Part shown: positions 1-64,000 of the stretch, in pieces
Position numbering within the stretch: the first letter of the stretch is position 1
Layout: each line of letters begins with the position of its first letter
Source: Nannocystales bacterium
GTDB lineage: Bacteria; Myxococcota_A; Polyangia; Nannocystales; Nannocystaceae
Reading direction: 5' to 3'
NCBI GenBank assembly: GCA_050633305.1
Contig: JBOEGF010000017.1
Coordinates: 78,433-142,432 of the forward strand
DNA length: 64,000 nt
Translations under genes and position numbers: made by a program
Notes under the pieces: model-generated
The model's database searches: none
What the model saw: the letters and a program-made list of their open reading frames with translations, nothing else
Told to the model about the DNA's origin: nothing

Positions 1-2326
1 CCAATGGCTGGCACTCACCCCCCGCACCTGCGCGGAGATCGTCGCCGTGTTCGAACAAGCGGGTCGCGGACTTGAAGCGGCGCACGCAGCAGGGCTGGTG
101 CACTGCGACTTCAAACCGCGCAACGCGATCGTGGGTGCCGACGGGCGCGTGAGGGTGCTGGACTTCGGGCTCGCCGTCGACTCCAGTTCCGGCCGCCCTC
201 GGTGGGCTGGCACGCCAGCGTACATGTCTCCCGAGCAACGCAACGGCGACTCTGCGACCCCAGCCAGCGACCAGTTTTCATGGTGTGTCGCCCTGTACGA
301 AGCCTTGTACGGAGACCGCCCAGGGGTCCGTCCTCGCCGCCCCAGCGCCGGATCGGCCCATGTCGTGCCACGCCGGATTCGGCGCATCCTCGACCGCGGA
401 CTACGGACACATCCTGGGGAACGCTGGCCGTCGATGACCACGCTGCTGTCGGCGGTTCGGCGCCCGCCTGCACGGCGACGCCCAGTGGTGGCCGCGGTCG
501 CGTTGGGCGCTGCCTTGGCGCTGGCCGGCTTTGCGACGCAGCGCGAAGACTCGTGCCAAGCCACGAACGCATCCACGTGGGACGCGACGAGCCGCGCTCG
601 CATCCAACGTGCGCTCCGCGAAGGCGCCCCCACGGGCGAACCTGCGCTTGCGGTCCGAGTCGACCGAGTCCTGGCGCAACGCGTCGAGCAGCTGGCAAAT
701 GCGACCGAGCAGCTGTGCAAGACGGGAGCACGGATGGGGGCCAACACGCGTTCACAGCGACGCCAGTGCCTCGACCGCAGCGCCCATCACCTCCAACTGG
801 CGGTGACGGCGCTGAGCGACGGCGTCGCCCCCCTCGATGCTGCGACCCTCGTGGAACGGCTGCCCTCGGCAGCTTCATGTTTTGAGGTCACCGGCACCCC
901 CTCCCCCATGAGCCAGCAGGAGGTCGCCCTGGACCATGCCATCGTGGACGTGAGGGTCCGCAGCGATGCGGGAGACCATGCCGGGGCCCTTGCCCACGCA
1001 GCCGCCCTCCAACAACGCATCGAGGACACCGGGCACGACGCGCTTCGGAGCCGTCACGCCTATGCGTTCGCGACGGCCCACCACTATGCGGGCTCTGATG
1101 GCACCGCCTGGTTCGAAACCGCGGCCCGGCTGGGTGTCCGTGGAGGTGACGTCAAGGTCGCGGTCCTTGCCGCTCTACAGCTCGCAGGCGGCTATTCCCC
1201 CGCGCTTGCCGTGGACTTCGAAGACTCGAACAAATGGTTGCGCAGGGCCGAAGCCCTCATCGGCCAGAACACGCTGCACGATTTCCGGCACGAGCTCGCC
1301 CGCGCCCGGGGAAACGCCGCCGATACCCAGGGGCGGTACGACGACGCCATCGAATCACTGAAGGTATCGGTGGTGCTCGCCCGGGAAGCGAACGCAGGCG
1401 AACTCGTCGTCGCCCGCAACCTTCAAGACCTCGCGACCGCGCAACGCCACGCGGGGCAACTCGACGCCGCCGAGGAGACTCAGACGCTGGCACTCCGGAT
1501 GTACGAGGACGCCGTGGGGCCGCAACACCCATTCTCCGCCAGCGCCTTGGGGGAACTCGCGCAAGTCTGGCAAGATGGCGGACGGTTCGGTGAAGCTGCC
1601 GAAGCGTACGCCCGCAGTCTCGCGCTCCAAGAGGCCGCCGTTGGTCCCGATCACATCAGCGTCGCTGTGGTCGCGACGAATCTCGCGAGCGCCCACCTGC
1701 AGCTCGGAGACCCCACCGAAGCGGTGCGACTCCTCCGCCGAGTGGACTCCATCGAGCGTGAGCAACTCGCCCCAGGCCGCGCGACAGCGTCGACCCAGCA
1801 CGCTCTGGGCAACGCGTACGTCCTGCAAGGAAACCTTTCCGCGGCGAGCGAGGCGTTCACGACGGGCCTCGAGCACACGGAATCGGAGCTTGGCCGGGCC
1901 CATCCCGAGAGCGCGATCTTCTTGAGTTCGTTGGCAAGCGTCGCGCTCGATCAGGGCAACACTGCCGACGCCGTAACGTTCGCCACCGAGTCACGGGCGC
2001 TGAGGCAACGCTCCTTCGGTGCCGACGACCCGCGTTTGGCGTTTGAAGACCTTGTCCTCGCCGGCGCCCTGCTCGAGCAGGGTCAACCCGAACTCGCCCT
2101 GGAGCACGCAGAGCGGGGGGCAGCCCTTCTCGAGCACGACCCGATCCGTCCGCTGTGGCTCGCAGAGTTGGTGTACTTCCGGGCCCGAGCACTCGCGGAC
2201 TTGAAGCGTCGGGATCTCGCGCGTCAAGCAGCCGCCGAGTCGGCGGGGTTGTTTGACGCCCAAGGAGACGAGGCCAACGCGGCCGAGATCCGCAGCTGGG
2301 TCCAGGCGCTCGCCGGGCCCAGCTAG
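1..2326 (+). CDS. Ser/Thr protein kinase with TM helix and C-terminal TPR repeats (5' truncated by window)
   Basis: Frame open from nt 2 (QWLALTPRT...); [39 protein letters not shown]; hydrophobic [19 protein letters not shown]-like repeats [45 protein letters not shown]. Confidence 0.9.
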
Positions 2327-2346
2327 CACCATCGACGGGAGCGCCG

Positions 2347-3693
2347 CTACGGGCGTGTCACGTAGCGGACTTCTCGAGTCTGTGTGTCGCTGTACACGAT
2401 GTGGAGCGCGTCGTCGCTCGCGATGGCGAGCGAAACTCGGTCGGAAGCACTCATGGCTACGCTCGGGTCGAGAACGGTCTGCTCAGACCAGCCCTCGCCC
2501 AGAGGCCGAGACGCGTGCTGGAGAACACTCCCCGATGCCCGGTAGACGACATGCAGGGTGCCGTCTCCCGCCGTCGCAACCGCAGGCGAAGCACCGTAGA
2601 CCCCCGGTCCGAAGACCGGCGAGACCTCCCAGGGCCCCTCGGTACCGTCCCGCCGCTGTGCGGACATCAACGTCTGTTCTCCATCGACAAAGCCCCGGTA
2701 CACCGCAAGAGGAGCACCGTTCGCGCTCACCGTGAGGCTGCCGCCGTCGCGTGTCGCTCCGACGACGACCTCATCGCTCCAGGTACCCGTCGGATCCCGG
2801 TGAGCGTAGCGAAGCACAGACCCACCGCGAAAGTCATAGGCGGCGGGTCGGGTGCCATACGACACATGTACGCCGCCTCGCTGATCGACGACGACCGCCG
2901 GCGACTCTGGCGCGGCCACCGTGCTCCCGAGATCGGAGATCGGCTGCACCTGCATGTCCCCGATCTCCCCCGTCCTCGCGGTGAGCCGGTTGGCGTTCGA
3001 GCCCGACCCATGGACGATATGCGTGTCGCTCGGACCCACTGCGATACCAACACTGTGCGCGACGGACACGGGGTCGTCGCGGTCGACCACGACGGCATCA
3101 TCGACCAACAGAGATCTCAACCGATAGCTGCTATCGACGTACGCAACGTGGACCTGCGTGTCCGCAGCGACCGCGAGGCCCCCGCGCACGTACTGCTCAT
3201 CGAGCACATGCGGCTGCCAGCCGTCGCCCTCGGCTGCGTAGGTCGGCTGCGTCCCCTGACCGACATAGACCACGTGCACACGGTCGGCGTGATCGACGGC
3301 GACACGTGCCCACGCCCGCAGCTCGAATGCGGTCGAACCGCGCGCACCGATGACCTCCGGCTCCGAGAACACGGCAGGGACACCAGCGTCCGCGATGCAG
3401 CCTTCGTCCGCGAGGCCCGACCACGTCGACCCCTGAGGACAGGTATCCCCATCCGCCCCGCAGTCTGGGTCGGGCAGGTCGCACCATCCATATGGGTCGT
3501 CGCAGAAGTCATCGTCGTACCAATCCCACGCAGCACAGATGTCGACGCCATCCGCCTTGCCGCCATGGCCCTCCGCCTGCTCCGCCTTGTCGGCGCCAAC
3601 ATCGGCATCTGGGGAGTCCTCGGTACATCCCGGACCGAGGAGAAGAAGGCTGGCAAGAAGCGCAGGGCGGCTATGAAAAGGTATTCGATTCAT
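2347..3693 (-). CDS. Secreted lipoprotein with GKADG motif and probable beta-propeller C-terminal region
   Basis: Lipobox-like LLLGPGC; GGKADG followed by Cys-rich segment; repeated blades VAVDHADRVHVVY, VVVDQRGGVHVSY, LAIASDDALHIVY. Confidence 0.7.
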   Translation of the reverse strand: MNRIPFHSRPALLASLLLLGPGCTEDSPDADVGADKAEQAEGHGGKADGVDICAAWDWYDDDFCDDPYGWCDLPDPDCGADGDTCPQGSTWSGLADEGCIADAGVPAVFSEPEVIGARGSTAFELRAWARVAVDHADRVHVVYVGQGTQPTYAAEGDGWQPHVLDEQYVRGGLAVAADTQVHVAYVDSSYRLRSLLVDDAVVVDRDDPVSVAHSVGIAVGPSDTHIVHGSGSNANRLTARTGEIGDMQVQPISDLGSTVAAPESPAVVVDQRGGVHVSYGTRPAAYDFRGGSVLRYAHRDPTGTWSDEVVVGATRDGGSLTVSANGAPLAVYRGFVDGEQTLMSAQRRDGTEGPWEVSPVFGPGVYGASPAVATAGDGTLHVVYRASGSVLQHASRPLGEGWSEQTVLDPSVAMSASDRVSLAIASDDALHIVYSDTQTREVRYVTRP

Positions 3694-3792
3694 GGAAGGG
3701 TTCCATGGGTATGGGCCTCCACGGGCGTCCCTGTAGCGCCTAAACCCCGCGGTTTGTGGCGAGTTTCTCGTGCGATGAGTCGTCGGACGCCT

Positions 3793-5007
3793 CTACGCCT
3801 CCGCGACCGAGATTGTGTAGCTCCCGGTGGAGTTTCCGATGTTGCGGACGAGCACGAACGTCATGCCCCCCGCGGTGTCGAGCGCGGCGCCTTCGGCCGC
3901 CCCCTCTGCGCCATTGTCCACCACTCCGATGGGCTGGCCGAGCCCATCGTGAACCTCGAGCTGAACGTCGTCATCCACATCCGGAACGACCTGGATGACA
4001 AACGTACCGGCGGGCAACGGCAGCTGAAAGAGATCGACGTCGGTCAGCGTGCCGAGCAGACGCGTCGCGGAGTCGCCAGCGTTGAGGATGTCGTCGTCGG
4101 AATCGAACCCGGTGTCGATCTCGCCCACACACACGGACTCCGTTTCGCTGACCGCAACACAGAAGCCCGACGCTCCGACGTTGGGGCAATCGTTGGCGAT
4201 CGCCTGGTTGCAGAACTCGGTGCAGTGGTTGTAGTCCAGACCGACACACAGACCCGACGCGCACGGTTCCGGCTCTTCACACGTCTCCCCGTACGAAAGG
4301 GCACCCAGGCAGCTGATCCCGTCGCCCTCGAAGCCATCGTCGCAGGCGCACGCAAAGTCCCCGATGGTGTTGGTGCAGCTCGCGTTGGGATCGCACGGTC
4401 CTCCCCCCAGAGCGCACTCGTCGATGTCCGCACAGGAGCCTCCATCGCCCTCGAAGCCGGGGTCGCACGCGCACGTCGGGCCCCTCACACCATCGGTGCA
4501 GCTCGCGTTGGCGTCGCAGGGGTCGTCCGCGCAGCTGGCCGCGACATCGCAGGACTGACCGTCTCCGACGAACCCGTCGTCGCACTCACACGCAAACGAG
4601 CCCTCGGTGTTGGTGCAGGTCGCGTTGTCGTCACAGTTCGCGCTCCCCACCGCGCATTCATCGATGTCTGCGCAGACGGTGCCGTCGCCATCGTAGCCTT
4701 GGGGACAAACACATAGGTTCGCCTCGCAGCTGGCGATCGGGTCACACGACGCACATGGGCTCTCGCCCTCCGTGTCCGTCGCGTCCGTCGAGGCAGCACC
4801 CGTCGTGGTGTCGTCGTCGGTCGGACCGACCTCCGTCGTGCCATCACTGAGGCCTCCATCGTCGTCGTTGACGTTCGAGTCGCCGTCGTCCGTACCCGCC
4901 GCCGCGGTCGTACTGGCATCGTTGCCGAGCGCCGATCCGGAGTCACAGCCCGTCGCGAAGGCGAGGCCCAGCGCGGCAAGAAATAGGTCACGTTGTTGTT
5001 GGATCAT
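3793..5007 (-). CDS. Lipoprotein with tandem EGF/calcium-binding EGF domains and C-terminal PPC-like domain
   Basis: Start MIQQQRDL at 5007; lipobox LAFATGC; DIDECAVGSANCDDNATCTNTEGSFACECDDGF and DIDECALGGGPCDPNASCTNTIGDFACACDDGF. Confidence 0.85.
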   Translation of the reverse strand: MIQQQRDLFLAALGLAFATGCDSGSALGNDASTTAAAGTDDGDSNVNDDDGGLSDGTTEVGPTDDDTTTGAASTDATDTEGESPCASCDPIASCEANLCVCPQGYDGDGTVCADIDECAVGSANCDDNATCTNTEGSFACECDDGFVGDGQSCDVAASCADDPCDANASCTDGVRGPTCACDPGFEGDGGSCADIDECALGGGPCDPNASCTNTIGDFACACDDGFEGDGISCLGALSYGETCEEPEPCASGLCVGLDYNHCTEFCNQAIANDCPNVGASGFCVAVSETESVCVGEIDTGFDSDDDILNAGDSATRLLGTLTDVDLFQLPLPAGTFVIQVVPDVDDDVQLEVHDGLGQPIGVVDNGAEGAAEGAALDTAGGMTFVLVRNIGNSTGSYTISVAEA

Positions 5008-5250
5008 GGTTCGGCGCTCGTGGCAGAGAGCTCGCGATCGTCCGTCGATCGCGAGCCGCACCCCCAAGAGCCGTCGACCCAGGTGCTGTAGCGATTTTTT
5101 TTCTTGGACCCAGCGAGCACCGAGGGTTCGGGTACCGCGCGGAACGCAACACCGAACCTCCCCCTCGTCCGCCAGCGTTCAACGGCCGCGCAGACCGGCG
5201 CTCAACCCTGCCAAACAGAGCGCATCACGAGCCCCCCGCCAAGGTCGCCC

Positions 5251-5763
5251 TCACCGCGCCTGCGCCTCGAGCACACGCGCGGGGATGTAGCTCAACACCA
5301 CCGCGGTCCCGTCCATGGGATCGACCGAGAGATGGGCGAGGTCGCCGGTGGACACCGCAAACGCCATGCGCTCATCCCCTCGCACGAGGTGGGCGAGCAT
5401 CCCGGTAATGCAGGGGTTGTGTCCGATGGCAAGCATACGGACGTCTGCACCCGCAACGACGGTGGCACGCTCGATCAAGGTCGCGACCGCGCCCCCGGGC
5501 GGCGCTCCGGGAACGAGCCCGGGTTCGGTCTCCATTCCCACCGGAGACTCGGCCGCCTCGAGGACCCCCTCGAGCGTCTGACGGGCGCGCACGAACGGGC
5601 TGCTCACGGCGATCGTTGGGTCCCATCCCAGCGTCTGGATGAGGTTGCCGGCCCGCTGCGCCATCGCGTGGCCCCGTCGCGTGAGCGCCCGGTGTGCATC
5701 GCCACCCTCGGAGAAATCCTTCGCCTCACCGTGGCGCATCAACATCAACTCGAACCGACCCAC
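5251..5763 (-). CDS. sixA: Phosphohistidine phosphatase SixA family
   Basis: MRHGEA, SSPFVRARQT, IGHNP motifs; ~170 aa; GTG start at 5763 chosen (ORF track 5790). Confidence 0.85.
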   Translation of the reverse strand: MGRFELMLMRHGEAKDFSEGGDAHRALTRRGHAMAQRAGNLIQTLGWDPTIAVSSPFVRARQTLEGVLEAAESPVGMETEPGLVPGAPPGGAVATLIERATVVAGADVRMLAIGHNPCITGMLAHLVRGDERMAFAVSTGDLAHLSVDPMDGTAVVLSYIPARVLEAQAR

Positions 5764-5910
5764 AACCGACGAGAATAGCAGCCGGCCCATCGTCCCACCC
5801 GCATCTGCCCGTCGCGCCCGCCCCCCACCTCCCCGTAGAGACAGTGAGCCTTCTCCGCATTTTTACCTGAGCACCGTGGGAACGCGAGCGCAGGTGCGGG
5901 ATGTAAGGAG

Positions 5911-6498
5911 GTGGTGCGAGCCCATGCGCAGACGAACTCCGGCCGGTCCGAGTTCGACCCAGACGAGCTGCGCGCCGCGCAGCGAGGGGAACACGGTGCC
6001 TTGCGACGGCTGGTCGAGCACCACACCCGGCCCGTCTTCGCGCTGCTCTCGCGGTTGCTCGGGCCGGCCGGCCATGGCGAATCCGTGGAGGACCTTGCGC
6101 AGGAGACCATGCTTCGCGTCACCACCGCGGTCGGACGCTTCGACCCGTCGGGGCCGGCGAGGCTGTCGACGTGGGTGCTCACGATCGCCACTCGACTTGG
6201 ATTGCAGCACCTCAAGCGCCGCCGCCCCGCGATCGTCGCCCCGGCCACTCCCATCCCGAGCCCACTCCCATCCCCCGAGGCACACTTGTGCGCAGACCAA
6301 CTCCGTCTCCATGTTCAAACGGTCGTGGCGGAGCTGTCTCCCGAGGTTCGCGCGGCCTTCGTGCTCGCTGACGCGCACGGAATGACGCCCGCCGAAGTCG
6401 CCGCGGCGTTGGAGATTCCTCCCGGCACGGCTCGCACCCGGATTCACCGAGCCCGCCAGCGGATCCGGGCCGCACTCGACCGAGGAGACGGAGCATGA
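5911..6498 (+). CDS. ECF RNA polymerase sigma factor
   Basis: VEDLAQETMLRV, LSTWVLTIA, region 4 EVAAALEIPPGTARTRIHRAR; SD AAGGAGG upstream. Confidence 0.9.
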   Translation: MVRAHAQTNSGRSEFDPDELRAAQRGEHGALRRLVEHHTRPVFALLSRLLGPAGHGESVEDLAQETMLRVTTAVGRFDPSGPARLSTWVLTIATRLGLQHLKRRRPAIVAPATPIPSPLPSPEAHLCADQLRLHVQTVVAELSPEVRAAFVLADAHGMTPAEVAAALEIPPGTARTRIHRARQRIRAALDRGDGA

Positions 6499-7913
6499 CC
6501 ACCGACGACCGAACCCCATTGATGCGGCAGCTCGATGCTCTGGAAGTCTGGGACGTCCAGACGCCGCCGCAAAGCTTCACCGACCAGGTCTTGACGCGCG
6601 CCCGCGGCCCGAAGCCGAAGCGCCACGCCGCCTCGCGAATTGCCGTGGCAGCAATTGCGGCGGCTCTTGTGCTCGGCCTGCTCGGCTGGTGGTCCGCACG
6701 ACAGCTCCCTGTGCAGGCGGGGTCCCTCGTCGCCACCGCGCGCCACACGGTCCCGCTGACCGCAGGCACGACCATTGTCGCGGAGCCCGGCGCCGAGCTT
6801 CGCTGGGCCGAGCGCGACGGAACGCTGGAGGTCGAACAACGAAGGGGCAGCGCGTTCTACCGGGTGGACCCACGCGACCCGGAGTTCGTCGTGCAAACCC
6901 CTGCCGGTTCGATCCAAGTCCGCGGCACCTGTTTTTCTGTAGACCTCGAGGAAGCGAATTCGCTCATGACCGACAAGCGCCCCCCCAAACCGGCCGACCC
7001 GCGAAGGCCCCTCGCCCTGGGTGCGGCCCTCGCCGTAGCCGCCACCGTCACCGTCTATGAGGGCCGCACGGTGCTCGCCAACGACTCCGGGGTGCTCGAG
7101 CTCTCCGCGGGAGAACGTGGCACCGCGCGCTCAGGCTCCGCCCCTTCTCGATCCAACCCAGCCGCCCTCAGCCTTGCGGAGCGCTCCGGTGGTCTCAGCG
7201 ACACCACGACCCAAGAGCTCCACGCACTTCGATCCGAGAACCGGCGTCAGGCGACCGAGCTCCAAGAACTCCATTCCCAGCTCGGGAGGGCCCCTGAAGC
7301 CGACGACACAACCGCGCCTGATCCCAAGAAACGCACTCGATTCTCGGCCTGGGGGCCCCCCATCCCCGAGGGGTTCGACCACTACCAACCGACCCAAGCT
7401 GCGCTCGAGGAGATGGCGGAGTGCGGCATCGTGGCCTGGGACCAGCCCCCGGTGTGGGCGGACGACCAGCAGCCCGACCCGGAGTACCTGGATGCGCTCG
7501 GGCTCACGGCGCAGGAGCGAACGATGTTCGAGGCCGCGTTCCACAGCTTCCGGAGCGAGACGATCGCGACAGCCCGAAGTTTCTACGTCGAACTCGGGGG
7601 CGACTCCGCGCTCGCCGAGGCCATCGACCCCACCGAGCTGCTCGGTATGGTCTACGGCCGGACCGACCTCGACACGCGGGAGGACAGTCGCATCGCGCTG
7701 GCCATGGAACGGGCCGGACTCGCCGAGGCTCCGTCCGAGGAGCTCCAGCCCAGCGAGCGTTTCTTGCGCTGGGATGCGAACCTCGGCAACGCTTTCGAGG
7801 CGTCCCTCGAGGAGCACTTCGGGGCACAGCGGGCGCAAGAACTTCGCGCCGCACGAGACGGGTGGCCGGGTAAGCGCGCGACGTGGGCCGACCTGTGCAA
7901 CGGGCACAACTGA
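6495..7913 (+). CDS. FecR-domain putative anti-sigma factor
   Basis: ATGA overlap with ECF gene; TM helix IAVAAIAAALVLGLLGWW; FecR-like FVVQTPAGSIQVRGTCFSV and TVTVYEGR. Confidence 0.75.
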   Translation: MTTDDRTPLMRQLDALEVWDVQTPPQSFTDQVLTRARGPKPKRHAASRIAVAAIAAALVLGLLGWWSARQLPVQAGSLVATARHTVPLTAGTTIVAEPGAELRWAERDGTLEVEQRRGSAFYRVDPRDPEFVVQTPAGSIQVRGTCFSVDLEEANSLMTDKRPPKPADPRRPLALGAALAVAATVTVYEGRTVLANDSGVLELSAGERGTARSGSAPSRSNPAALSLAERSGGLSDTTTQELHALRSENRRQATELQELHSQLGRAPEADDTTAPDPKKRTRFSAWGPPIPEGFDHYQPTQAALEEMAECGIVAWDQPPVWADDQQPDPEYLDALGLTAQERTMFEAAFHSFRSETIATARSFYVELGGDSALAEAIDPTELLGMVYGRTDLDTREDSRIALAMERAGLAEAPSEELQPSERFLRWDANLGNAFEASLEEHFGAQRAQELRAARDGWPGKRATWADLCNGHN

Positions 7914-7953
7914 CCCACAGCCGGAGTTCGAGGGGTGTGCCACACTGCGGATC

Positions 7954-8550
7954 GTGTCCGCGCTTTGGCAGCAGGTCATCGCCACCTCGGCGCTCGAGTG
8001 GTTCGGAACGCTCACCGGTCTGGTCGCGGTCGCCCTCAGCGTACGGCAGCACCGTCTCGCGTGGCCACTGTTCATCGCTTGCTATGCGGCCTATGTGTGG
8101 CTCAGCGTCGACGCGGGCTTGATCGCCGCCGCGGCGATGAACGGGGTGTTCATCATCCTTTCCATCGAAGGATGGCGGTCATGGAAGGCCGGCGAAGCGG
8201 ACGAAGACCAAGCGTTCCGCGTTCGACCTGGTTCGGTCGGCACCTGGGTCAGCGCCACCGCTGCGTGGGTCGGCGCCACCGCTGCCATCTCGATCGTCCT
8301 GCTGGTCTCGGGCAAGACCGAGTCCCCGGTGCTCGACGCGACAGCGACCGCAGCCGGCTTCGTCGCGCAGTGGCTACTCACCCGCAAGCTGGTCGCGACG
8401 TGGGCCTTCTGGCTCCTGTCGGACATCGCCTTCATGGTCCTGTACGGCCGTGCGGGCTACGGACTCACCGTGGGGCTCTTCGCGGTGTTCGTCGGCCTCG
8501 CGCTGCATGGCGCGTACACCTGGACTCGTACCACTCAGGAGGATGCATGA
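7954..8550 (+). CDS. pnuC: Nicotinamide riboside transporter PnuC family
   Basis: LEWFGTLTGLVAVAL, AWPLFI, GWRSW, LDATATAAGFVAQWLLTRK, WAFWLLSD; multi-TM; GTG start (C-terminal part of ORF 7057..8550). Confidence 0.88.
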   Translation: MSALWQQVIATSALEWFGTLTGLVAVALSVRQHRLAWPLFIACYAAYVWLSVDAGLIAAAAMNGVFIILSIEGWRSWKAGEADEDQAFRVRPGSVGTWVSATAAWVGATAAISIVLLVSGKTESPVLDATATAAGFVAQWLLTRKLVATWAFWLLSDIAFMVLYGRAGYGLTVGLFAVFVGLALHGAYTWTRTTQEDA

Positions 8551-9065
8551 ACCCCCTCACCCGAATCGTGCTCATTGGCGCGGAGTCCACCGGCAAGAGC
8601 ACCCTGGCCGCCGCACTCGCCGACGCTCAAGGCCTCCCACAGACCGGCGAGTTTGTCCGCACCTACGTCGAGGGCCTGGATCGGCCGCTGCGCAGGGTCG
8701 ACCTCGATCCCATTGCGAACGGACAGCTCGCCGAAGAAGACCGCCATCTCGACGCCCCCGCGGTCCTGCACGACACCAACGTGTTGAGCACCCTGATCTA
8801 CGCCCGACACTACTTCGGCGTCACCCAGGAGTGGCTGGAGCAGGCGTTCGCCGCCCGACACTACGCGCTCTACTTGTTCTGCCAACCCGACATCCCGTGG
8901 GCACCCGACCCAGGCCAACGCGACAGCCCCGAGGCGCGGGACGCCCAACACGAGCTCTTCGCCGCCGAACTCGAGCTTCGCGGGCTTCCCACGATCCGAA
9001 TCGCTGGCGACCCAGCGACACGGCTTCGCTCCGCTCTGAAAGCGCTCAACAGGGTCCTGCGGTGA
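8547..9065 (+). CDS. NadR-type P-loop ribosylnicotinamide kinase domain protein (AAA_28-like)
   Basis: IVLIGAESTGKSTLA, EFVRTY, DTNVLST, PDIPWAPDPGQR; ATGA overlap with pnuC. Confidence 0.85.
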   Translation: MNPLTRIVLIGAESTGKSTLAAALADAQGLPQTGEFVRTYVEGLDRPLRRVDLDPIANGQLAEEDRHLDAPAVLHDTNVLSTLIYARHYFGVTQEWLEQAFAARHYALYLFCQPDIPWAPDPGQRDSPEARDAQHELFAAELELRGLPTIRIAGDPATRLRSALKALNRVLR

Positions 9066-9478
9066 AGCTCTCGCCCAACGCTCCGTGCCCGTGCGGCAGC
9101 GAACGCAAGCTCAAGAAGTGTTGCGCGCGCTTCCATCGCGGTCGCGCTGCACCTCCCCTCCTGCTGATGCCCGCCCGCTACACCGCGTATGCGATCGGCA
9201 ATGTCGACTTCCTCATTCGCACCACGCACCCCGACGGTCCGCAGTGGAACGAGGACCGGACCCGGTGGGCCGCCGAACTCCTCACCTATTGTCGGTCGAC
9301 CGAGTTTGTTGCTCTGGCCGTCCTCGAACACGACGTCGACGAAGACAAGGGGCGCGCACACGTGACGTTCCGCGCCGAACTTCGCCACGAGGGTGCGCCC
9401 GCGGGCTTCACGGAGCGCAGCTTGTTCGTTCGCGAAGACGGTCGCTGGCTGTACCACTCCGGCGACATGAACACGTAG
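9062..9478 (+). CDS. ychJ: YchJ family SEC-C motif protein
   Basis: PCPCGSERKLKKCC, LMPARYTAY, VTFRAEL, ERSLFVREDGRWLY; GTGA overlap. Confidence 0.85.
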   Translation: MKLSPNAPCPCGSERKLKKCCARFHRGRAAPPLLLMPARYTAYAIGNVDFLIRTTHPDGPQWNEDRTRWAAELLTYCRSTEFVALAVLEHDVDEDKGRAHVTFRAELRHEGAPAGFTERSLFVREDGRWLYHSGDMNT

Positions 9479-9480
9479 CT

Positions 9481-11019
9481 CTACCCCCGGATCCCGGGCA
9501 ACACGTCACTCGCCATCTGCCCCACCGCGCCGTCGAATCCGTTCGGCGCCCCGCCATAGCCGCGCTCGCCCGCCCATTGCCACTCGTCCTCGGGCAGGTC
9601 CATCGACTGCAGCGCGGTGGCCAGCCACTGGTTGTAGTACAGGCCCGGCCGTTGGGTGAGGAAGTCGTCGTTCAAGGCGCGGCCCATGTCGTCGCGGTTG
9701 CGATAGTCGTACATCCGACCCGTGGCGAAGAAGTCTCCGGCACCTCCGAGGGTGACGACTGCGTGGTCGTGCGGGTTGTGCGTTCGACAGCCGGACTCGC
9801 TGGTGTACATGAGCAGCGAGTTGTCGAGATAGGTTCGTCCGTCGGCCTCCTCAATGTCGAGTTTGTTGGCGAGGTCGAGCAACACGTACCGGAACCAGTT
9901 CCGATGGGACTCCAGCATCATCTGCTGCTCGACAAGCGCGGAGGGTTCGTCCGCCCGGTGTGCGACCTCTTGGTGCCAGTCGAACTCGCTCACCCCGGGG
10001 TACCAATGCCCACTGGGACTGATCGTCGCGATTCTCGATGTTCCACAGATGAACGCGGCGACCAGCACGTCGTTGTACATGGACCACGCCTGGGCCCGAT
10101 CGGCCGCATCCATCGCATCTTCGGTCGGCACATCGATGTCCGAGCACGAAGCCGCGCTCAGCTTGCGCTGCAGCTCGTCGAGCCGGGAGAGGTGGTCATC
10201 GAGCCGCTGGCGGTCGCTGGCCGAGAGTCTACTGGCGTTGCCAAACGCTCCGCTACGCAGACTCCGATAGCTCTCCATGACCTGGTCCACCACCAGAGGC
10301 CGTGGCTCGTCCGCCGCGTTCGCCCCGGGGAAGGTCTGGTTGAACAACGCGATCGAACTGTCGATCGTCGGGATATCGACGACCGGGCCGGACTGCTCGG
10401 CGGGGTTGGTGTATCCGAACGCGATGTTCCCGGGCCAATCCGCGCCCAAGTGAATCGACCGCATGGTCGTCGCGGAGAGGTCTGAATAGAAACAGGGGGA
10501 CCACGCCATCACCTGGTCGATGGTCGGCCGCGCGACCAAGGAGTCCACAGGGTCGTCCGCGTCATAGTTGGAGTCGTTGAAGTTGCCCAACGCCGCGCCA
10601 CGCCCATGGCCCATCCAGAACGGCTTGTCCAAGCCGCGAATCAGCATCATCTTCGAGATCAACGCATCGCTCAGCACCGATCCCGGCGCGCGCACGAAGG
10701 GGGAGACTTGAACCTCACCGTCGACCGTCTGTGCGGACAGCTCCCCCCAGTGTGCATCCCACCCGCAGGGCATCGGCACCGGGTTTGTCGCGGTCCCCAT
10801 CCCCGGATAGGTGTTCTCCGGCCACACGCCGCCGTGGTGGGTCATCATCCCAACGAAGCGCTTGGGGGTGGTGAGTTCGCTGGCGGAGACCTCCGTCGGC
10901 ATCAGCGACTCGAGCAGCGGCAGCGCCACGCCGGCCGCCCCCGCACACTTGAGAAACTGCCGCCGGGTCTTTCCTGTGGTGACCGTATAGACCGGTCCTC
11001 CATCGTTCATGCGCTTCAT
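9481..11019 (-). CDS. DUF1552-type protein with Tat-like signal
   Basis: TRRQFLKCAGAAGVALPLLESL, PKRFV, PTIDQV, LSASDRQRLDDHLSRLDELQRKL, LDNSLLMYTSE; SD GGAGG before ATG 11019. Confidence 0.85.
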   Translation of the reverse strand: MKRMNDGGPVYTVTTGKTRRQFLKCAGAAGVALPLLESLMPTEVSASELTTPKRFVGMMTHHGGVWPENTYPGMGTATNPVPMPCGWDAHWGELSAQTVDGEVQVSPFVRAPGSVLSDALISKMMLIRGLDKPFWMGHGRGAALGNFNDSNYDADDPVDSLVARPTIDQVMAWSPCFYSDLSATTMRSIHLGADWPGNIAFGYTNPAEQSGPVVDIPTIDSSIALFNQTFPGANAADEPRPLVVDQVMESYRSLRSGAFGNASRLSASDRQRLDDHLSRLDELQRKLSAASCSDIDVPTEDAMDAADRAQAWSMYNDVLVAAFICGTSRIATISPSGHWYPGVSEFDWHQEVAHRADEPSALVEQQMMLESHRNWFRYVLLDLANKLDIEEADGRTYLDNSLLMYTSESGCRTHNPHDHAVVTLGGAGDFFATGRMYDYRNRDDMGRALNDDFLTQRPGLYYNQWLATALQSMDLPEDEWQWAGERGYGGAPNGFDGAVGQMASDVLPGIRG

Positions 11020-11021
11020 GG

Positions 11022-12836
11022 CTAGTTTTCCTCCGTGCGGGTGCGAATCTGAAACTCGGGTTGAAAGGCGACATCGAGCAGCATCGAGCGGAGCGATCCT
11101 GCGTCCTCCAGCGCAAACTGCAGCGACTCCAGCGCGCACGCATCGGTCACAGGGTCCTCTTCACGGCCATACGCGAACCGGAAGTACTGAATCGAGAGGC
11201 AAGCCTCGGCGAGGCCGCTTTCGACGATGAACTGGCTGAGGTCGGCCCCTTCGTAGGCAACGCGCTCGTCGTCACCACGCGCCCGCGGGACCGCCTGTGT
11301 GTCGACCGGAAGCTCTCCCAGCTTCTCTCCTGTGGAGAGGTCGAAGATCTGCTCGTGTGTCCGGAGGCGGCCCAGCCCGTCGTAGTTCTCGGTCACGTAC
11401 CCCAGCGGGTTCATCAGCGCGTGGCACCCCAGGCACGATGTGCCCTCCCGTTCCGTCAACAGCTCGAGCTGTTCGCGAATCGTGGAGAGGGGATCGAGCG
11501 CCGGTGGAGGGGGGATGTCGGCGGGCGGCGCAGGAATGGTTCCGCACAGCAGCTGCGTGCGGATGCGATTGCCCTTGAGCACCGGGTGCGTCACCGCCGA
11601 TCCACTTGCGACCAGAGCCGCGCGGGTGACCAACCCTCCACGGTCACTGGGGAGCTCTCCGGGCGCGCTCTCACCGTCCCACGCGGACATCCCGTACAGC
11701 GCCGCGAGTTCATCGTCGCGTACAACCCCGATGTTGCTGGTGACGAAGTCGGCGAGCGAGCCCTCTTGCTCGTAGACAAACCACCGGAACACGTCCGTGA
11801 CCTCCTCGACCATCGCCCCGCGAAGCTGGGCACTGGGCGTGTCCTCGCCGACGAACGCGTCGAACCCCACGGTCCCGACCAGCGTATCCATCGCCGGAAC
11901 TTCCTCGAGTTCCAACCACTGTTCGGTGAACTGTCCGAGGGTCCGCCGGGTCCGATCGTGGGCGAACATCCGCTCGACCTCATCCTCGTAGCCCTCAGGC
12001 GTCTCCAGCCGACCATCCTCGGCGGCGTCGAGCAACGCGTCGTCGGGGATCGACTCCCAGAAGTGAAATGCGAGACGCGAGGCCAGCTCGTACCCGGACA
12101 GCGGGAACACGCCATCTCCGTCCTCGGGGTTGTCGTCCTCGATGATGTAGACGAAGTCCGGCACCATCAGAAGCACAGAGACCCGCTCCGCGAACGACTC
12201 CGCCGACACGTCGAGGAGGCTGCCCGCCGCATCCGCACTGTAGAAGTTCACCTCCTGCTCAGACAGCGGACGCCGGAACGCGCGGCGGCCGAACGCAGCG
12301 ACGAAGCCCTCGACACACGCCGCGTCGTTGTCCGGGTCCGCGTCGGTGGCACATGGCCCTGCGAGCATCTCCAAGCGCGTCTCGTCCTCGGTCAACGCCG
12401 CGCCGAGACCCCGCCCGACATGGTACCAGCCGTCGATGTGCGCCTGGGCCAGCGTTTGATCGAGGCGCCGAAACCCCGGCGCGTTGTCTTCGGGCACGAC
12501 CGACAAAGAGGCCCGCAAACTCTCCAGCACCGCCGCGGCCTCGCTCTCCCCGACAACCGGAACCGCGAGATCGTGAATCGCGTTCTCGTACTGTCGCCGG
12601 GTCAGCCGCCGCATCGGTGCCGGACTGGGCAGCACCGTGGGGTCGCACTGCGCCGCCTCCCCCGGCCCGTCGTCGTCGCTGGAGCTGTCGCTGCCGTCCT
12701 CGCCCCCGGATGGAGCGTCGTCGTCAGCGTCGTCGTGTGAGGCCCCCGTCGTCCCCGATGCCGCGTTGTCCGCCTCGTAGCCGGAGTAACACCCCGACAG
12801 CGCGAGGAGCACAGGCCATACCGTTGCTCTTGTCAC
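11022..12836 (-). CDS. DUF1592/DUF1595/DUF1588-type lipoprotein with CxxCH motif
   Basis: Lipobox LALSGC; MRRLTRRQYENAI, FGRRAFRRPL, YELASRLAFHFWESIPDDALL, THPVLKG, SCLGCHALMNPLG. Confidence 0.85.
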   Translation of the reverse strand: MTRATVWPVLLALSGCYSGYEADNAASGTTGASHDDADDDAPSGGEDGSDSSSDDDGPGEAAQCDPTVLPSPAPMRRLTRRQYENAIHDLAVPVVGESEAAAVLESLRASLSVVPEDNAPGFRRLDQTLAQAHIDGWYHVGRGLGAALTEDETRLEMLAGPCATDADPDNDAACVEGFVAAFGRRAFRRPLSEQEVNFYSADAAGSLLDVSAESFAERVSVLLMVPDFVYIIEDDNPEDGDGVFPLSGYELASRLAFHFWESIPDDALLDAAEDGRLETPEGYEDEVERMFAHDRTRRTLGQFTEQWLELEEVPAMDTLVGTVGFDAFVGEDTPSAQLRGAMVEEVTDVFRWFVYEQEGSLADFVTSNIGVVRDDELAALYGMSAWDGESAPGELPSDRGGLVTRAALVASGSAVTHPVLKGNRIRTQLLCGTIPAPPADIPPPPALDPLSTIREQLELLTEREGTSCLGCHALMNPLGYVTENYDGLGRLRTHEQIFDLSTGEKLGELPVDTQAVPRARGDDERVAYEGADLSQFIVESGLAEACLSIQYFRFAYGREEDPVTDACALESLQFALEDAGSLRSMLLDVAFQPEFQIRTRTEEN

Positions 12837-12891
12837 ACCTAGTGAGCATCAATTCGGCCTCAACTGATCAGAGTTTTCTTCGTGCGCGCGA

Positions 12892-13899
12892 CTACCAACA
12901 TCCCACGGGCTCACGAGACACCACGAGGTCGTCGTAGAGCACCCCCTCATCGCCATGCTCGCCTCCAAAATACAAGAGCAGCCACGCGACATTGAGCTTG
13001 AGATCGGGGTCCGTCCGAAACCATAGATCATCCCACAACCCCAGCTGGGTACCGTCTAGCGTCAGGGACACGACGCCGTCGGCAGCCTCCCGGGTTTGCA
13101 CGGGCGTGCCCGCATCGACCATGAGCTCCACGCAATACCACTGCCCGGTCTGCAACGGCGGGACCGCAGTGAACGCAGCGTGGGCTGGGTTCGCGCAGGA
13201 CGCCCCGGGGCCCAGACACGGAAGCTCGTCCCGGCTGCAAGCCTTCTCCGGGTCTGCGCACGCTTGATACATGCCCCGGTAGTCGAGTCTCCCGAGTAGC
13301 TGGGGGTCGGAGGCGGTGTGCGAGGTGAGCACGGCAAAGCGATCGTCGCCCGCTGGGCGGACGTCCGAGATGCCCAGCAGGTCGCGGTCTCCAGCGTGCA
13401 AGCCGGAGCCGAGGCCCGGCATCGACATGTCGTAGCCAGGCTCGTACTGGATGTACCAGCGCATGTGCAGTCGGTCGTAGAAGCCCGGAAGCAGTTTCAC
13501 CAAGTCCACCGTCGCCGCGCCCGGAGGGATACGAAGCCGCATCACATGGTTGTCGTCCGCCCCACGGGGACCCGGATCGACGGTGAGGACATTTTCGACC
13601 ACGATGTTGCCGTCGTAGTCGTCCCACTGCTCGAGGTGCCCTTCCTCGAAGTCCGTGCAGAACACGACGGCGTCATCGACATCGTCACAGAACGCGGCGG
13701 GGATCTGCGGGCCACTGCTTGAAGCTCCTGACGCGGTCGCACTTGCGGTTCCCGAGGATCCCGCCGCGCCCGTGGACGTTGCCGTGCCGGCATCACCACT
13801 GCTCGCGGACACCTCCTCGTAGAACGCCGGATCGATCTCGACACAACCAGAGCCCGACAGACCCAGCACACACATCACGAGCCGTGCTCTGCGTCCCAC
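12892..13899 (-). CDS. Lipoprotein with concanavalin A/polysaccharide-lyase-like jelly-roll domain
   Basis: Lipobox LSGSGC, Ser/Thr linker, FCTDFEEG, LHMRWYIQY, GQWYCVELMV, YDDLVVS. Confidence 0.6.
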   Translation of the reverse strand: MGRRARLVMCVLGLSGSGCVEIDPAFYEEVSASSGDAGTATSTGAAGSSGTASATASGASSSGPQIPAAFCDDVDDAVVFCTDFEEGHLEQWDDYDGNIVVENVLTVDPGPRGADDNHVMRLRIPPGAATVDLVKLLPGFYDRLHMRWYIQYEPGYDMSMPGLGSGLHAGDRDLLGISDVRPAGDDRFAVLTSHTASDPQLLGRLDYRGMYQACADPEKACSRDELPCLGPGASCANPAHAAFTAVPPLQTGQWYCVELMVDAGTPVQTREAADGVVSLTLDGTQLGLWDDLWFRTDPDLKLNVAWLLLYFGGEHGDEGVLYDDLVVSREPVGCW

Positions 13900-13940
13900 C
13901 CCAAAACGATAACCGATGGGGTGACCCGACGGACAGCGGC

Positions 13941-16028
13941 CTAGCGACCCAGCTTCGCGTCGACCCGATCCAGCGCACGCTGTGCCTCGCTCGCACCCAA
14001 GCGTCGGGCCTGTGCGTAGGCGGACCGCGCGTCTTCGAACCGCAGGACCTTGAAGTACGCATCCCCGAGCAGCATCCGGTACCGGCCCCGTTTTGGGGCC
14101 GCCGCGACGGCCTTCTGTGCGTAGCTCACCGCGTTCGCGTACCGACCGAGCTCGAAGTGAAACCGAGCGAGCCCAGCGAGGGCGGCGGCGTTCTTTCGAT
14201 CGGCCGCGATCGCTCGATTGAGCAGCAGCTCGGCACGTTTCAACTCGTGCGCACGCAGGGCCTGCAGCCCCTCCTTGGCCAACGCGGTCGCGGACCGTCG
14301 ATCGGGCGTCGTCCCGCGGTCCGGGACAACATCGGGCTGTGTCGACGCTGCCGTTTCATCCGACCCGCCAAGGTCCAAGCGTGCTGGGGTCGATGGCAGG
14401 ATGTCTGGCTCCATAGGCGCCGGCGGCGAAAGGGGACTCCCGATCAGCGACTCCAAGCTCGCAAGGGTGCTCGCTGGCGCGTCCGGACGCGACCGACGAA
14501 GCCGGACCACCTTTGCTCGGCGAACCGAGAGGTCGTCCTGTGCGAGTGCAGCCAGGGATGCGCCCACGACCAGCTCCGCGGGCGCGAACTCCCCCCGCTC
14601 GGCTCGACCCCGGAGCGCCGAAAGCTGGGAGGCGGTCAGCAGCGAGCCCGCCCGAGCGTGCTCGTTGCTCGCATCGAACAGCACGGCAGCCGCGTAGAAG
14701 TCGGCCGCGAAAGGAGCTCCGGCCGGTTCCTTCGAGTACGCATCCCCAAGCGCCGTGAGTTCGACCGAGAACTCCTGGCGCAACCGTCCCGCTCGCTGCT
14801 GCGCAAGTTCAGCCGCCGGTCCCTCGACGTGCTCCAACGCCAGGGTGCGGCTGTATGCGGTTGGCTTGAACGGGTCATCCAGCGGTGGGTAGACGAAGTG
14901 CTTTGCATCTGCCGCGGCCCGGGCCTCCCGCTCGAGCGCTTCCACCCGGTCCATCATCGCCCCCGTCACTTGGGCCTGTTGAACCGTGAGCACTGTCGCG
15001 GTCGCAGCGGCGGACAGCAACGCCGCCGCACCGATCGCGAGCCAGGTCTTCGTCCTACGCCTGCGGTCCCGTCCAAGCTCCGACACCAACGCCTGCATCG
15101 AGGCATGCCGATCGGCGGGACTGGGCGCGAGTCCGCGCAACACCGCCGCCCTCAGCCACGGAGGAACCGTGGAAGGTGGGTCGAGGTTCTGCGAATCGAT
15201 CGCCCGGCCGCGCTGCGCAAGGTCAGACCCGGGGAACGGACGCTCTCCCCACAGCGACTCGTACAGCGCGACACAGAACGCGAACTGATCCGCCGCAGCG
15301 CCGACCTCGGCTCCCCGGGATTGCTCTGGTGCCATGTACGCAGGCGTCCCCGCGAGGATGCCTCCGCCGGTGAGTTCCTCGTCGAGCACGCTGCCCGTCG
15401 TCTCTGCACCGACGTCCCGCGGTTGCCCCGCAACGGCACGTGCGAGACCGAAGTCCAACACCTTCACCAATCCGTCGTCGCCGATCCAAACGTTGGCCGG
15501 TTTAAAGTCGCGAAGCACCATGTTGGCCTCGTGCACAGCCGACAGCCCACGCCCGGCCTGCACGAACACATCCCGAACATCGCTCCACGAGCGTTGCGCC
15601 GCACGATTCCACGCCGAGAGCGTCATGCCCTCGAGCAACTCCATCGCGATGAAGACCTGGTTGCGGAACTGCCCCACGTCGTGAATCGCGACGACGTTGG
15701 GGTGCCGAACTCGCGCCATCGCCTGCGCCTCTCGCTGCATCCGGCGCTCGAGGTCGCCCCACGCGTCCACATCTGCTCGGACCAGCTTGACCGCGACCCG
15801 TCGGTCGAGTTCGGGATCGTAGGCGGCGTAGACCTCGCCCACGCCGCCGCGCCCCACGGCCTCCAGCAACACGTAGCGCCCTGCCTTCAGGGGTTCGACA
15901 GGGGTGTCGAGCACCCCCTGAAGCACCCGCTGCAGCATGACCTCATCTCCAACACCGGACTCCGGGGACCGTGCCTGCGCCAGTCGATCCCCGATCTCGC
16001 CCGCGCCGTGCTGCTTGCTGGGGGCCAC
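13941..16028 (-). CDS. Transmembrane Ser/Thr protein kinase with C-terminal TPR
   Basis: VGRGGVGEVY, VAVKLV, HPNVVAIHD, LRDFKPANV, DFGLAR, GTPAYMAPEQ; TM WLAIGAAALLSAAATATVL; C-terminal TPR (LGDAYFKVLRFEDARSAY). Confidence 0.92.
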   Translation of the reverse strand: MAPSKQHGAGEIGDRLAQARSPESGVGDEVMLQRVLQGVLDTPVEPLKAGRYVLLEAVGRGGVGEVYAAYDPELDRRVAVKLVRADVDAWGDLERRMQREAQAMARVRHPNVVAIHDVGQFRNQVFIAMELLEGMTLSAWNRAAQRSWSDVRDVFVQAGRGLSAVHEANMVLRDFKPANVWIGDDGLVKVLDFGLARAVAGQPRDVGAETTGSVLDEELTGGGILAGTPAYMAPEQSRGAEVGAAADQFAFCVALYESLWGERPFPGSDLAQRGRAIDSQNLDPPSTVPPWLRAAVLRGLAPSPADRHASMQALVSELGRDRRRRTKTWLAIGAAALLSAAATATVLTVQQAQVTGAMMDRVEALEREARAAADAKHFVYPPLDDPFKPTAYSRTLALEHVEGPAAELAQQRAGRLRQEFSVELTALGDAYSKEPAGAPFAADFYAAAVLFDASNEHARAGSLLTASQLSALRGRAERGEFAPAELVVGASLAALAQDDLSVRRAKVVRLRRSRPDAPASTLASLESLIGSPLSPPAPMEPDILPSTPARLDLGGSDETAASTQPDVVPDRGTTPDRRSATALAKEGLQALRAHELKRAELLLNRAIAADRKNAAALAGLARFHFELGRYANAVSYAQKAVAAAPKRGRYRMLLGDAYFKVLRFEDARSAYAQARRLGASEAQRALDRVDAKLGR

Positions 16029-16054
16029 CGACGTGGCTGATACAGTAGCAAGGG

Positions 16055-16672
16055 TTGAGCGAAGACGTCGAACTGTTCGAGCGTTGGGCCAGCGGGGACC
16101 GTGGCGCCGGCGATCGGTTGATTCGCCGCCACTTTCAAACCGTCCACCGGTTCTTTCGCAACAAGGTCTCCGCCGAGGTTGAAGACCTCATCCAGCGGAC
16201 ATTCCTCGTTGCCGTCGAGGCTCGCGACCGGTTCCGGCGTGCGTCGAGCTTCCGAACCTTCCTGCTCGGCCTCGCCCGTATCGAGCTGCTCAACCACTAT
16301 CGGCGCCGCGCCAACCCCGGGGCGCAGTTCGACGAGTTGGTCACCGCCGCGCATGCCGTGGGCAGTTCCCCAAGCGTGCAGCTGGGTCGCAATGAAGAGC
16401 AGCGACTCCTGCTCCAAGCCCTGTGCCGCATCCCACTGGAATTCCAGATCGTCCTCGAGCTTTCCTATTGGGAACGGCTCTCTTCCCGAGAACTCGGGGA
16501 GGTCCTCGACATCCCTGCCCCCACGGTTCGCAGCCGACTACGGCGCGCCCGGGAGCTCCTCGAAGCCGAACTCGCCAAGTCCCCCACCGACGACGCCGCG
16601 CGGCATAGCGTGCTGACCAACCTGGAGGCGTGGGCCAGCGGTCTACGAAAGGTCATCGACGGCACCGACTGA
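16055..16672 (+). CDS. ECF sigma factor divergent from Ser/Thr kinase
   Basis: VEDLIQRTFL, SSFRTFLLGLAR, ELGEVLDIPAPTVRSRLRRAR; TTG start. Confidence 0.9.
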   Translation: MSEDVELFERWASGDRGAGDRLIRRHFQTVHRFFRNKVSAEVEDLIQRTFLVAVEARDRFRRASSFRTFLLGLARIELLNHYRRRANPGAQFDELVTAAHAVGSSPSVQLGRNEEQRLLLQALCRIPLEFQIVLELSYWERLSSRELGEVLDIPAPTVRSRLRRARELLEAELAKSPTDDAARHSVLTNLEAWASGLRKVIDGTD

Positions 16673-16824
16673 AGAGTGCGGACCAAGTTCGCCCTGGCGC
16701 TCGCCGATTCCAGCCGCGGCGACGCGCGCCGCAGCGACTCCGTCCACCGCTCGCTATCCAGCATCGCATACCCAAGCCTCGCCCAGAAGGCCTTCTACGC
16801 CAATCCAACCGGCCCAGGACGCAA

Positions 16825-16852
16825 GACGCTCGGGCCGCTTGGCCCGAGCGTC
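16825..16852. terminator. 12-bp perfect hairpin between convergent genes
   Basis: GACGCTCGGGCC-GCTT-GGCCCGAGCGTC; no U-tract. Confidence 0.5.
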
Positions 16853-16993
16853 GTCGCTCGAGCAGGCGCGAAGCGGAAGTCGCGACGTCTGTGAACGCGC
16901 GAACGAGTTCGCAGTAACCCCGCTTGAACCGGACACATCCGAGAGGACATCCGTGGAACGAACACGAGAACCGGACACAGTCTGACCTGGCAG

Positions 16994-18013
16994 TCAGTCG
17001 TTGATGACCAGCTCGCCGTAGGTCGGCAACTCCAGTCCCGGATACAGCGCGTTGAGTCGAGCGATGAATACATCCGCGACCATTCGATGACCGAGTTCGC
17101 TGAGATGGATGCCATCGGGCACCACGTCGGAGGGCCCAGGAAACTCGCCATCGTACGAGAGCTGGCCGGCGAACAGGGCGGTGAACGCCGAATCTAGATC
17201 GATGACGAAGTGACCAGCGTCCTCGTCCATGGCGGCGGCGATCGCTGCGTTGTGGGTTTGTGGCTCGGGACACAGCCCACCATTGAGCAGGTCCGGGACG
17301 TTGGCGAACAACACCGGAGCTCCGGGCGCGGACGCCTCGACGACGGCGAGGCCGGCCTGCACATCGGCCGACAACACCTCTGGCTCCTCGCACGCGTTGT
17401 AGAAGAACACGTCGGTGCTCAAGACCAGTGTCGTATTGGGATCGATGCCCCCGTGGAACTCCTCGACCCCCAGCGTGGTCACGTACGGCGGAGCCGCTCC
17501 GCACGGCTCCAGGCGCTGCCAAGCCGCCGCTGCGATCCGAGCCCAATACCGCGGCTCGAGCTCGAACCCGTCGGGTGTGCAACCGAGGCCACACGCACCC
17601 AGCGTGTTGCTCACCCCCGGCGCCACGACTCGCTCGAACAGGGCCAGTGCCTCGGGCGGAATGCCTTCGCAGTCGGCGGCCCCGCTCGTCGTGCCACCGG
17701 ACGAGCCAGACGCCTCGGCGGAGCCCAAACTCTCACCACCGTTGGAGGCCGTGGTCGACTCGGGCGATGTCGAAGAACCGTCCGAGCCCGCACTCGTGCT
17801 GCTGCCCCGGGACTGCCCCGACTCCTCGCCACTGGAACCGGAGGTCGATCCCGTAGTTCGAGTGGTCGAGCTTGGCTCCGTCGCGCTCGGCTCGGTCGGG
17901 CCGGGCCCAGACGACACCCGTCCCGTCGACCCCTCGTCCGCGATATCGGTCCGCGTTCCGCAGCCGACCACCATCAGAGCCCAGGGCAAACACATCCGAA
18001 TACGGGTCTTCAC
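16994..18013 (-). CDS. SGNH/GDSL-like hydrolase lipoprotein
   Basis: Lipobox ALMVVGC, Ser/Thr linker, block I-like GVSNTLG, block V PDGIHLSELGH; start uncertain (17995-18049). Confidence 0.7.
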   Translation of the reverse strand: MKTRIRMCLPWALMVVGCGTRTDIADEGSTGRVSSGPGPTEPSATEPSSTTRTTGSTSGSSGEESGQSRGSSTSAGSDGSSTSPESTTASNGGESLGSAEASGSSGGTTSGAADCEGIPPEALALFERVVAPGVSNTLGACGLGCTPDGFELEPRYWARIAAAAWQRLEPCGAAPPYVTTLGVEEFHGGIDPNTTLVLSTDVFFYNACEEPEVLSADVQAGLAVVEASAPGAPVLFANVPDLLNGGLCPEPQTHNAAIAAAMDEDAGHFVIDLDSAFTALFAGQLSYDGEFPGPSDVVPDGIHLSELGHRMVADVFIARLNALYPGLELPTYGELVIND

Positions 18014-18141
18014 GAACACGAGTTGCAGACCTGGGCACAGACCCGTCACTGAAAATCGAGTGCCAGGCGGATTCGCCCAAAGACCGCCCGCGATTCCACG
18101 GGCGTCGCGCGAAGCTCCGGCGACACCTTGAGTGCCGGTCC

Positions 18142-19122
18142 CTAGAACCGCACGTGCACAGTCCCAGGGGCGAGCGTAGCTCGTGACTTCGTTGTCCTTC
18201 GACGGTCCACGAGCAACAGTACAACACCGGTCACAACTGCGGCCGCGCCGACCGAGACCAACGCGATGCCACCGCCGAGCGTGTCTCGGCGGAACTTGCA
18301 GACACCGACCGAGTTCACGTTCTCACCATTGCACCGGGAGGTGATCGCGTCCTCATCGATCGAGACCAGCACGGACCCCGCGACGACCGCCCCAAGACCA
18401 GCGCCTACACTCGTCCAACCCAGGGGGCGAGCGAGCCGCCGCTGTCGCGAGATCGGGGAGAGTTCGAAGCGAAGGGTCTGCTCCAGCCCTGGTTGTGACT
18501 CAAAACTGCGTCGCTGTGAGACGTGCCCCTCGAGGACGGCCTCGGCTTCGTGGGCCCCTGGTTCGACCTCTTGGTCACGGGGCATTGGCCCGACCTCCCG
18601 ACCGTCGAGAAACAGACGTGCTCCGGGAGGCACGCTCTCGAAGACGACGAGCGGGCTCGCGCTCGCCAGGGAGTCGACCTTGGATGCGAGGGTACCGGCG
18701 ACGTCCTCGAGCAAGGTCCCGACTTCGACCAACCCACACAGTTCGCAGACCTGACGCGCGCGTGCGATGACCTCCTCCTGTCCGACCTGTGACAACTCGA
18801 GCGAGAGCTCGTAGTCGCCCCCACGCTTGCTGATCCGCGCGTGCACCACGAACGCGGCGTCTCGCGACTGCGCGTAGTCCCGCCAACACCGGGCGTTCGT
18901 CGGGCCGCACTCGACCGCGTCCGGGTTTCGTGGGGCCAGGAGTCGCACATGCTTTCGTGCAAGGCCGCGCGCCAACGCCACGGAGAAGGTCTCCTTCCAC
19001 CCTTGGGCGACGTCGCCCTCCACCTCGAGCGGCCGGACCACGATCTTCGGTTCCGCCTCGTTCTGGGCGGCGGGCTCGAAGGCGGCAAGGGCCATCAACC
19101 ATACGATGGACGCACCGGACAC
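18142..19122 (-). CDS. PEGA domain-containing protein
   Basis: VFESVPPGARLFLDGREVGPMP...PGAHEAEAVLEGH; two C-terminal hydrophobic helices; GTG start 19122 inferred. Confidence 0.8.
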   Translation of the reverse strand: MSGASIVWLMALAAFEPAAQNEAEPKIVVRPLEVEGDVAQGWKETFSVALARGLARKHVRLLAPRNPDAVECGPTNARCWRDYAQSRDAAFVVHARISKRGGDYELSLELSQVGQEEVIARARQVCELCGLVEVGTLLEDVAGTLASKVDSLASASPLVVFESVPPGARLFLDGREVGPMPRDQEVEPGAHEAEAVLEGHVSQRRSFESQPGLEQTLRFELSPISRQRRLARPLGWTSVGAGLGAVVAGSVLVSIDEDAITSRCNGENVNSVGVCKFRRDTLGGGIALVSVGAAAVVTGVVLLLVDRRRTTKSRATLAPGTVHVRF

Positions 19123-19184
19123 TTCGTCGCACGCTAACACGCGCGTGACACTCGGTCCGATGACGTGGCGCCGCAGGCCGCCGA

Positions 19185-19490
19185 CTAAGATTCGAGGACC
19201 CGGTGAACCGCCGCCACCGAGGCGTCGAAGAACTCGCTGCGGACGGCTTTGTAGCGAGGGTCTGCAAAGAAGGCGGCGCTCCGCTCTTTCGCGGGGAAGG
19301 ACAGGACAAAGAACCGGTTCACAGGCGCTCCCTCGGGGCTCTGCAGCACCTCCCCTCCGAGGATGTCCCAATCGAAGCTGCCCCCGTACTCCGCGAGGAT
19401 CGGACGCATCCCGGCCCGGTAGCGCTCGTAGACGTCGTGGTCACAAACTTCGAGTGCGATGACGTGCGTGTGTCGGGACTCAGCGGGCAT
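19185..19490 (-). CDS. DUF1330 family protein
   Basis: YERYRAGMRPILAEYGGSF, LSFP, FFADPRYKAVR; SD GGAGG; overlaps SDR stop. Confidence 0.85.
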   Translation of the reverse strand: MPAESRHTHVIALEVCDHDVYERYRAGMRPILAEYGGSFDWDILGGEVLQSPEGAPVNRFFVLSFPAKERSAAFFADPRYKAVRSEFFDASVAAVHRVLES

Positions 19491-20208
19491 GCGCGTATCC
19501 TCCATCAATTGCCAAGATTGTGCCTGTGACGAATTCGGATCGTGCCAGAAACAGTGCGGCCTCCGAGGTCTCTTGAACTTCCCCGACCCGCCCCAACGGG
19601 TGCAGCCCAGCCAATGAGTCGGGATCGTCGATCAGTGGCGTTCGAATGATGCCCGGTGCGATCGCGTTGACCCGGACCCGACGCGACGCGAACTCCGCCG
19701 CGAGCGCCCGCGTCAGCGCGTGAACGCCTCCCTTGCTCGCCATGACCGCGGCGACCGGAAGCCCGGTCATCGGCTGTTCAACCAGCACCGTACCGACGTT
19801 GAGCACGCTGCCACCTCCCCGCTCGATGAGCGCGGGGATGACCGCTTGCGAGACGAGAAACGTCCCCTTGAGGTTGGTCCGCACGAACGCATCGAGTTGC
19901 TCCTCGGAGGCTTCGAGAAACGGTCCAGGGGCGTAGATCCCAGCGTTGTTCACCAGAACGTCGACGCCGCCGAACCGTCGGATCGCCGCCTCCCTCAGCG
20001 CCACTCCGGTGCTCGCCTCACCGACATCCCCAGCGACGACCTCGACGCGGTCTGGCGCGTCGAGGCTCCGGCCGGCCTCCTCGAGCTTGACCGGGTCCCG
20101 TGCGCACAGGACGACCGACGCGCCCTCGGCCAAGAAACGCCGCGCCAGATCGTAGCCGATGCCACTACTGGCTCCCGTGATGATGATGGTGTCGAGTCGT
20201 GCAGTCAT
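19480..20208 (-). CDS. Short-chain dehydrogenase/reductase
   Basis: TGASSGIG, LVNNAGI, VNAIAPG; catalytic YxxxK replaced by VMASK. Confidence 0.92.
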   Translation of the reverse strand: MTARLDTIIITGASSGIGYDLARRFLAEGASVVLCARDPVKLEEAGRSLDAPDRVEVVAGDVGEASTGVALREAAIRRFGGVDVLVNNAGIYAPGPFLEASEEQLDAFVRTNLKGTFLVSQAVIPALIERGGGSVLNVGTVLVEQPMTGLPVAAVMASKGGVHALTRALAAEFASRRVRVNAIAPGIIRTPLIDDPDSLAGLHPLGRVGEVQETSEAALFLARSEFVTGTILAIDGGYAHAR

Positions 20209-20270
20209 GTTGGTCTTGCGAGCAACCTAGCCCCCAGTGCGTCGGCCACCAGTGGCATCTCGCCACGGAC

Positions 20271-20291
20271 TCCATTACCGTTGGTTATGGA
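20271..20291. promoter_or_regulatory. Putative LysR-type operator (T-N11-A dyad)
   Basis: TCCATTACC-GTT-GGTTATGGA near-perfect inverted repeat; T20275-N11-A20287; between divergent SDR and LysR genes. Confidence 0.65.
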
Positions 20292-20297
20292 GTTCCC

Positions 20298-21182
20298 ATG
20301 ACGCTGGACCAGCTCTACGCCTTCGTTGCCGTGGTCCGCGAAGGCACGATCACCGCCGCCGCCGCCGCGCTGCACAAGTCGCAGCCTGCGGTGAGCAAAC
20401 TGGTCAGCAACCTCGAGGCCGACTTGGGCACCGCGCTGCTGGACCGCTCGGGCTACCGCCCGACCCTGACTGACGAGGGGCGGGTGTTCTTCGAGCGTGC
20501 CCAGAGCTTGACGCAGGATGCGGGCGCGCTGCTGCAACTCGGCGAAAACCTGAGTCGGAACCCGGAACGTCGTGTCCGTGTTGCGCTCGACGCCATCACG
20601 CCGCTGCCCCCGGTCCTCGATATTCTCGTCCGCGTCCGACGGCAGTTTCCCTCGGTGCGCATCGAGTTGGACGTGGGCCGATGGACAGGAGCATCCGCGG
20701 CGCTCGTCGACGGCAAGGCCGACCTCGCCGTCGCAGGCGGGTCGCTCCCGGACAGCCCGCGCGTGGTCGCGCGGCCGTTCCCTTCGGTAACGGTCGTCGC
20801 CGTCGCGCGAGCCGATCACCCCGTCGCGTTGGCGCCGTTGCCCGTCGCGGATGCCGTGCTGCGAGAACACCCGCAAGTTGTCCTCGCCGACCCGACCGGC
20901 GCGGGCTCATCCACTTCGCTCAACGTGCTGCGCGACGGACTGTCGTGGCGTGTCACCGACCTGTGGGCGAAGAAACAGATCATCGAAGCCGGCCTCGGAT
21001 GGGGCGGTCTTCCTGCGCACCTCGTCGCCGGCGAACTCGCGTCGGGCACGCTGAAGCAGCTCGACGTGCCTGCGTTCGAAGCCCACTCGATGACGCTGCA
21101 TGTTTTGCGCCGTCGAAGTCGGGCGAAACGCGTGGTCACGGGCATGCTGTGGGCAGACCTCTGCCGCCTCGCAACGCTCTAG
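20298..21182 (+). CDS. LysR family transcriptional regulator
   Basis: MTLDQLYAFVAVVREGTITAAAAALHKSQPAVSKLVSNLEADLG, LTDEG, AGLGWGGLP. Confidence 0.95.
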   Translation: MTLDQLYAFVAVVREGTITAAAAALHKSQPAVSKLVSNLEADLGTALLDRSGYRPTLTDEGRVFFERAQSLTQDAGALLQLGENLSRNPERRVRVALDAITPLPPVLDILVRVRRQFPSVRIELDVGRWTGASAALVDGKADLAVAGGSLPDSPRVVARPFPSVTVVAVARADHPVALAPLPVADAVLREHPQVVLADPTGAGSSTSLNVLRDGLSWRVTDLWAKKQIIEAGLGWGGLPAHLVAGELASGTLKQLDVPAFEAHSMTLHVLRRRSRAKRVVTGMLWADLCRLATL

Positions 21183-21571
21183 CGCTTCATCTCGCCGGCC
21201 ATCTTCGCCAGACGACGACGCAAGCTCTCGAGCGTTTCGTTGAGTTGGTCGAGGTGGTCGAGCACATCCATGTCCGAGGCCAACGCTTGGACGTCCCGGC
21301 GACACAGTCCCGGAGACTCGAGGGTGTCGAGGGTCCGTGTCAGATAACCCTCGATGCGGGTCATCGACAACGCCGTCTCGCGGAGATCGTCATCGAGGAA
21401 CAACATGAGGTTGCCGATGTTGCCGACCCCCTTCAGCGCCGCGTTCGGGGTGTAGGCCTGGGTCGCGCGGTCCATCAGACGGTCGCGCGGGCGGGCGCGC
21501 CGGCCGCTAGACCGCCGCTCACCCAGCTCAGGAGACGCAGCAGCAACAGCGGACGAGACGTGAGCGGACAT
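21179..21571 (-). CDS. Hypothetical small helical protein
   Basis: 130 aa from MSAHVSS; protein-like composition with heptad helices (LDHLDQLNETLESLRRRL). Confidence 0.65.
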   Translation of the reverse strand: MSAHVSSAVAAASPELGERRSSGRRARPRDRLMDRATQAYTPNAALKGVGNIGNLMLFLDDDLRETALSMTRIEGYLTRTLDTLESPGLCRRDVQALASDMDVLDHLDQLNETLESLRRRLAKMAGEMKR

Positions 21572-21772
21572 GAGATTGGCCTGACATGACCCACGCCAGT
21601 CCTCCAAGTTTTCCGCAACCATGGCCTTGCGCGCTTGGCTTATGTAGTCAACCTTACGTACTCGCCCCTCAATCAGTTGGGGGGTCCATCCGCGGCATGC
21701 CTGGGCAAGCATGGGCGCGGCTTTCGTTCATCGAACGACCCGACTGCCAAGAACAACTCCGGCGAGGCGAAC

Positions 21773-23791
21773 GTGGCGAACATTCCCGACGACAAGGTCC
21801 AAGAGGTCCGCGACAAGGTCGACATCATCGACCTCGTCGGTCGATACGTGGAGTTGCGGAAAGCTGGGCGAAACTTCAAAGGTCTGTGCCCGTTCCACCA
21901 GGAGAAGTCGCCGAGCTTCAACGTCAACCCGCAGCGCAAGGGCTACAAGTGCTTCGGCTGCGGCGCCGGGGGAGACGCCATCGGTTTCGTCATGGAGATC
22001 GAGGGCAAGAGCTTTCCCGAAGCCGTGAGAAAGCTGGCCGAGCAGTACGGCGTCCACCTCCCGGCCGACGCGATGAAGGGCGGCGGCGGCGGACCGAGCC
22101 GCCACGAGAAGGACGCGGCGTACGCCGTTGCGCGCGCGGCATGTGAGCTCTACGAGTCCATCCTCAAAGACTCCGAACACGGGAAGGCCGGCCGGGCCTA
22201 CCTTGAGGCGCGCGGGCTGACACGCGAACTCGCGGAGCGGTTCCGGCTGGGCTACGCACCCGCCCCCGCAGAGGCCGGCTGGGACACGCTTTGTCTCCAC
22301 ATCAAGCGTCTGGGGCTCTCCATGGACGCCGCGCAAACACTCGGGCTCGTCGGCAAGAGCGAGCGAACCGGGAACACCTACGACAAGTTCCGCGGCCGGC
22401 TGATGTTCCCCGTCATCCAGCCAGGCGGCGAGGTCATCGCATTCTCCGGTCGAATCGTCCCGCCCCACGACCAAGACGAACGCAGCGACAACCCGCCGCC
22501 CAAGTACGTCAACAGCTCGGAGTCCCTGCTCTTCACCAAGAGCAAGCACCTGTTCGCATTGGCCACCGCCCGCTCCGCCATCCGCGAAAAGAAGCGGGCC
22601 ATCTTGGTCGAGGGCAACGTCGACGTGGCGAAGCTGCATCAGTGGGGCCATGAAGAAGCAGTGGCGCCGTTGGGCACAGCCTTGACTCCTGAGCAGTCGC
22701 GTTTGCTCGCGAGATTCGCCGAGCAGGTCATCATGTGTTTCGATGGGGACAAGGCCGGAAAGAAAGCCGCGTGGACGGCCCTGCCTCAGCTCATCGATGC
22801 CGATCTCGACGTCCGCATGGTCCTGTTGCCCGAGGGCGAGGATCCCGACAGCATCGGCGAGGAACGGTTCGGTGCCCTGCTGCGCGGATCTCGTCCCGCG
22901 CTGGAGGAGATGATGCTCCGCGTTGCCGCCAAGGCCGGGGACGCGGCACACGCGCGAGGCAAGGCGCTCGACAAAATGTTGCCGCTCATCGCGCGGGTTA
23001 AAAGCGACAGCGCGCGGGAACTCTTCGCCTATCGCGCCGCTGAGCTGTTCAAGATGCCGGTCGACCGGATCGAAAGTTCGCTCGGCGACCTCCGAAGGAG
23101 CGGGAATCGCCCGCAAAGCGCGCAAGAAAACTCTCGTCAGAAAGACTCGACTTCAGAGGCACATGTGCCACTATCCGCGGCCGTGCGCTCCCTCCCGCCG
23201 CTGCCAGCGGGCCAGTCGAGGCTGGCCATGCTGTTGGTTGACGTGCCCCATTTGGCCACCGTCGCCGAGCGTGCGGGCGCGCTGGGGTGCATCACGGACG
23301 GACGTCTCGAACCCGTTGTTCAAGCCGTCATCGAAGGCGCCAAGCAAGGTCGCGACCCCAGTCTCGAAGACCTGCTCACCGCGGTCGATCCGAGCGCGCA
23401 TCGGCAGCTCTACGACACCGTCTTCTCGGGTGAGTATAGAGGATTGGCGGACCAAGGTGCCGACCCGCAGGCAGTCCTTGGATCACTCGTTCGCGCGTGT
23501 CGAGCCGACGAGGCCGACGCGCGCATCAGCGAGATCAAAACCCAGGTCAGCGAGGCCCTTCGACAGGGCTTTCCCGAGACCGCTCGCGACCTGTCCCGCG
23601 AGCTGAGCGAGCAAATCCGTCGACGCGAGAAACTCCTGCTCGCGACCGGTCCCCTCGCCCCGGAGGCCCCCCAAACCTCCACCGTCCCCTCCGCCGCCCC
23701 CTCCCCCGAATCCGCGTCAGGCCCCGACGCTCCTACTCCTGTCGATCGCCCTCTCGACGGAAACCCAGCGCCGGATTCGTTGCCCAACTAA
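21773..23791 (+). CDS. dnaG: DNA primase
   Basis: CHC2 zinc finger CPFHQEKSPSF...CFGC, FRGRLMFP, KYVNS, TOPRIM VEGNVDV and FDGDKAG; GTG start; upstream of rpoD. Confidence 0.97.
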   Translation: MANIPDDKVQEVRDKVDIIDLVGRYVELRKAGRNFKGLCPFHQEKSPSFNVNPQRKGYKCFGCGAGGDAIGFVMEIEGKSFPEAVRKLAEQYGVHLPADAMKGGGGGPSRHEKDAAYAVARAACELYESILKDSEHGKAGRAYLEARGLTRELAERFRLGYAPAPAEAGWDTLCLHIKRLGLSMDAAQTLGLVGKSERTGNTYDKFRGRLMFPVIQPGGEVIAFSGRIVPPHDQDERSDNPPPKYVNSSESLLFTKSKHLFALATARSAIREKKRAILVEGNVDVAKLHQWGHEEAVAPLGTALTPEQSRLLARFAEQVIMCFDGDKAGKKAAWTALPQLIDADLDVRMVLLPEGEDPDSIGEERFGALLRGSRPALEEMMLRVAAKAGDAAHARGKALDKMLPLIARVKSDSARELFAYRAAELFKMPVDRIESSLGDLRRSGNRPQSAQENSRQKDSTSEAHVPLSAAVRSLPPLPAGQSRLAMLLVDVPHLATVAERAGALGCITDGRLEPVVQAVIEGAKQGRDPSLEDLLTAVDPSAHRQLYDTVFSGEYRGLADQGADPQAVLGSLVRACRADEADARISEIKTQVSEALRQGFPETARDLSRELSEQIRRREKLLLATGPLAPEAPQTSTVPSAAPSPESASGPDAPTPVDRPLDGNPAPDSLPN

Positions 23792-23851
23792 CCCGTCCGC
23801 TTAAGACCCGCCCCCTCTTAAGACCCATCTATTGAAGGTTCGAAGGTAGCC

Positions 23852-25672
<1,821 letters not shown>

Positions 25673-25711
25673 GCAACACCGGGGGCTCCCCCAGGGCCCG
25701 TCTCGTGTTGC
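25673..25711 (+). terminator. Possible hairpin after rpoD
   Basis: GCAACAC...GTGTTGC closing an imperfect GC-rich stem; no U-tract. Confidence 0.3.
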
Positions 25712-25812
25712 AGAGCCACAGCGCGACCCGAGGTCGCGCGAGCGCTTCTGAGCGTATTCAGCAGAGCTGTGTCCGCCTGGCCTCGTCGTGCCCGTCCGGG
25801 TAGATTGAACCC

Positions 25813-26643
25813 ATGGTTTGGGGACGGTGTTGGAGCCACGTCGCGCTGACGCTTGCGCTCACGGGGTGCAGTACGTTTGCGGAAGCGGAATCGGCCGGAG
25901 GAGGCGAGGACGGAGAGTCCTCGGGGTCCACAGGCAGCACAACCTCGACCCCCAGCCTGTCGACATCAGGAGGAACTGACAGCGCGAGTGGTGGGCCCGG
26001 GACCACGCCTGTCACATCCAACTCCGACACCTCCGGCACCGGCCCGACCGACGCTTCGAATACGGACCCAACACCTTCCGACACCGGCTCCGATCCTGAC
26101 ACCGACCCAGACACGGCATCTTCGGGCACCGGGCCGTCGACGAGCGGTGACGAGACCGGAATGGTTGAGACGGGCGTCGTTGAGACCACAGGCCCCGCGG
26201 TCTGCAACGAGGCCGACATCGAACCGAACGGAAACCCGGTAGACGGCGAGTCCCAGGACCTACCCGACCAGTTCTGTGGCAGCGCTGCCTCGGTTGTATC
26301 GGGCACGCTTCTGGACGACGAGGACCTCGACGCCTTCGTGTACTTCGGGGAGTGGGACTGCGGCAGTACAAACAACCCGAATCACCGGGTCGAGGTCGAC
26401 GGCCCCGTGACCGCGTGCGTCTTCCCGCTGTGCCCTTTGGGGAACCCCACGGATACGATTTGCCTGTCCGGGACGGCGGCGACGGTCAACGGTGTGGCCG
26501 GTTGCTGTTCCGATGACGTCGCGGTCGCTGACGTGAACTGCCAAAACACCCCCGACGAGTCCTCGCTCGGATTCCTCCTCGTCGAGTCCGCCGACGCCGC
26601 CTGCACCGACTACACGCTGACGTACGCCTTTGACGACGCCTAG
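25813..26643 (+). CDS. Hypothetical lipoprotein (Ser/Thr-rich linker, Cys-rich acidic C-terminal domain)
   Basis: Lipobox LALTGC; long S/T/G/D linker; EPNG...DEDLDAFVY; many Cys. Confidence 0.75.
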
Positions 26644-26670
26644 GCAGCCCCAGGGAAAACGGGAAACGGC

Positions 26671-27972
26671 CTAACCGCCTGCAGCTGCGTGAGCCTCGAC
26701 CGCAGACCAGACTCGCAGGACGTTGCCCGATGCGATCTTTTCGAGGTCCTCCTCGGACACGCCCCGGCGCAGCAACTCTGCGAAGAGGTTGGGATAGTCG
26801 GCCACGCTTCGCAGGCCCTTGGGCAGCGAGTCTCCGACCCCGTCGAAGTCGCTGCCCAGACCCACGTGCTCCACACCGACCAGCTCGATCACGTGCATGA
26901 CGTGGTCCGCGACCTTCGCGACGGTGGCCCGCGGTGACTGGTGATCGATGTCGTAGGCTCCCGCAGCCTCCTTTCCCTCCTTCGACTCCGGATCGAGGTG
27001 CTCTTCCTCGAGATACGCCTTCAGCTCGGCATCGTGCTTCTTCCGCCCAGCCCGAACGCCACCATCGAGGAAATCAGAACCGAAGTTGATCTGAATGACC
27101 CCGCCCGCCTTCGCGAGCGCACGGATCATGTCATCCGACATGTTGCGGTCGAAGCCCGGCGTGAAGTGCCGACAGGAGCTGTGCGATGCGATGACGGGGA
27201 CCTTGGACAGCTCGATGACCTGCCAGAACGCGTCATCAGAGATGTGCGAGACATCGACCATCACGCCGACGCGGTTCATCTCTGCGACCACCGACTTCCC
27301 GAACCGCGACAACCCCTTGTGGGTGTGACGCTTGTCGTAGGACGAGTCGCTGATGTGGTTGTCTTTGCTGTGGGCGAGCGTGATGTAGCGAATGCCTCGC
27401 TTGTGAAAGCGGGCCACATTCTCCAGCTTGCCCATCAGGGGCGCACCGTTCTCCATGCCCATCGGTAAAGAGACTTTGCCGGCCGCGAAATTGTCCCGCA
27501 CGCTCTGCACCGTGGGTGCCAGCCCGAAGTCGTTGGGGTGGGCAGTCACGATGCCCTCGACCATGGAGATCAGACCCTCGGCGACCTCATCCGCGCCCTT
27601 CATTTCGAAGTCTGGCGAGACGTAGATCGACATGAACGGCGCGTCCAAGCCGCCCGCGCGTGCCCTGGGCAAGTCGAAGTCCCCCGACTCCGTTGCGGCC
27701 CCGACGTCCTCGCCGAGCACGCCGTCCTTCGAGGATTTCTCGAGGCGCCACGGGACGTCGATATGCCCGTCGAGGATGATGAACTTCTTCGCCAGAACCA
27801 CCGCCCGCTCTTCGACGGACATCTCGGGCTCCGCTGCCGCGTTGGGGGCCGGCTTCGCGGTCGGCTCCGTGGCGACCTCCGCCGCGGCGGGCGCAGGCGC
27901 CGGTGTGCTCGACCCCGAGTCGCAGGACGCCACCAGTCCCAAACACACCAGCAAGCCCAACTGCGCACGCAT
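26671..27972 (-). CDS. Membrane (renal-type, M19) dipeptidase lipoprotein
   Basis: DGHID, GMENG, YITLAHS, VDVSH, ASHSS, HVGLGSDFDG, IASGNVLRV; lipobox LVASC. Confidence 0.95.
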   Translation of the reverse strand: MRAQLGLLVCLGLVASCDSGSSTPAPAPAAAEVATEPTAKPAPNAAAEPEMSVEERAVVLAKKFIILDGHIDVPWRLEKSSKDGVLGEDVGAATESGDFDLPRARAGGLDAPFMSIYVSPDFEMKGADEVAEGLISMVEGIVTAHPNDFGLAPTVQSVRDNFAAGKVSLPMGMENGAPLMGKLENVARFHKRGIRYITLAHSKDNHISDSSYDKRHTHKGLSRFGKSVVAEMNRVGVMVDVSHISDDAFWQVIELSKVPVIASHSSCRHFTPGFDRNMSDDMIRALAKAGGVIQINFGSDFLDGGVRAGRKKHDAELKAYLEEEHLDPESKEGKEAAGAYDIDHQSPRATVAKVADHVMHVIELVGVEHVGLGSDFDGVGDSLPKGLRSVADYPNLFAELLRRGVSEEDLEKIASGNVLRVWSAVEAHAAAGG

Positions 27973-28019
27973 GCGATGCGTGTACCAGCCCTGGCCGGTC
28001 GGCGTCGAGGGCCGGGTGG

Positions 28020-29558
28020 TCAGCTGCTGAGCGAGAAGAAGTCTTTGATCCGGTGCAGCAGCTCATTGCGCGACGCCGTCGAGGCCTGCGACACCCGAGG
28101 CGCGCTCTGCTTCGACGACGCGCTGTCGAGCTGCTCCCTGCGGGACACGAGGACGTCGCTGATCTGCTCGGCCAGCTCGGGAGAGCCATCCAGAACCCGG
28201 GCGAACGGCGTCTTGGAGACCACCAAAACCAGGGTCTCGGTCAGGGTCCGAATGGTCGCCATGCGAGGCTGTCCGGTCATCAACGACATCTCGCCGAAAA
28301 ACGCGCCCTTTCCAAGGCGGGCGACCTCGACCGAGTGCCCGTCCGTCTCGAGGAGCACCTCGACCTCTCCGCGCTGCACGATGAACAGCTCGTCGCCTTC
28401 GTCGCCCTGCTGCAGGATGGTTTCCCCGGGCGCATACGGGCGCTCCCGGCAGCTCGCGACCAGCTCATCGACCTGCTCGTCGGAGAGGTCCCGAAGGAAG
28501 TCGACGTTGCGAAGAGCAGCTCGACGCCGCGCCATCGCTTCACTGCGGGCCGCGCTGCGGTACGACTCGTCATCTTGGTGGAGCTCCAAATCGGCAACCG
28601 GCACCGCCATCTGGATATTGGCACGGCGCAGCGAGTACCAGATCCGGTCTCGAGCCAAGCTGTCGGTCACCTCGCGACGCTCGAAGTCGTCGGTGTGAAA
28701 ACGGACCCAGTACCGGACGCCGCGCTCGACGAAGTCGGAGGTGACCACCGAGGGGGCCGGACGGCGGAGCACACCTGGGGTGTGCTGAAGACCCTCGAGG
28801 ATGACGTCCTGGACCCGGTGCGGCGGCTCCGAGAAGGGAACGACGACAAACAAGCTGCGCCGACTCATCTTGGTCGGCTTGGTGAAGTTGCGAATCGGGG
28901 CTCGGGCCAGCGGCCCGTTGGGGATCACAATCTCCACGTCGTCGAGGGTGAGCACCTTGGTCGCGCGCCAGTTGATCTCGATAACCTTGCCGATGTCGTT
29001 CTCGTCCGAGTCGTACTGGATCCAGTCCCCAACCTCGAACGGGTTCTGCGCCTGAATGGACAGGCCCGCGAACAAGTTGCCCAACGTGTCTTGGAGCGAC
29101 AGACCGATGACGGCCGTCAACAGCGCCGAGGTGGTGAGCAGCGCATCGAGCTGAGCACCCGCGGAGCGCAGGGTGAGGAGAACCGCGGCCGAGTAGACCA
29201 ACCCCTCGCAGATGTCGCGGAAGATCTTGGGGATCGGGCGCGCGAGCCGGCGGGTCAGGATGTTGTCCACGACGAGCAAGAAGCCCGTCCGTGCGCCCGC
29301 CAGCAGCAGGAACAACACGGCCAGAGTCTTGAGCACCGAGGCCGTGGTCGATGCGGGGTCGACGATGGCGCCCATCACCACCAAGGCGAGGTGCACCACC
29401 AGCGCACCGGTCGGGGTGCGCAGCTTGTCTCGGTCTCCCCGCAGCAGCGTGAACCGCAGCGCGAGGATCAGCAGCCCCACGGTCAACACGCCCAACCCCG
29501 AGAAGGAGAAGGCGCTCCCGTCGGCGAGCGCGGAGGCTAGGCGGCTGAACCAGGACAT
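28020..29558 (-). CDS. MscS family mechanosensitive channel with C-terminal cyclic-nucleotide-binding domain
   Basis: IGLSLQDTLGNLFAG, PFEVGDWI, EINWRAT, IPN; CNBD QGDEGDELFIVQRGEV, FFGEMSL, PRMATI. Confidence 0.92.
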   Translation of the reverse strand: MSWFSRLASALADGSAFSFSGLGVLTVGLLILALRFTLLRGDRDKLRTPTGALVVHLALVVMGAIVDPASTTASVLKTLAVLFLLLAGARTGFLLVVDNILTRRLARPIPKIFRDICEGLVYSAAVLLTLRSAGAQLDALLTTSALLTAVIGLSLQDTLGNLFAGLSIQAQNPFEVGDWIQYDSDENDIGKVIEINWRATKVLTLDDVEIVIPNGPLARAPIRNFTKPTKMSRRSLFVVVPFSEPPHRVQDVILEGLQHTPGVLRRPAPSVVTSDFVERGVRYWVRFHTDDFERREVTDSLARDRIWYSLRRANIQMAVPVADLELHQDDESYRSAARSEAMARRRAALRNVDFLRDLSDEQVDELVASCRERPYAPGETILQQGDEGDELFIVQRGEVEVLLETDGHSVEVARLGKGAFFGEMSLMTGQPRMATIRTLTETLVLVVSKTPFARVLDGSPELAEQISDVLVSRREQLDSASSKQSAPRVSQASTASRNELLHRIKDFFSLSS

Positions 29559-29576
29559 GGGGGACTCGAAGAGAGA

Positions 29577-29945
29577 TTAGAACGGCTTGTAGACCGCGAG
29601 CCAAGCTCCGATGCCACCGATCACGGGCAGCACCAGATACCAGGCCGTGCCCATCGGACGCTTGAGCAAGGCCGCCGCGCCGCCGAGCAGGAGCCACACC
29701 GCGAGCTTGCCGAAGATCCACTTCGGCCAACCGCTCTGCATCATGCCCAGCTTGGCCATCAGGCCGAAACCCGCCACGAAGATCACGAGCAGCGCGACGC
29801 CGTGCAGGATGATCAACGGCTTGCGCGCTGCCTTCAGCTCCGCATCGGTGCCACCGCGCAGCGTGACCATGGCCAGGCCACCCATCGCGGTGAACAGCAC
29901 GAGGATCGCCAGAAGGTGGAGGACTTTGTAGAACTCGTAGGGCAT
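29577..29945 (-). CDS. Small 4-TM membrane protein (SirB2/DUF2269-like)
   Basis: YKVLHL, HGVALL, WIFGKL, ends YKPF; four hydrophobic segments. Confidence 0.7.
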   Translation of the reverse strand: MPYEFYKVLHLLAILVLFTAMGGLAMVTLRGGTDAELKAARKPLIILHGVALLVIFVAGFGLMAKLGMMQSGWPKWIFGKLAVWLLLGGAAALLKRPMGTAWYLVLPVIGGIGAWLAVYKPF

Positions 29946-29959
29946 GGCGGGTCGGCGGA

Positions 29960-30463
29960 CTATCGCGCGCCACCGTAGCGCGCGCCAAGCATCTCGCACA
30001 GATCGGTGAGCGCGACCTCATCCACGTCCGCAAAGGCAGCCCGATGGTCTGAATCCACGTCGAGGACCGCGAACGTCTCGCCGCTGGCGCCAATCACGGG
30101 CACCACGATCTCCGAGCGTGTCGAGCTCGAGCAGGCGATGTGGCCGTCAAAGGCCTCCACATCGGCGACCCGCTGGACCGTCCGGGTCCGCGCGGCAGCC
30201 CCACAGACCCCTCGTCCAAATGGGATTCGCAGGCAACCGTGACCGCCTTGGTAGGGGCCCACCGCGAGAAGCGCGGGCGCGACGGTCCGATAGAACCCGG
30301 TCCAGTGGAAATAGTCGAACGCGTGGTGCAGCTCGCATGCCACGGTCGCCATGGCGCTGACCCAGTCGTCCTCGTCGGCCAGGAGACTGTCCATCACCGC
30401 TCGGAGCTCCGCGTACCGGGTCGTGCGTTCCGCCGCAGGTGCGTTCAGCGGGAGCGGTTCCAT
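29960..30463 (-). CDS. msrC: GAF-domain free methionine-R-sulfoxide reductase
   Basis: WTGFY, GPYQGGHGCLRIPFGRGVCG, HIACSSSTRSEIVVP, VLDVDS. Confidence 0.85.
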   Translation of the reverse strand: MEPLPLNAPAAERTTRYAELRAVMDSLLADEDDWVSAMATVACELHHAFDYFHWTGFYRTVAPALLAVGPYQGGHGCLRIPFGRGVCGAAARTRTVQRVADVEAFDGHIACSSSTRSEIVVPVIGASGETFAVLDVDSDHRAAFADVDEVALTDLCEMLGARYGGAR

Positions 30464-30487
30464 CGGCGCAGGATACTGCGGAAGCGG

Positions 30488-30925
30488 CTAGCGGGGGGAA
30501 GTGACCGCGGGACTGCGTACCCACGCCTCGGCATCCCGCTCTTCCAAGAACGCCATGATCTGGATTCGGCCGGTCCACGACATGGAGATGCCGTTCCACG
30601 CGCGCGTTGCACGGTCCATGGAGCGCTTTCGACTCGCGTCGTCCTCCTGAATGAGCGCGACCCGAGCGAGTGCCGGGTTTGTGCCCAACCACGACCACAT
30701 CATCGCCCGGACCCAAGGCGGTGGAGCCTCGGTCTGCCGGTTGTCGAAGACGACCGCCGACACCCCCGAGGCTGACATCGCACACTCGATCTCCGCCTGC
30801 ATGGTCCGGACCTTCGCTTCGGAGGCCGGATACCCCGACTGCGACACGAAGATGTACCCGTGACGGGATTCGACCGTAAACGCGAACGTACAGGCCCGCC
30901 CCTTGCTCTGCGCTGGAGTTCCCAC
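30488..30925 (-). CDS. Hypothetical STAS/SpoIIAA-like protein
   Basis: AVVFDNR, RVALI, C-terminal FLEERDAEAWV typical of STAS/SEC14-like small proteins. Confidence 0.55.
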   Translation of the reverse strand: MGTPAQSKGRACTFAFTVESRHGYIFVSQSGYPASEAKVRTMQAEIECAMSASGVSAVVFDNRQTEAPPPWVRAMMWSWLGTNPALARVALIQEDDASRKRSMDRATRAWNGISMSWTGRIQIMAFLEERDAEAWVRSPAVTSPR

Positions 30926-31090
30926 CCTCGTGTGAACCCTATAGCGAGCGAGGGAGCCTCGCGCCTCCCCTTGCGCAGGACCACTGTGGGCCCGTCCACC
31001 TCAGCTTCTTCCGGCCGACCATAGATTCCCCGCCTGCGGGATCGTATCGTCCCGGGCTCGCCCACCTCGTGCGGCGCAGGAGATCCCCAA

Positions 31091-31909
31091 GTGTCCCAAG
31101 ACGCCCGCAAGGCAGCTGCCCTCATCGAAGAACGCGCCCCCGGGCGCTCCCCCAAGATCGGCCTCGTGCTGGGCTCAGGCCTCGGTGGCTTGGGCGACCA
31201 AGTCGAAAACGCGACGTCCTTCTCGTTCGCCGAACTCCCCGGTTTTCCTGAGCCGACCGTCGAGGGCCATGCGGGCCGCTTGATCCTCGGGACCCTGGCC
31301 GGAGTCGAAGTTGCCTGTCTCCAAGGCCGGGTCCACTTGTACGAGGGGCACCACGCCAACACCGTGCAGCCGCTCATTCGCACCCTCAAGCTGCTGGGCT
31401 GCGACAAACTCGTCCTCACCAACGCGGCCGGCGCCCTCGACCTGGACGCGAAGCCGGGACAGCTGATGCTGATCACCGATCACATCAACGGTCAGGGCAC
31501 CAGTCCACTGCTGGGCAAGAACGACGACAGCTTCGGCCCGCGCTTCCCCGCCATGACGGGCGCGTACTCCAAAGCGCTTCAGGAGCGCATCAAGGACGTC
31601 GCCAACAGGCAGGGGGTCACGCTTCGCGAAGGGACGTACATCGCGCTGCTCGGTCCCACCTTCGAGACTCCTGCGGAGATTCGGATGTGCCAGGCCATGG
31701 GCGCCAACGCAGTGGGAATGTCCACCGTGCCCGAGGTCATCGTCGCGCGTCATTGCGGGATGGAATGCGCCGCGGTCTCCGTCCTCACCAACATGGGCGC
31801 AGGACTCTCCGACGAAGAACTCAGCCACGACCAGACCCTCGAGTTCGCGAACAAGGCCTCGGCCACGCTCCAAGAGCTGATCAAGGGCTTCATCGGAACG
31901 TTCGCCTGA
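31091..31909 (+). CDS. punA: Purine-nucleoside phosphorylase (trimeric PunA/XapA type)
   Basis: VLGSGLG, VEGHAG, GRVHLYEG, TNAAG, GPTFETPAE, VGMSTVPE; SD AGGAG. Confidence 0.95.
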   Translation: MSQDARKAAALIEERAPGRSPKIGLVLGSGLGGLGDQVENATSFSFAELPGFPEPTVEGHAGRLILGTLAGVEVACLQGRVHLYEGHHANTVQPLIRTLKLLGCDKLVLTNAAGALDLDAKPGQLMLITDHINGQGTSPLLGKNDDSFGPRFPAMTGAYSKALQERIKDVANRQGVTLREGTYIALLGPTFETPAEIRMCQAMGANAVGMSTVPEVIVARHCGMECAAVSVLTNMGAGLSDEELSHDQTLEFANKASATLQELIKGFIGTFA

Positions 31910-32001
31910 CGGCCTGCGGACCAAGGGCGGATGACAGGCGGACTGCGAGCCAATCGCAGCCGGACCCCACGCGGGTCGAAACGCTGGAAGGAACACACGA
32001 T

Positions 32002-33018
32002 ATGGGCAAGAAGAAAGACAAAGACGCCAAGGCGCTTCGGGCGGTGGAAGCACCCAAGGAACGCCACACGTTCGAGCGCAACCCGGGCACTGCCCTCGAG
32101 CTCGACTGGGTGAAGGATCTTCGTGTGAACCGCAGCGCCGTCGAGCGTCGCGCGGGCACCATTCCGGGCCGGCGTAGCGTCAAGAAGGAGTGGCAAGCCG
32201 CGTGGCTCGTCCGTGCGATCCAGTGCATGGACCTCACCACCCTCTCCGGCGACGACACGCCCGGCCGTGTGCAGCGGCTCTGCGCGAAAGCCCGAGCACC
32301 GCTGTCTCCGTTCCTCATCGAAGGCCTCGGCCTGGGCCACGTCGGCCTCACCACCGGAGCGGTGTGCGTCTATCACGAGATGGTCCCCACCGCCGTGGCT
32401 GCACTCGAGGGGACCAACATCCCGGTCGCCGCCGTCTCGACCGGTTTCCCGCACGGGCTCTCCCCGCTCAAGCAGCGCATCAAGGAGATCGAAGCCTCGG
32501 TCGCCGCAGGTGCCAAGGAGATCGACATCGTCATCACCCGCGCTCACTTGTTCACGGGCAACTGGCAGGCGATGTACGACGAGGTGAAGGCCTACCGCGA
32601 AGCGTGCGGCGAAGCGCACCTCAAAGCGATCTTGGCGACCGGTGACCTCAACACCTTGCGCAACGTCGCGAAGGCGAGCTTGGTGTGCATGATGGCGGGT
32701 GCCGACTTCATCAAGACCTCCACGGGCAAAGAGTCGGTCAACGCGACGCTCCCGGTCAGCCTCGTCATGGTGCGGATGATCCGGGCATTCCGGGAACGCA
32801 CCGGACACATCATCGGCTTCAAGCCCGCTGGAGGAATCTCCAGTGCCAAGCTCTCGCTCACCTACCTCGCCCTGATGAAGGACGAGCTCGGGGACCGCTG
32901 GCTGCAGCCCGACCTGTTCCGCTTTGGCGCCAGCAGCTTGCTCGGCGATATCGAGCGGCAGCTCGAACACTTCCTCACGGGCCGCTACGCCGCCGGCTAC
33001 CGCCACCCCATGGCCTAA
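32002..33018 (+). CDS. deoC: Deoxyribose-phosphate aldolase (long type)
   Basis: MDLTTLSGDDT, GAKEIDIVI, HLKAILATG, GADFIKTSTGKE, GFKPAGG, FRFGASSLL. Confidence 0.97.
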   Translation: MGKKKDKDAKALRAVEAPKERHTFERNPGTALELDWVKDLRVNRSAVERRAGTIPGRRSVKKEWQAAWLVRAIQCMDLTTLSGDDTPGRVQRLCAKARAPLSPFLIEGLGLGHVGLTTGAVCVYHEMVPTAVAALEGTNIPVAAVSTGFPHGLSPLKQRIKEIEASVAAGAKEIDIVITRAHLFTGNWQAMYDEVKAYREACGEAHLKAILATGDLNTLRNVAKASLVCMMAGADFIKTSTGKESVNATLPVSLVMVRMIRAFRERTGHIIGFKPAGGISSAKLSLTYLALMKDELGDRWLQPDLFRFGASSLLGDIERQLEHFLTGRYAAGYRHPMA

Positions 33019-33067
33019 ACGGGCCCCAATCGGCCCCCACCGCGAACAACGCGAAGGACGACTTCCC

Positions 33068-35473
33068 ATGACCAACGTCGCCGACATTCTCGAGACCATG
33101 GAGTACGGACCCGCCCCCGAGGGTGATGGACCGGCTCGCGCATGGCTGGACGCCCACAGCAGCCGCTTCGGACTATTCATCGGGGGCACGTGGACCGAGC
33201 CCGACACGGGCAAGTGGTTCGCCGCCGAAAACCCCGCGACGGGCGAGAGCATCGCCCAGCTTGCGCAGGCTGGCTCGCGCAGCGTCGACGAAGCGGTCGC
33301 GGCCGCCCGCGCCGCACAGCCGGCGTGGGCGGGACTCGGCGGCCCCGGACGAGCTCGATACCTCTACGCGCTCGCACGCCTGGTGCAGCGCCACAGCCGT
33401 CTGCTGTCGGTCGTCGAGACCCTCGACAACGGCAAGCCGATCCGCGAGACCCGAGACATCGACATCCCACTGGTCGCCCGGCACTTCTATCACCACGCAG
33501 GGTGGGCCCAACTGTTCGAACAGGAGCTGCCCGACATGGCTCCGGTGGGTGTCGTCGGCCAGGTGATCCCGTGGAACTTCCCGCTGCTGATGGCCGCGTG
33601 GAAAATCGCCCCGGCGATTGCGGCCGGCAACACCGTCGTTCTCAAGCCGGCCGAGTTCACCAGCCTTTCTGCGCTGCTGTTCGCTGAGCTGTGCCAGAAG
33701 GCCGGCCTTCCCCCAGGCGTCGTCAACATCATCACGGGCGACGGAAGCACGGGCGCCGCCCTCGTCGAACACGAAGACGTCAACAAGGTCGCCTTCACTG
33801 GATCGACCGAGGTCGGCAAGATCATCCGCAACGCCACAGCGGGCAGCGGCAAGCACCTCACGCTCGAGTTGGGGGGTAAGAGCCCGTTCATCGTCTTCGC
33901 GGACGCCGACCTCGACTCCGCGGTCGAAGGTGTGGTCGATGCGATCTGGTTCAACCAAGGTCAGGTGTGCTGCGCCGGCTCCCGTCTGTTGATCCAAGAA
34001 GAGATCGCGGACGCCATGATCGCCAAGCTCAAAGCACGCATGGAGACGCTGCGGGTCGGCAACCCGCTCGACAAGTGCGTCGACGTGGGCGCCATCGTGG
34101 CGCCGGTTCAAGTCGAGATGATCGACAAGATGGTGCAGCAAGGCGTCCGCGAAGGCGCCACGCTCCACCAGCCCAGCGGCGGCTGTCCCAAAGAGGGTAG
34201 TTTCTATCCCCCCACCCTGCTCACCGGGGTCCAGCCCGCGTCCACCGTTGCCCAGGAGGAGATCTTCGGGCCCGTCCTCGTCGCCATGACGTTCCGGACA
34301 CCCGACGAGGCGGTGGCCCTCGCCAACAACACCAAGTACGGCCTCGCCGCCAGCGTGTGGAGCGAGAGCATCAACCAAGCGCTCGACGTCGCCCCACGGA
34401 TTCATGCCGGCGTGATCTGGGTGAACAGCACCAACATGTTCGACGCCGCGTGTGGCTTTGGTGGCTACCGAGAGTCCGGCTTCGGGCGCGAAGGCGGCAT
34501 CGAAGGCATGCACGCGTACGTCGAACCAGCGTTCCTGCACGAGCTTCCGAAGTACGAAGACCAGGCATCCGAGACCGCGACCTACCCCGGCGCAGTGCCC
34601 GACGGCGGCCTCCCCACGGGGCCCGGCGGTCTGGACCGCACCGCCAAGCTCTACGTCGGCGGCAAGCAATCCCGCCCCGACGGCGGCTACAGCCGGAGCA
34701 TCCTGTCTCCTGAAGGCACGATGGTCGGCGAGGTTGGAGAGGGCAACCGCAAGGATATTCGCAACGCGGTCGAAGCGGCTCGGAAGCAGACCGCCTGGCC
34801 CAAGGCCACGAGCCACAACAAAGCGCAGGTCCTGTACTACATCGCGGAGAACCTTGAGGCGCGCGCCTCCGAATTCGCGGGCCGCATCCAGTCGATGACC
34901 GGCGTTGGGGCGGACGAAGCCGCCGCCGAGGTGGCGACCACCGTCCGCCGACTGTTCAGCTACGGCGCTTGGGCCGACAAGTACGAGGGGCGTGTGCACT
35001 CGCCTCCGCTGCGCAACGTCACCCTCGCGATGAACGAACCGGTCGGCATCCTGGGCATCGTGTGCCCCGACGACCGCCCGTTGCTGTCGTTCATCTCTCT
35101 CGTCGCCCCGGCCATCGCCATGGGCAACCGCGTGGTGGCCGTGCCCTCCGAGCGCCATCCGCTGGCGGCGACCGACCTGTACCAGGTGCTCGACACGTCC
35201 GACCTCCCTGGCGGCGTGCTCAACATCGTCACGGGCCAAAGCGCTGGACTCAGCAAGGTGTTGGCCGGACACGATGAGGTCGATGCGATCTGGTACGTCG
35301 GGCCAGAAGCCGGCAGCAAGCAGATCGAGGCGCTGTCGGTCGGCAACATGAAGCGCACGTGGGTCAACGATGGCCGGCAGCGTGACTGGATGGATCCCCG
35401 CCAGGGCGAGGGTCGCGAGTTCCTGCGCGAAGCGGTGCAGGTCAAGAACATCTGGGTCCCATACGGAGAGTGA
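33068..35473 (+). CDS. Aldehyde dehydrogenase, ALDH16-like (~800 aa, extra C-terminal half-domain)
   Basis: IPWNFPL, FTGSTEVG, LELGGKSP, FNQGQVCCAGSR, EEIFGPV, FGGYRESGFGREGG; second ALDH-like N-domain from RTAKLYVGGK. Confidence 0.95.
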   Translation: MTNVADILETMEYGPAPEGDGPARAWLDAHSSRFGLFIGGTWTEPDTGKWFAAENPATGESIAQLAQAGSRSVDEAVAAARAAQPAWAGLGGPGRARYLYALARLVQRHSRLLSVVETLDNGKPIRETRDIDIPLVARHFYHHAGWAQLFEQELPDMAPVGVVGQVIPWNFPLLMAAWKIAPAIAAGNTVVLKPAEFTSLSALLFAELCQKAGLPPGVVNIITGDGSTGAALVEHEDVNKVAFTGSTEVGKIIRNATAGSGKHLTLELGGKSPFIVFADADLDSAVEGVVDAIWFNQGQVCCAGSRLLIQEEIADAMIAKLKARMETLRVGNPLDKCVDVGAIVAPVQVEMIDKMVQQGVREGATLHQPSGGCPKEGSFYPPTLLTGVQPASTVAQEEIFGPVLVAMTFRTPDEAVALANNTKYGLAASVWSESINQALDVAPRIHAGVIWVNSTNMFDAACGFGGYRESGFGREGGIEGMHAYVEPAFLHELPKYEDQASETATYPGAVPDGGLPTGPGGLDRTAKLYVGGKQSRPDGGYSRSILSPEGTMVGEVGEGNRKDIRNAVEAARKQTAWPKATSHNKAQVLYYIAENLEARASEFAGRIQSMTGVGADEAAAEVATTVRRLFSYGAWADKYEGRVHSPPLRNVTLAMNEPVGILGIVCPDDRPLLSFISLVAPAIAMGNRVVAVPSERHPLAATDLYQVLDTSDLPGGVLNIVTGQSAGLSKVLAGHDEVDAIWYVGPEAGSKQIEALSVGNMKRTWVNDGRQRDWMDPRQGEGREFLREAVQVKNIWVPYGE

Positions 35474-36822
35474 ACCGCATGTCGTTGCTTCCTCAGGAGA
35501 TCATCCGTCACAAGCGTGACGGCAAGGCCCTTTCCACCGAAGAGGTCCAGGCGTTCGCCGACGGCCTCACCCATGGCGGGTTCACGGAGGGGCAAGTCGC
35601 AGCTTTTGCCATGGCCGTGTTCTTCCAGGGCATGAGCATGGACGAGCGCATCACGCTGACCCAGGCGATGACGCGCTCTGGCGAGGTCCTCGACTGGTCC
35701 AAGCACGACTTCGGCAAACCCATCGTCGACAAGCACAGCACCGGGGGCGTCGGCGACAAAGTCAGCTTGATGCTCGCCCCCATGCTGGCGGCGTGCGGGA
35801 CCGTGGTGCCGATGATCTCCGGGCGGGGTCTGGGGCACACCGGAGGGACACTCGACAAACTCGAGGCGATCGAAGGCTACGTGGCAAAACCCAGTCCCGA
35901 ACTGTGGGGCAAAGCCCTGCACGAGGCGGGGTGCGCGATCATTGGACAAACCGGCGACATTGCCCCGGCCGACCGACGCTTCTATTCGATCCGCGACGTC
36001 ACCGCGACCGTCGAGTCCATCCCGCTCATCACGGCCTCCATCCTCTCCAAGAAACTGGCGGCCGGGCTGCAGCGGTTGGTCATCGACGTGAAGTTCGGGT
36101 CTGGCGCCTTCGCCAGCTCCTACGAGATGGCCCAAGAGCTCGCCCACAGCCTCGTCGAGGTGGCGACGGGTGCGGGGCTCCCCACCACCGCGCTGCTCAC
36201 CGACATGAACGAGGTGCTCGGTCGCACCGCGGGCAATGCCGTGGAGACACGGGAATCGATCGACTACCTCACCGGAGCCGCGCGCGATCCTCGTCTGCAT
36301 GAGGTCACGCTCGCGTTGTGTTCCGAGCTGCTCGTCGGCGCGGGCCTCCACGCCGACGACGCGTCGGCCCGGGCCGCACTGCAGACCTGCCTGGACGACG
36401 GGAGCGCCGCGGAGCGATTCGCCACCATGGTCCGCTCGCTCGGCGGCCCTTCAGACCTGGTCGAAAATCCCGGCGCGTACCTGCCGCTCCCGGAGGTCAC
36501 CCTGGACGTTTCACCCGAGCATGAAGGTGTCGTCGAGGGTATTGACACCCGGGCGGTGGGCATCGCGGTCGTGGACCTCGGCGGCGGACGTCGTCGTCCC
36601 GAGGACGATGTCGACCCGCTGGTTGGTCTCACCGACGTCGCGGGCCTTGGCGAGACCGTCAATGCCGACACGCCGTTGTGTCGGGTGCACGCGCGGACAC
36701 AGGCCCAGGCCGAAGCCGCGGCCGCTCAGATTCGAACGGCGTTCTCACTTCGCAACGCCGCCGTGACCCCGACCCCGATCGTGGTTGAGCGAATCGCAGC
36801 TGGTTCGACCCCTCATCGGTAG
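35470..36822 (+). CDS. deoA: Thymidine phosphorylase
   Basis: LPQEIIRHKRDG, DKHSTGGVGDK, MISGRGLGHTGGTLDKLE, SILSKKLAAG; start GTG 35470 or ATG 35479. Confidence 0.96.
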   Translation: MNRMSLLPQEIIRHKRDGKALSTEEVQAFADGLTHGGFTEGQVAAFAMAVFFQGMSMDERITLTQAMTRSGEVLDWSKHDFGKPIVDKHSTGGVGDKVSLMLAPMLAACGTVVPMISGRGLGHTGGTLDKLEAIEGYVAKPSPELWGKALHEAGCAIIGQTGDIAPADRRFYSIRDVTATVESIPLITASILSKKLAAGLQRLVIDVKFGSGAFASSYEMAQELAHSLVEVATGAGLPTTALLTDMNEVLGRTAGNAVETRESIDYLTGAARDPRLHEVTLALCSELLVGAGLHADDASARAALQTCLDDGSAAERFATMVRSLGGPSDLVENPGAYLPLPEVTLDVSPEHEGVVEGIDTRAVGIAVVDLGGGRRRPEDDVDPLVGLTDVAGLGETVNADTPLCRVHARTQAQAEAAAAQIRTAFSLRNAAVTPTPIVVERIAAGSTPHR

Positions 36823-36839
36823 CCAACATGGCGTCTCCA

Positions 36840-36878
36840 AGGACGCGGCCACGTCGTCGCAGACAGAAGCCGCGTCCT
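36840..36878. terminator. Inverted repeat after deoA
   Basis: AGGACGCGGC ... GCCGCGTCCT (10-bp stem, long loop). Confidence 0.35.
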
Positions 36879-36906
36879 GCGACCTCGTGTCCGATGCGGG
36901 CCGAAA

Positions 36907-36953
36907 CCACAACATCTAGTTGACACGGCGCCAGTCGACACAATATACAGACC
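36907..36953 (+). promoter_or_regulatory. Tandem NrdR boxes overlapping a sigma70-type promoter
   Basis: CCACAACATCTAGTTG (36907-36922) and ACACAATATACAGACC (36938-36953), 31 bp apart; TTGACA at 36920-36925; upstream of nrdA. Confidence 0.8.
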
Positions 36954-37157
36954 TTGCGATGGTGCTTCCGACGTCCGCGTCGGAGGCCGAAAGAGGGAAC
37001 CCGGTGTGAATCCGGGGCTGCCCCGCAGCGGTCAACGAGAACGAACCCCACGACAAGCACTGGTCGGCATTTCGGCTGGGAAGCGGTGGGTACTAGGCGT
37101 CTGCATCCGGATCATTTCCGGGTCGGCACGCTCGTGAGCCCGAATACCTGCCCTCGC
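36954..37157 (+). ncRNA. Cobalamin (B12) riboswitch
   Basis: GGTGC...AAGAGGGAACCCGGTGTGAATCCGGGGCTGCCCCGCAGCGGT, GCACTGG...CTGGGAAG, B12 box GAGCCCGAATACCTGCC (37136-37152). Confidence 0.93.
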
Positions 37158-37410
37158 CTGGCGCCCACCAACATCGGTGCCTGCTCGACCTGGAGGCCTC
37201 GCGGGAGGCATCGGTCCGAACCAACCCTGGGGTGCGCCTGCACGCTGTGGTCTCGGCACCGTCCTTTCTTCCGCGCGACCTCCGTCGCCCGCGGGGGCGA
37301 GGGTTGGTCCAAGGGCACCGTGGCTCTGGGCGTCTGCATGCGCAGCTGCCCGCGACCGATCCGTTTTCTCCTCCGCGGTCCTTCTTGCCCGAGGAACGAG
37401 AGGAGAACTC

Positions 37411-39768
37411 ATGTCCACCCTACCCCCCCCAGTCCCCGCCCCATCCGCAGTGCATTCGTCGATGCGCGTACGCAAGCGATGCGGTGAAACCCAACGCGTC
37501 GACCTGGTCCGTATCGTCAACGCCATCAACCGCCACTGCGACGGTCTCATGGGCGTCGATGCCCACCGCATCGCGACCGCCACCATCGGAGGCCTCGTCG
37601 ACGGCTCCACCACACGCGAGCTCGACGACCTTTCGATCCGCGCCGCGGCTGCACTCACCTACGAAGAGCCCGCCTACTCGAAGCTCGCCGCTCGTCTGCT
37701 GTGTGCGTCGGTCGAGGACGACGTCGCTGCACAGGGCGTCACAGACATCACGACATACGTCGAACGCGGCCGTTCGCTCAACCTGCTCAACGAGCGGTTG
37801 TGTCGATTCTTGCTCGAGCATGCCGGCCCCCTACAAGCCGCACTCGACCCGTCGCGAAACCGAGCCTTCGAATACTTCGGTCTGCGGACGCTGCACGACC
37901 GGTACCTGCTGCGTCATCCCCACACACGCGTGGTCCTCGAGACGCCGCAGCTGTTCTTCCTGCGCGTCGCCGCGGCCCTGTCGGACTCCCCGAGCTCCAC
38001 CATCGAGTTGTACGACCTGCTCTCATCCTTGGACTACCTCCCCAGCTCGCCCACGCTCTTCAACGCCGGGACCACGCACGAGCAGCTCTCCAGCTGTTTC
38101 CTCCTCGACTCGCCCCAGGACCACCTGGAAGACATCTACGGTCGCTACACCGACGTTGCGATGCTCTCGAAGTTCTCCGGAGGCATCGGGCTCGCCTTTC
38201 ATCGGGTGCGCTCGCGTGGTTCGCTGATCGAGAGCACCAACGGACGCAGCAGCGGCATCGTGCCGTGGCTCAAGACCCTGGATGCGTCCGTCGCAGCGGT
38301 CAACCAGGGGGGACGTCGCAAGGGCGCGTGCTGCGTGTACCTCGAACCCTGGCACGCGGACGTCGAGGCATTCTTGGAGCTCCGGAACAACACCGGGGAC
38401 GAGGCGCAGCGGACCCACAACCTCAACCTCGCCAACTGGATCCCCGACCTGTTCATGCAACGCGTCGAGGCCGACGGAACCTGGAGCCTGTTCGACCCCA
38501 AGGTTGTTCCAGACCTCCCCGACCTGTGGGGAGACGCCTTCGTCGCCCGGTACGAGGCAGCCGAGCAGGCCGGCCTCGCCACCAAATCGATCCCCGCCCG
38601 AGAACTCTACGCGCGGATGATGCGGACCCTGGCCCAGACCGGCAACGGGTGGATGACCTTCAAGGACGCGTGCAACCGGAGCTGCAACCAGGCCGCGCAG
38701 GAGGACAACGTCGTGCATCTGTCCAACCTGTGCACCGAGATTGTGGAGGTCAGCTCCGACGGCGAGGCTGCGGTCTGCAACCTGGGGTCTGTGAACCTCG
38801 CGCAGCACACGGTGCGCAGCGGCTCGCAGGTGCAGTTCGACTTCGACAAGCTCGCCCGCACCGTCCGAGTCGCGGTCGGACAACTCGACGCTGTCATCGA
38901 CCTCAACCTGTACCCGATCGCGTCCACGAGTCGCTCCAACGCCCGCTGGCGACCCGTCGGTCTGGGCATCATGGGATTGCAGGACGTGTTCTTCCAGATG
39001 CGGGTGCCCTTCGACAGCCCCGAGGCTCGCGCGCTCTCCCGAAGGATCGCCGAACACATCTACTTCGAAGCCCTGACCAAGTCGTGCGAACTTGCGGAGG
39101 ACGCCGGAGCTCACCCCGCGTTCGCGCAGACTCGCGCCGCCCGTGGCGAGCTTCAGTTTGATGCGTGGGACACCGAACCGTCCGAAGCCCTGGACTGGCC
39201 TGGACTCCGCGCACGCATCCAGCGGTCCGGCCTGCGCAACTCGTTGCTCGTCGCGATCGCCCCCACCGCCACCATCGCCTCGATCGCTGGCTGCTACGAG
39301 TGCATCGAGCCGCAGGTCTCGAACTTGTTCAAACGCGAGACCCTCTCCGGCGACTTTCTCCAGGTCAACCGCTACCTCGTCGAAACGCTCCGCGAGCAGG
39401 GTTTGTGGACGCCAGAGGTCCGGGATGCGATCAAGGAAGCCGAGGGCTCGGTGCAAGCCTTGTCCGGACTTTCCGAGGACGACAAGGCTCTGTTCCGGAC
39501 CGCGTGGGAGCTGCCCATGCGATCGCTGATCGACATGGCCGCGGACCGAGGCGCCTTCATCGACCAGAGCCAATCCTTCAACCTGTTCGTGGAGAGTCCT
39601 GAGATCGGCCGTCTGTCGTCGATGTACTTCTACGCCTGGAAACGCGGGCTCAAGACGACCTACTACCTGCGCTCGAGGCCCGCGACACGGATCGCGAAAG
39701 CCACGGTCCGCGACACGAAGATCGCGTGCTCCCTCGAGAACCCCGAAAGCTGCGAGGCGTGCCAATGA
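37411..39768 (+). CDS. nrdA: Ribonucleoside-diphosphate reductase class Ia, alpha subunit
   Basis: ATP-cone MRVRKRCG, SPTLFNAG, SSCFL, SNLCTEI, VCNLGS, APTATIA, KTTYYLR, C-terminal CEACQ; SD GAGGAG. Confidence 0.97.
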   Translation: MSTLPPPVPAPSAVHSSMRVRKRCGETQRVDLVRIVNAINRHCDGLMGVDAHRIATATIGGLVDGSTTRELDDLSIRAAAALTYEEPAYSKLAARLLCASVEDDVAAQGVTDITTYVERGRSLNLLNERLCRFLLEHAGPLQAALDPSRNRAFEYFGLRTLHDRYLLRHPHTRVVLETPQLFFLRVAAALSDSPSSTIELYDLLSSLDYLPSSPTLFNAGTTHEQLSSCFLLDSPQDHLEDIYGRYTDVAMLSKFSGGIGLAFHRVRSRGSLIESTNGRSSGIVPWLKTLDASVAAVNQGGRRKGACCVYLEPWHADVEAFLELRNNTGDEAQRTHNLNLANWIPDLFMQRVEADGTWSLFDPKVVPDLPDLWGDAFVARYEAAEQAGLATKSIPARELYARMMRTLAQTGNGWMTFKDACNRSCNQAAQEDNVVHLSNLCTEIVEVSSDGEAAVCNLGSVNLAQHTVRSGSQVQFDFDKLARTVRVAVGQLDAVIDLNLYPIASTSRSNARWRPVGLGIMGLQDVFFQMRVPFDSPEARALSRRIAEHIYFEALTKSCELAEDAGAHPAFAQTRAARGELQFDAWDTEPSEALDWPGLRARIQRSGLRNSLLVAIAPTATIASIAGCYECIEPQVSNLFKRETLSGDFLQVNRYLVETLREQGLWTPEVRDAIKEAEGSVQALSGLSEDDKALFRTAWELPMRSLIDMAADRGAFIDQSQSFNLFVESPEIGRLSSMYFYAWKRGLKTTYYLRSRPATRIAKATVRDTKIACSLENPESCEACQ

Positions 39769-40787
39769 GCGCCGTCCTTCGCCCCGCATCCCTGCTCGAC
39801 CCGGGGTTGTGTTTGACCCTTCGCCCGATGGTCTACCCCCAGTACTTCGACATGTACCGGGACGCGATCAAGAACACCTGGACGGTCGACGAAGTGGAGT
39901 TCTCGAGGGATGTCTCTGACCTCCACGGTGGCATGAGCCCCGCAGAGCGGCATCTCATCGAGCGCCTCGTCGCCTTCTTTGCGACGGGCGACTCGATCGT
40001 CGCCAACAACGTGGTGCTCGCGCTGTATCGCCACATCAATGCCCCGGAGGCCCGGATGTACCTGTCTCGTCAGCTGTACGAGGAAGCGTTGCATGTGCAG
40101 TTCTACCTCACGCTATTGGACACCTACGTGCCTGACCCCGACGCACGGCACCAGGCGTTCGCTGCGATCGAGACCATCCCGTCCATCCAGCGCAAGGCCG
40201 ACTTCTGCCTCAAATGGCTCGACTCGATGGCGTCTCGCGAGCGTCTCGAATCCAGGGACGACCGTCGCCAGTTCCTGCTCAACCTCATCTGCTTTGCGGC
40301 CTGCGTGGAGGGGCTGTTCTTCTTCGGCGCGTTCGCCTACGTGTACTTCCTACGCTCCCGCGGATTGCTGCAAGGGTTGGCCACCGGGACGAGTTGGGTG
40401 TTTCGCGACGAGAGCGGCCACATGCGGTTCGCCTTCGATGTCGTTGACACAATCCGCCGCGAGCACCCGGACCTCTTCGATGCATCGCTCGAGCGAGATG
40501 TGCGCGCCATGATCGTCGAGGCGGTGGACTGCGAGGCGATGTTTGCCGACGACCTGCTTGGCCAAGGGGTCGCGGGGCTGAGTCCGGCCGACGTCCGGCA
40601 GTACATCGAACACTGTGCCGATCAACGCTTGGCCAGACTTGGGATGCGCCCGCTGTACGGGAGCACAAACCCCCTGGCGTTCATGGAGTTGCAGGACGTG
40701 CAAGAGGTGACCAACTTCTTCGAGCGACGTCCCTCCGCCTACCAAGTGGCGGTGGAAGGGAAGGTGGAGCTCGATGTCGCCTTCTGA
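39765..40787 (+). CDS. nrdB: Ribonucleoside-diphosphate reductase class Ia, beta subunit
   Basis: FFATGDSIV, EEALHVQFY (radical Tyr position occupied), VEGLFF, RDESGH, NFFERRPSAY; ATGA overlap. Confidence 0.97.
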   Translation: MSAVLRPASLLDPGLCLTLRPMVYPQYFDMYRDAIKNTWTVDEVEFSRDVSDLHGGMSPAERHLIERLVAFFATGDSIVANNVVLALYRHINAPEARMYLSRQLYEEALHVQFYLTLLDTYVPDPDARHQAFAAIETIPSIQRKADFCLKWLDSMASRERLESRDDRRQFLLNLICFAACVEGLFFFGAFAYVYFLRSRGLLQGLATGTSWVFRDESGHMRFAFDVVDTIRREHPDLFDASLERDVRAMIVEAVDCEAMFADDLLGQGVAGLSPADVRQYIEHCADQRLARLGMRPLYGSTNPLAFMELQDVQEVTNFFERRPSAYQVAVEGKVELDVAF

Positions 40788-41175
40788 ACCCATCCGCCTC
40801 ATCGAGATGGTCTTCCCCGAACAAACCAACCACTACGGCACTCTGTTCGGGGGCCAAGCCCTGGCGTTGATGGACAAGGCGGCCTTTATCGCCGCCTCGC
40901 GATACTGCCGCCGTACGGTTGTCACCGCGAGCAGCGAGCGCTGTGACTTCATCAGCGCTGTGCGACAGGGGCAGATCGCCGAGCTGGAGGCGCGCGTCGT
41001 CTCGACCGGACGAACATCGATGACCGTTGAGGTAGACCTCGTCGGCGAGGATCTCCTCAGCGGGACTCGCAACCTCGCCACGCGTGGCCGCTTCACCATG
41101 GTCGCCCTCGACGATGCAGGCCGCCCCACGCCCGTCGTTCCAGCTCCGTCCTCGTGTCGTGGAACAGAACGCTAG
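40774..41175 (+). CDS. HotDog-fold acyl-CoA thioesterase (YciA-like)
   Basis: VFPEQTNHYGTLFGGQALALMD, VVSTGRTSMTVEV, MVALDDAGRPTPV; overlaps nrdB stop. Confidence 0.9.
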   Translation: MSPSEPIRLIEMVFPEQTNHYGTLFGGQALALMDKAAFIAASRYCRRTVVTASSERCDFISAVRQGQIAELEARVVSTGRTSMTVEVDLVGEDLLSGTRNLATRGRFTMVALDDAGRPTPVVPAPSSCRGTER

Positions 41176-41780
41176 CGGTCCATCAGATCGCGGAGGCTCT
41201 GCGCCCACTCGTCGAACCGCCCGACCATGTCCTCGACACGTTCGGCGCGGGGGTCGAGAGAACGCAGCCGCGCCGCGACAGCCTCTCGGGCGCGGCGCAA
41301 GCGACTCTTGACCGTGCCTTGCGGGATCTCCAGCACCTCGGAGATCTCCAGCGTCGACAGGGCCTCCCAGTAGTGCAGCTCGAGCACGACCTGGAGCTCC
41401 AACGGCACCTCGCGCAGGGCCTGCAGCAGGAACACGTGCTCCTGCTTTCGGGCGCGGATCGAGCTGGGCGACTCGGCCATCTCCGCGATGCTCAGCTGGT
41501 CGATGTCGACGCCCGGCGCCTGTCCGCGCTGTCGATAAAACGCGATCAGCCGTCGGCGAGCGACAGCCAACGCGTAGGTGCGGAACGAGGACCGTCCCTC
41601 GAAGTTCTGCAGGTTCCGCACACAGTCGAGCACAACCTGCTGGGTCAGCTCGTCGACCTCCGTCGCCACCTTGTTGCGGAAAAAGCGGCGAATCGCGGGG
41701 ACGATGGGAGCGAGCAGCGTGTCCCCTGCAGCCCGATCTCCGCCTTTCCACGCCTTCAGCAGCGCGACCTCGTCCTTCAC
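41172..41780 (-). CDS. ECF sigma factor divergent from Ser/Thr kinase
   Basis: WKGGDRAAG, RRFFRNKV, SSFRTYALAVAR, LELHYWE, EIPQGTVKSRLRRAR; paralog of 16055..16672. Confidence 0.9.
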   Translation of the reverse strand: MKDEVALLKAWKGGDRAAGDTLLAPIVPAIRRFFRNKVATEVDELTQQVVLDCVRNLQNFEGRSSFRTYALAVARRRLIAFYRQRGQAPGVDIDQLSIAEMAESPSSIRARKQEHVFLLQALREVPLELQVVLELHYWEALSTLEISEVLEIPQGTVKSRLRRAREAVAARLRSLDPRAERVEDMVGRFDEWAQSLRDLMDR

Positions 41781-41820
41781 GCAGCGGACCGTAGCATGGG
41801 TCGCTATCCTCGTCTGGCCC

Positions 41821-43839
41821 GTGTCTGCCCCCACCCAGTCGCCCGATGACGATCGGACACCGACGCTCCCGGCGTGGGTCACCGCATCGCCCAAGCGCGT
41901 GGTGCCCGATCGTGTTGGCCCGTTCAAGGTGCTGGAGAAGATCGGGGCCGGTGGCGCGGGAGAGGTCTGGGCCGCGTACGACGAGGCACTCGACCGTCGG
42001 GTTGCGCTCAAGCTGGTGCGCCGAAGGGGTGTGGCGGACCAACATGAGACCCGCTTGCTGCGTGAGGCGCACGCGCTCGCGAAGCTCTCGCATCCCAACG
42101 TGGTCACGGTGCACGATGCGGACAAAACGCAGGACTACGTCTACATCGCGATGGAGCTCGTCGAAGGCGGCACACTCAAGTCCGCCTTCGCAAACGCCGC
42201 GCACGGACCCCTGACCAGGTTGGGATGGCTGCTGCAAGCCGCCCGAGGGCTCCAGGCCGCGCACGACCTCGGCTTGGTTCACCGCGACTTCAAGCCAGCC
42301 AATGCGTTGTTGGGGGACGACGGCCGGGTGCGTGTCGCGGACTTCGGCTTGGCGCGACGTGCCGAGCCCCACAGCCAAGCCGCCTCGACCCAGGAGTCGA
42401 CCGACAACCCATCACTCGACACCGCGGCCGACTCCGCCTTCTCGGACCTGACGATCACCGGAGCGATCCTCGGGACGCCTGCCTACATGAGCCCGGAGCA
42501 ACGCATGGCTCAGCGCGTCACGCCTGCGTCGGACCAGTTCAGCTTCTGCGTCGTCGCATGGCAAGCGCTGTACGGGGAGAACCCGCTCGCCGAACTCAAC
42601 CTCGCCCAGTGGGTTGCAGGCGACGCTTCGCTCCCGCACGCCCCGTCCCTCCCTGGAGTTCCAAGCTCGCTCGCCGCAGTGCTACGACGGGGACTGGAGC
42701 CCTCCCCCAACGCTCGCTACCCCTCGATGACACCGATCCTGCGAGCGTTGGAGTCGGCGACTCGGCCGCGGCGCGGGTGGAAGTCGATCGCCGTGACTGG
42801 GGCGGCGGGAGTTCTCGCTGCGAGCGTCGCTGCAGCCGTACTGTGGCCCGCACCGCAGGAGTGTGCCGTGCCGAGGCTCGGGTGGACGACGCCTCGTCAT
42901 GCGGCCACGGCATCGGCCCTCGACGATGGCACCCACGCCGGACAAACCGCGGCGGCTCTCGCACAGCGGGGGCTTCGAGATTTCGAGGAGGCCTGGGCGG
43001 CTCGGGCCCAACTCCACTGCGAACGAAGCCCCAGCGACCCCTCGCCGTGTCTCGAGCGCGACAAAGCGACATACGAGCGCGTCGTCGCCGTGCTGCATCG
43101 AGACGCCGGTCGAAGCCACGTGCCCGAGCTGCTCGCGACCTTGAACCGTGCGTGTCAGCTCACCGACAACGCCGCCGACCCGTCGTGGATCCGGCTCGCC
43201 CAACTGTGGCCCGAACTGGCCGCGGGTAACGCCCAGGAGGCACTGGCGGACAGCACCCGACTCGCCGCAATCCTGGCCACCCGCCGACAGCCCGAGGACC
43301 CCCACCTGCAGTCGGAGCTCGCCCGCCTACGCGGGGCGGCCAAGGCCCAACTCGGCGATACGCATGAAGCCGTCGAGACTCTTCGGGTCGCCTACAACAT
43401 CGCCGAGCGCACCGGTGCGGATGCGGTCGCTGCAGCGGTCGCTGCGGATCTCGCGAGGCTCGCGGCGATCGACCTGGGCCAGCCCGCTCGTGGGCGGGTC
43501 TGGCTCGAGTCGGCGGAAGCCCTTGGCGTCCTCCCGCAGGAGGTCCATGCGAAGGTCGCCTTTGTTCGCGGGCTGCTGGCTGCGAAGGAGAACGACTGGC
43601 GGGTTGCGGCGACGGCGTTCGAGCGATCCGCAGCACTGCAGGAAAACGTCCCTGCATACACCGACGGACCCGCCGAGGCATGGTTGGGTCAGGCCGAGGC
43701 TCTCTCCCGGGTGGGGGAGATGGAGCACGCACGACGGTGCGCAAGTCGGGCCGCCGAGCGCCGCGACAGACTCTACGGACCGACGCATCCCAAGGCTCGG
43801 GCTGCCCGAACCCTCGAACTCTCGCTGCAGTCGCTATAG
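41821..43839 (+). CDS. Transmembrane Ser/Thr protein kinase with TPR-like tail
   Basis: [62 protein letters not shown]. Confidence 0.92.
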   Translation: MSAPTQSPDDDRTPTLPAWVTASPKRVVPDRVGPFKVLEKIGAGGAGEVWAAYDEALDRRVALKLVRRRGVADQHETRLLREAHALAKLSHPNVVTVHDADKTQDYVYIAMELVEGGTLKSAFANAAHGPLTRLGWLLQAARGLQAAHDLGLVHRDFKPANALLGDDGRVRVADFGLARRAEPHSQAASTQESTDNPSLDTAADSAFSDLTITGAILGTPAYMSPEQRMAQRVTPASDQFSFCVVAWQALYGENPLAELNLAQWVAGDASLPHAPSLPGVPSSLAAVLRRGLEPSPNARYPSMTPILRALESATRPRRGWKSIAVTGAAGVLAASVAAAVLWPAPQECAVPRLGWTTPRHAATASALDDGTHAGQTAAALAQRGLRDFEEAWAARAQLHCERSPSDPSPCLERDKATYERVVAVLHRDAGRSHVPELLATLNRACQLTDNAADPSWIRLAQLWPELAAGNAQEALADSTRLAAILATRRQPEDPHLQSELARLRGAAKAQLGDTHEAVETLRVAYNIAERTGADAVAAAVAADLARLAAIDLGQPARGRVWLESAEALGVLPQEVHAKVAFVRGLLAAKENDWRVAATAFERSAALQENVPAYTDGPAEAWLGQAEALSRVGEMEHARRCASRAAERRDRLYGPTHPKARAARTLELSLQSL

Positions 43840-43846
43840 TCGCCGC

Positions 43847-44860
43847 ATGTCCTGGGCCGGCCCCTTTCCCGACCGCCTCGACCTCGCACGCCTCGAGACG
43901 CCGATCGTTCCACTGCCGCGGCTGCGCAAACATCTCGGAGGACCCGCGCTGTGGGTCAAGCGCGACGACCAGACCGGCGCGACCGAGAGCGGAAACAAGA
44001 TTCGCAAGCTGCAGTTTGCGGTCGCCGAAGCGATGCGGGCTGGGGCCGACACCCTCATCACCTGCGGTGGGCTGCAGTCCAACCACGCCCGGACCACGGT
44101 TGTGGTCGCCCGCAGGATGGGGCTGAACGTCGAGTTGGTGTTGCGCGGCGAAGCGCCCGAGCGCCTTGAGGGCAACCTGCTCCTCGACGGTCTACTGGGC
44201 GCGACGGTCCACCTGTATGACCCAGAGGCGTATGCGGACAAGGACGCGATCATGCAAGCTCGCGCGAACACCCTCAGGGCCGAAGGCAAGCACCCCTTCG
44301 TGGTCGCCGAAGGCTGCTCGATGGCCAGTGGGTCGTGGGGCTACATCGACGCAATGCGCGAGATCGTCGCGTGGGAAGCCTCCAGTGGCGTCCGTCTGGA
44401 TGCGATCGTCAGCGGTGTCGGGAGCGGAGGCACCGCGGCGGGCATCGAGCTCGGCGCACGCCTGCTCGGGTTTCGCGGGGAGGTTATCGGGGTGCCGGTC
44501 TGTGACGACGAGGCCTTCTTTCGGAAGAAGATCGCCGGGCTGTGCGACGACACGACTCGGGCCTACAACTTGCCCGCCGAGGTCCGGGAGGACGAAGTGG
44601 GACTGCTCGGCGGATACGTCGGCGGGGGCTACGGGATCAGCAGCGAGGCGGAACGCGAGAGCTTGGTGATGCTCGCGCGGCACGAGGGCATCGTCCTCGA
44701 ACCCGTGTACAGCGGGAAAGCGTTTCACGCCCTGCGCAGCGAACTCGAGGGTCGGTTCGCGAACATGCAGAACGTGTTGTTCATCCACACCGGAGGCGTC
44801 TTCGGGCTGGCCGCGTACGCCGATGTCCTACCCGCCCTGCAACTGGCGACGCAGCCGTGA
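43847..44860 (+). CDS. dcyD: D-cysteine desulfhydrase family PLP enzyme
   Basis: WVKRDD, SGNKIRKL, GGLQSNHAR, GSGGT, EPVYSGK, IHTGG (Ser/Thr rather than ACC-deaminase Glu/Leu). Confidence 0.85.
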   Translation: MSWAGPFPDRLDLARLETPIVPLPRLRKHLGGPALWVKRDDQTGATESGNKIRKLQFAVAEAMRAGADTLITCGGLQSNHARTTVVVARRMGLNVELVLRGEAPERLEGNLLLDGLLGATVHLYDPEAYADKDAIMQARANTLRAEGKHPFVVAEGCSMASGSWGYIDAMREIVAWEASSGVRLDAIVSGVGSGGTAAGIELGARLLGFRGEVIGVPVCDDEAFFRKKIAGLCDDTTRAYNLPAEVREDEVGLLGGYVGGGYGISSEAERESLVMLARHEGIVLEPVYSGKAFHALRSELEGRFANMQNVLFIHTGGVFGLAAYADVLPALQLATQP

Positions 44861-45826
44861 ACGCTCGGACCACGCCAGCGCCACGATGAATCCATCGAGC
44901 AGCACGTGGCCCAACGCCAATGCTGCCACACCGCCCCACGGTACGACGACCGCCACCGCCACGCCGTAGGCCAGGCCCTTGGCGAGACAACCCCGCCAAG
45001 AGAAGTTTGGATGGTGCAGCAGCCCGAACAGTACTCCGGCACCGATTGCGACCGCCCCTGATCCGACGCCGAGGACCGAGGCCAGGGCCAACATCGGGAC
45101 GAGCACCAGCCCGTCCTCCCCCGCGACGCCCAGCGTCTTCCACGGCCGGGAGACCAGGTCCTGCACAGCCTCGGTCCCGGCCGACATGTCCGCGGTCGTG
45201 GAGGCAGGCAGCGCTCGCTCCATGAGCCACCGGACCAGCAGCTGTCCCCCGAGCGCAACGACCAGGTACGCTACGACGGCGCCCGCAGCGAAACGCCACG
45301 GGGCGAGCAGCAGGTGCACAGCCAACAAGCCCAACCCCGCCCACTCCAGCCCCCGGCCCCGGTACAACAACAACCGGGAGACCGAGCTCTCCGTCGCCGT
45401 CAGCCAAAACGCGGCCTCGACCGAGCCCCCTCGCGCCGCCCGGCGGTACCAGCGACGCGCGCGACGCATCGAGCGACGTGCCCCACGACCGTCTCGGTAG
45501 CAGTGGCCCAAGAGCACGGCTCCCCGGGGTTGGCCAGCATGGGCGGCGTCCACCGACCACAGGTAGGCGGAGCGATCATTCTCGAGCGCGCCGTGCCGAA
45601 CGGCCCGGGCATCCAAGCCCGTCCGGAGCCACGAAGACGCGAAGCGAAGGCGAAGCGACGAACGCCCGTCGGCCAGCGTCCGAAGGGCGTTCATGTGGGA
45701 TAGCCAGCACCCGAAATCCCCTTCGTCGCGGTGCGCCGCAGCCTCCAGGGCTTCGAATCGAGCACAGACGGGGTCGGTCTCGGAGGTTGCGCCCTCACCA
45801 GAATCCACGGGTGCGGTACCTCGCAC
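44828..45826 (-). CDS. Sel1-like repeat + CPBP (CAAX/Abi) intramembrane protease-like fusion
   Basis: LGHCYRDGRGARRSMRRARRWYRRAARGG; TM region; GEDGL, LFGLLHH, HVLLD. Confidence 0.65.
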   Translation of the reverse strand: MRGTAPVDSGEGATSETDPVCARFEALEAAAHRDEGDFGCWLSHMNALRTLADGRSSLRLRFASSWLRTGLDARAVRHGALENDRSAYLWSVDAAHAGQPRGAVLLGHCYRDGRGARRSMRRARRWYRRAARGGSVEAAFWLTATESSVSRLLLYRGRGLEWAGLGLLAVHLLLAPWRFAAGAVVAYLVVALGGQLLVRWLMERALPASTTADMSAGTEAVQDLVSRPWKTLGVAGEDGLVLVPMLALASVLGVGSGAVAIGAGVLFGLLHHPNFSWRGCLAKGLAYGVAVAVVVPWGGVAALALGHVLLDGFIVALAWSERSRLRRQLQGG

Positions 45827-45835
45827 CGCGGGAGG

Positions 45836-46318
45836 CTATTCCAGCAGGTCTTGCGCAATTGCTGCGAAGAACGCGTCCGACTGGATGTACGCCGCCCAGT
45901 CGGTCTCCACCTCGGCGGCGCCGCGGCGCTGCTGAAACAGGACGGGGTCGTCATACTCGCCCTGGTACCAGCCCCAGAGGAACCGGACCCGCATGGGGTC
46001 GATGTTGCGCTGGCGAAGCACGGCCAACATCTGGAGGACCTCCATGTCGTCGAAGGCTTCGATGTAGCCCTCGGCCTCATCGATATGCAGGCCGAGACGG
46101 TCGATGCCCGTGGAGGTCAGTCGGTACTCGCCAAGCTTGCGATCGATCGCGACCAGCCCTTGCACCGCGAGCCCCTCCAGGGTCGGCTCGAACGCCGCCA
46201 GAGCCGACGGTAGCAGCACCGGCATGGCGACTCCGCCGTCCTCCGGGGAGAGGTCGAGCAGCTTCAGGACGAACAGCTCAACGTAGGTTCGCCGTTGGTC
46301 TTCGGAGAGTTCATGCAT
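45836..46318 (-). CDS. Hypothetical protein with winged-helix-like segment
   Basis: LEGLAVQGLVAIDRKLGEYRLTSTGID; RFLWGWYQGEYDD; overlaps upstream gene. Confidence 0.75.
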   Translation of the reverse strand: MHELSEDQRRTYVELFVLKLLDLSPEDGGVAMPVLLPSALAAFEPTLEGLAVQGLVAIDRKLGEYRLTSTGIDRLGLHIDEAEGYIEAFDDMEVLQMLAVLRQRNIDPMRVRFLWGWYQGEYDDPVLFQQRRGAAEVETDWAAYIQSDAFFAAIAQDLLE

Positions 46319-46802
46319 CGACAATCGTCCAGCGGTCTGCGGTCAGTCGAATCCGGGGCTCGGGGCCCCGGGGGTTGTCGAGCCATGCGGTCACGTCCCC
46401 CTGCGCCACATGCAGGGAGCGTTCGCCCAGCCCGGTGGGTGCGGGGATGTCTTTGTTCTGCGGGTTGCACAGCGCCAGCACGACGTCGGTCTCGGGACCG
46501 AGCACCGGCACGACCTTCTCCGAAGCGAATCGTGCCCAGGGCACCCGCGCTGCGACCTCCTCACCGCGAACCTCGAACCAAAACTCGAGATGCAGGGGGC
46601 CCGGCTCCGGTTCGTCCGGGGTGTGGATTGCGATGAGCAAGGGGGCCTCGATCCGGCGCAGGACTCCATCGTCGAGCCACACCTCGGACGGACGGCACCA
46701 TCCATGCTCGTAGAAGTCGTCGCCCTGCGGCGAGTCCGGCTCGAGCCCCAGCAACCTGCGAGTTCCGCCCCGTTCGAACGGAATGTCCGCGACGCCGAGC
46801 AT
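46311..46802 (-). CDS. Hypothetical protein
   Basis: 163-aa ORF with TGATG coupling to upstream gene and overlap with downstream gene. Confidence 0.65.
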   Translation of the reverse strand: MLGVADIPFERGGTRRLLGLEPDSPQGDDFYEHGWCRPSEVWLDDGVLRRIEAPLLIAIHTPDEPEPGPLHLEFWFEVRGEEVAARVPWARFASEKVVPVLGPETDVVLALCNPQNKDIPAPTGLGERSLHVAQGDVTAWLDNPRGPEPRIRLTADRWTIVDA

Positions 46803-47557
46803 CAGGCGATGCTGACCACGCGCCGGTTCTTCTGCGCGCGCAGTCCGAACCGACCCCCTCGACGCGGCGTGCTTCGCGGACGAGGCGTGGTGGAGGTCTT
46901 GCTCTTGTTGAAGTTGCCGCCGCCGCGGTTGTACTTGCGACCCGACTGGGACTTGGTACCGGTCTTGTTCGACGAGCTGAACTTGGACGGGTTCGCCTTG
47001 CGGTACGAGTTCCGCTGCGTGGTGAGGCTGCCGTGCCGAGCGGCGGGGGTGTGATACGGCTGCCGATACATCGGACGATAGCCGGGCATGAACGCACGCG
47101 AGATCATCGAGCCGACCACCATGCCCGCCGCGATGTCCCAGAATGGAGAGCGGTAGGACGAGTAGCGGTTGTGGCCCTGGATTTGGTACCGGCCTGAGCC
47201 CTCGCCGGTGAGGTCGCGGCGGAGCGTGAAGATCTTCTCGCCCTCGTCGATCGCTCCGTTGGTGTTCTTGTCGAAGAAGCCCGTAACCTCTTGAGTCGTG
47301 TCATCGAGGTCGTGCACGCCCACACTGACCAGCTCTTCGCCTGTGTAGATTTCGTTGACGCGGCGCTCGAAGTCCTCGGGACCCTCCGCTTGCTTGTAGG
47401 CTTTGGAGACGGCATCCCAGTCGATGTCGACCGATGCGTCCTGCGTCGTGACCCAGCGGTCGTTGCCGCGCGAGCCCGCGTCGCCGCAGCCCGCAGCCGG
47501 AAACGCCAGAGCCGCGCTAAGCGCGAACATGCCGGCGGAGGTTCGAAGACGATTCAC
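46802..47557 (-). CDS. Hypothetical lipoprotein with basic low-complexity C-terminal tail
   Basis: Lipobox FPAAGC; EDFERRVNEIY; FWDIAAGMVVGSMI; K/R/S/G tail ending RRGGRFG; GTG start 47557 inferred. Confidence 0.75.
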   Translation of the reverse strand: MNRLRTSAGMFALSAALAFPAAGCGDAGSRGNDRWVTTQDASVDIDWDAVSKAYKQAEGPEDFERRVNEIYTGEELVSVGVHDLDDTTQEVTGFFDKNTNGAIDEGEKIFTLRRDLTGEGSGRYQIQGHNRYSSYRSPFWDIAAGMVVGSMISRAFMPGYRPMYRQPYHTPAARHGSLTTQRNSYRKANPSKFSSSNKTGTKSQSGRKYNRGGGNFNKSKTSTTPRPRSTPRRGGRFGLRAQKNRRVVSIA

Positions 47558-47696
47558 GAAAGCCAACCTAAGCCTCCATCGCGCCAGGTCAACCGAGAGC
47601 TCGCCCGCGAACACCACTTCGCGCCTTCGCCAGATGCGTGCGCCGCTCCGTCGACCTCCACGACCCCAGTCGCCGCGCCCCCACGCGGCCCCCCCG

Positions 47697-50456
47697 TCAG
47701 TCTTTGACTTGGCCCGGGAACAGGGGCGGCGCGGCTTTGGCGAACGCCTGCCGGAGGTTCTTCTTGGTGAAGATCCCAGTCCTCAGGAGTGACTCCCCCG
47801 GGCTCTCCTGCGGCTTCACCTTGCCGCCGGAGCCCACCTTGAACGCCGCCTTGGGGGAGCGGTCCCCCGGGGTGCTTGCGACCACCACCCAGTCGAATCC
47901 TCCCTTGCCGTCGCTGTCGTAAAACGTCCAGCGAACGTCGGCGACTTTGAGCATGGCGAACTCCGCGTCGAACTTCCCTGCCCGGACCTGCTTGGCCAGG
48001 TCCTGGTGGTTGACGCCTTCGGCCGCGCTGTCGCCGTCGAGATCGATGAGCACCAGGTCACGGCCGTACTCGGTCACCATGGCCACAGCGTTGCGCAGCC
48101 CGCCCGAGTCGCGAATCGCCACGCTCGCACGCGGCCCGAAGCTGAGCGCAGGAAAGCTGTCAATACCCACGCCCGACTGCGCGGTCGTCCCCGGCATCGC
48201 CTTGGAGACCGCAGTCGCAAAGCGAGTCCGCGCGTCTTCGGCAGACAAGAGGTCCTGGCGCAACAACGCACGCCCCAGCTGCTCAGTCGCCGGGGCTCCA
48301 GAGACCCAAGCCTCGCTGGTCCCGGTGAATCCCAGCACGTTGGTGTGCAGGATCGTCTCCAACGTGCCGTCGTCGTCTGCGTCGTACCAAGCCCAGCGCG
48401 ACGCGCCCTGCTCGAGGACGACCACCTCGATGTCCGCACTGCCAACCTTGCGCGCCATCTCAAAGCCACTGGAGACCCCCGCGTTTTGGTCGAGGTCGAA
48501 CAGGTACCGGCGGTGGAAGTACGTCGACTCGATGAACGTATCGAGGGTGCCATCCCCGTCGTGGTCCGAAGCGAGCAACGACTCTGCCGATGCCTTGGGA
48601 TCGGGAATGATGACCTCGCCATCGCCAGACTCGGCAGCGCCGGGAAACACGACGGACGCCACGCGGCCATAGCGTTCCTTGAGCTTGGCATCGACGAACA
48701 GTTCACCGTCGAGTCCATCGCGAACGAGCTTGTCCGGGCTCGCAGTGGCACCGCCGTCCTTGGGCACGGTGTACGCAGTCGTGATGTTGCCGATCGTGCC
48801 CAGCATGAACACGTCGTGGTGACCGTCGTTGTCGGTGTCGTACCAAACGTTGCGGTTTCCACCTTGGTCCAGCACCACCAGCTCAGCATCGAACGGGCGG
48901 TCATCCTTGGCGCTGAGGTCGTCCCAGCTGGGCAGTGGCTTGGCCTTCCCCAGCGAGTTCTGGTCGAGGTCGAAGTAGTACGCCGTGCTGCTTCCTACAC
49001 CCGGACCCGCCGCCACCACCGTCTCGATTCGGCCATCGAGGTCGACGTCTCCACCATGCACATTGACCGCCGCGACGTCCCACGGGTCGGGGATGAAATC
49101 CAGCGGGTGCTCGGGGACCTCCTCGAGCAGCACCTTCACCTCGGCCAAGTGCACGTGGAAGCTCAGCCACTGGTTGGTGGTCATGTCCCGCCGGACAAAC
49201 GCGTTGACGGCCACAATCTCTCCGGCCGTGTTCACCAGCGGCCCGCCGCTGTCGCCGGGGAGAATCTTGGCGGTCGATTGGACCACCCGCCCCTGCTTGT
49301 CCATCTGCGCCTTCCGCTTGGCGAGCTGTTCCTTCTGATAGCCGGAGGCACCGTCGAGCGCGAGGTCGGTATGCCCGGCGAGCTTGCCCGTGCTCGACAC
49401 CTCTCCTCCCTTGAGCGCCCACAGCAGCCCTGCGCCCGCGTGCCCAACCGCAGCGACCCGTTGGCCAGGATACGGCGCCTTCTCGCTGATCTCCAACGAC
49501 GGCAGGTCGGCAGGCGGGTCGATGAGTTGCAGCAACGCGAGGTCGTGGTCGATGTCGACCTCCAACACGTAGGCGTGCTGGGTCTTTTCTTGCGGCTCGA
49601 ACGCCTGCAACTCCTCCGAGTAGGTCCCAAGGGTCACGTCCGCCTTGATACGCAGCCCTTCCCGCTCCCCACCTTCGATGACGTGGTGGTTGGTGAGGAT
49701 GATGCCCTTGGGGTCGATGATCGAGCCGGACCCCACGCTTCCAGGGACGCGAATGACCACGGTCGCGGCTCCGACCTGCCGATACAGCTCGCCCATGTCC
49801 TTCTCGACCACCGGCTCGTCCTCATCGGGATCCTTCTCGTCCGGGACCGGTGGCGGGATGTCGAGTTTGGGTGCATCGACGACCTCGGGCGTCTTGTCCC
49901 CGCCATCGTCCGACTCGCCTTCGTCCTCGTTGTTGGCGACCACGGTCTCCGTCTCGTCGGTGCCGCCCAACAGGAAGTACGCGCCCGCGGCCCCACCACC
50001 GAGGACCAGCACGCCCGCGACCGCAGCGATGGCAACGCCGGCCCCCGACTTCTTCCGCTCCGCTGGCGCGGCCTCCATCGCAGCCTTCTGCCGTTGGAAG
50101 TCCGCCATGAGTGCCGCGCCGTCACCCATCACCGTGCCACCGGCGGCCTGATGCATCGCGCCGACGATCTGAACGACTTTGATCACCGTCTTCCCGCACG
50201 TGAACGCCTCACCGGCACTCATCGCGAACTGCGGGAGGTTGCGGCCTTCTTTCCAGGTGCCGTTGCTGCTGCCTAGATCTCGCACCACCAGCTGGCCGTT
50301 TTGGAACTCCAGCTCGGCGTGAGTGGCCGACGCCTCCGTGTCGGCGAGCACGATCTCGCCGGCATCACGACCCACGACGACACGTGCGGCTGAGAAGGAC
50401 AGCGTGGCCGCAGGGCGGCCGACATAGTTGATCTCGAGGATGTAGTGGGGCTCCAC
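47697..50456 (-). CDS. FHA domain + TM + trypsin-like serine protease + acidic repeat protein
   Basis: FHA VVGRD...SATHA...DLGSSNGT; TM; triad TNHHVI, DHDLALL, PGDSGGPL; repeated YDxDxDG motifs. Confidence 0.88.
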   Translation of the reverse strand: MEPHYILEINYVGRPAATLSFSAARVVVGRDAGEIVLADTEASATHAELEFQNGQLVVRDLGSSNGTWKEGRNLPQFAMSAGEAFTCGKTVIKVVQIVGAMHQAAGGTVMGDGAALMADFQRQKAAMEAAPAERKKSGAGVAIAAVAGVLVLGGGAAGAYFLLGGTDETETVVANNEDEGESDDGGDKTPEVVDAPKLDIPPPVPDEKDPDEDEPVVEKDMGELYRQVGAATVVIRVPGSVGSGSIIDPKGIILTNHHVIEGGEREGLRIKADVTLGTYSEELQAFEPQEKTQHAYVLEVDIDHDLALLQLIDPPADLPSLEISEKAPYPGQRVAAVGHAGAGLLWALKGGEVSSTGKLAGHTDLALDGASGYQKEQLAKRKAQMDKQGRVVQSTAKILPGDSGGPLVNTAGEIVAVNAFVRRDMTTNQWLSFHVHLAEVKVLLEEVPEHPLDFIPDPWDVAAVNVHGGDVDLDGRIETVVAAGPGVGSSTAYYFDLDQNSLGKAKPLPSWDDLSAKDDRPFDAELVVLDQGGNRNVWYDTDNDGHHDVFMLGTIGNITTAYTVPKDGGATASPDKLVRDGLDGELFVDAKLKERYGRVASVVFPGAAESGDGEVIIPDPKASAESLLASDHDGDGTLDTFIESTYFHRRYLFDLDQNAGVSSGFEMARKVGSADIEVVVLEQGASRWAWYDADDDGTLETILHTNVLGFTGTSEAWVSGAPATEQLGRALLRQDLLSAEDARTRFATAVSKAMPGTTAQSGVGIDSFPALSFGPRASVAIRDSGGLRNAVAMVTEYGRDLVLIDLDGDSAAEGVNHQDLAKQVRAGKFDAEFAMLKVADVRWTFYDSDGKGGFDWVVVASTPGDRSPKAAFKVGSGGKVKPQESPGESLLRTGIFTKKNLRQAFAKAAPPLFPGQVKD

Positions 50457-50621
50457 GGCTCGGCTCCAGCGCGGGGTGCGGACCGCGCGCCCCACCACGG
50501 TACCAGCATCAGTGACGCATCGAGCGTTCCCAATCTGAACCGGGGATCTCCTGCCCACTGCGACCCCGCGGACCACCCGCGGCAGGATCAACGCCCTCCC
50601 CCGAATCAGCGCTCACTACAA

Positions 50622-50678
50622 AATGTCATCCTGATTGACATTCGAACATCTCGCCTCACACTGTCAATAGAGATGACA
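50622..50678. promoter_or_regulatory. Two TGTCA-N7-TGACA operators overlapping a TTGACA promoter
   Basis: AATGTCA-TCCTGAT-TGACATT (50622-50642) and TGTCA-ATAGAGA-TGACA (50662-50678); TTGACA 50635-50640. Confidence 0.65.
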
Positions 50679-51554
50679 AACATAGTGAAGGAAGAGCGGG
50701 TCGTCGTCGTCGGTGCGACCGGATACCTGGGACGGCACGTGGTCGCAGAGTTCGCGCGACGCGGGCATCACGTGTCGGCGGTCGTCCGCAAGGGGAAGAC
50801 CGTTCCAGGGGCCCACCGAATTATCGAAGCCGATGTGACGCAGCCTGCAACCCTGGCCGGAGCGTTGGACGGCGCCGCGCTCGTCTTCTCGGCCTTGGGG
50901 ATCACACGACAGACCGACAAGGTGACCTACGAGGACATCGAGTACACGGCCAACCACAACGTGTTGCACGAGGCGGCGCGAGCCGGGGTGAAACGCTTCG
51001 GTGTCATCTCCGCGGTCAACCCCGATGTTCTCGAGGGGCTGGCGATCATGGAGTCCCGAGAGCGGTTCATCGCAGAGCTTAGCGAGGCTACGGTTCCATC
51101 GACCGTCGTTCGGGCCACCGGGTTCTTCAGCGACCTCCAAGACGTCTTCGACATGGCCGCATCCGGGCGGTCCTACGTGATTGGAGACGGAACGACACGA
51201 GTCAACCCCGTGCACGGCGAAGACCTCGCCGCCGCCTCGGCCGACGCCATGCTCGCTCAACAGGACGAGATCGACGTCGGCGGCCCCGAGGTCTTCACCT
51301 GGAACGAGGTCGCCCAGACCGCATTCGCGGCCCTCGGTACGCCGGCGAAGATCACCCACGTGCCTGCCTGGGTCGTGAAACTCGGGCTCCCGCTGATCCG
51401 CCCGTTTAACCGGCGGGTCTACGATGTGGGAAGCTTCATCGTACGCGGGGCCACCCACGACATGGTCGCGCCTTGCCACGGCCAACGTCGCCTCGCTCCA
51501 TTCTTCGAAACGCTCGCTCGTGCCCATTCCACCCGACCTCGCCTGGCAGCTTAG
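50673..51554 (+). CDS. Atypical SDR / NAD(P)H-binding oxidoreductase
   Basis: VVGATGYLG, SALGITRQ, RATGFFSD, NPVHGEDLA, VGGPE. Confidence 0.9.
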   Translation: MTNIVKEERVVVVGATGYLGRHVVAEFARRGHHVSAVVRKGKTVPGAHRIIEADVTQPATLAGALDGAALVFSALGITRQTDKVTYEDIEYTANHNVLHEAARAGVKRFGVISAVNPDVLEGLAIMESRERFIAELSEATVPSTVVRATGFFSDLQDVFDMAASGRSYVIGDGTTRVNPVHGEDLAAASADAMLAQQDEIDVGGPEVFTWNEVAQTAFAALGTPAKITHVPAWVVKLGLPLIRPFNRRVYDVGSFIVRGATHDMVAPCHGQRRLAPFFETLARAHSTRPRLAA

Positions 51555-51942
51555 TGACCAGCTCGGCCACGCGTACTCGGTCGTGCTGGGCGTCGCCCGC
51601 CGCGAGCTCGCCGGAGAGCCACTCTCTCCGGCCGAAGTGGTTGCCCTCGTGATTCTCACAGGCTTTCCCGAGGGTCTGACCCAGACCGCTTGGGGCGAGT
51701 ACCAAGGTGTCTCCCGCCAGCGGGCCCACACCATCGGAAACAAGCTCACCAGCGCCGGCCTCACCGAGGTCACGCGCGCCGGACGGGCGAGCACCGTCAC
51801 CCTCACGCGGGCCGGCCAAGCGCTCGTCGCTCGGGTTCAACCACGCACCTCCGAAGCGCTTGCCGAAACGCTGGACGGGCTGAGTACGGCCGAGGCGCGG
51901 GAGCTATCCAGGCTGCTTGCGAAGCTCACCGACGGAGCATGA
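51520..51942 (+). CDS. MarR family transcriptional regulator
   Basis: GLTQTAW...GVSRQRAHTIGNKL...GL...VTLTRAG, LSTAEARELSRLLAKL. Confidence 0.85.
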   Translation: MPIPPDLAWQLSDQLGHAYSVVLGVARRELAGEPLSPAEVVALVILTGFPEGLTQTAWGEYQGVSRQRAHTIGNKLTSAGLTEVTRAGRASTVTLTRAGQALVARVQPRTSEALAETLDGLSTAEARELSRLLAKLTDGA

Positions 51943-51974
51943 TTCGTGCGCCCTGCCGGCTCTCCGAAGCCGGA

Positions 51975-52778
51975 TCAGTCCCCCGCGGCCTGCACACCGC
52001 TGTTCGGAGCACGAAACGCGGGGTTCGACCGCAGCAACGCATGCCCGTCGCACAGCGCCTCAATCGTGTCGACCACCTGCTGGGCGTCGGCCGCCGAAGC
52101 CACAGCCGTGGGATGGGTCGCAAACAGAAGTGCCTTGGGGTCGATGCGCCCTTGTTCTACAGCTGGTGCGATGCGGCCGACACAGCGGCAACTCGCGGAT
52201 GCTGACACCAACCCGCAGTGGCTCGCAGTGAACCGCTGGACCCGGTCTCGGGCGCGAGAGAGCCGCTTGCGAAACGTGGGCGCCGAGACGTCCATGATCT
52301 GTGACGCTTCGTCGCCGGGGACCTCGAGGATCTCCCCCAGCAAGTAGGCCATACGATGGTCGCGGTCGAGACACTGCAACATCGCCTGAGTGCACGCGAT
52401 TTTGACCTCCGCGCGGAGCACAGCCCTCTCTGCGTCGGTGTAGCCCTCGGGCGCTTCGGCCGTGAGGCCATCGAGAAGGTCGGCGCCGAAGTCTTCGAAG
52501 GACAGAGTCTGCTCGGCCCGGCCGCGCTTCATGTTGAGGAGCGCTCGCACTGCGACACGGTACGTCCAGGTCCGAAAACTCGAGCGCCCTTGGAAGCTGG
52601 GCAACCCCGTGACGATGCGCAACAGGATCTCCTGGGTGGCATCCGCGGCGTCCTCGGGGTGCCAAAGCATCCGAATCGCGAGCCCGTAGACGTTGTCGCG
52701 AACGGCCTCGACCACCGACTCCAACGCGTCGGCGTCGCCCGCGACCGCTCGCTGCACCCGCTGCTCGACGGACTCCAT
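51975..52778 (-). CDS. ECF sigma factor with Cys-rich C-terminal extension
   Basis: DAADATQEILL, SSFRTWTYRVA, ACTQAMLQCL, TFRKRLSRAR, HCGLVSASASCRC. Confidence 0.9.
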   Translation of the reverse strand: MESVEQRVQRAVAGDADALESVVEAVRDNVYGLAIRMLWHPEDAADATQEILLRIVTGLPSFQGRSSFRTWTYRVAVRALLNMKRGRAEQTLSFEDFGADLLDGLTAEAPEGYTDAERAVLRAEVKIACTQAMLQCLDRDHRMAYLLGEILEVPGDEASQIMDVSAPTFRKRLSRARDRVQRFTASHCGLVSASASCRCVGRIAPAVEQGRIDPKALLFATHPTAVASAADAQQVVDTIEALCDGHALLRSNPAFRAPNSGVQAAGD

Positions 52779-52868
52779 CCTTTGCTTCTGCCACGCCCAC
52801 GTCGTCGTTTGGAAGAAAAACCATCCTGCCCGGTCACGCGCGCGCCGGCCCTCGTGTCCAAAGGCGTG

Positions 52869-53363
52869 ATGAACCGTTTGAGTGTCATCGTCCTTCCGCT
52901 CCTCGCCGTGGCGTGTGGCGGAAGCGTGTCTTCTCCAACCCAGCCCCAAGCCAAAACAAGCATGAGCACATCCAAAACCGAACAAGCCGTCTTGACCGCC
53001 GTCGAAGTCATGACCGCCGCCTTCCACGCCAAGGATATCGAGGGCGTGATGGCCAGCTACGCTCCGGGAGCGACGATCGTGTTTGAACCCGGCGTAGCCG
53101 TCGACGACCCGGCCGCGCAGCGAGAAGCGTTCGAGGGGTTCTTCGCCATCTCCCCACAGTTCACATACTCGGGACACGATGTCCTCGTGTCGGGGAACCG
53201 AGCCGTCCACTTCGCGCCATGGACCATGCGGGGAACCCAACCCGATGGCCAGGCCGTGGAGATGACGGGGCTGTCCGTCGCCGTCCTCGAACGCCAACCC
53301 GACGGCCAGTGGCTCATGGTGATCGACAACCCCTACGGCGGGCACTTGCTCGCCGCCGGCTAG
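52869..53363 (+). CDS. SnoaL/DUF4440 (NTF2-like) lipoprotein
   Basis: Lipobox LAVAC; AFHAKDIEGVMASYAPGA, VLERQPDGQWLMVIDNP. Confidence 0.85.
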   Translation: MNRLSVIVLPLLAVACGGSVSSPTQPQAKTSMSTSKTEQAVLTAVEVMTAAFHAKDIEGVMASYAPGATIVFEPGVAVDDPAAQREAFEGFFAISPQFTYSGHDVLVSGNRAVHFAPWTMRGTQPDGQAVEMTGLSVAVLERQPDGQWLMVIDNPYGGHLLAAG

Positions 53364-53392
53364 GGGCCGTCAGCTGGGGCGCGAGCAGCCCG

Positions 53393-54472
53393 CTAGATCG
53401 AGCCTCGGTCGATCGCCTTCGTCGCCATCCGTCCCAGCGCCGCAACCACAAGATCCAGCTTCGCAAAGCGCGGGTCCTTGGTGTGGCCCTTGGCAAAACG
53501 GAAGAAGATCTGCTGCACGATGACACCGATCTTCAGCAACCCGAACGCGTAGTAGAACAAGACGTCGGACACGTCGCGGCCGGTCTTCTCCGCGTACCGC
53601 TGTGCGATCTGGGCTCGGGTCAACCCACCCGGAGACGCCGTCGGGGACAGGCCCAGAGCCTGCCAAGCGGGGTCGTCCCCGGGCTCCGTCCAGTAGCCCA
53701 GCGTGGTCCCCAGGTCCATGAGCGGGTCGCCCACCGTGCACATCTCCCAGTCGAGGACCGCCACGATGCGCGTGGGGTCGGCGGGATCGAGCATGACGTT
53801 GTCGAACTTGTAGTCGTTGTGGATGAGCGTGTGCGCGACGTCTTCACGCATGTGCCCGCCCAGCCAATGCCCGACCGTGTCGAAGTCGGGGAGCGGCGAC
53901 GTCTTGGCGCGCTCGAGGCGGCGGATCCACCCCTCGACCTGACGCTTCACGTACTCGGGGCCACGGTCGAGCTGGTCCAGCCCGGTCTCGGCCAGGTCGA
54001 CCGCGTGTAGGTCCGCAAGACCATCCACCACCGTGCTGCACATTTTTCCGAACAACGCGGGGTCACCTCGTAGGGACTTGGGGAGCGCGTTGCGGACGAT
54101 CAGCCCACGGCGACGCTCCATCACGTAGAAATCACATCCGAGCACCTCATGATCGGTGCACAGCGCCAGAGGCTTGGGCGCGTGGGGATAGGGTCCCGCC
54201 AGCGCCGACAACACGGTGTGCTCGCGCTGCATGTCGTGTCCGGACTTCACCTGCGCACCAAAGGGTGGGCGCCGCAGGACGAACTCCTGGCCCCCCTTGC
54301 TCAAGAGGTAGGTCAGGTTGGAGAAGCCCGAGGGGAACTGCTCGACCCCGAGCGTTCCGGTGAACTCGGGGAGTGCGGTGCTGAGGTACCCGTCGAGGGC
54401 GTCCAAGTCGAGGGTCTCGCCCGACCGAACCGCCACCGCTGCGTCGAGGAGCTGCTCTGTGGAGTCGTTCAT
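53393..54472 (-). CDS. APH/choline-kinase-like phosphotransferase (ACAD10/11 kinase-domain type)
   Basis: QFPSGFSNLTY, VLRRPP, HDMQRE, FYVME, IHNDYKFDN, VLDWEMCTVGDP. Confidence 0.92.
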   Translation of the reverse strand: MNDSTEQLLDAAVAVRSGETLDLDALDGYLSTALPEFTGTLGVEQFPSGFSNLTYLLSKGGQEFVLRRPPFGAQVKSGHDMQREHTVLSALAGPYPHAPKPLALCTDHEVLGCDFYVMERRRGLIVRNALPKSLRGDPALFGKMCSTVVDGLADLHAVDLAETGLDQLDRGPEYVKRQVEGWIRRLERAKTSPLPDFDTVGHWLGGHMREDVAHTLIHNDYKFDNVMLDPADPTRIVAVLDWEMCTVGDPLMDLGTTLGYWTEPGDDPAWQALGLSPTASPGGLTRAQIAQRYAEKTGRDVSDVLFYYAFGLLKIGVIVQQIFFRFAKGHTKDPRFAKLDLVVAALGRMATKAIDRGSI

Positions 54473-55662
54473 GCTTGCCTCGCTTCTTTGAGAATCCGAC
54501 GCGCCACGACGGACTTGTGGACCTCGTCAGGGCCGTCGTAGATCCGCGAGCCGCGTTCGTGACGGTAGAACCACGACAACACCGTGTCGTCGGTGATGCC
54601 CAGTGCACCGTGGACTTGAATCGCGCGGTCGATGACCCGCATCAACACGTCGCTGGCGAAGAACTTGATCATCGAGATCTTCTGTCGGGCCGCCTTGGCA
54701 CCAACATCGTCGATGCTCCAGGCGGCATCGAGGACCAGCAAGCGTGCGGCCTCGATCTCCGCCGAGCACTCCGCGATCCAGTGCGCCACGGCTTGCTTCT
54801 CGCCCAGGGATTCGTGCGGGGTCAGCATCCGGGACGCGGCCCGGCTCGCCATCATCCCCAATGCCCGTCGACAGATGCCGATCCAGCGCATGCAGTGGTG
54901 AATCCGGCCGGGGCCAAGACGGGCCTGCGCGATCGAGAACCCGGCTCCGCGCGTCCCGAGCAGGTTCGCCTGGGGGACCCGTACGCCGTCGAAGGCGACC
55001 TCGGAGTGACTCATCCAGCCGTCGCCCTCCTCGCCCATGATCGGAATGTTGCGGGTCCGCGTATACCCCTGCGCGTCGGTCGGCACCACGACCATGCTGG
55101 CGCGCTGATGCGGCGGAGCATCGGGGTCGGTGACCGCCATCACGATGCAGAAGGCCGCGCCGTCCGCCGCGGTGGTGAACCATTTGCGACCGTCGAGGAC
55201 CCACTCCTCCCCTTCGAGGCGTGCCGTCGTCTCCAGCCACACCGGGTTGGACCCGGCACGCCCAGGCTCGGTCATTCCGAAACAGCTGCGGGTCTCGCCG
55301 GCCAGCAGCGGCTCCAAGAACCGCGTCTTGTGGTCGTCGGTTCCGTACTCGAGCAGCACCTCCATGTTGCCCGCGTCCGGGGCTTGGCAGTTCGCGACGT
55401 AGTGACCCAGCGGCGAGGCACCCAGGACCTCGGTCAACAGACCGTGCTCGAGCACGCTGAGACCCTGGCCGCCCGCGGCGGTGGGAATCTGCGGGAGCCA
55501 CAGGCTGGAACCCTTGAGTTCTTGCCGAATCGCATCAAGCTGCGGCTGCACCGCGTAGAAGCCCTCGGCGATCGCCTTGTGCTCCAGGGGCTCGAGGCGG
55601 GTGAGCAACGCGGCGGCAGCATCGAGTCGGGGGCGGAGATGGTCAGGAGTGGCGAAGTCCAT
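54469..55662 (-). CDS. Acyl-CoA dehydrogenase (ACAD10/11-type)
   Basis: NCQAPDAGNMEVL, FGMTEP, GRKWFTT, QARLGPGRIHHCMR, QVHGALG, RIYDGPDEVH. Confidence 0.95.
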   Translation of the reverse strand: MDFATPDHLRPRLDAAAALLTRLEPLEHKAIAEGFYAVQPQLDAIRQELKGSSLWLPQIPTAAGGQGLSVLEHGLLTEVLGASPLGHYVANCQAPDAGNMEVLLEYGTDDHKTRFLEPLLAGETRSCFGMTEPGRAGSNPVWLETTARLEGEEWVLDGRKWFTTAADGAAFCIVMAVTDPDAPPHQRASMVVVPTDAQGYTRTRNIPIMGEEGDGWMSHSEVAFDGVRVPQANLLGTRGAGFSIAQARLGPGRIHHCMRWIGICRRALGMMASRAASRMLTPHESLGEKQAVAHWIAECSAEIEAARLLVLDAAWSIDDVGAKAARQKISMIKFFASDVLMRVIDRAIQVHGALGITDDTVLSWFYRHERGSRIYDGPDEVHKSVVARRILKEARQA

Positions 55663-55678
55663 GTTGGTTTCTATCGGT

Positions 55679-56902
55679 TCACAGCAGCGCCCCGGCGACA
55701 CACGCAGAGGAGAAGTTGGCGAGGGTCGCCGCGAGCAGGGCTCGAACACCGAGCCGGGCGATGTCGTGTTTGCGTTCGGGGACCAAGCCTCCGAGGCCAC
55801 CGATCAGAATCCCGATGCTGGAGACGTTGGCAAACCCGGTGATCGCGAAGGTGGCGATGGACTGGCTCCGCGTGGACAGCGAACCCGAGACCTCGCGAAG
55901 CACGTCGAAGGCCACCAGTTCGTTGACCACCGTACGGGTTCCGAGAACCTTGCCGACCTCGAACGCCTCTTCGTACGGAACGCCCATCAGGAACGCGAGC
56001 GGCATGAACAGCCACCCAAACACACGCTCCAAGGTCAACGGAGCCCCACCGACGCTGAAGACCTCGAGGAAGGCGTTGCACAGCGCCACCAAGGCGATGA
56101 AGGCGATCAACATCGCGCCGACGTTGAGCGCAAGCTTCATGCCCTCGCTCGCGCCGCTGGACGCAGCGTCGAGGAGGTTGGCGTCGGTCTGCGGGATGTC
56201 GACGTCGACCTTGCCCGCGGTCAGGGGCGTCTGCGACTCGGGGACGACCAGCTTGGCCATCACCACCGAGATCGGTGCGGTCATCGCAACCGCCGTCAGC
56301 AGGTTCTCGATGGGGATCTTCCCAATCGAAACGTAGGCACCAAGAATCGCACCAGACACCGATGCCATCCCGGCGACCATGACCAAGAAGAGCTCGCTCT
56401 CGGTGAGCTTCGCAAGGAACGGGCGGATCGTGAGCGGGGCCTCGGTCTGCCCCATGAAGATCGACGCGCCCACCGCCAGAGACTCGGCGCCGCTGGTCCC
56501 CATCGTCCGCACCATCACCCACGCGAGCCCGCGCACGATGATCTGCATGACCCCGAGGTAGTAGAGGATGGAGAACAGCGAGGCGACGAACACGATGGTG
56601 GGCAGGATCTGAAACGCGAAGATCACTCCGAGGTTGGTCTCCCCTCCCCCTTGAGCCCCGAGCCCGCCAAAGACAAAGGCCGAGCCTTCGTAGGACTTTT
56701 GCAGGACTGTCGTCACGCCCTCCGACGCGGTCTCGAGGACCGCTCGTCCTGCCGCGACGCGTAACAGCAGCAGTCCGATGAGCCACTGCGCTGCGACGCC
56801 CCACAACACCGCACGCTTCGAGATGGCCTTTCGGTCGCGGCAGGCGGCAAAGGCCAGCCCGAGCATGACCATCGCGCCGCCGACCGAAACCAGTCGCTCC
56901 AT
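55679..56902 (-). CDS. nupC: Concentrative nucleoside transporter (CNT/NupC)
   Basis: FAFQILPTIVF, SGAESL, IFMGQTEAPL, GMASVSG, NELVAF, GFANVSSIGI. Confidence 0.95.
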   Translation of the reverse strand: MERLVSVGGAMVMLGLAFAACRDRKAISKRAVLWGVAAQWLIGLLLLRVAAGRAVLETASEGVTTVLQKSYEGSAFVFGGLGAQGGGETNLGVIFAFQILPTIVFVASLFSILYYLGVMQIIVRGLAWVMVRTMGTSGAESLAVGASIFMGQTEAPLTIRPFLAKLTESELFLVMVAGMASVSGAILGAYVSIGKIPIENLLTAVAMTAPISVVMAKLVVPESQTPLTAGKVDVDIPQTDANLLDAASSGASEGMKLALNVGAMLIAFIALVALCNAFLEVFSVGGAPLTLERVFGWLFMPLAFLMGVPYEEAFEVGKVLGTRTVVNELVAFDVLREVSGSLSTRSQSIATFAITGFANVSSIGILIGGLGGLVPERKHDIARLGVRALLAATLANFSSACVAGALL

Positions 56903-57954
56903 CAGGTGGCCTCGACTTCGTCAGAGAACCCGGACAGCTCGTCACCAATCGTCTCGAGAAATCGCCGTTTCTCGTGGAAAGGGAGGAAGGCCGACTTGAA
57001 CCCGTTCATGATGACCTGCTTGATGTCGTCCAACGAGAAGTCCATCTGCGCGTAGAGCAAGTGGAGTTCCTTGGACACCGTCGTGTCGGTGACCAAGCGG
57101 TTGTCGGTGTTGACCGTCACCCGGGCCCCGAGGTTGTAGTAGAGCTTCATCGGATGCGTGGGCAGGTCTTCGACCGCCCCCGTCTGCACGTTGGAAGACG
57201 GGCAGCACTCCAGCGGAATGCGGTGGTCGACCACGTAGTGCAGCAGGTCCCCGTCTTCGCGAAGCCGGCACCCGTGCCCCACCCGATGCGCGCCGCAGTC
57301 GTGGATGGCTTGGGCGATCGACGCGGGTCCGTAGGCTTCGCCCGCGTGAATCGTCACGTTGATGTTGTTCTTGCGCACCAGCTTGAACGCCTCGCTGTGC
57401 GCGACCGCCGGGTGGTCATGTTCGGCGCCCGCGAGATCGAAGCCCACCACGCCTCGGTTCTTGTAGGCGACCACAAGCTCCGCCATTTGCAGCGAGCTCT
57501 CCGGAGAAATGTTTCGGATGCCACAGAGGATGACGCGCGTGACCACCCCGTGTTCCAGCTCTGCGTCATGCGCGGCCGAAAGGACAGCCTCGACGATCTG
57601 GGTGAGGCGTAGGCCCTGACGCGTGTGCAGCATCGGGGCGTAGCGGACCTCCATGTAGCGGACGTTTTCCGCGGCCGCATCCGCGCACAGCTCGAACATG
57701 GCGCGGTAGATCGCGTCACGGGTTTGCAACACCCTCAGCGTGACGTCGAACGCCTTGAGATACTCCACCAAACTACCGGTGTTCTGTCCCAGCTTCATCG
57801 CGGCGCGCAGCCCGGCTTCGTCCTTGGCCGGCAATTCGACGTTTTGCTCCTGCGCGAGCTCGAGGAGCGTGGACAGGCGCATGGAGCCGTCCAGGTGGAC
57901 GTGCAGGTCCGTCTTGGGGAGCTTCTCGAACAGTTCTTCGGGCAGGGTCGCCAT
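56902..57954 (-). CDS. add: Adenosine deaminase
   Basis: PKTDLHVHLDGS, YMEVRYAP, GFDLAGAE, TIHAGE, RVGHG, CPSSN, NTDN. Confidence 0.95.
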   Translation of the reverse strand: MATLPEELFEKLPKTDLHVHLDGSMRLSTLLELAQEQNVELPAKDEAGLRAAMKLGQNTGSLVEYLKAFDVTLRVLQTRDAIYRAMFELCADAAAENVRYMEVRYAPMLHTRQGLRLTQIVEAVLSAAHDAELEHGVVTRVILCGIRNISPESSLQMAELVVAYKNRGVVGFDLAGAEHDHPAVAHSEAFKLVRKNNINVTIHAGEAYGPASIAQAIHDCGAHRVGHGCRLREDGDLLHYVVDHRIPLECCPSSNVQTGAVEDLPTHPMKLYYNLGARVTVNTDNRLVTDTTVSKELHLLYAQMDFSLDDIKQVIMNGFKSAFLPFHEKRRFLETIGDELSGFSDEVEAT

Positions 57955-58008
57955 GGTTGGCGGCCCACAGTAGCCGATCCGGCACCCATTGCCATAGACT
58001 CACAGGCC

Positions 58009-58728
58009 GTGAGCCGGGCAATGCGGACCGTGTGTGCTGGACTGGTGGTCATCGCCAGCGCCGGCTGTAGTCGTCCGCCGCTGGGGCAGTTCTGTCCCGA
58101 CGTCGCGGAGGGCGAGCTGGTCATCACCGAGATTCGCGGCCCGCAGACCGGCGGGGACAACCGCGGCCAGTGGTTCGAGGTCTACAACGCCTCGGATCGG
58201 GCCGTGGATCTGCGAGGGCTTCGCATCGAGCTGTACAACCTGCAAGGGGCTCTGGCTCCGCCGGCGCGGCCGATTCTCGTCCGGGGAGAGGACGTCGTCG
58301 TGCAGCCGGACGAATACGTGACGTTCGGACATCACGATCCGGCCGCCCTACCCGAGTTCGTCAACTACTCCTTCATCACGGACTACTTCACGAGCCCCAG
58401 CCTCAACGAAGACGAGGTGCTCGAGCTCTTGGACCTCGGCTTAGAGCCCGAGGATTTTGGCGGCCGCCAGCCCAAAGACCTCGAGCGTTCCGGACGGATC
58501 GACCTCGTGGCATGCGATGCCCTCATCGACCGCGTTCGCTACGAGGACCTGCCCAGGGAGGGAACGTTGAGCTTCGACGGCGCCCTGCGACCTGATGCTG
58601 TCGACAACGACGAACTCGAGAATTTCTGCACCAATGAGGCAGAGGAGGAGCTTGCCCCGGGCGAGCCCCGAAACTTCATCGGCCTGCCCGGAAGTCCACA
58701 GGAGGAGAACCCCGCATGCGAAGACTGA
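58009..58728 (+). CDS. Lamin tail domain (LTD) lipoprotein
   Basis: Lipobox IASAGC; GELVITEIRG, QWFEVYNASDRAVDLRG, GSPQEENPAC; start GTG 58009 or ATG 58021. Confidence 0.8.
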   Translation: MSRAMRTVCAGLVVIASAGCSRPPLGQFCPDVAEGELVITEIRGPQTGGDNRGQWFEVYNASDRAVDLRGLRIELYNLQGALAPPARPILVRGEDVVVQPDEYVTFGHHDPAALPEFVNYSFITDYFTSPSLNEDEVLELLDLGLEPEDFGGRQPKDLERSGRIDLVACDALIDRVRYEDLPREGTLSFDGALRPDAVDNDELENFCTNEAEEELAPGEPRNFIGLPGSPQEENPACED

Positions 58729-60011
58729 TCTCGACGGGGGTCCTGGGGCTCCTTCTGGGGCTCACGGCCAGCTGCGGCCGCACAACGGTCCATTACAGCC
58801 GCCAAGCCCTCGCCGATTCTCTCGGGACCCCGGATGCACAGGCTGAGGCGGGGCTGTCCCTCGGCGAATTCGCCCTCGCTCCAGGCGCCGTCGTCGATGG
58901 CGACACCCTCAAGGTCGTCGGGCTCGACGCCAGCTTGCGGCTTCTGGGCCTCGACACCGAGGAGACGTTCAAGTCCGAGAAGGACCGTCGCTTGTACGAA
59001 TCGCTCGGGTTCGAGGCCTACATGGCCAAGAAGGGCGAGGGATCCGACCGCCCAGCCAAATGCGCCACGCCGCTGGGCGACGACGCCAAGAAGTTCGCCC
59101 AGGCGTTCTTCGTTGGCGATATCAGCGTCAAGCTCGAACGCGACCATGCGAAGGACATGCGGGGCCGATTCGGACGCCTGCTCACCTACGTCTTCGTCAA
59201 GCGCGGCGACGAGTGGATCAACTACAACGTCGAGGCCGTACGCGCCGGCATGAGCCCCTACTTCACCAAGTACGGGTACTCGCGGCGCTTCCACGACGAG
59301 TTCGTCCAAGCTCAAAAAGAGGCTCGCGAGGCAGAGCGGGGGATCTGGGATCCCAGCCTCGAGCACTACCGAGACTACGACCGCCGGTTGGAGTGGTGGG
59401 ACGCGCGTGGAGACTTCATCGCCCGGTTCGAGGAAGACGCACAGGGACGCGAGGACATGATCATGCTCGGCCACTGGGACGCGCTCGAGCGGATCGCCGC
59501 GATGGAGGGCAAGGAGATCGAAGTGCTTGCCGGAGTCGGAGAGATCTACCCTGGAGAGGGCGCTCGTCCGACCCGCGTGATGCTCAGCAGGCGAATGTTC
59601 TCGGACTTCCCGCTGATTTTCTTCGATGAAGACGTGGTGTTGAGTTCCCGTATCGAGGAGGCGAAGGGCGAGTTCGCCAGAGTCCGCGGCACGGTCAGCG
59701 CCTACACGTACAAGTCGCGTCGGCGCCGTGACGACGAGGACCGCACCCAGCTTCAGATCGAGGTGAAGCTGTCACAGCAAGTGATCATCTCTGACACCGC
59801 GCCCGGGTCCCCGAGCCGTACCCTGCTCGAGCCAGCGCCCCAGCCCGAGGACGCGCCCGACCCCTACGAGGCCGCAGCGACGGCTCCTCCAGCGGCTCCG
59901 CCGGCTCCCGATGTCTCGGACACGCCTCCCGAGGAGCCAGCCTCAGACTCCCCCATCGAAGACCCCCCGCCGGCCCCGGAAGCCGGCCCCACAGGAGACC
60001 GACAGCCATGA
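58716..60011 (+). CDS. Thermonuclease (SNase-like) lipoprotein with C-terminal OB-fold-like domain
   Basis: Lipobox LTASC; VDGDT, LRLLGLDTEE, GRFGRLLTYV, EAREAERGIW; C-terminal ARVRGTVSAY; Pro-rich tail. Confidence 0.88.
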   Translation: MRRLISTGVLGLLLGLTASCGRTTVHYSRQALADSLGTPDAQAEAGLSLGEFALAPGAVVDGDTLKVVGLDASLRLLGLDTEETFKSEKDRRLYESLGFEAYMAKKGEGSDRPAKCATPLGDDAKKFAQAFFVGDISVKLERDHAKDMRGRFGRLLTYVFVKRGDEWINYNVEAVRAGMSPYFTKYGYSRRFHDEFVQAQKEAREAERGIWDPSLEHYRDYDRRLEWWDARGDFIARFEEDAQGREDMIMLGHWDALERIAAMEGKEIEVLAGVGEIYPGEGARPTRVMLSRRMFSDFPLIFFDEDVVLSSRIEEAKGEFARVRGTVSAYTYKSRRRRDDEDRTQLQIEVKLSQQVIISDTAPGSPSRTLLEPAPQPEDAPDPYEAAATAPPAAPPAPDVSDTPPEEPASDSPIEDPPPAPEAGPTGDRQP

Positions 60012-62263
60012 TCCGCCCTTGGACCGCCCAATCTCGCCGCCTCGCGGCTCTGTGTCTCCTCGCATCCGCGTCCGCCTGCGGGGACAGCTCCGGCCGTGGC
60101 GACGGACCCGGCGAATGCACCGCGAGTCTTCTCCCGGGCGACTTGGTGATCACCGAGGTGATGGCCAACCCCGACGGCGCAGACAAGGGCCTCGAATGGT
60201 TCGAGGTCTACAACGCGACGGACTCCGAGATCGACCTCTCGGGAGTGCTGTTGCGTTTTCGGAAGGTGGACGGAAGCGGGGAGAAGATCCATCAAGTCCA
60301 GGACACGGTGATCGGGCCGGGCGAATACCTCGTCTTCGGAGACGCCGATCCCGAGGCTCCGCCGGACCACGTTGACTACGGTTACGGGGATGAACTCGGC
60401 GCGAGCGGCCTCACCAACAGCGGAGGGGAGCTCTCCGTCGGATGCGGCAGCGCCATCATCGATATCGCCCTCTACGAAGAGAGCGATGACGCGATTGCCC
60501 GGGCCTTTGACGGCACACGGGAGCCCGACGCTGTCGGCAACGACGACCTCGGCGCCTGGTGTGACGCCACCACGGAATACGCGGAAGGGGCCCTCGGGAC
60601 CCCCGGCGCCGGAAACGATCCGTGTTTCTCGGAGCAACCGACGACGTGCAACCAGGACGGTGTCCCACGGGACATCCTGCCCCCAACCCCGGGCGACGTC
60701 GTCATCACCGAGTTCATGCCCAACCCCGATGCAGTCGGCGACGATGAGGGAGAGTGGTTCGAACTCTACATCGTCAACGATTTCGACCTCAACGGCCTGG
60801 CCCTCACAAAGCTCGGCGACGAGGAACCCACGGACATCATCGGATCGGTCGACTGCATGCCCGCGGGCGCCGGCACCTACTTGCTCTTTGCCCACTCTGC
60901 GGATGCGACGGTCAATGGCGGCCTCCCACCGGTCGACCACCTCTTCACCATGTCGATGTCCAACACCTCGGAGAACGGAACCGGCATCTCCGTAGGTTGG
61001 GGCGGTCAGTTCCTGGACTCCGTCACCTGGACCAATAGCGGCACCGGGGCCAGTAGTCAGCTCAACCCCATGCTGCTCGACCCCACCCGCAACGACGAAG
61101 AGGATGCATTCTGCCTCTCCGAGGAACCGTACGGGGACGGCGACCTCGGATCTCCAGGCGCCGCCAACCCACCGTGCCCAGTCGAAGCCCCGGAGGGCTC
61201 GTGTGCGGACGAAGACGGGGCTCTTCGCGACATCGTCGCGCCGTCGGTCGGAGACCTCTGGATCACCGAGTTCATGCCCGATCCGTCCGCAGTGGGCGAC
61301 CCCGACGGCGAGTGGTTCGAGGTCCACGCGAACGCTGCCTTTGACCTCAACGCGCTCGAGTTTGGCCGCGAGGACGACGTGGAAGAGACGATCGACCTCG
61401 ACTCCTGCGCCCCAGTCGCGGCTGGAGACCGGATTCTGTTCGCAAAGAACGCTGAAGCCGCGACCAACGGCGGCCTGCCGGCGGTCGACTACGAGCTTGG
61501 GTTGTCTCTGCTCAACAGCAACGGCCGGCTCTTCATCGCGGCCGACGGCGAGGTGCTCGATGTCGTGACGTGGAGCGGGACGACCGCTGGGGCTTCGCGC
61601 TCACTCGACCCGTCCGTCTCGGGTCCTGAAGCCAACGACGACGAGGCCAACTGGTGCGACGCCGAAGCGCCCTACGGAGACGGCGACTTCGGAACCCCCG
61701 CCGCCGAAAACCTCGCATGTGGTGGGACTCCGGCCGGCACGTGCGACGACGGCGGCAACATCCGCGACGTAGTCTCCCCCAGCGCCGGAGACCTGGTCAT
61801 CACCGAGTGGATGCCCAACCCGGACGCTGTCGGCGATACCGACGGGGAGTGGTTCGAGGTTCTCGTCACCGCGAACGTCGACCTCAACGGCCTGCAGCTC
61901 GGCGACGACCCCGAGAGCCCCGACACCACAATCTCCCCCACCGGGGACTGCATCGCCGTGTCCTCGGGTACCCGCGTCGTCTTCGCTCGCAATGCCGACG
62001 CACTCACCAACGGAGGGGTCGAGTCGGCGATCGAGGCAGGCTTCACGCTGGGCAACGGCGGCGGCGCCCTGTTCGTCGGCATCGGGGGGGAAGTCCTCGA
62101 CCAGATCTCGTACTCGGACTCGGCCGCGGGCAGCTCCACCAGCGTTGCGCCCGGCTCCGAGGACACCGTCGCCAACGACGATGAACTCAACCACTGCGAG
62201 TCGAACACCCCGTACGGCGATGGCGACAACGGCACGCCCGGGGCGGAGAACGCATGCGGGTAG
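60008..62263 (+). CDS. Lipoprotein with four tandem lamin tail domains
   Basis: Lipobox SASAC; four GDLVITExMxNP...EWFEV...GTPG units starting at 60137, 60692, 61250, 61787. Confidence 0.88.
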   Translation: MIRPWTAQSRRLAALCLLASASACGDSSGRGDGPGECTASLLPGDLVITEVMANPDGADKGLEWFEVYNATDSEIDLSGVLLRFRKVDGSGEKIHQVQDTVIGPGEYLVFGDADPEAPPDHVDYGYGDELGASGLTNSGGELSVGCGSAIIDIALYEESDDAIARAFDGTREPDAVGNDDLGAWCDATTEYAEGALGTPGAGNDPCFSEQPTTCNQDGVPRDILPPTPGDVVITEFMPNPDAVGDDEGEWFELYIVNDFDLNGLALTKLGDEEPTDIIGSVDCMPAGAGTYLLFAHSADATVNGGLPPVDHLFTMSMSNTSENGTGISVGWGGQFLDSVTWTNSGTGASSQLNPMLLDPTRNDEEDAFCLSEEPYGDGDLGSPGAANPPCPVEAPEGSCADEDGALRDIVAPSVGDLWITEFMPDPSAVGDPDGEWFEVHANAAFDLNALEFGREDDVEETIDLDSCAPVAAGDRILFAKNAEAATNGGLPAVDYELGLSLLNSNGRLFIAADGEVLDVVTWSGTTAGASRSLDPSVSGPEANDDEANWCDAEAPYGDGDFGTPAAENLACGGTPAGTCDDGGNIRDVVSPSAGDLVITEWMPNPDAVGDTDGEWFEVLVTANVDLNGLQLGDDPESPDTTISPTGDCIAVSSGTRVVFARNADALTNGGVESAIEAGFTLGNGGGALFVGIGGEVLDQISYSDSAAGSSTSVAPGSEDTVANDDELNHCESNTPYGDGDNGTPGAENACG

Positions 62264-62733
62264 CCTTCGCAGGCCTACTCCTTCTGACCATCGCCGGGTG
62301 CGACACCTCCGAGGGTTCCAGCTGTGGACCCACGCAGGCGGTCGTCGCACGGGTGATCGATGGGGACACGGTCGAGTTGGACGACGGCTCGCGCGTTCGC
62401 TACCTGATGATCGACACCCCGGAGAGCACACAGGGCAAAGACGACTGTTTCGGGACCGAGTCGACCGAGCTCAACCGGATGTTGGTCGAAGGCAAGACCG
62501 TGACCCTTCGCTACGACGCGGAATGCACCGACCGCTACGATCGGCTCCTGGCGTACATCGAGGTCGATGGGCGCGAGATCAACAGCTTGATGGTCGAGCG
62601 GGGTGCGGCCTGCGTGCTGCACATCCCGCCCAACGGTGAGGACCGCGTCGACGAGTTCGAAGCCCTCGAGGACGAGGCCCGCGATGCGATGGTCGGAGTC
62701 TGGGGCGCGTGTGAGGACGTAACTTGTGACTAA
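62254..62733 (+). CDS. Thermonuclease (SNase-like) lipoprotein
   Basis: Lipobox TIAGC; VIDGDT, VRYLMIDTPE, DRYDRLLAYI, EDEARDAMVGVW. Confidence 0.92.
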   Translation: MRVAFAGLLLLTIAGCDTSEGSSCGPTQAVVARVIDGDTVELDDGSRVRYLMIDTPESTQGKDDCFGTESTELNRMLVEGKTVTLRYDAECTDRYDRLLAYIEVDGREINSLMVERGAACVLHIPPNGEDRVDEFEALEDEARDAMVGVWGACEDVTCD

Positions 62734-64000
62734 GCGCCTTTTACCAGTCTTGGCGCTCGGCGCTGCCCTGCTGGGCTCTTCTGCGGCAGACGCCGCCCAG
62801 TACGAGGTGTTCGTCGACGTCGACGACGAAGAAGACCTCTATGACCTGCAGGTCGCAGGTGAGATCAGCAGTGGGACGTTCGAGATTCTCGTCGACCAAA
62901 TCCGGCGCGGGGTCGACCTCAACACCGCAACTCGCGAGCAGTTGTACGCGCTGCCGAACCTGACGTACGAGGAAGTCGACGCGATCCTGGCCTATCGTGA
63001 GGAAGCCGGCCGAATCGGCGACCCTGCGGCCCTCGTTCTTGCCGGAGCGCTCCCTCGGCGAAAGCTAGCTTCAATCGCTGCGTTTCTCCTGGTCCCCGCG
63101 CCCGAGGGAAGCAAAACCGGAGTTCGCGGACAGGTCCGCTACAGGACCGTATGGACCTCGGAAGACGACCGCGTCCCACCGATGCTCCTGCAGACGCGGG
63201 TCTCAATGCTCCGGCACCTGACGGTCGGCGCAGCCGCCGTGCTCGACCGCAACCGCCTCGAGAATGCGGTCTGGGACCCCAACCGTGACGCCCTGACAAC
63301 CAACGGACCCCGCACAACGGCCCGGGTCCCGAAATACTTCGCGCAATGGGACACCCCGAAATGGGGAATCATCGGCGGTACCTACAACATCGGGTTTGGT
63401 CAGAAGCTCGTCTTCGATACCACCGGTCGCTATACGCCGAACGGGTTCACCTACGACGACACGATGTACCGGCAGACCGACCTCACGACCGAATGCCGGT
63501 TGTCGACGGGCGAGCTCTCCGAAACACCGTGCCCCCGGGACCAACCTCAGACCTACGTCACCCCGGACTACCGCGAACGGGTCCGGCAACGCGGTGTTGC
63601 GGTGGGCGCCAAGCATATCGACATGCCGGTCGGGTGGATGCAGGCCTATGGTTTTTTCTCGCATCAGACCAAGCCCATCTACTGGACGGGCGTCTACAAC
63701 TCCGACACATGCGACGACCCGCGGCTCGCCTCCGACTTGTTCGACGTCTGTGCCGCTCCCCCGGTGTACTTGGGCACCGCCTCCGACTCGCTCACCCCAG
63801 CCCCAAGCCTTCGGTACGCTTCGCTGCCGAACATGTACAACGAGGTTCTGGGCGGGACGAACATCAGCTACTTCGTCGACCGCCGCACGCATGTGGGTGT
63901 GACGGGCTACGGCAGTGGCGTGACATGGCTGACCGAGGGCGCGAACCTCGACTTCCAAGAATGGCAGCGCACGCCCTACGGTGGCCCGTTCGGAGCAGCC
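62726..64000 (+). CDS. Secreted helix-hairpin-helix (ComEA-like) protein with probable beta-barrel region (3' truncated; not in ORF track)
   Basis: Hand translation from GTG 62726, 425 codons with no stop: MTKRLLPVLALGAALLGSSAADA signal; VDLNTATREQLYALPNLTYEEVDAILAYR; then GIIGGTYNIGFGQKLVF, QRGVAVG, QAYGFFS, LGGTNISYF, HVGVTGY. Confidence 0.82.
   Translation, partial: MTKRLLPVLALGAALLGSSAADAAQYEVFVDVDDEEDLYDLQVAGEISSGTFEILVDQIRRGVDLNTATREQLYALPNLTYEEVDAILAYREEAGRIGDPAALVLAGALPRRKLASIAAFLLVPAPEGSKTGVRGQVRYRTVWTSEDDRVPPMLLQTRVSMLRHLTVGAAAVLDRNRLENAVWDPNRDALTTNGPRTTARVPKYFAQWDTPKWGIIGGTYNIGFGQKLVFDTTGRYTPNGFTYDDTMYRQTDLTTECRLSTGELSETPCPRDQPQTYVTPDYRERVRQRGVAVGAKHIDMPVGWMQAYGFFSHQTKPIYWTGVYNSDTCDDPRLASDLFDVCAAPPVYLGTASDSLTPAPSLRYASLPNMYNEVLGGTNISYFVDRRTHVGVTGYGSGVTWLTEGANLDFQEWQRTPYGGPFGAA

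Follow-up and report, generated by a model that had tools for sequence, protein, structure and literature searches.

At the downstream end of the 64,000-nucleotide stretch of a Nannocystales genome analysed here (the window), five plus-strand genes overlap one another in series, diverging from a nucleoside transporter and an adenosine deaminase gene on the opposite strand:

55679..56902, minus strand: nupC, CNT-family nucleoside transporter, 407 aa (Pfam Nucleos_tra2 N, C and Gate; TIGR00804 at E 7e-122, under cut-off)
56902..57954, minus strand: add, adenosine deaminase, 350 aa, divergent from the operon (PF00962, E 1e-94; TIGR01430 over cut-off)
57989..58000, plus strand: conserved 12-base element within the 54-bp divergent gap
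58009..58728 (GTG 58009), or from ATG 58021, plus strand: gene 1, predicted single-LTD lipoprotein, 235–239 aa
58716..60011, plus strand: gene 2, predicted lipoprotein, 431 aa, with SNase domain (46–212), OB fold (240–360) and Pro/acidic tail
60008..62263, plus strand: gene 3, predicted lipoprotein, 751 aa, with four Cys-bracketed LTD repeats
62254..62733, plus strand: gene 4, small predicted SNase lipoprotein, 159 aa, with paired cysteines
62726..64000, continuing to window-equivalent 64936, plus strand: gene 5, 736 aa, with signal peptide, acidic helical N-subdomain, degenerate (HhH)2 and predicted ~24-strand outer-membrane beta-barrel

Locus organization

The first-pass annotation's picture of five co-directional, overlapping genes is borne out by the ORF coordinates, which give overlaps of 13, 4, 10 and 8 bp in turn; the gap that it reported to the divergent add gene measures 54 bp from GTG 58009 and 66 bp from ATG 58021. 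Pfam places the domains of genes 1–5 in the order LTD, SNase, LTD, SNase, HHH_3, with add and NupC on the opposite strand, and recovery of the downstream contig from the source genome completed gene 5. The 10-mer core of the 12-base element precedes gene 1 in 11 of the 15 loci that have a divergent add and in 1 of 40 other loci, with nine copies across the 11-Mb source genome, and the element is probably the −10 region of the operon. A scan of the locus for sigma-70 promoters and terminators gave no signal above shuffles, and no RNA holder is listed for the locus.

Exported nucleases and LTD proteins

Genes 2 and 4 both belong to the SNase family: their Pfam matches lie over cut-off, the fold is of the OB-type SNase kind, and equivalents of D19/D21, R35, D40, E43 and R87 are present, in the residue numbering of S. 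aureus nuclease. Gene 4 (PF00565, E 2e-18) can be aligned to the S. aureus enzyme and keeps D36, D38, R49, E57 and R97 in all 99 homologues, with D54 in 89 and Asn in 10. Gene 2, which matched no PDB sequence, yields a model (pLDDT 85) whose SNase domain superposes on staphylococcal nuclease (Z 15.9, rmsd 2.4), with R75, D80, E83 and R154 invariant across 74 aligned rows and D61/D63 present in 83 of 86; its second domain resembles MCM/RPA/HIN-type OB folds (Z 8–10.7). Alignment to the S. aureus enzyme and conservation in homologues uphold the catalytic pattern first noticed in both nucleases, and genes 2 and 4 are, judged by sequence, exported lipoprotein SNases with predicted full Ca2+/catalytic residue sets. 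Staphylococcal nuclease chemistry yields short 3'-phosphorylated pieces.

Gene 3 (PF00932, E 8e-25; net charge −116) does carry the four LTD repeats first counted, a number that varies from about 2 to 6 among relatives, and the acidic gene 1 (PF00932, E 2e-7, just below cut-off) shares 30% identity with the first of them; gene 1 is accessory, being absent from detection in several lineages, such as the loci of genus g35. Signal peptides end at a Cys in gene 2 (C20, at least 90% of 74 aligned rows), gene 3 (C24, at least 90% of 69 aligned rows) and gene 4 (C16, 91 of 99 homologues). Lipoboxes had been proposed for genes 1–4; when the sequences are read against the consensus, that of gene 4 is canonical and those of genes 1–3 are non-canonical, with the Cys conserved in genes 2, 3 and 4. 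In nine distant loci the LTD protein has a Cys, a hydrophobic helix and an Arg tail, with no lipobox, an arrangement like that of MYXO-CTERM; two of these nine are listed for TIGR03901 (MYXO-CTERM), under its cut-off (best 16.6 against 20 bits). MYXO-CTERM is a surface-sorting tag (PMC11980579), and the role of stand-alone multi-LTD surface proteins in bacteria is not established (PMC6085458). Prediction of a complex between the barrel (24–736) and the first LTD of gene 3 (30–210), the sole pair modelled, scored 0.00 twice and is uninformative either way.

A large barrel with a ComEA-like N-domain

The 736 residues of gene 5, which end in Phe, are modelled (pLDDT 89, pTM 0.86) with about 24 strands, counted from DSSP, and long disulfide-bonded outer loops, a predicted structure that makes gene 5 a large outer-membrane beta-barrel. 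Fold comparison returned barrels only, led by FimD (Z 14.8, rmsd 5.0, 8% identity) and PapC (Z 14.3), a similarity that ties with unrelated barrels; TonB-dependent receptors appeared only as general barrel matches. The barrel part has no solved sequence relative, structure-profile matches spanning the HhH alone, and family annotation of the full protein records PF12836 alone, to which NCBIfam adds only a weak comEA match. In the model one side of the lumen appears rich in Arg, and in-folded loops together with the acidic N-terminus narrow the passage; the couplings V229–A443, R158–D245, V30–G476 and A23–G309 likewise place loops and N-terminus inside the barrel. Lumen-facing charge comes to 28 K/R against 19.5 D/E per barrel, though Arg-rich lumens are common in high-GC porins. 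Relatives of the barrel were found neither in viral contigs nor in plasmids, the latter queried with a distant member, and the basis for a spread beyond the phylum is Atlas look-alikes alone, as leads in Bacteroidota, Spirochaetota and Cloacimonadota.

The N-domain has an (HhH)2 fold, with PF12836 over cut-off and a profile match to ComEA structures at E 4e-15; EEPD1 is matched as well. In V. cholerae ComEA, DNA binding requires the GIG hairpin and a Lys pair (G60, K62, K63; PMC3879209). The equivalent positions of gene 5, 80/82/83, mapped by hand from the profile alignment, read T/E/E. Of 524 homologues, one has Lys at position 83, 4 have Arg and 355 have Asp/Glu; at position 82, Lys occurs in 10 and Arg in 11. 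The ComEA-like HhH of the first-pass annotation therefore stands as a fold and falls as a set of DNA contacts: because the ComEA Gly/Lys residues are missing and acidic ones take their place, the DNA binding claimed for it is doubtful. Another HhH binding mode is possible, since K113 of the second hairpin is retained in 258 of the 524, and R70, Y74, Y81 and D85 form a conserved face suited to a protein partner. Gene 5 shares with ComEA (V. cholerae; PDB 8DSS) the (HhH)2 fold, the structural Arg (R91, in 506 of 524) and the periplasmic side, but differs in having NLT for the GIG hairpin, E/E for K62/K63 and a fused barrel, and the source genome encodes a separate canonical ComEA. The likeliest role for the HhH is as a structural plug or a docking domain, and not as a ComEA-type DNA ratchet.

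Conservation and exchange of neighbours

Across Myxococcota, homologues proved clustered and not scattered, in keeping with the operon first proposed: the full five-gene order occurs in 53 of the 66 related loci with enough upstream DNA (80 fetched), a clustering far above chance. An LTD protein and a nuclease accompany the barrel in 74 of 80 loci, and in all 20 close loci. Among 20 distant loci (barrel E 1e-33 to 1e-62), 17 have an LTD neighbour, the most constant companion of the barrel, and 17 a nuclease-type neighbour, which is an SNase in 9, a single-domain PLD lipoprotein in 8 (best score against NucT models, E 1.5e-16) and a ComEC-type MBL in 3; the LTD anchor alternates between lipoprotein and MYXO-CTERM-like tail. 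That three unrelated nuclease folds are interchanged beside the barrel strengthens the nucleic-acid reading, and the LTD protein together with the swapped nuclease folds and LTD anchors is the best evidence for surface nucleic-acid processing.

Of 301 genomes sampled from the phylum, 77 were found to contain the module; the locus is single-copy and stable, and lies among housekeeping genes rather than in defence islands. In five metagenome loci, all of one clade, the barrel stands beside other genes, and in Kofleriaceae it often lies apart from nuclease genes. Fifteen genomes that lack a barrel match have a homologue of gene 2, and at 12 of the 13 such loci that were retrieved neither an LTD nor a barrel gene lies close by; barrel matches in G102, G220 and G068 (E 2e-6 or weaker) were scored barrel-negative. 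Nuclease and barrel are each found alone in some genomes. The barrel tree was built with FastTree and carries long-branch warnings in distant clades.

Links to nucleoside salvage

In the source genome the sole nupC, the sole hpt, the best add and a deoxyadenosine-deaminase-like amidohydrolase all lie within 5 kb of the operon. A salvage gene is found in 27 of 48 loci of at least 20 kb, kin among them being non-independent, against roughly 1% of such windows in the source genome. The sets and their positions vary (add-nupC; nupC-tdk(-upp); nupC downstream; hpt with an upp-like gene in family f36); in two phylum sets salvage genes flank 3/20 and 1/20 loci, and in the Plesiocystis/Enhygromyxa clade none do. 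The proposal that the operon feeds nucleoside salvage holds as a gene link in Nannocystaceae and fails, for NupC, as a general rule: genome-level co-occurrence of nupC with the barrel was rejected, nupC being rarer in barrel genomes (38 of 77) than in the others (179 of 224), and a genome search found nupC in 0 of 14 genomes of f36 and 0 of 5 of f19. The nupC/add link is thus mostly Nannocystaceae-specific. The linked system has no 3'-nucleotidase; an unlinked lipoprotein nucleotidase in the source genome is closest to NadN.

Relation to known systems

The Bacteroidales ddbABCDEF is a PUL-like DNA-utilisation locus with the TonB-dependent DdbC and its DUF5689 partner DdbD (PMC12478041). Like the present locus it has a PUL-like layout, lipoprotein nucleases with an outer-membrane transporter, and downstream base deamination, and DdbD, a surface protein with an OB/HIN-like fold, resembles p202 (PDB 4JBM), which the second domain of gene 2 also matches (Z 8.1). 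Here too exported nucleases are clustered with the gene for a predicted outer-membrane transporter, but this is a ~24-strand barrel with an HhH N-domain, accompanied by SNase, PLD or MBL nucleases and core multi-LTD proteins; among the five genes, Pfam matched no ddb component, DUF5689 included, and no TonB-dependent anchor was found. The 'DNA-degradation loci' of Ca. Izemoplasmatales (PMC8289736) and the Shewanella/Vibrio ExeM, whose full in vitro activity requires its LTD (PMC6085458), likewise bring LTD, OB and nuclease domains to extracellular DNA digestion, clustered with transporters; there, however, the domains are fused in one protein (the nuclease of ExeM being of EEP type) and the descriptions include no outer-membrane barrel dedicated to the task, whereas here separate lipoproteins are tied to a barrel gene. 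In Helicobacter pylori, NucT, an outer-membrane PLD-family nuclease like the PLD-type neighbours in distant loci, feeds purine salvage with a NupC homologue and adenosine deaminase (PMC13328217); neither LTD proteins nor a dedicated barrel are described there, and H. pylori is salvage-reliant, unlike our source genome, which has purH and purM and is therefore independent of salvage. The chaperone-ushers FimD and PapC share a 24-strand barrel of comparable size, but at 8–10% identity and rmsd 5, with no usher family match, and no chaperone or pilin gene was found among the five genes or the 108 neighbour representatives scanned.

The initial remark that no such system had been described stands, in literature searches, for the present architecture, and not for PUL-like DNA-utilisation loci at large (PMC12478041, PMC8289736). 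Those searches, with most subscription journals outside their scope, found no description of the module, and 10.1101/2023.06.07.544157 lacks the terms lamin and nuclease. The architecture is new and non-TonB; DNA-utilisation loci, as a kind, are already known.

Proposed function

On balance we think it probable that these genes form a cell-surface nucleic-acid harvesting module that scavenges nutrients from extracellular DNA/RNA. Of the picture first drawn, exported nucleases with intact active sites, a barrel and clustering across the phylum are supported by the model, residue conservation and locus counts; a multi-lipoprotein assembly built on the barrel is conjectural. The SNases would be surface-located, cutting DNA/RNA outside the cell (released by lysed prey or present in sediment, for example) to short 3'-phosphorylated pieces, the LTD repeats perhaps acting as surface-anchored spacers or cofactors and not as direct DNA binders; the barrel would convey the pieces into the periplasm with no need of TonB, and an unlinked nucleotidase would remove the phosphate. 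In Nannocystaceae, nucleosides could then be recycled by the flanking NupC, adenosine deaminase, HPRT, thymidine kinase or UPRT; other lineages would need other inner-membrane carriers.

The same parts might instead be read as a barrel serving as translocon or anchor, displaying LTD and nuclease lipoproteins in a module for clearing or remodelling DNA outside the cell (in swarming, the biofilm matrix or access to prey), with any nutrition secondary, via general porins. The top fold matches are 24-strand ushers that export Ig-like subunits, and LTDs are themselves Ig-like; the HhH lacks DNA-contact residues, yet its R70/Y74/Y81/D85 face would fit a protein partner, no neighbour is more constant than the LTD protein, and salvage linkage is patchy. 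We nevertheless regard this as unlikely, given that the usher likeness is one of fold, tied with unrelated barrels, that recurring neighbours include no chaperone or pilin genes, that the barrel persists in loci whose LTD protein ends in a MYXO-CTERM-like tail with its own surface route, and that one genome (G284) has nuclease and LTD with no barrel match.

Pilus-independent DNA entry for natural transformation, in which the nucleases would fragment DNA and the barrel hand long pieces to periplasmic ComEA/ComEC, seems decidedly improbable. No match to comEC, dprA, comM or comF, and so no linkage to natural competence, was found in 120 loci (tblastn at E 1e-5 with the source genome's genes as single queries, which distant copies could escape); two processive sugar-nonspecific nucleases would presumably ruin transforming DNA; the DNA-binding residues of ComEA are missing; and the flanking genes are salvage genes. 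These points outweigh the homology of the HhH to ComEA, the presence of comEC, dprA, comM, comF-like and canonical comEA genes on other contigs of the source genome, the weak match of both SNases to the model of EcnA, which has a role in archaeal transformation, and the 20 distant loci, with ComEC-type MBL genes in 3, a double-HhH ComEA-like gene in 1 and ComEA about 6 kb off in 3 more. A further point in favour of transformation is that the Bacteroidales ddb locus has a relative in the Riemerella transformation locus (PMC12478041, PMC8459023). Both SNases also match the PADLOC 'SNc+LTD' model, PLD neighbours match DrmC models and one barrel clade has unrelated neighbours, which would suit defence of the envelope against incoming DNA of phages or plasmids, or else a function that has nothing to do with external nucleic acid, the salvage genes then being neighbours by inheritance; but the PADLOC matches are confined to the nuclease domains of exported proteins, the locus is single-copy and stable outside defence islands, and searches of viral contigs and plasmids turned up no relative, making this very improbable.

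Implications

Returning to nucleic-acid harvesting, we also raise, tentatively and with more doubt than conviction, the idea that gene 5 is the first member of a new class of channels for nucleic acids in the outer membrane: a 24-strand barrel, independent of TonB, whose acidic, DNA-mimicking, HhH-derived plug would be displaced from an Arg-lined wall by oligonucleotides, served by interchangeable surface nucleases on LTD stalks. If true, this would be a third DNA route across the Gram-negative outer membrane, beside pilus secretins and the TonB-dependent DdbC.

Myxobacteria are major predators and polymer degraders of soils, sediments and sludge, and their use of prey nucleic acids is little described. 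The harvesting module offers a candidate function for orphan multi-LTD surface proteins and for a widespread 'HhH domain-containing' barrel family without a solved relative, and it is testable because it occurs in cultured strains (Nannocystis exedens, Plesiocystis pacifica, Enhygromyxa salina and Paraliomyxa miuraensis). Many myxobacteria, we suggest, probably use this conserved module to break down extracellular DNA or RNA and reuse the products.

Operon layout and flanks

The five plus-strand ORFs described in the first-pass annotation were borne out, with overlaps of 13, 4, 10 and 8 bp, as was the 54-bp gap to the divergent add start, measured from GTG 58009. Pfam assigns genes 1–5, in order, LTD, SNase, LTD, SNase and HHH_3, and the opposite strand adenosine deaminase and a CNT transporter; named homologues, at 67–76% identity, come from Nannocystaceae or Myxococcota MAGs. 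Within the divergent gap lies a conserved element (window 57989-58000) whose TAGACT, if a -10 box, would place the transcription start near GTG 58009 and make the first gene leaderless. Recovering the downstream contig, as had been proposed, completed gene 5 at 736 aa with a C-terminal Phe; 3' of it lie a convergent M15 peptidase gene, murG, an amidohydrolase gene and hpt, the last two as follows:

L001:12199-14078 (on C17, the contig that contains the window; window-equivalent 67766-69645, beyond the window): overlapping amidohydrolase and hpt genes, 3-5 kb downstream of the barrel gene

The hpt product exceeds its model cut-off, the amidohydrolase matches 5'-deoxyadenosine deaminase best (E 3e-125, below that model's own cut-off), and the pair stays close to the operon in several Nannocystaceae. 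Upstream in the window (47697-50591, minus strand), the sequence reads as a large FHA and trypsin-like protease protein with acidic repeats.

Conservation of the module

A search of 40 relatives found the gene 5 barrel in 21 (19 of 23 within the family), and the small SNase gene adjoins it in 19 of 19 loci fetched. The proposed check of neighbourhood conservation across Myxococcota found the full five-gene order in 53 of 66 informative loci (those of 80 genome loci with enough upstream DNA); gene 1 alone went undetected in five others, and several Kofleriaceae-like loci have the barrel inverted or set apart. Kofleriaceae-like loci L074, L079, L080, L083, L085, L088, L117 and L125 carry a Vut_1 gene (queuosine-precursor transporter family) 2-5 kb from the barrel, such loci often having recA further out; at L093, L095 and L096 the multi-LTD gene is tandemly duplicated inside the operon.

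A phylum sample of 301 genomes gave 80 barrel matches, three of them weak. Gene order is variable among 20 distant loci, 17 of which have an LTD neighbour of the barrel by Pfam (L141 is an eighteenth, by eye) and 17 an adjoining nuclease-type gene: SNase in nine, a single-domain PLD lipoprotein with a Nuc-type motif (best model NucT) in eight and a ComEC-type MBL in three. At nine distant loci the LTD protein lacks an N-terminal lipobox and ends in Cys, a hydrophobic stretch and Arg, the layout of MYXO-CTERM, reported as a surface-sorting tag (PMC11980579); against the MYXO-CTERM model the tails score under the cut-off. This exchange of the nuclease for unrelated folds, and of the anchor for another surface tag, provides the strongest arguments that the module's substrate is nucleic acid, processed at the cell surface. 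Directly 3' of the barrel at L122:4932-7892, L124:4618-7677 and L110:11232-14192 is a ~1000-aa exported protein with LTD, two PLD and fn3 domains, a third candidate nuclease in family f28.

Among 80 metagenome barrel loci, 73 carry an LTD or SNase gene, two end at the barrel start and five form one clade (L177, L188, L205, L219, L248) with other neighbours and no LTD or nuclease gene in these loci. There a 61-76 aa gene ending Gly-Gly, which we take to be ThiS/MoaD-like, precedes the barrel, as does, at L219 and L248, a gene for a 1180-1381 aa HEAT-repeat and glycine-rich membrane-repeat protein.

Nucleases, LTD proteins and barrel

Gene 4, the small SNase lipoprotein, keeps D36, D38, R49, E57 and R97 in 99 of 99 homologues and D54 in 89. 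The modelled SNase part of gene 2 resembles staphylococcal nuclease (Z 15.9), with R75, D80, E83 and R154 invariant across 74 aligned rows, and its residues 240-360 form an OB fold matching MCM, RPA and HIN domains (Z 8-10.7). In gene 3 the LTD is repeated four times and the net charge is -116; the single LTD of gene 1 is closest to the first of these repeats. Such acidity counts against direct DNA binding, unless cations bridge.

The surprising part of the module is its uncharacterised barrel. The gene 5 model (pLDDT 89) joins an N-terminal helical region to a barrel of 24 counted strands. Every hit in the fold searches was itself a barrel, sharing 5-12% identity, with FimD the top match (Z 14.8, rmsd 5.0); in a PDB sequence search, matches were limited to the HhH, the barrel part having none. 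Mean-field couplings from 524 homologues (Neff 346) recover neighbouring strands. They also put the N-terminal strand (V30-G476, rank 38; A23-G309, rank 52) inside the barrel, together with a pair of long loops (V229-A443, R158-D245). Lumen-facing positions average 28 K/R against 19.5 D/E, Arg mostly on strands 14-24; as signals read without an outside control, these placements and this charge bias are modest.

The HhH had been read as ComEA-like and dsDNA-binding. The domain stood, but the DNA-binding positions of Vibrio cholerae ComEA are not kept: there, K63E, K62/63A, G60V and G60E are reported to abolish transformation, and K62/63A in vitro DNA binding (PMC3879209), whereas the gene 5 equivalents of G60/K62/K63 by alignment are T80, E82 and E83. 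Position 83 is Lys in one, Arg in four and Asp/Glu in 355 of the 524 homologues, and the stretch 26-60 is acidic, its median net charge being -10 over 100 rows. A separate, basic, canonical ComEA is encoded on contig C20. By sequence, then, the gene 5 HhH appears not to be a ComEA-type DNA binder, although retention of K113 (second hairpin) in about half of homologues makes some DNA binding possible.

Salvage, competence and stand-alone nucleases

The proposed link to nucleoside salvage holds as gene linkage in this genome (G000), where nupC, add and hpt flank the operon, but not as a general coupling across the phylum. Within 5 kb lie the genome's only nupC, only hpt, best add match and best amidohydrolase match. 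Salvage genes occur at 31 of 80 genome loci, and at 27 of 48 of at least 20 kb, against ~1% of such windows in G000, the loci counted including non-independent kin. Which salvage genes occur depends on the clade (add/nupC/hpt; nupC/tdk/upp; nupC downstream), and in family f36 hpt and an upp-like gene adjoin two different barrel subfamilies. Against general coupling, two phylum sets have a salvage gene at 3/20 and 1/20 loci, nupC occurs in 38 of 77 barrel genomes versus 179 of 224 others, and purH and purM are present in G000. At Nannocystis loci L047, L069, L071, L073, L075-L078 and L092, a 2OG-Fe(II) dioxygenase gene, possibly for a nucleoside- or base-modifying enzyme, lies directly 3' of nupC.

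A gene 2 homologue occurs in 26 of 26 genomes with a close barrel, in one whose barrel is distant and in 15 that gave no barrel match, and 12 of 13 loci fetched from barrel-less genomes have no LTD or barrel nearby. Nuclease and barrel are thus each able to stand alone, and these distributions do not establish an obligate complex. In family f25 (L261-L263, L265-L268), SNase-OB lipoprotein genes without LTD or barrel nearby follow a gene for an exported acidic protein, with an OmpA-like C-terminus by eye in L267. Outside the operon, G000 encodes further exported LTD proteins, a third SNase (this one basic) and a pair of double-PLD lipoproteins, one of which has HhH-like repeats (C24:60313-62409, C1:1537-3096, C10:272381-273004, C18:599293-600735, C43:70603-72501).

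Mechanism and related systems

Given the module's observed composition, conservation, residues and folds, the most likely mechanism, and in our judgement a probable one, has presumed localisation, activity, transport and substrate source: surface nucleases would cut external DNA or RNA, positioned or assisted by the LTD proteins (ExeM without its LTD is reported to degrade more slowly in vitro; PMC6085458); the barrel would admit the pieces; an unlinked nucleotidase, a NadN-like lipoprotein on C8, would dephosphorylate them; and NupC, add and hpt would salvage the products.

Were the barrel instead a display or export pore, the module would clear eDNA; we think this unlikely. A role in transformation, which the HhH might suggest, is more doubtful still: comEC, dprA, comM and comF had no match in 120 loci. 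Least probable is defence or some unrelated role. In the comEC ORF of L169 (G000:C18:696541-698430; 630 aa), a C-terminal MBL domain is not clearly visible by eye.

The first-pass annotation knew of no description of such a system. Our literature searches likewise found none of the SNase/LTD/barrel architecture, but PUL-like DNA-utilisation loci are already in print: ddbABCDEF (PMC12478041), a Riemerella relative (PMC8459023) and loci of Izemoplasmatales that encode an LTD-nuclease protein (PMC8289736), with related literature in PMC11495043 and PMC13328217. As proposed from its genes, the module would work like these; it lies outside the ddb family, since the channel here is no TonB-dependent receptor. 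It is a new architecture of an already known DNA-utilisation idea.
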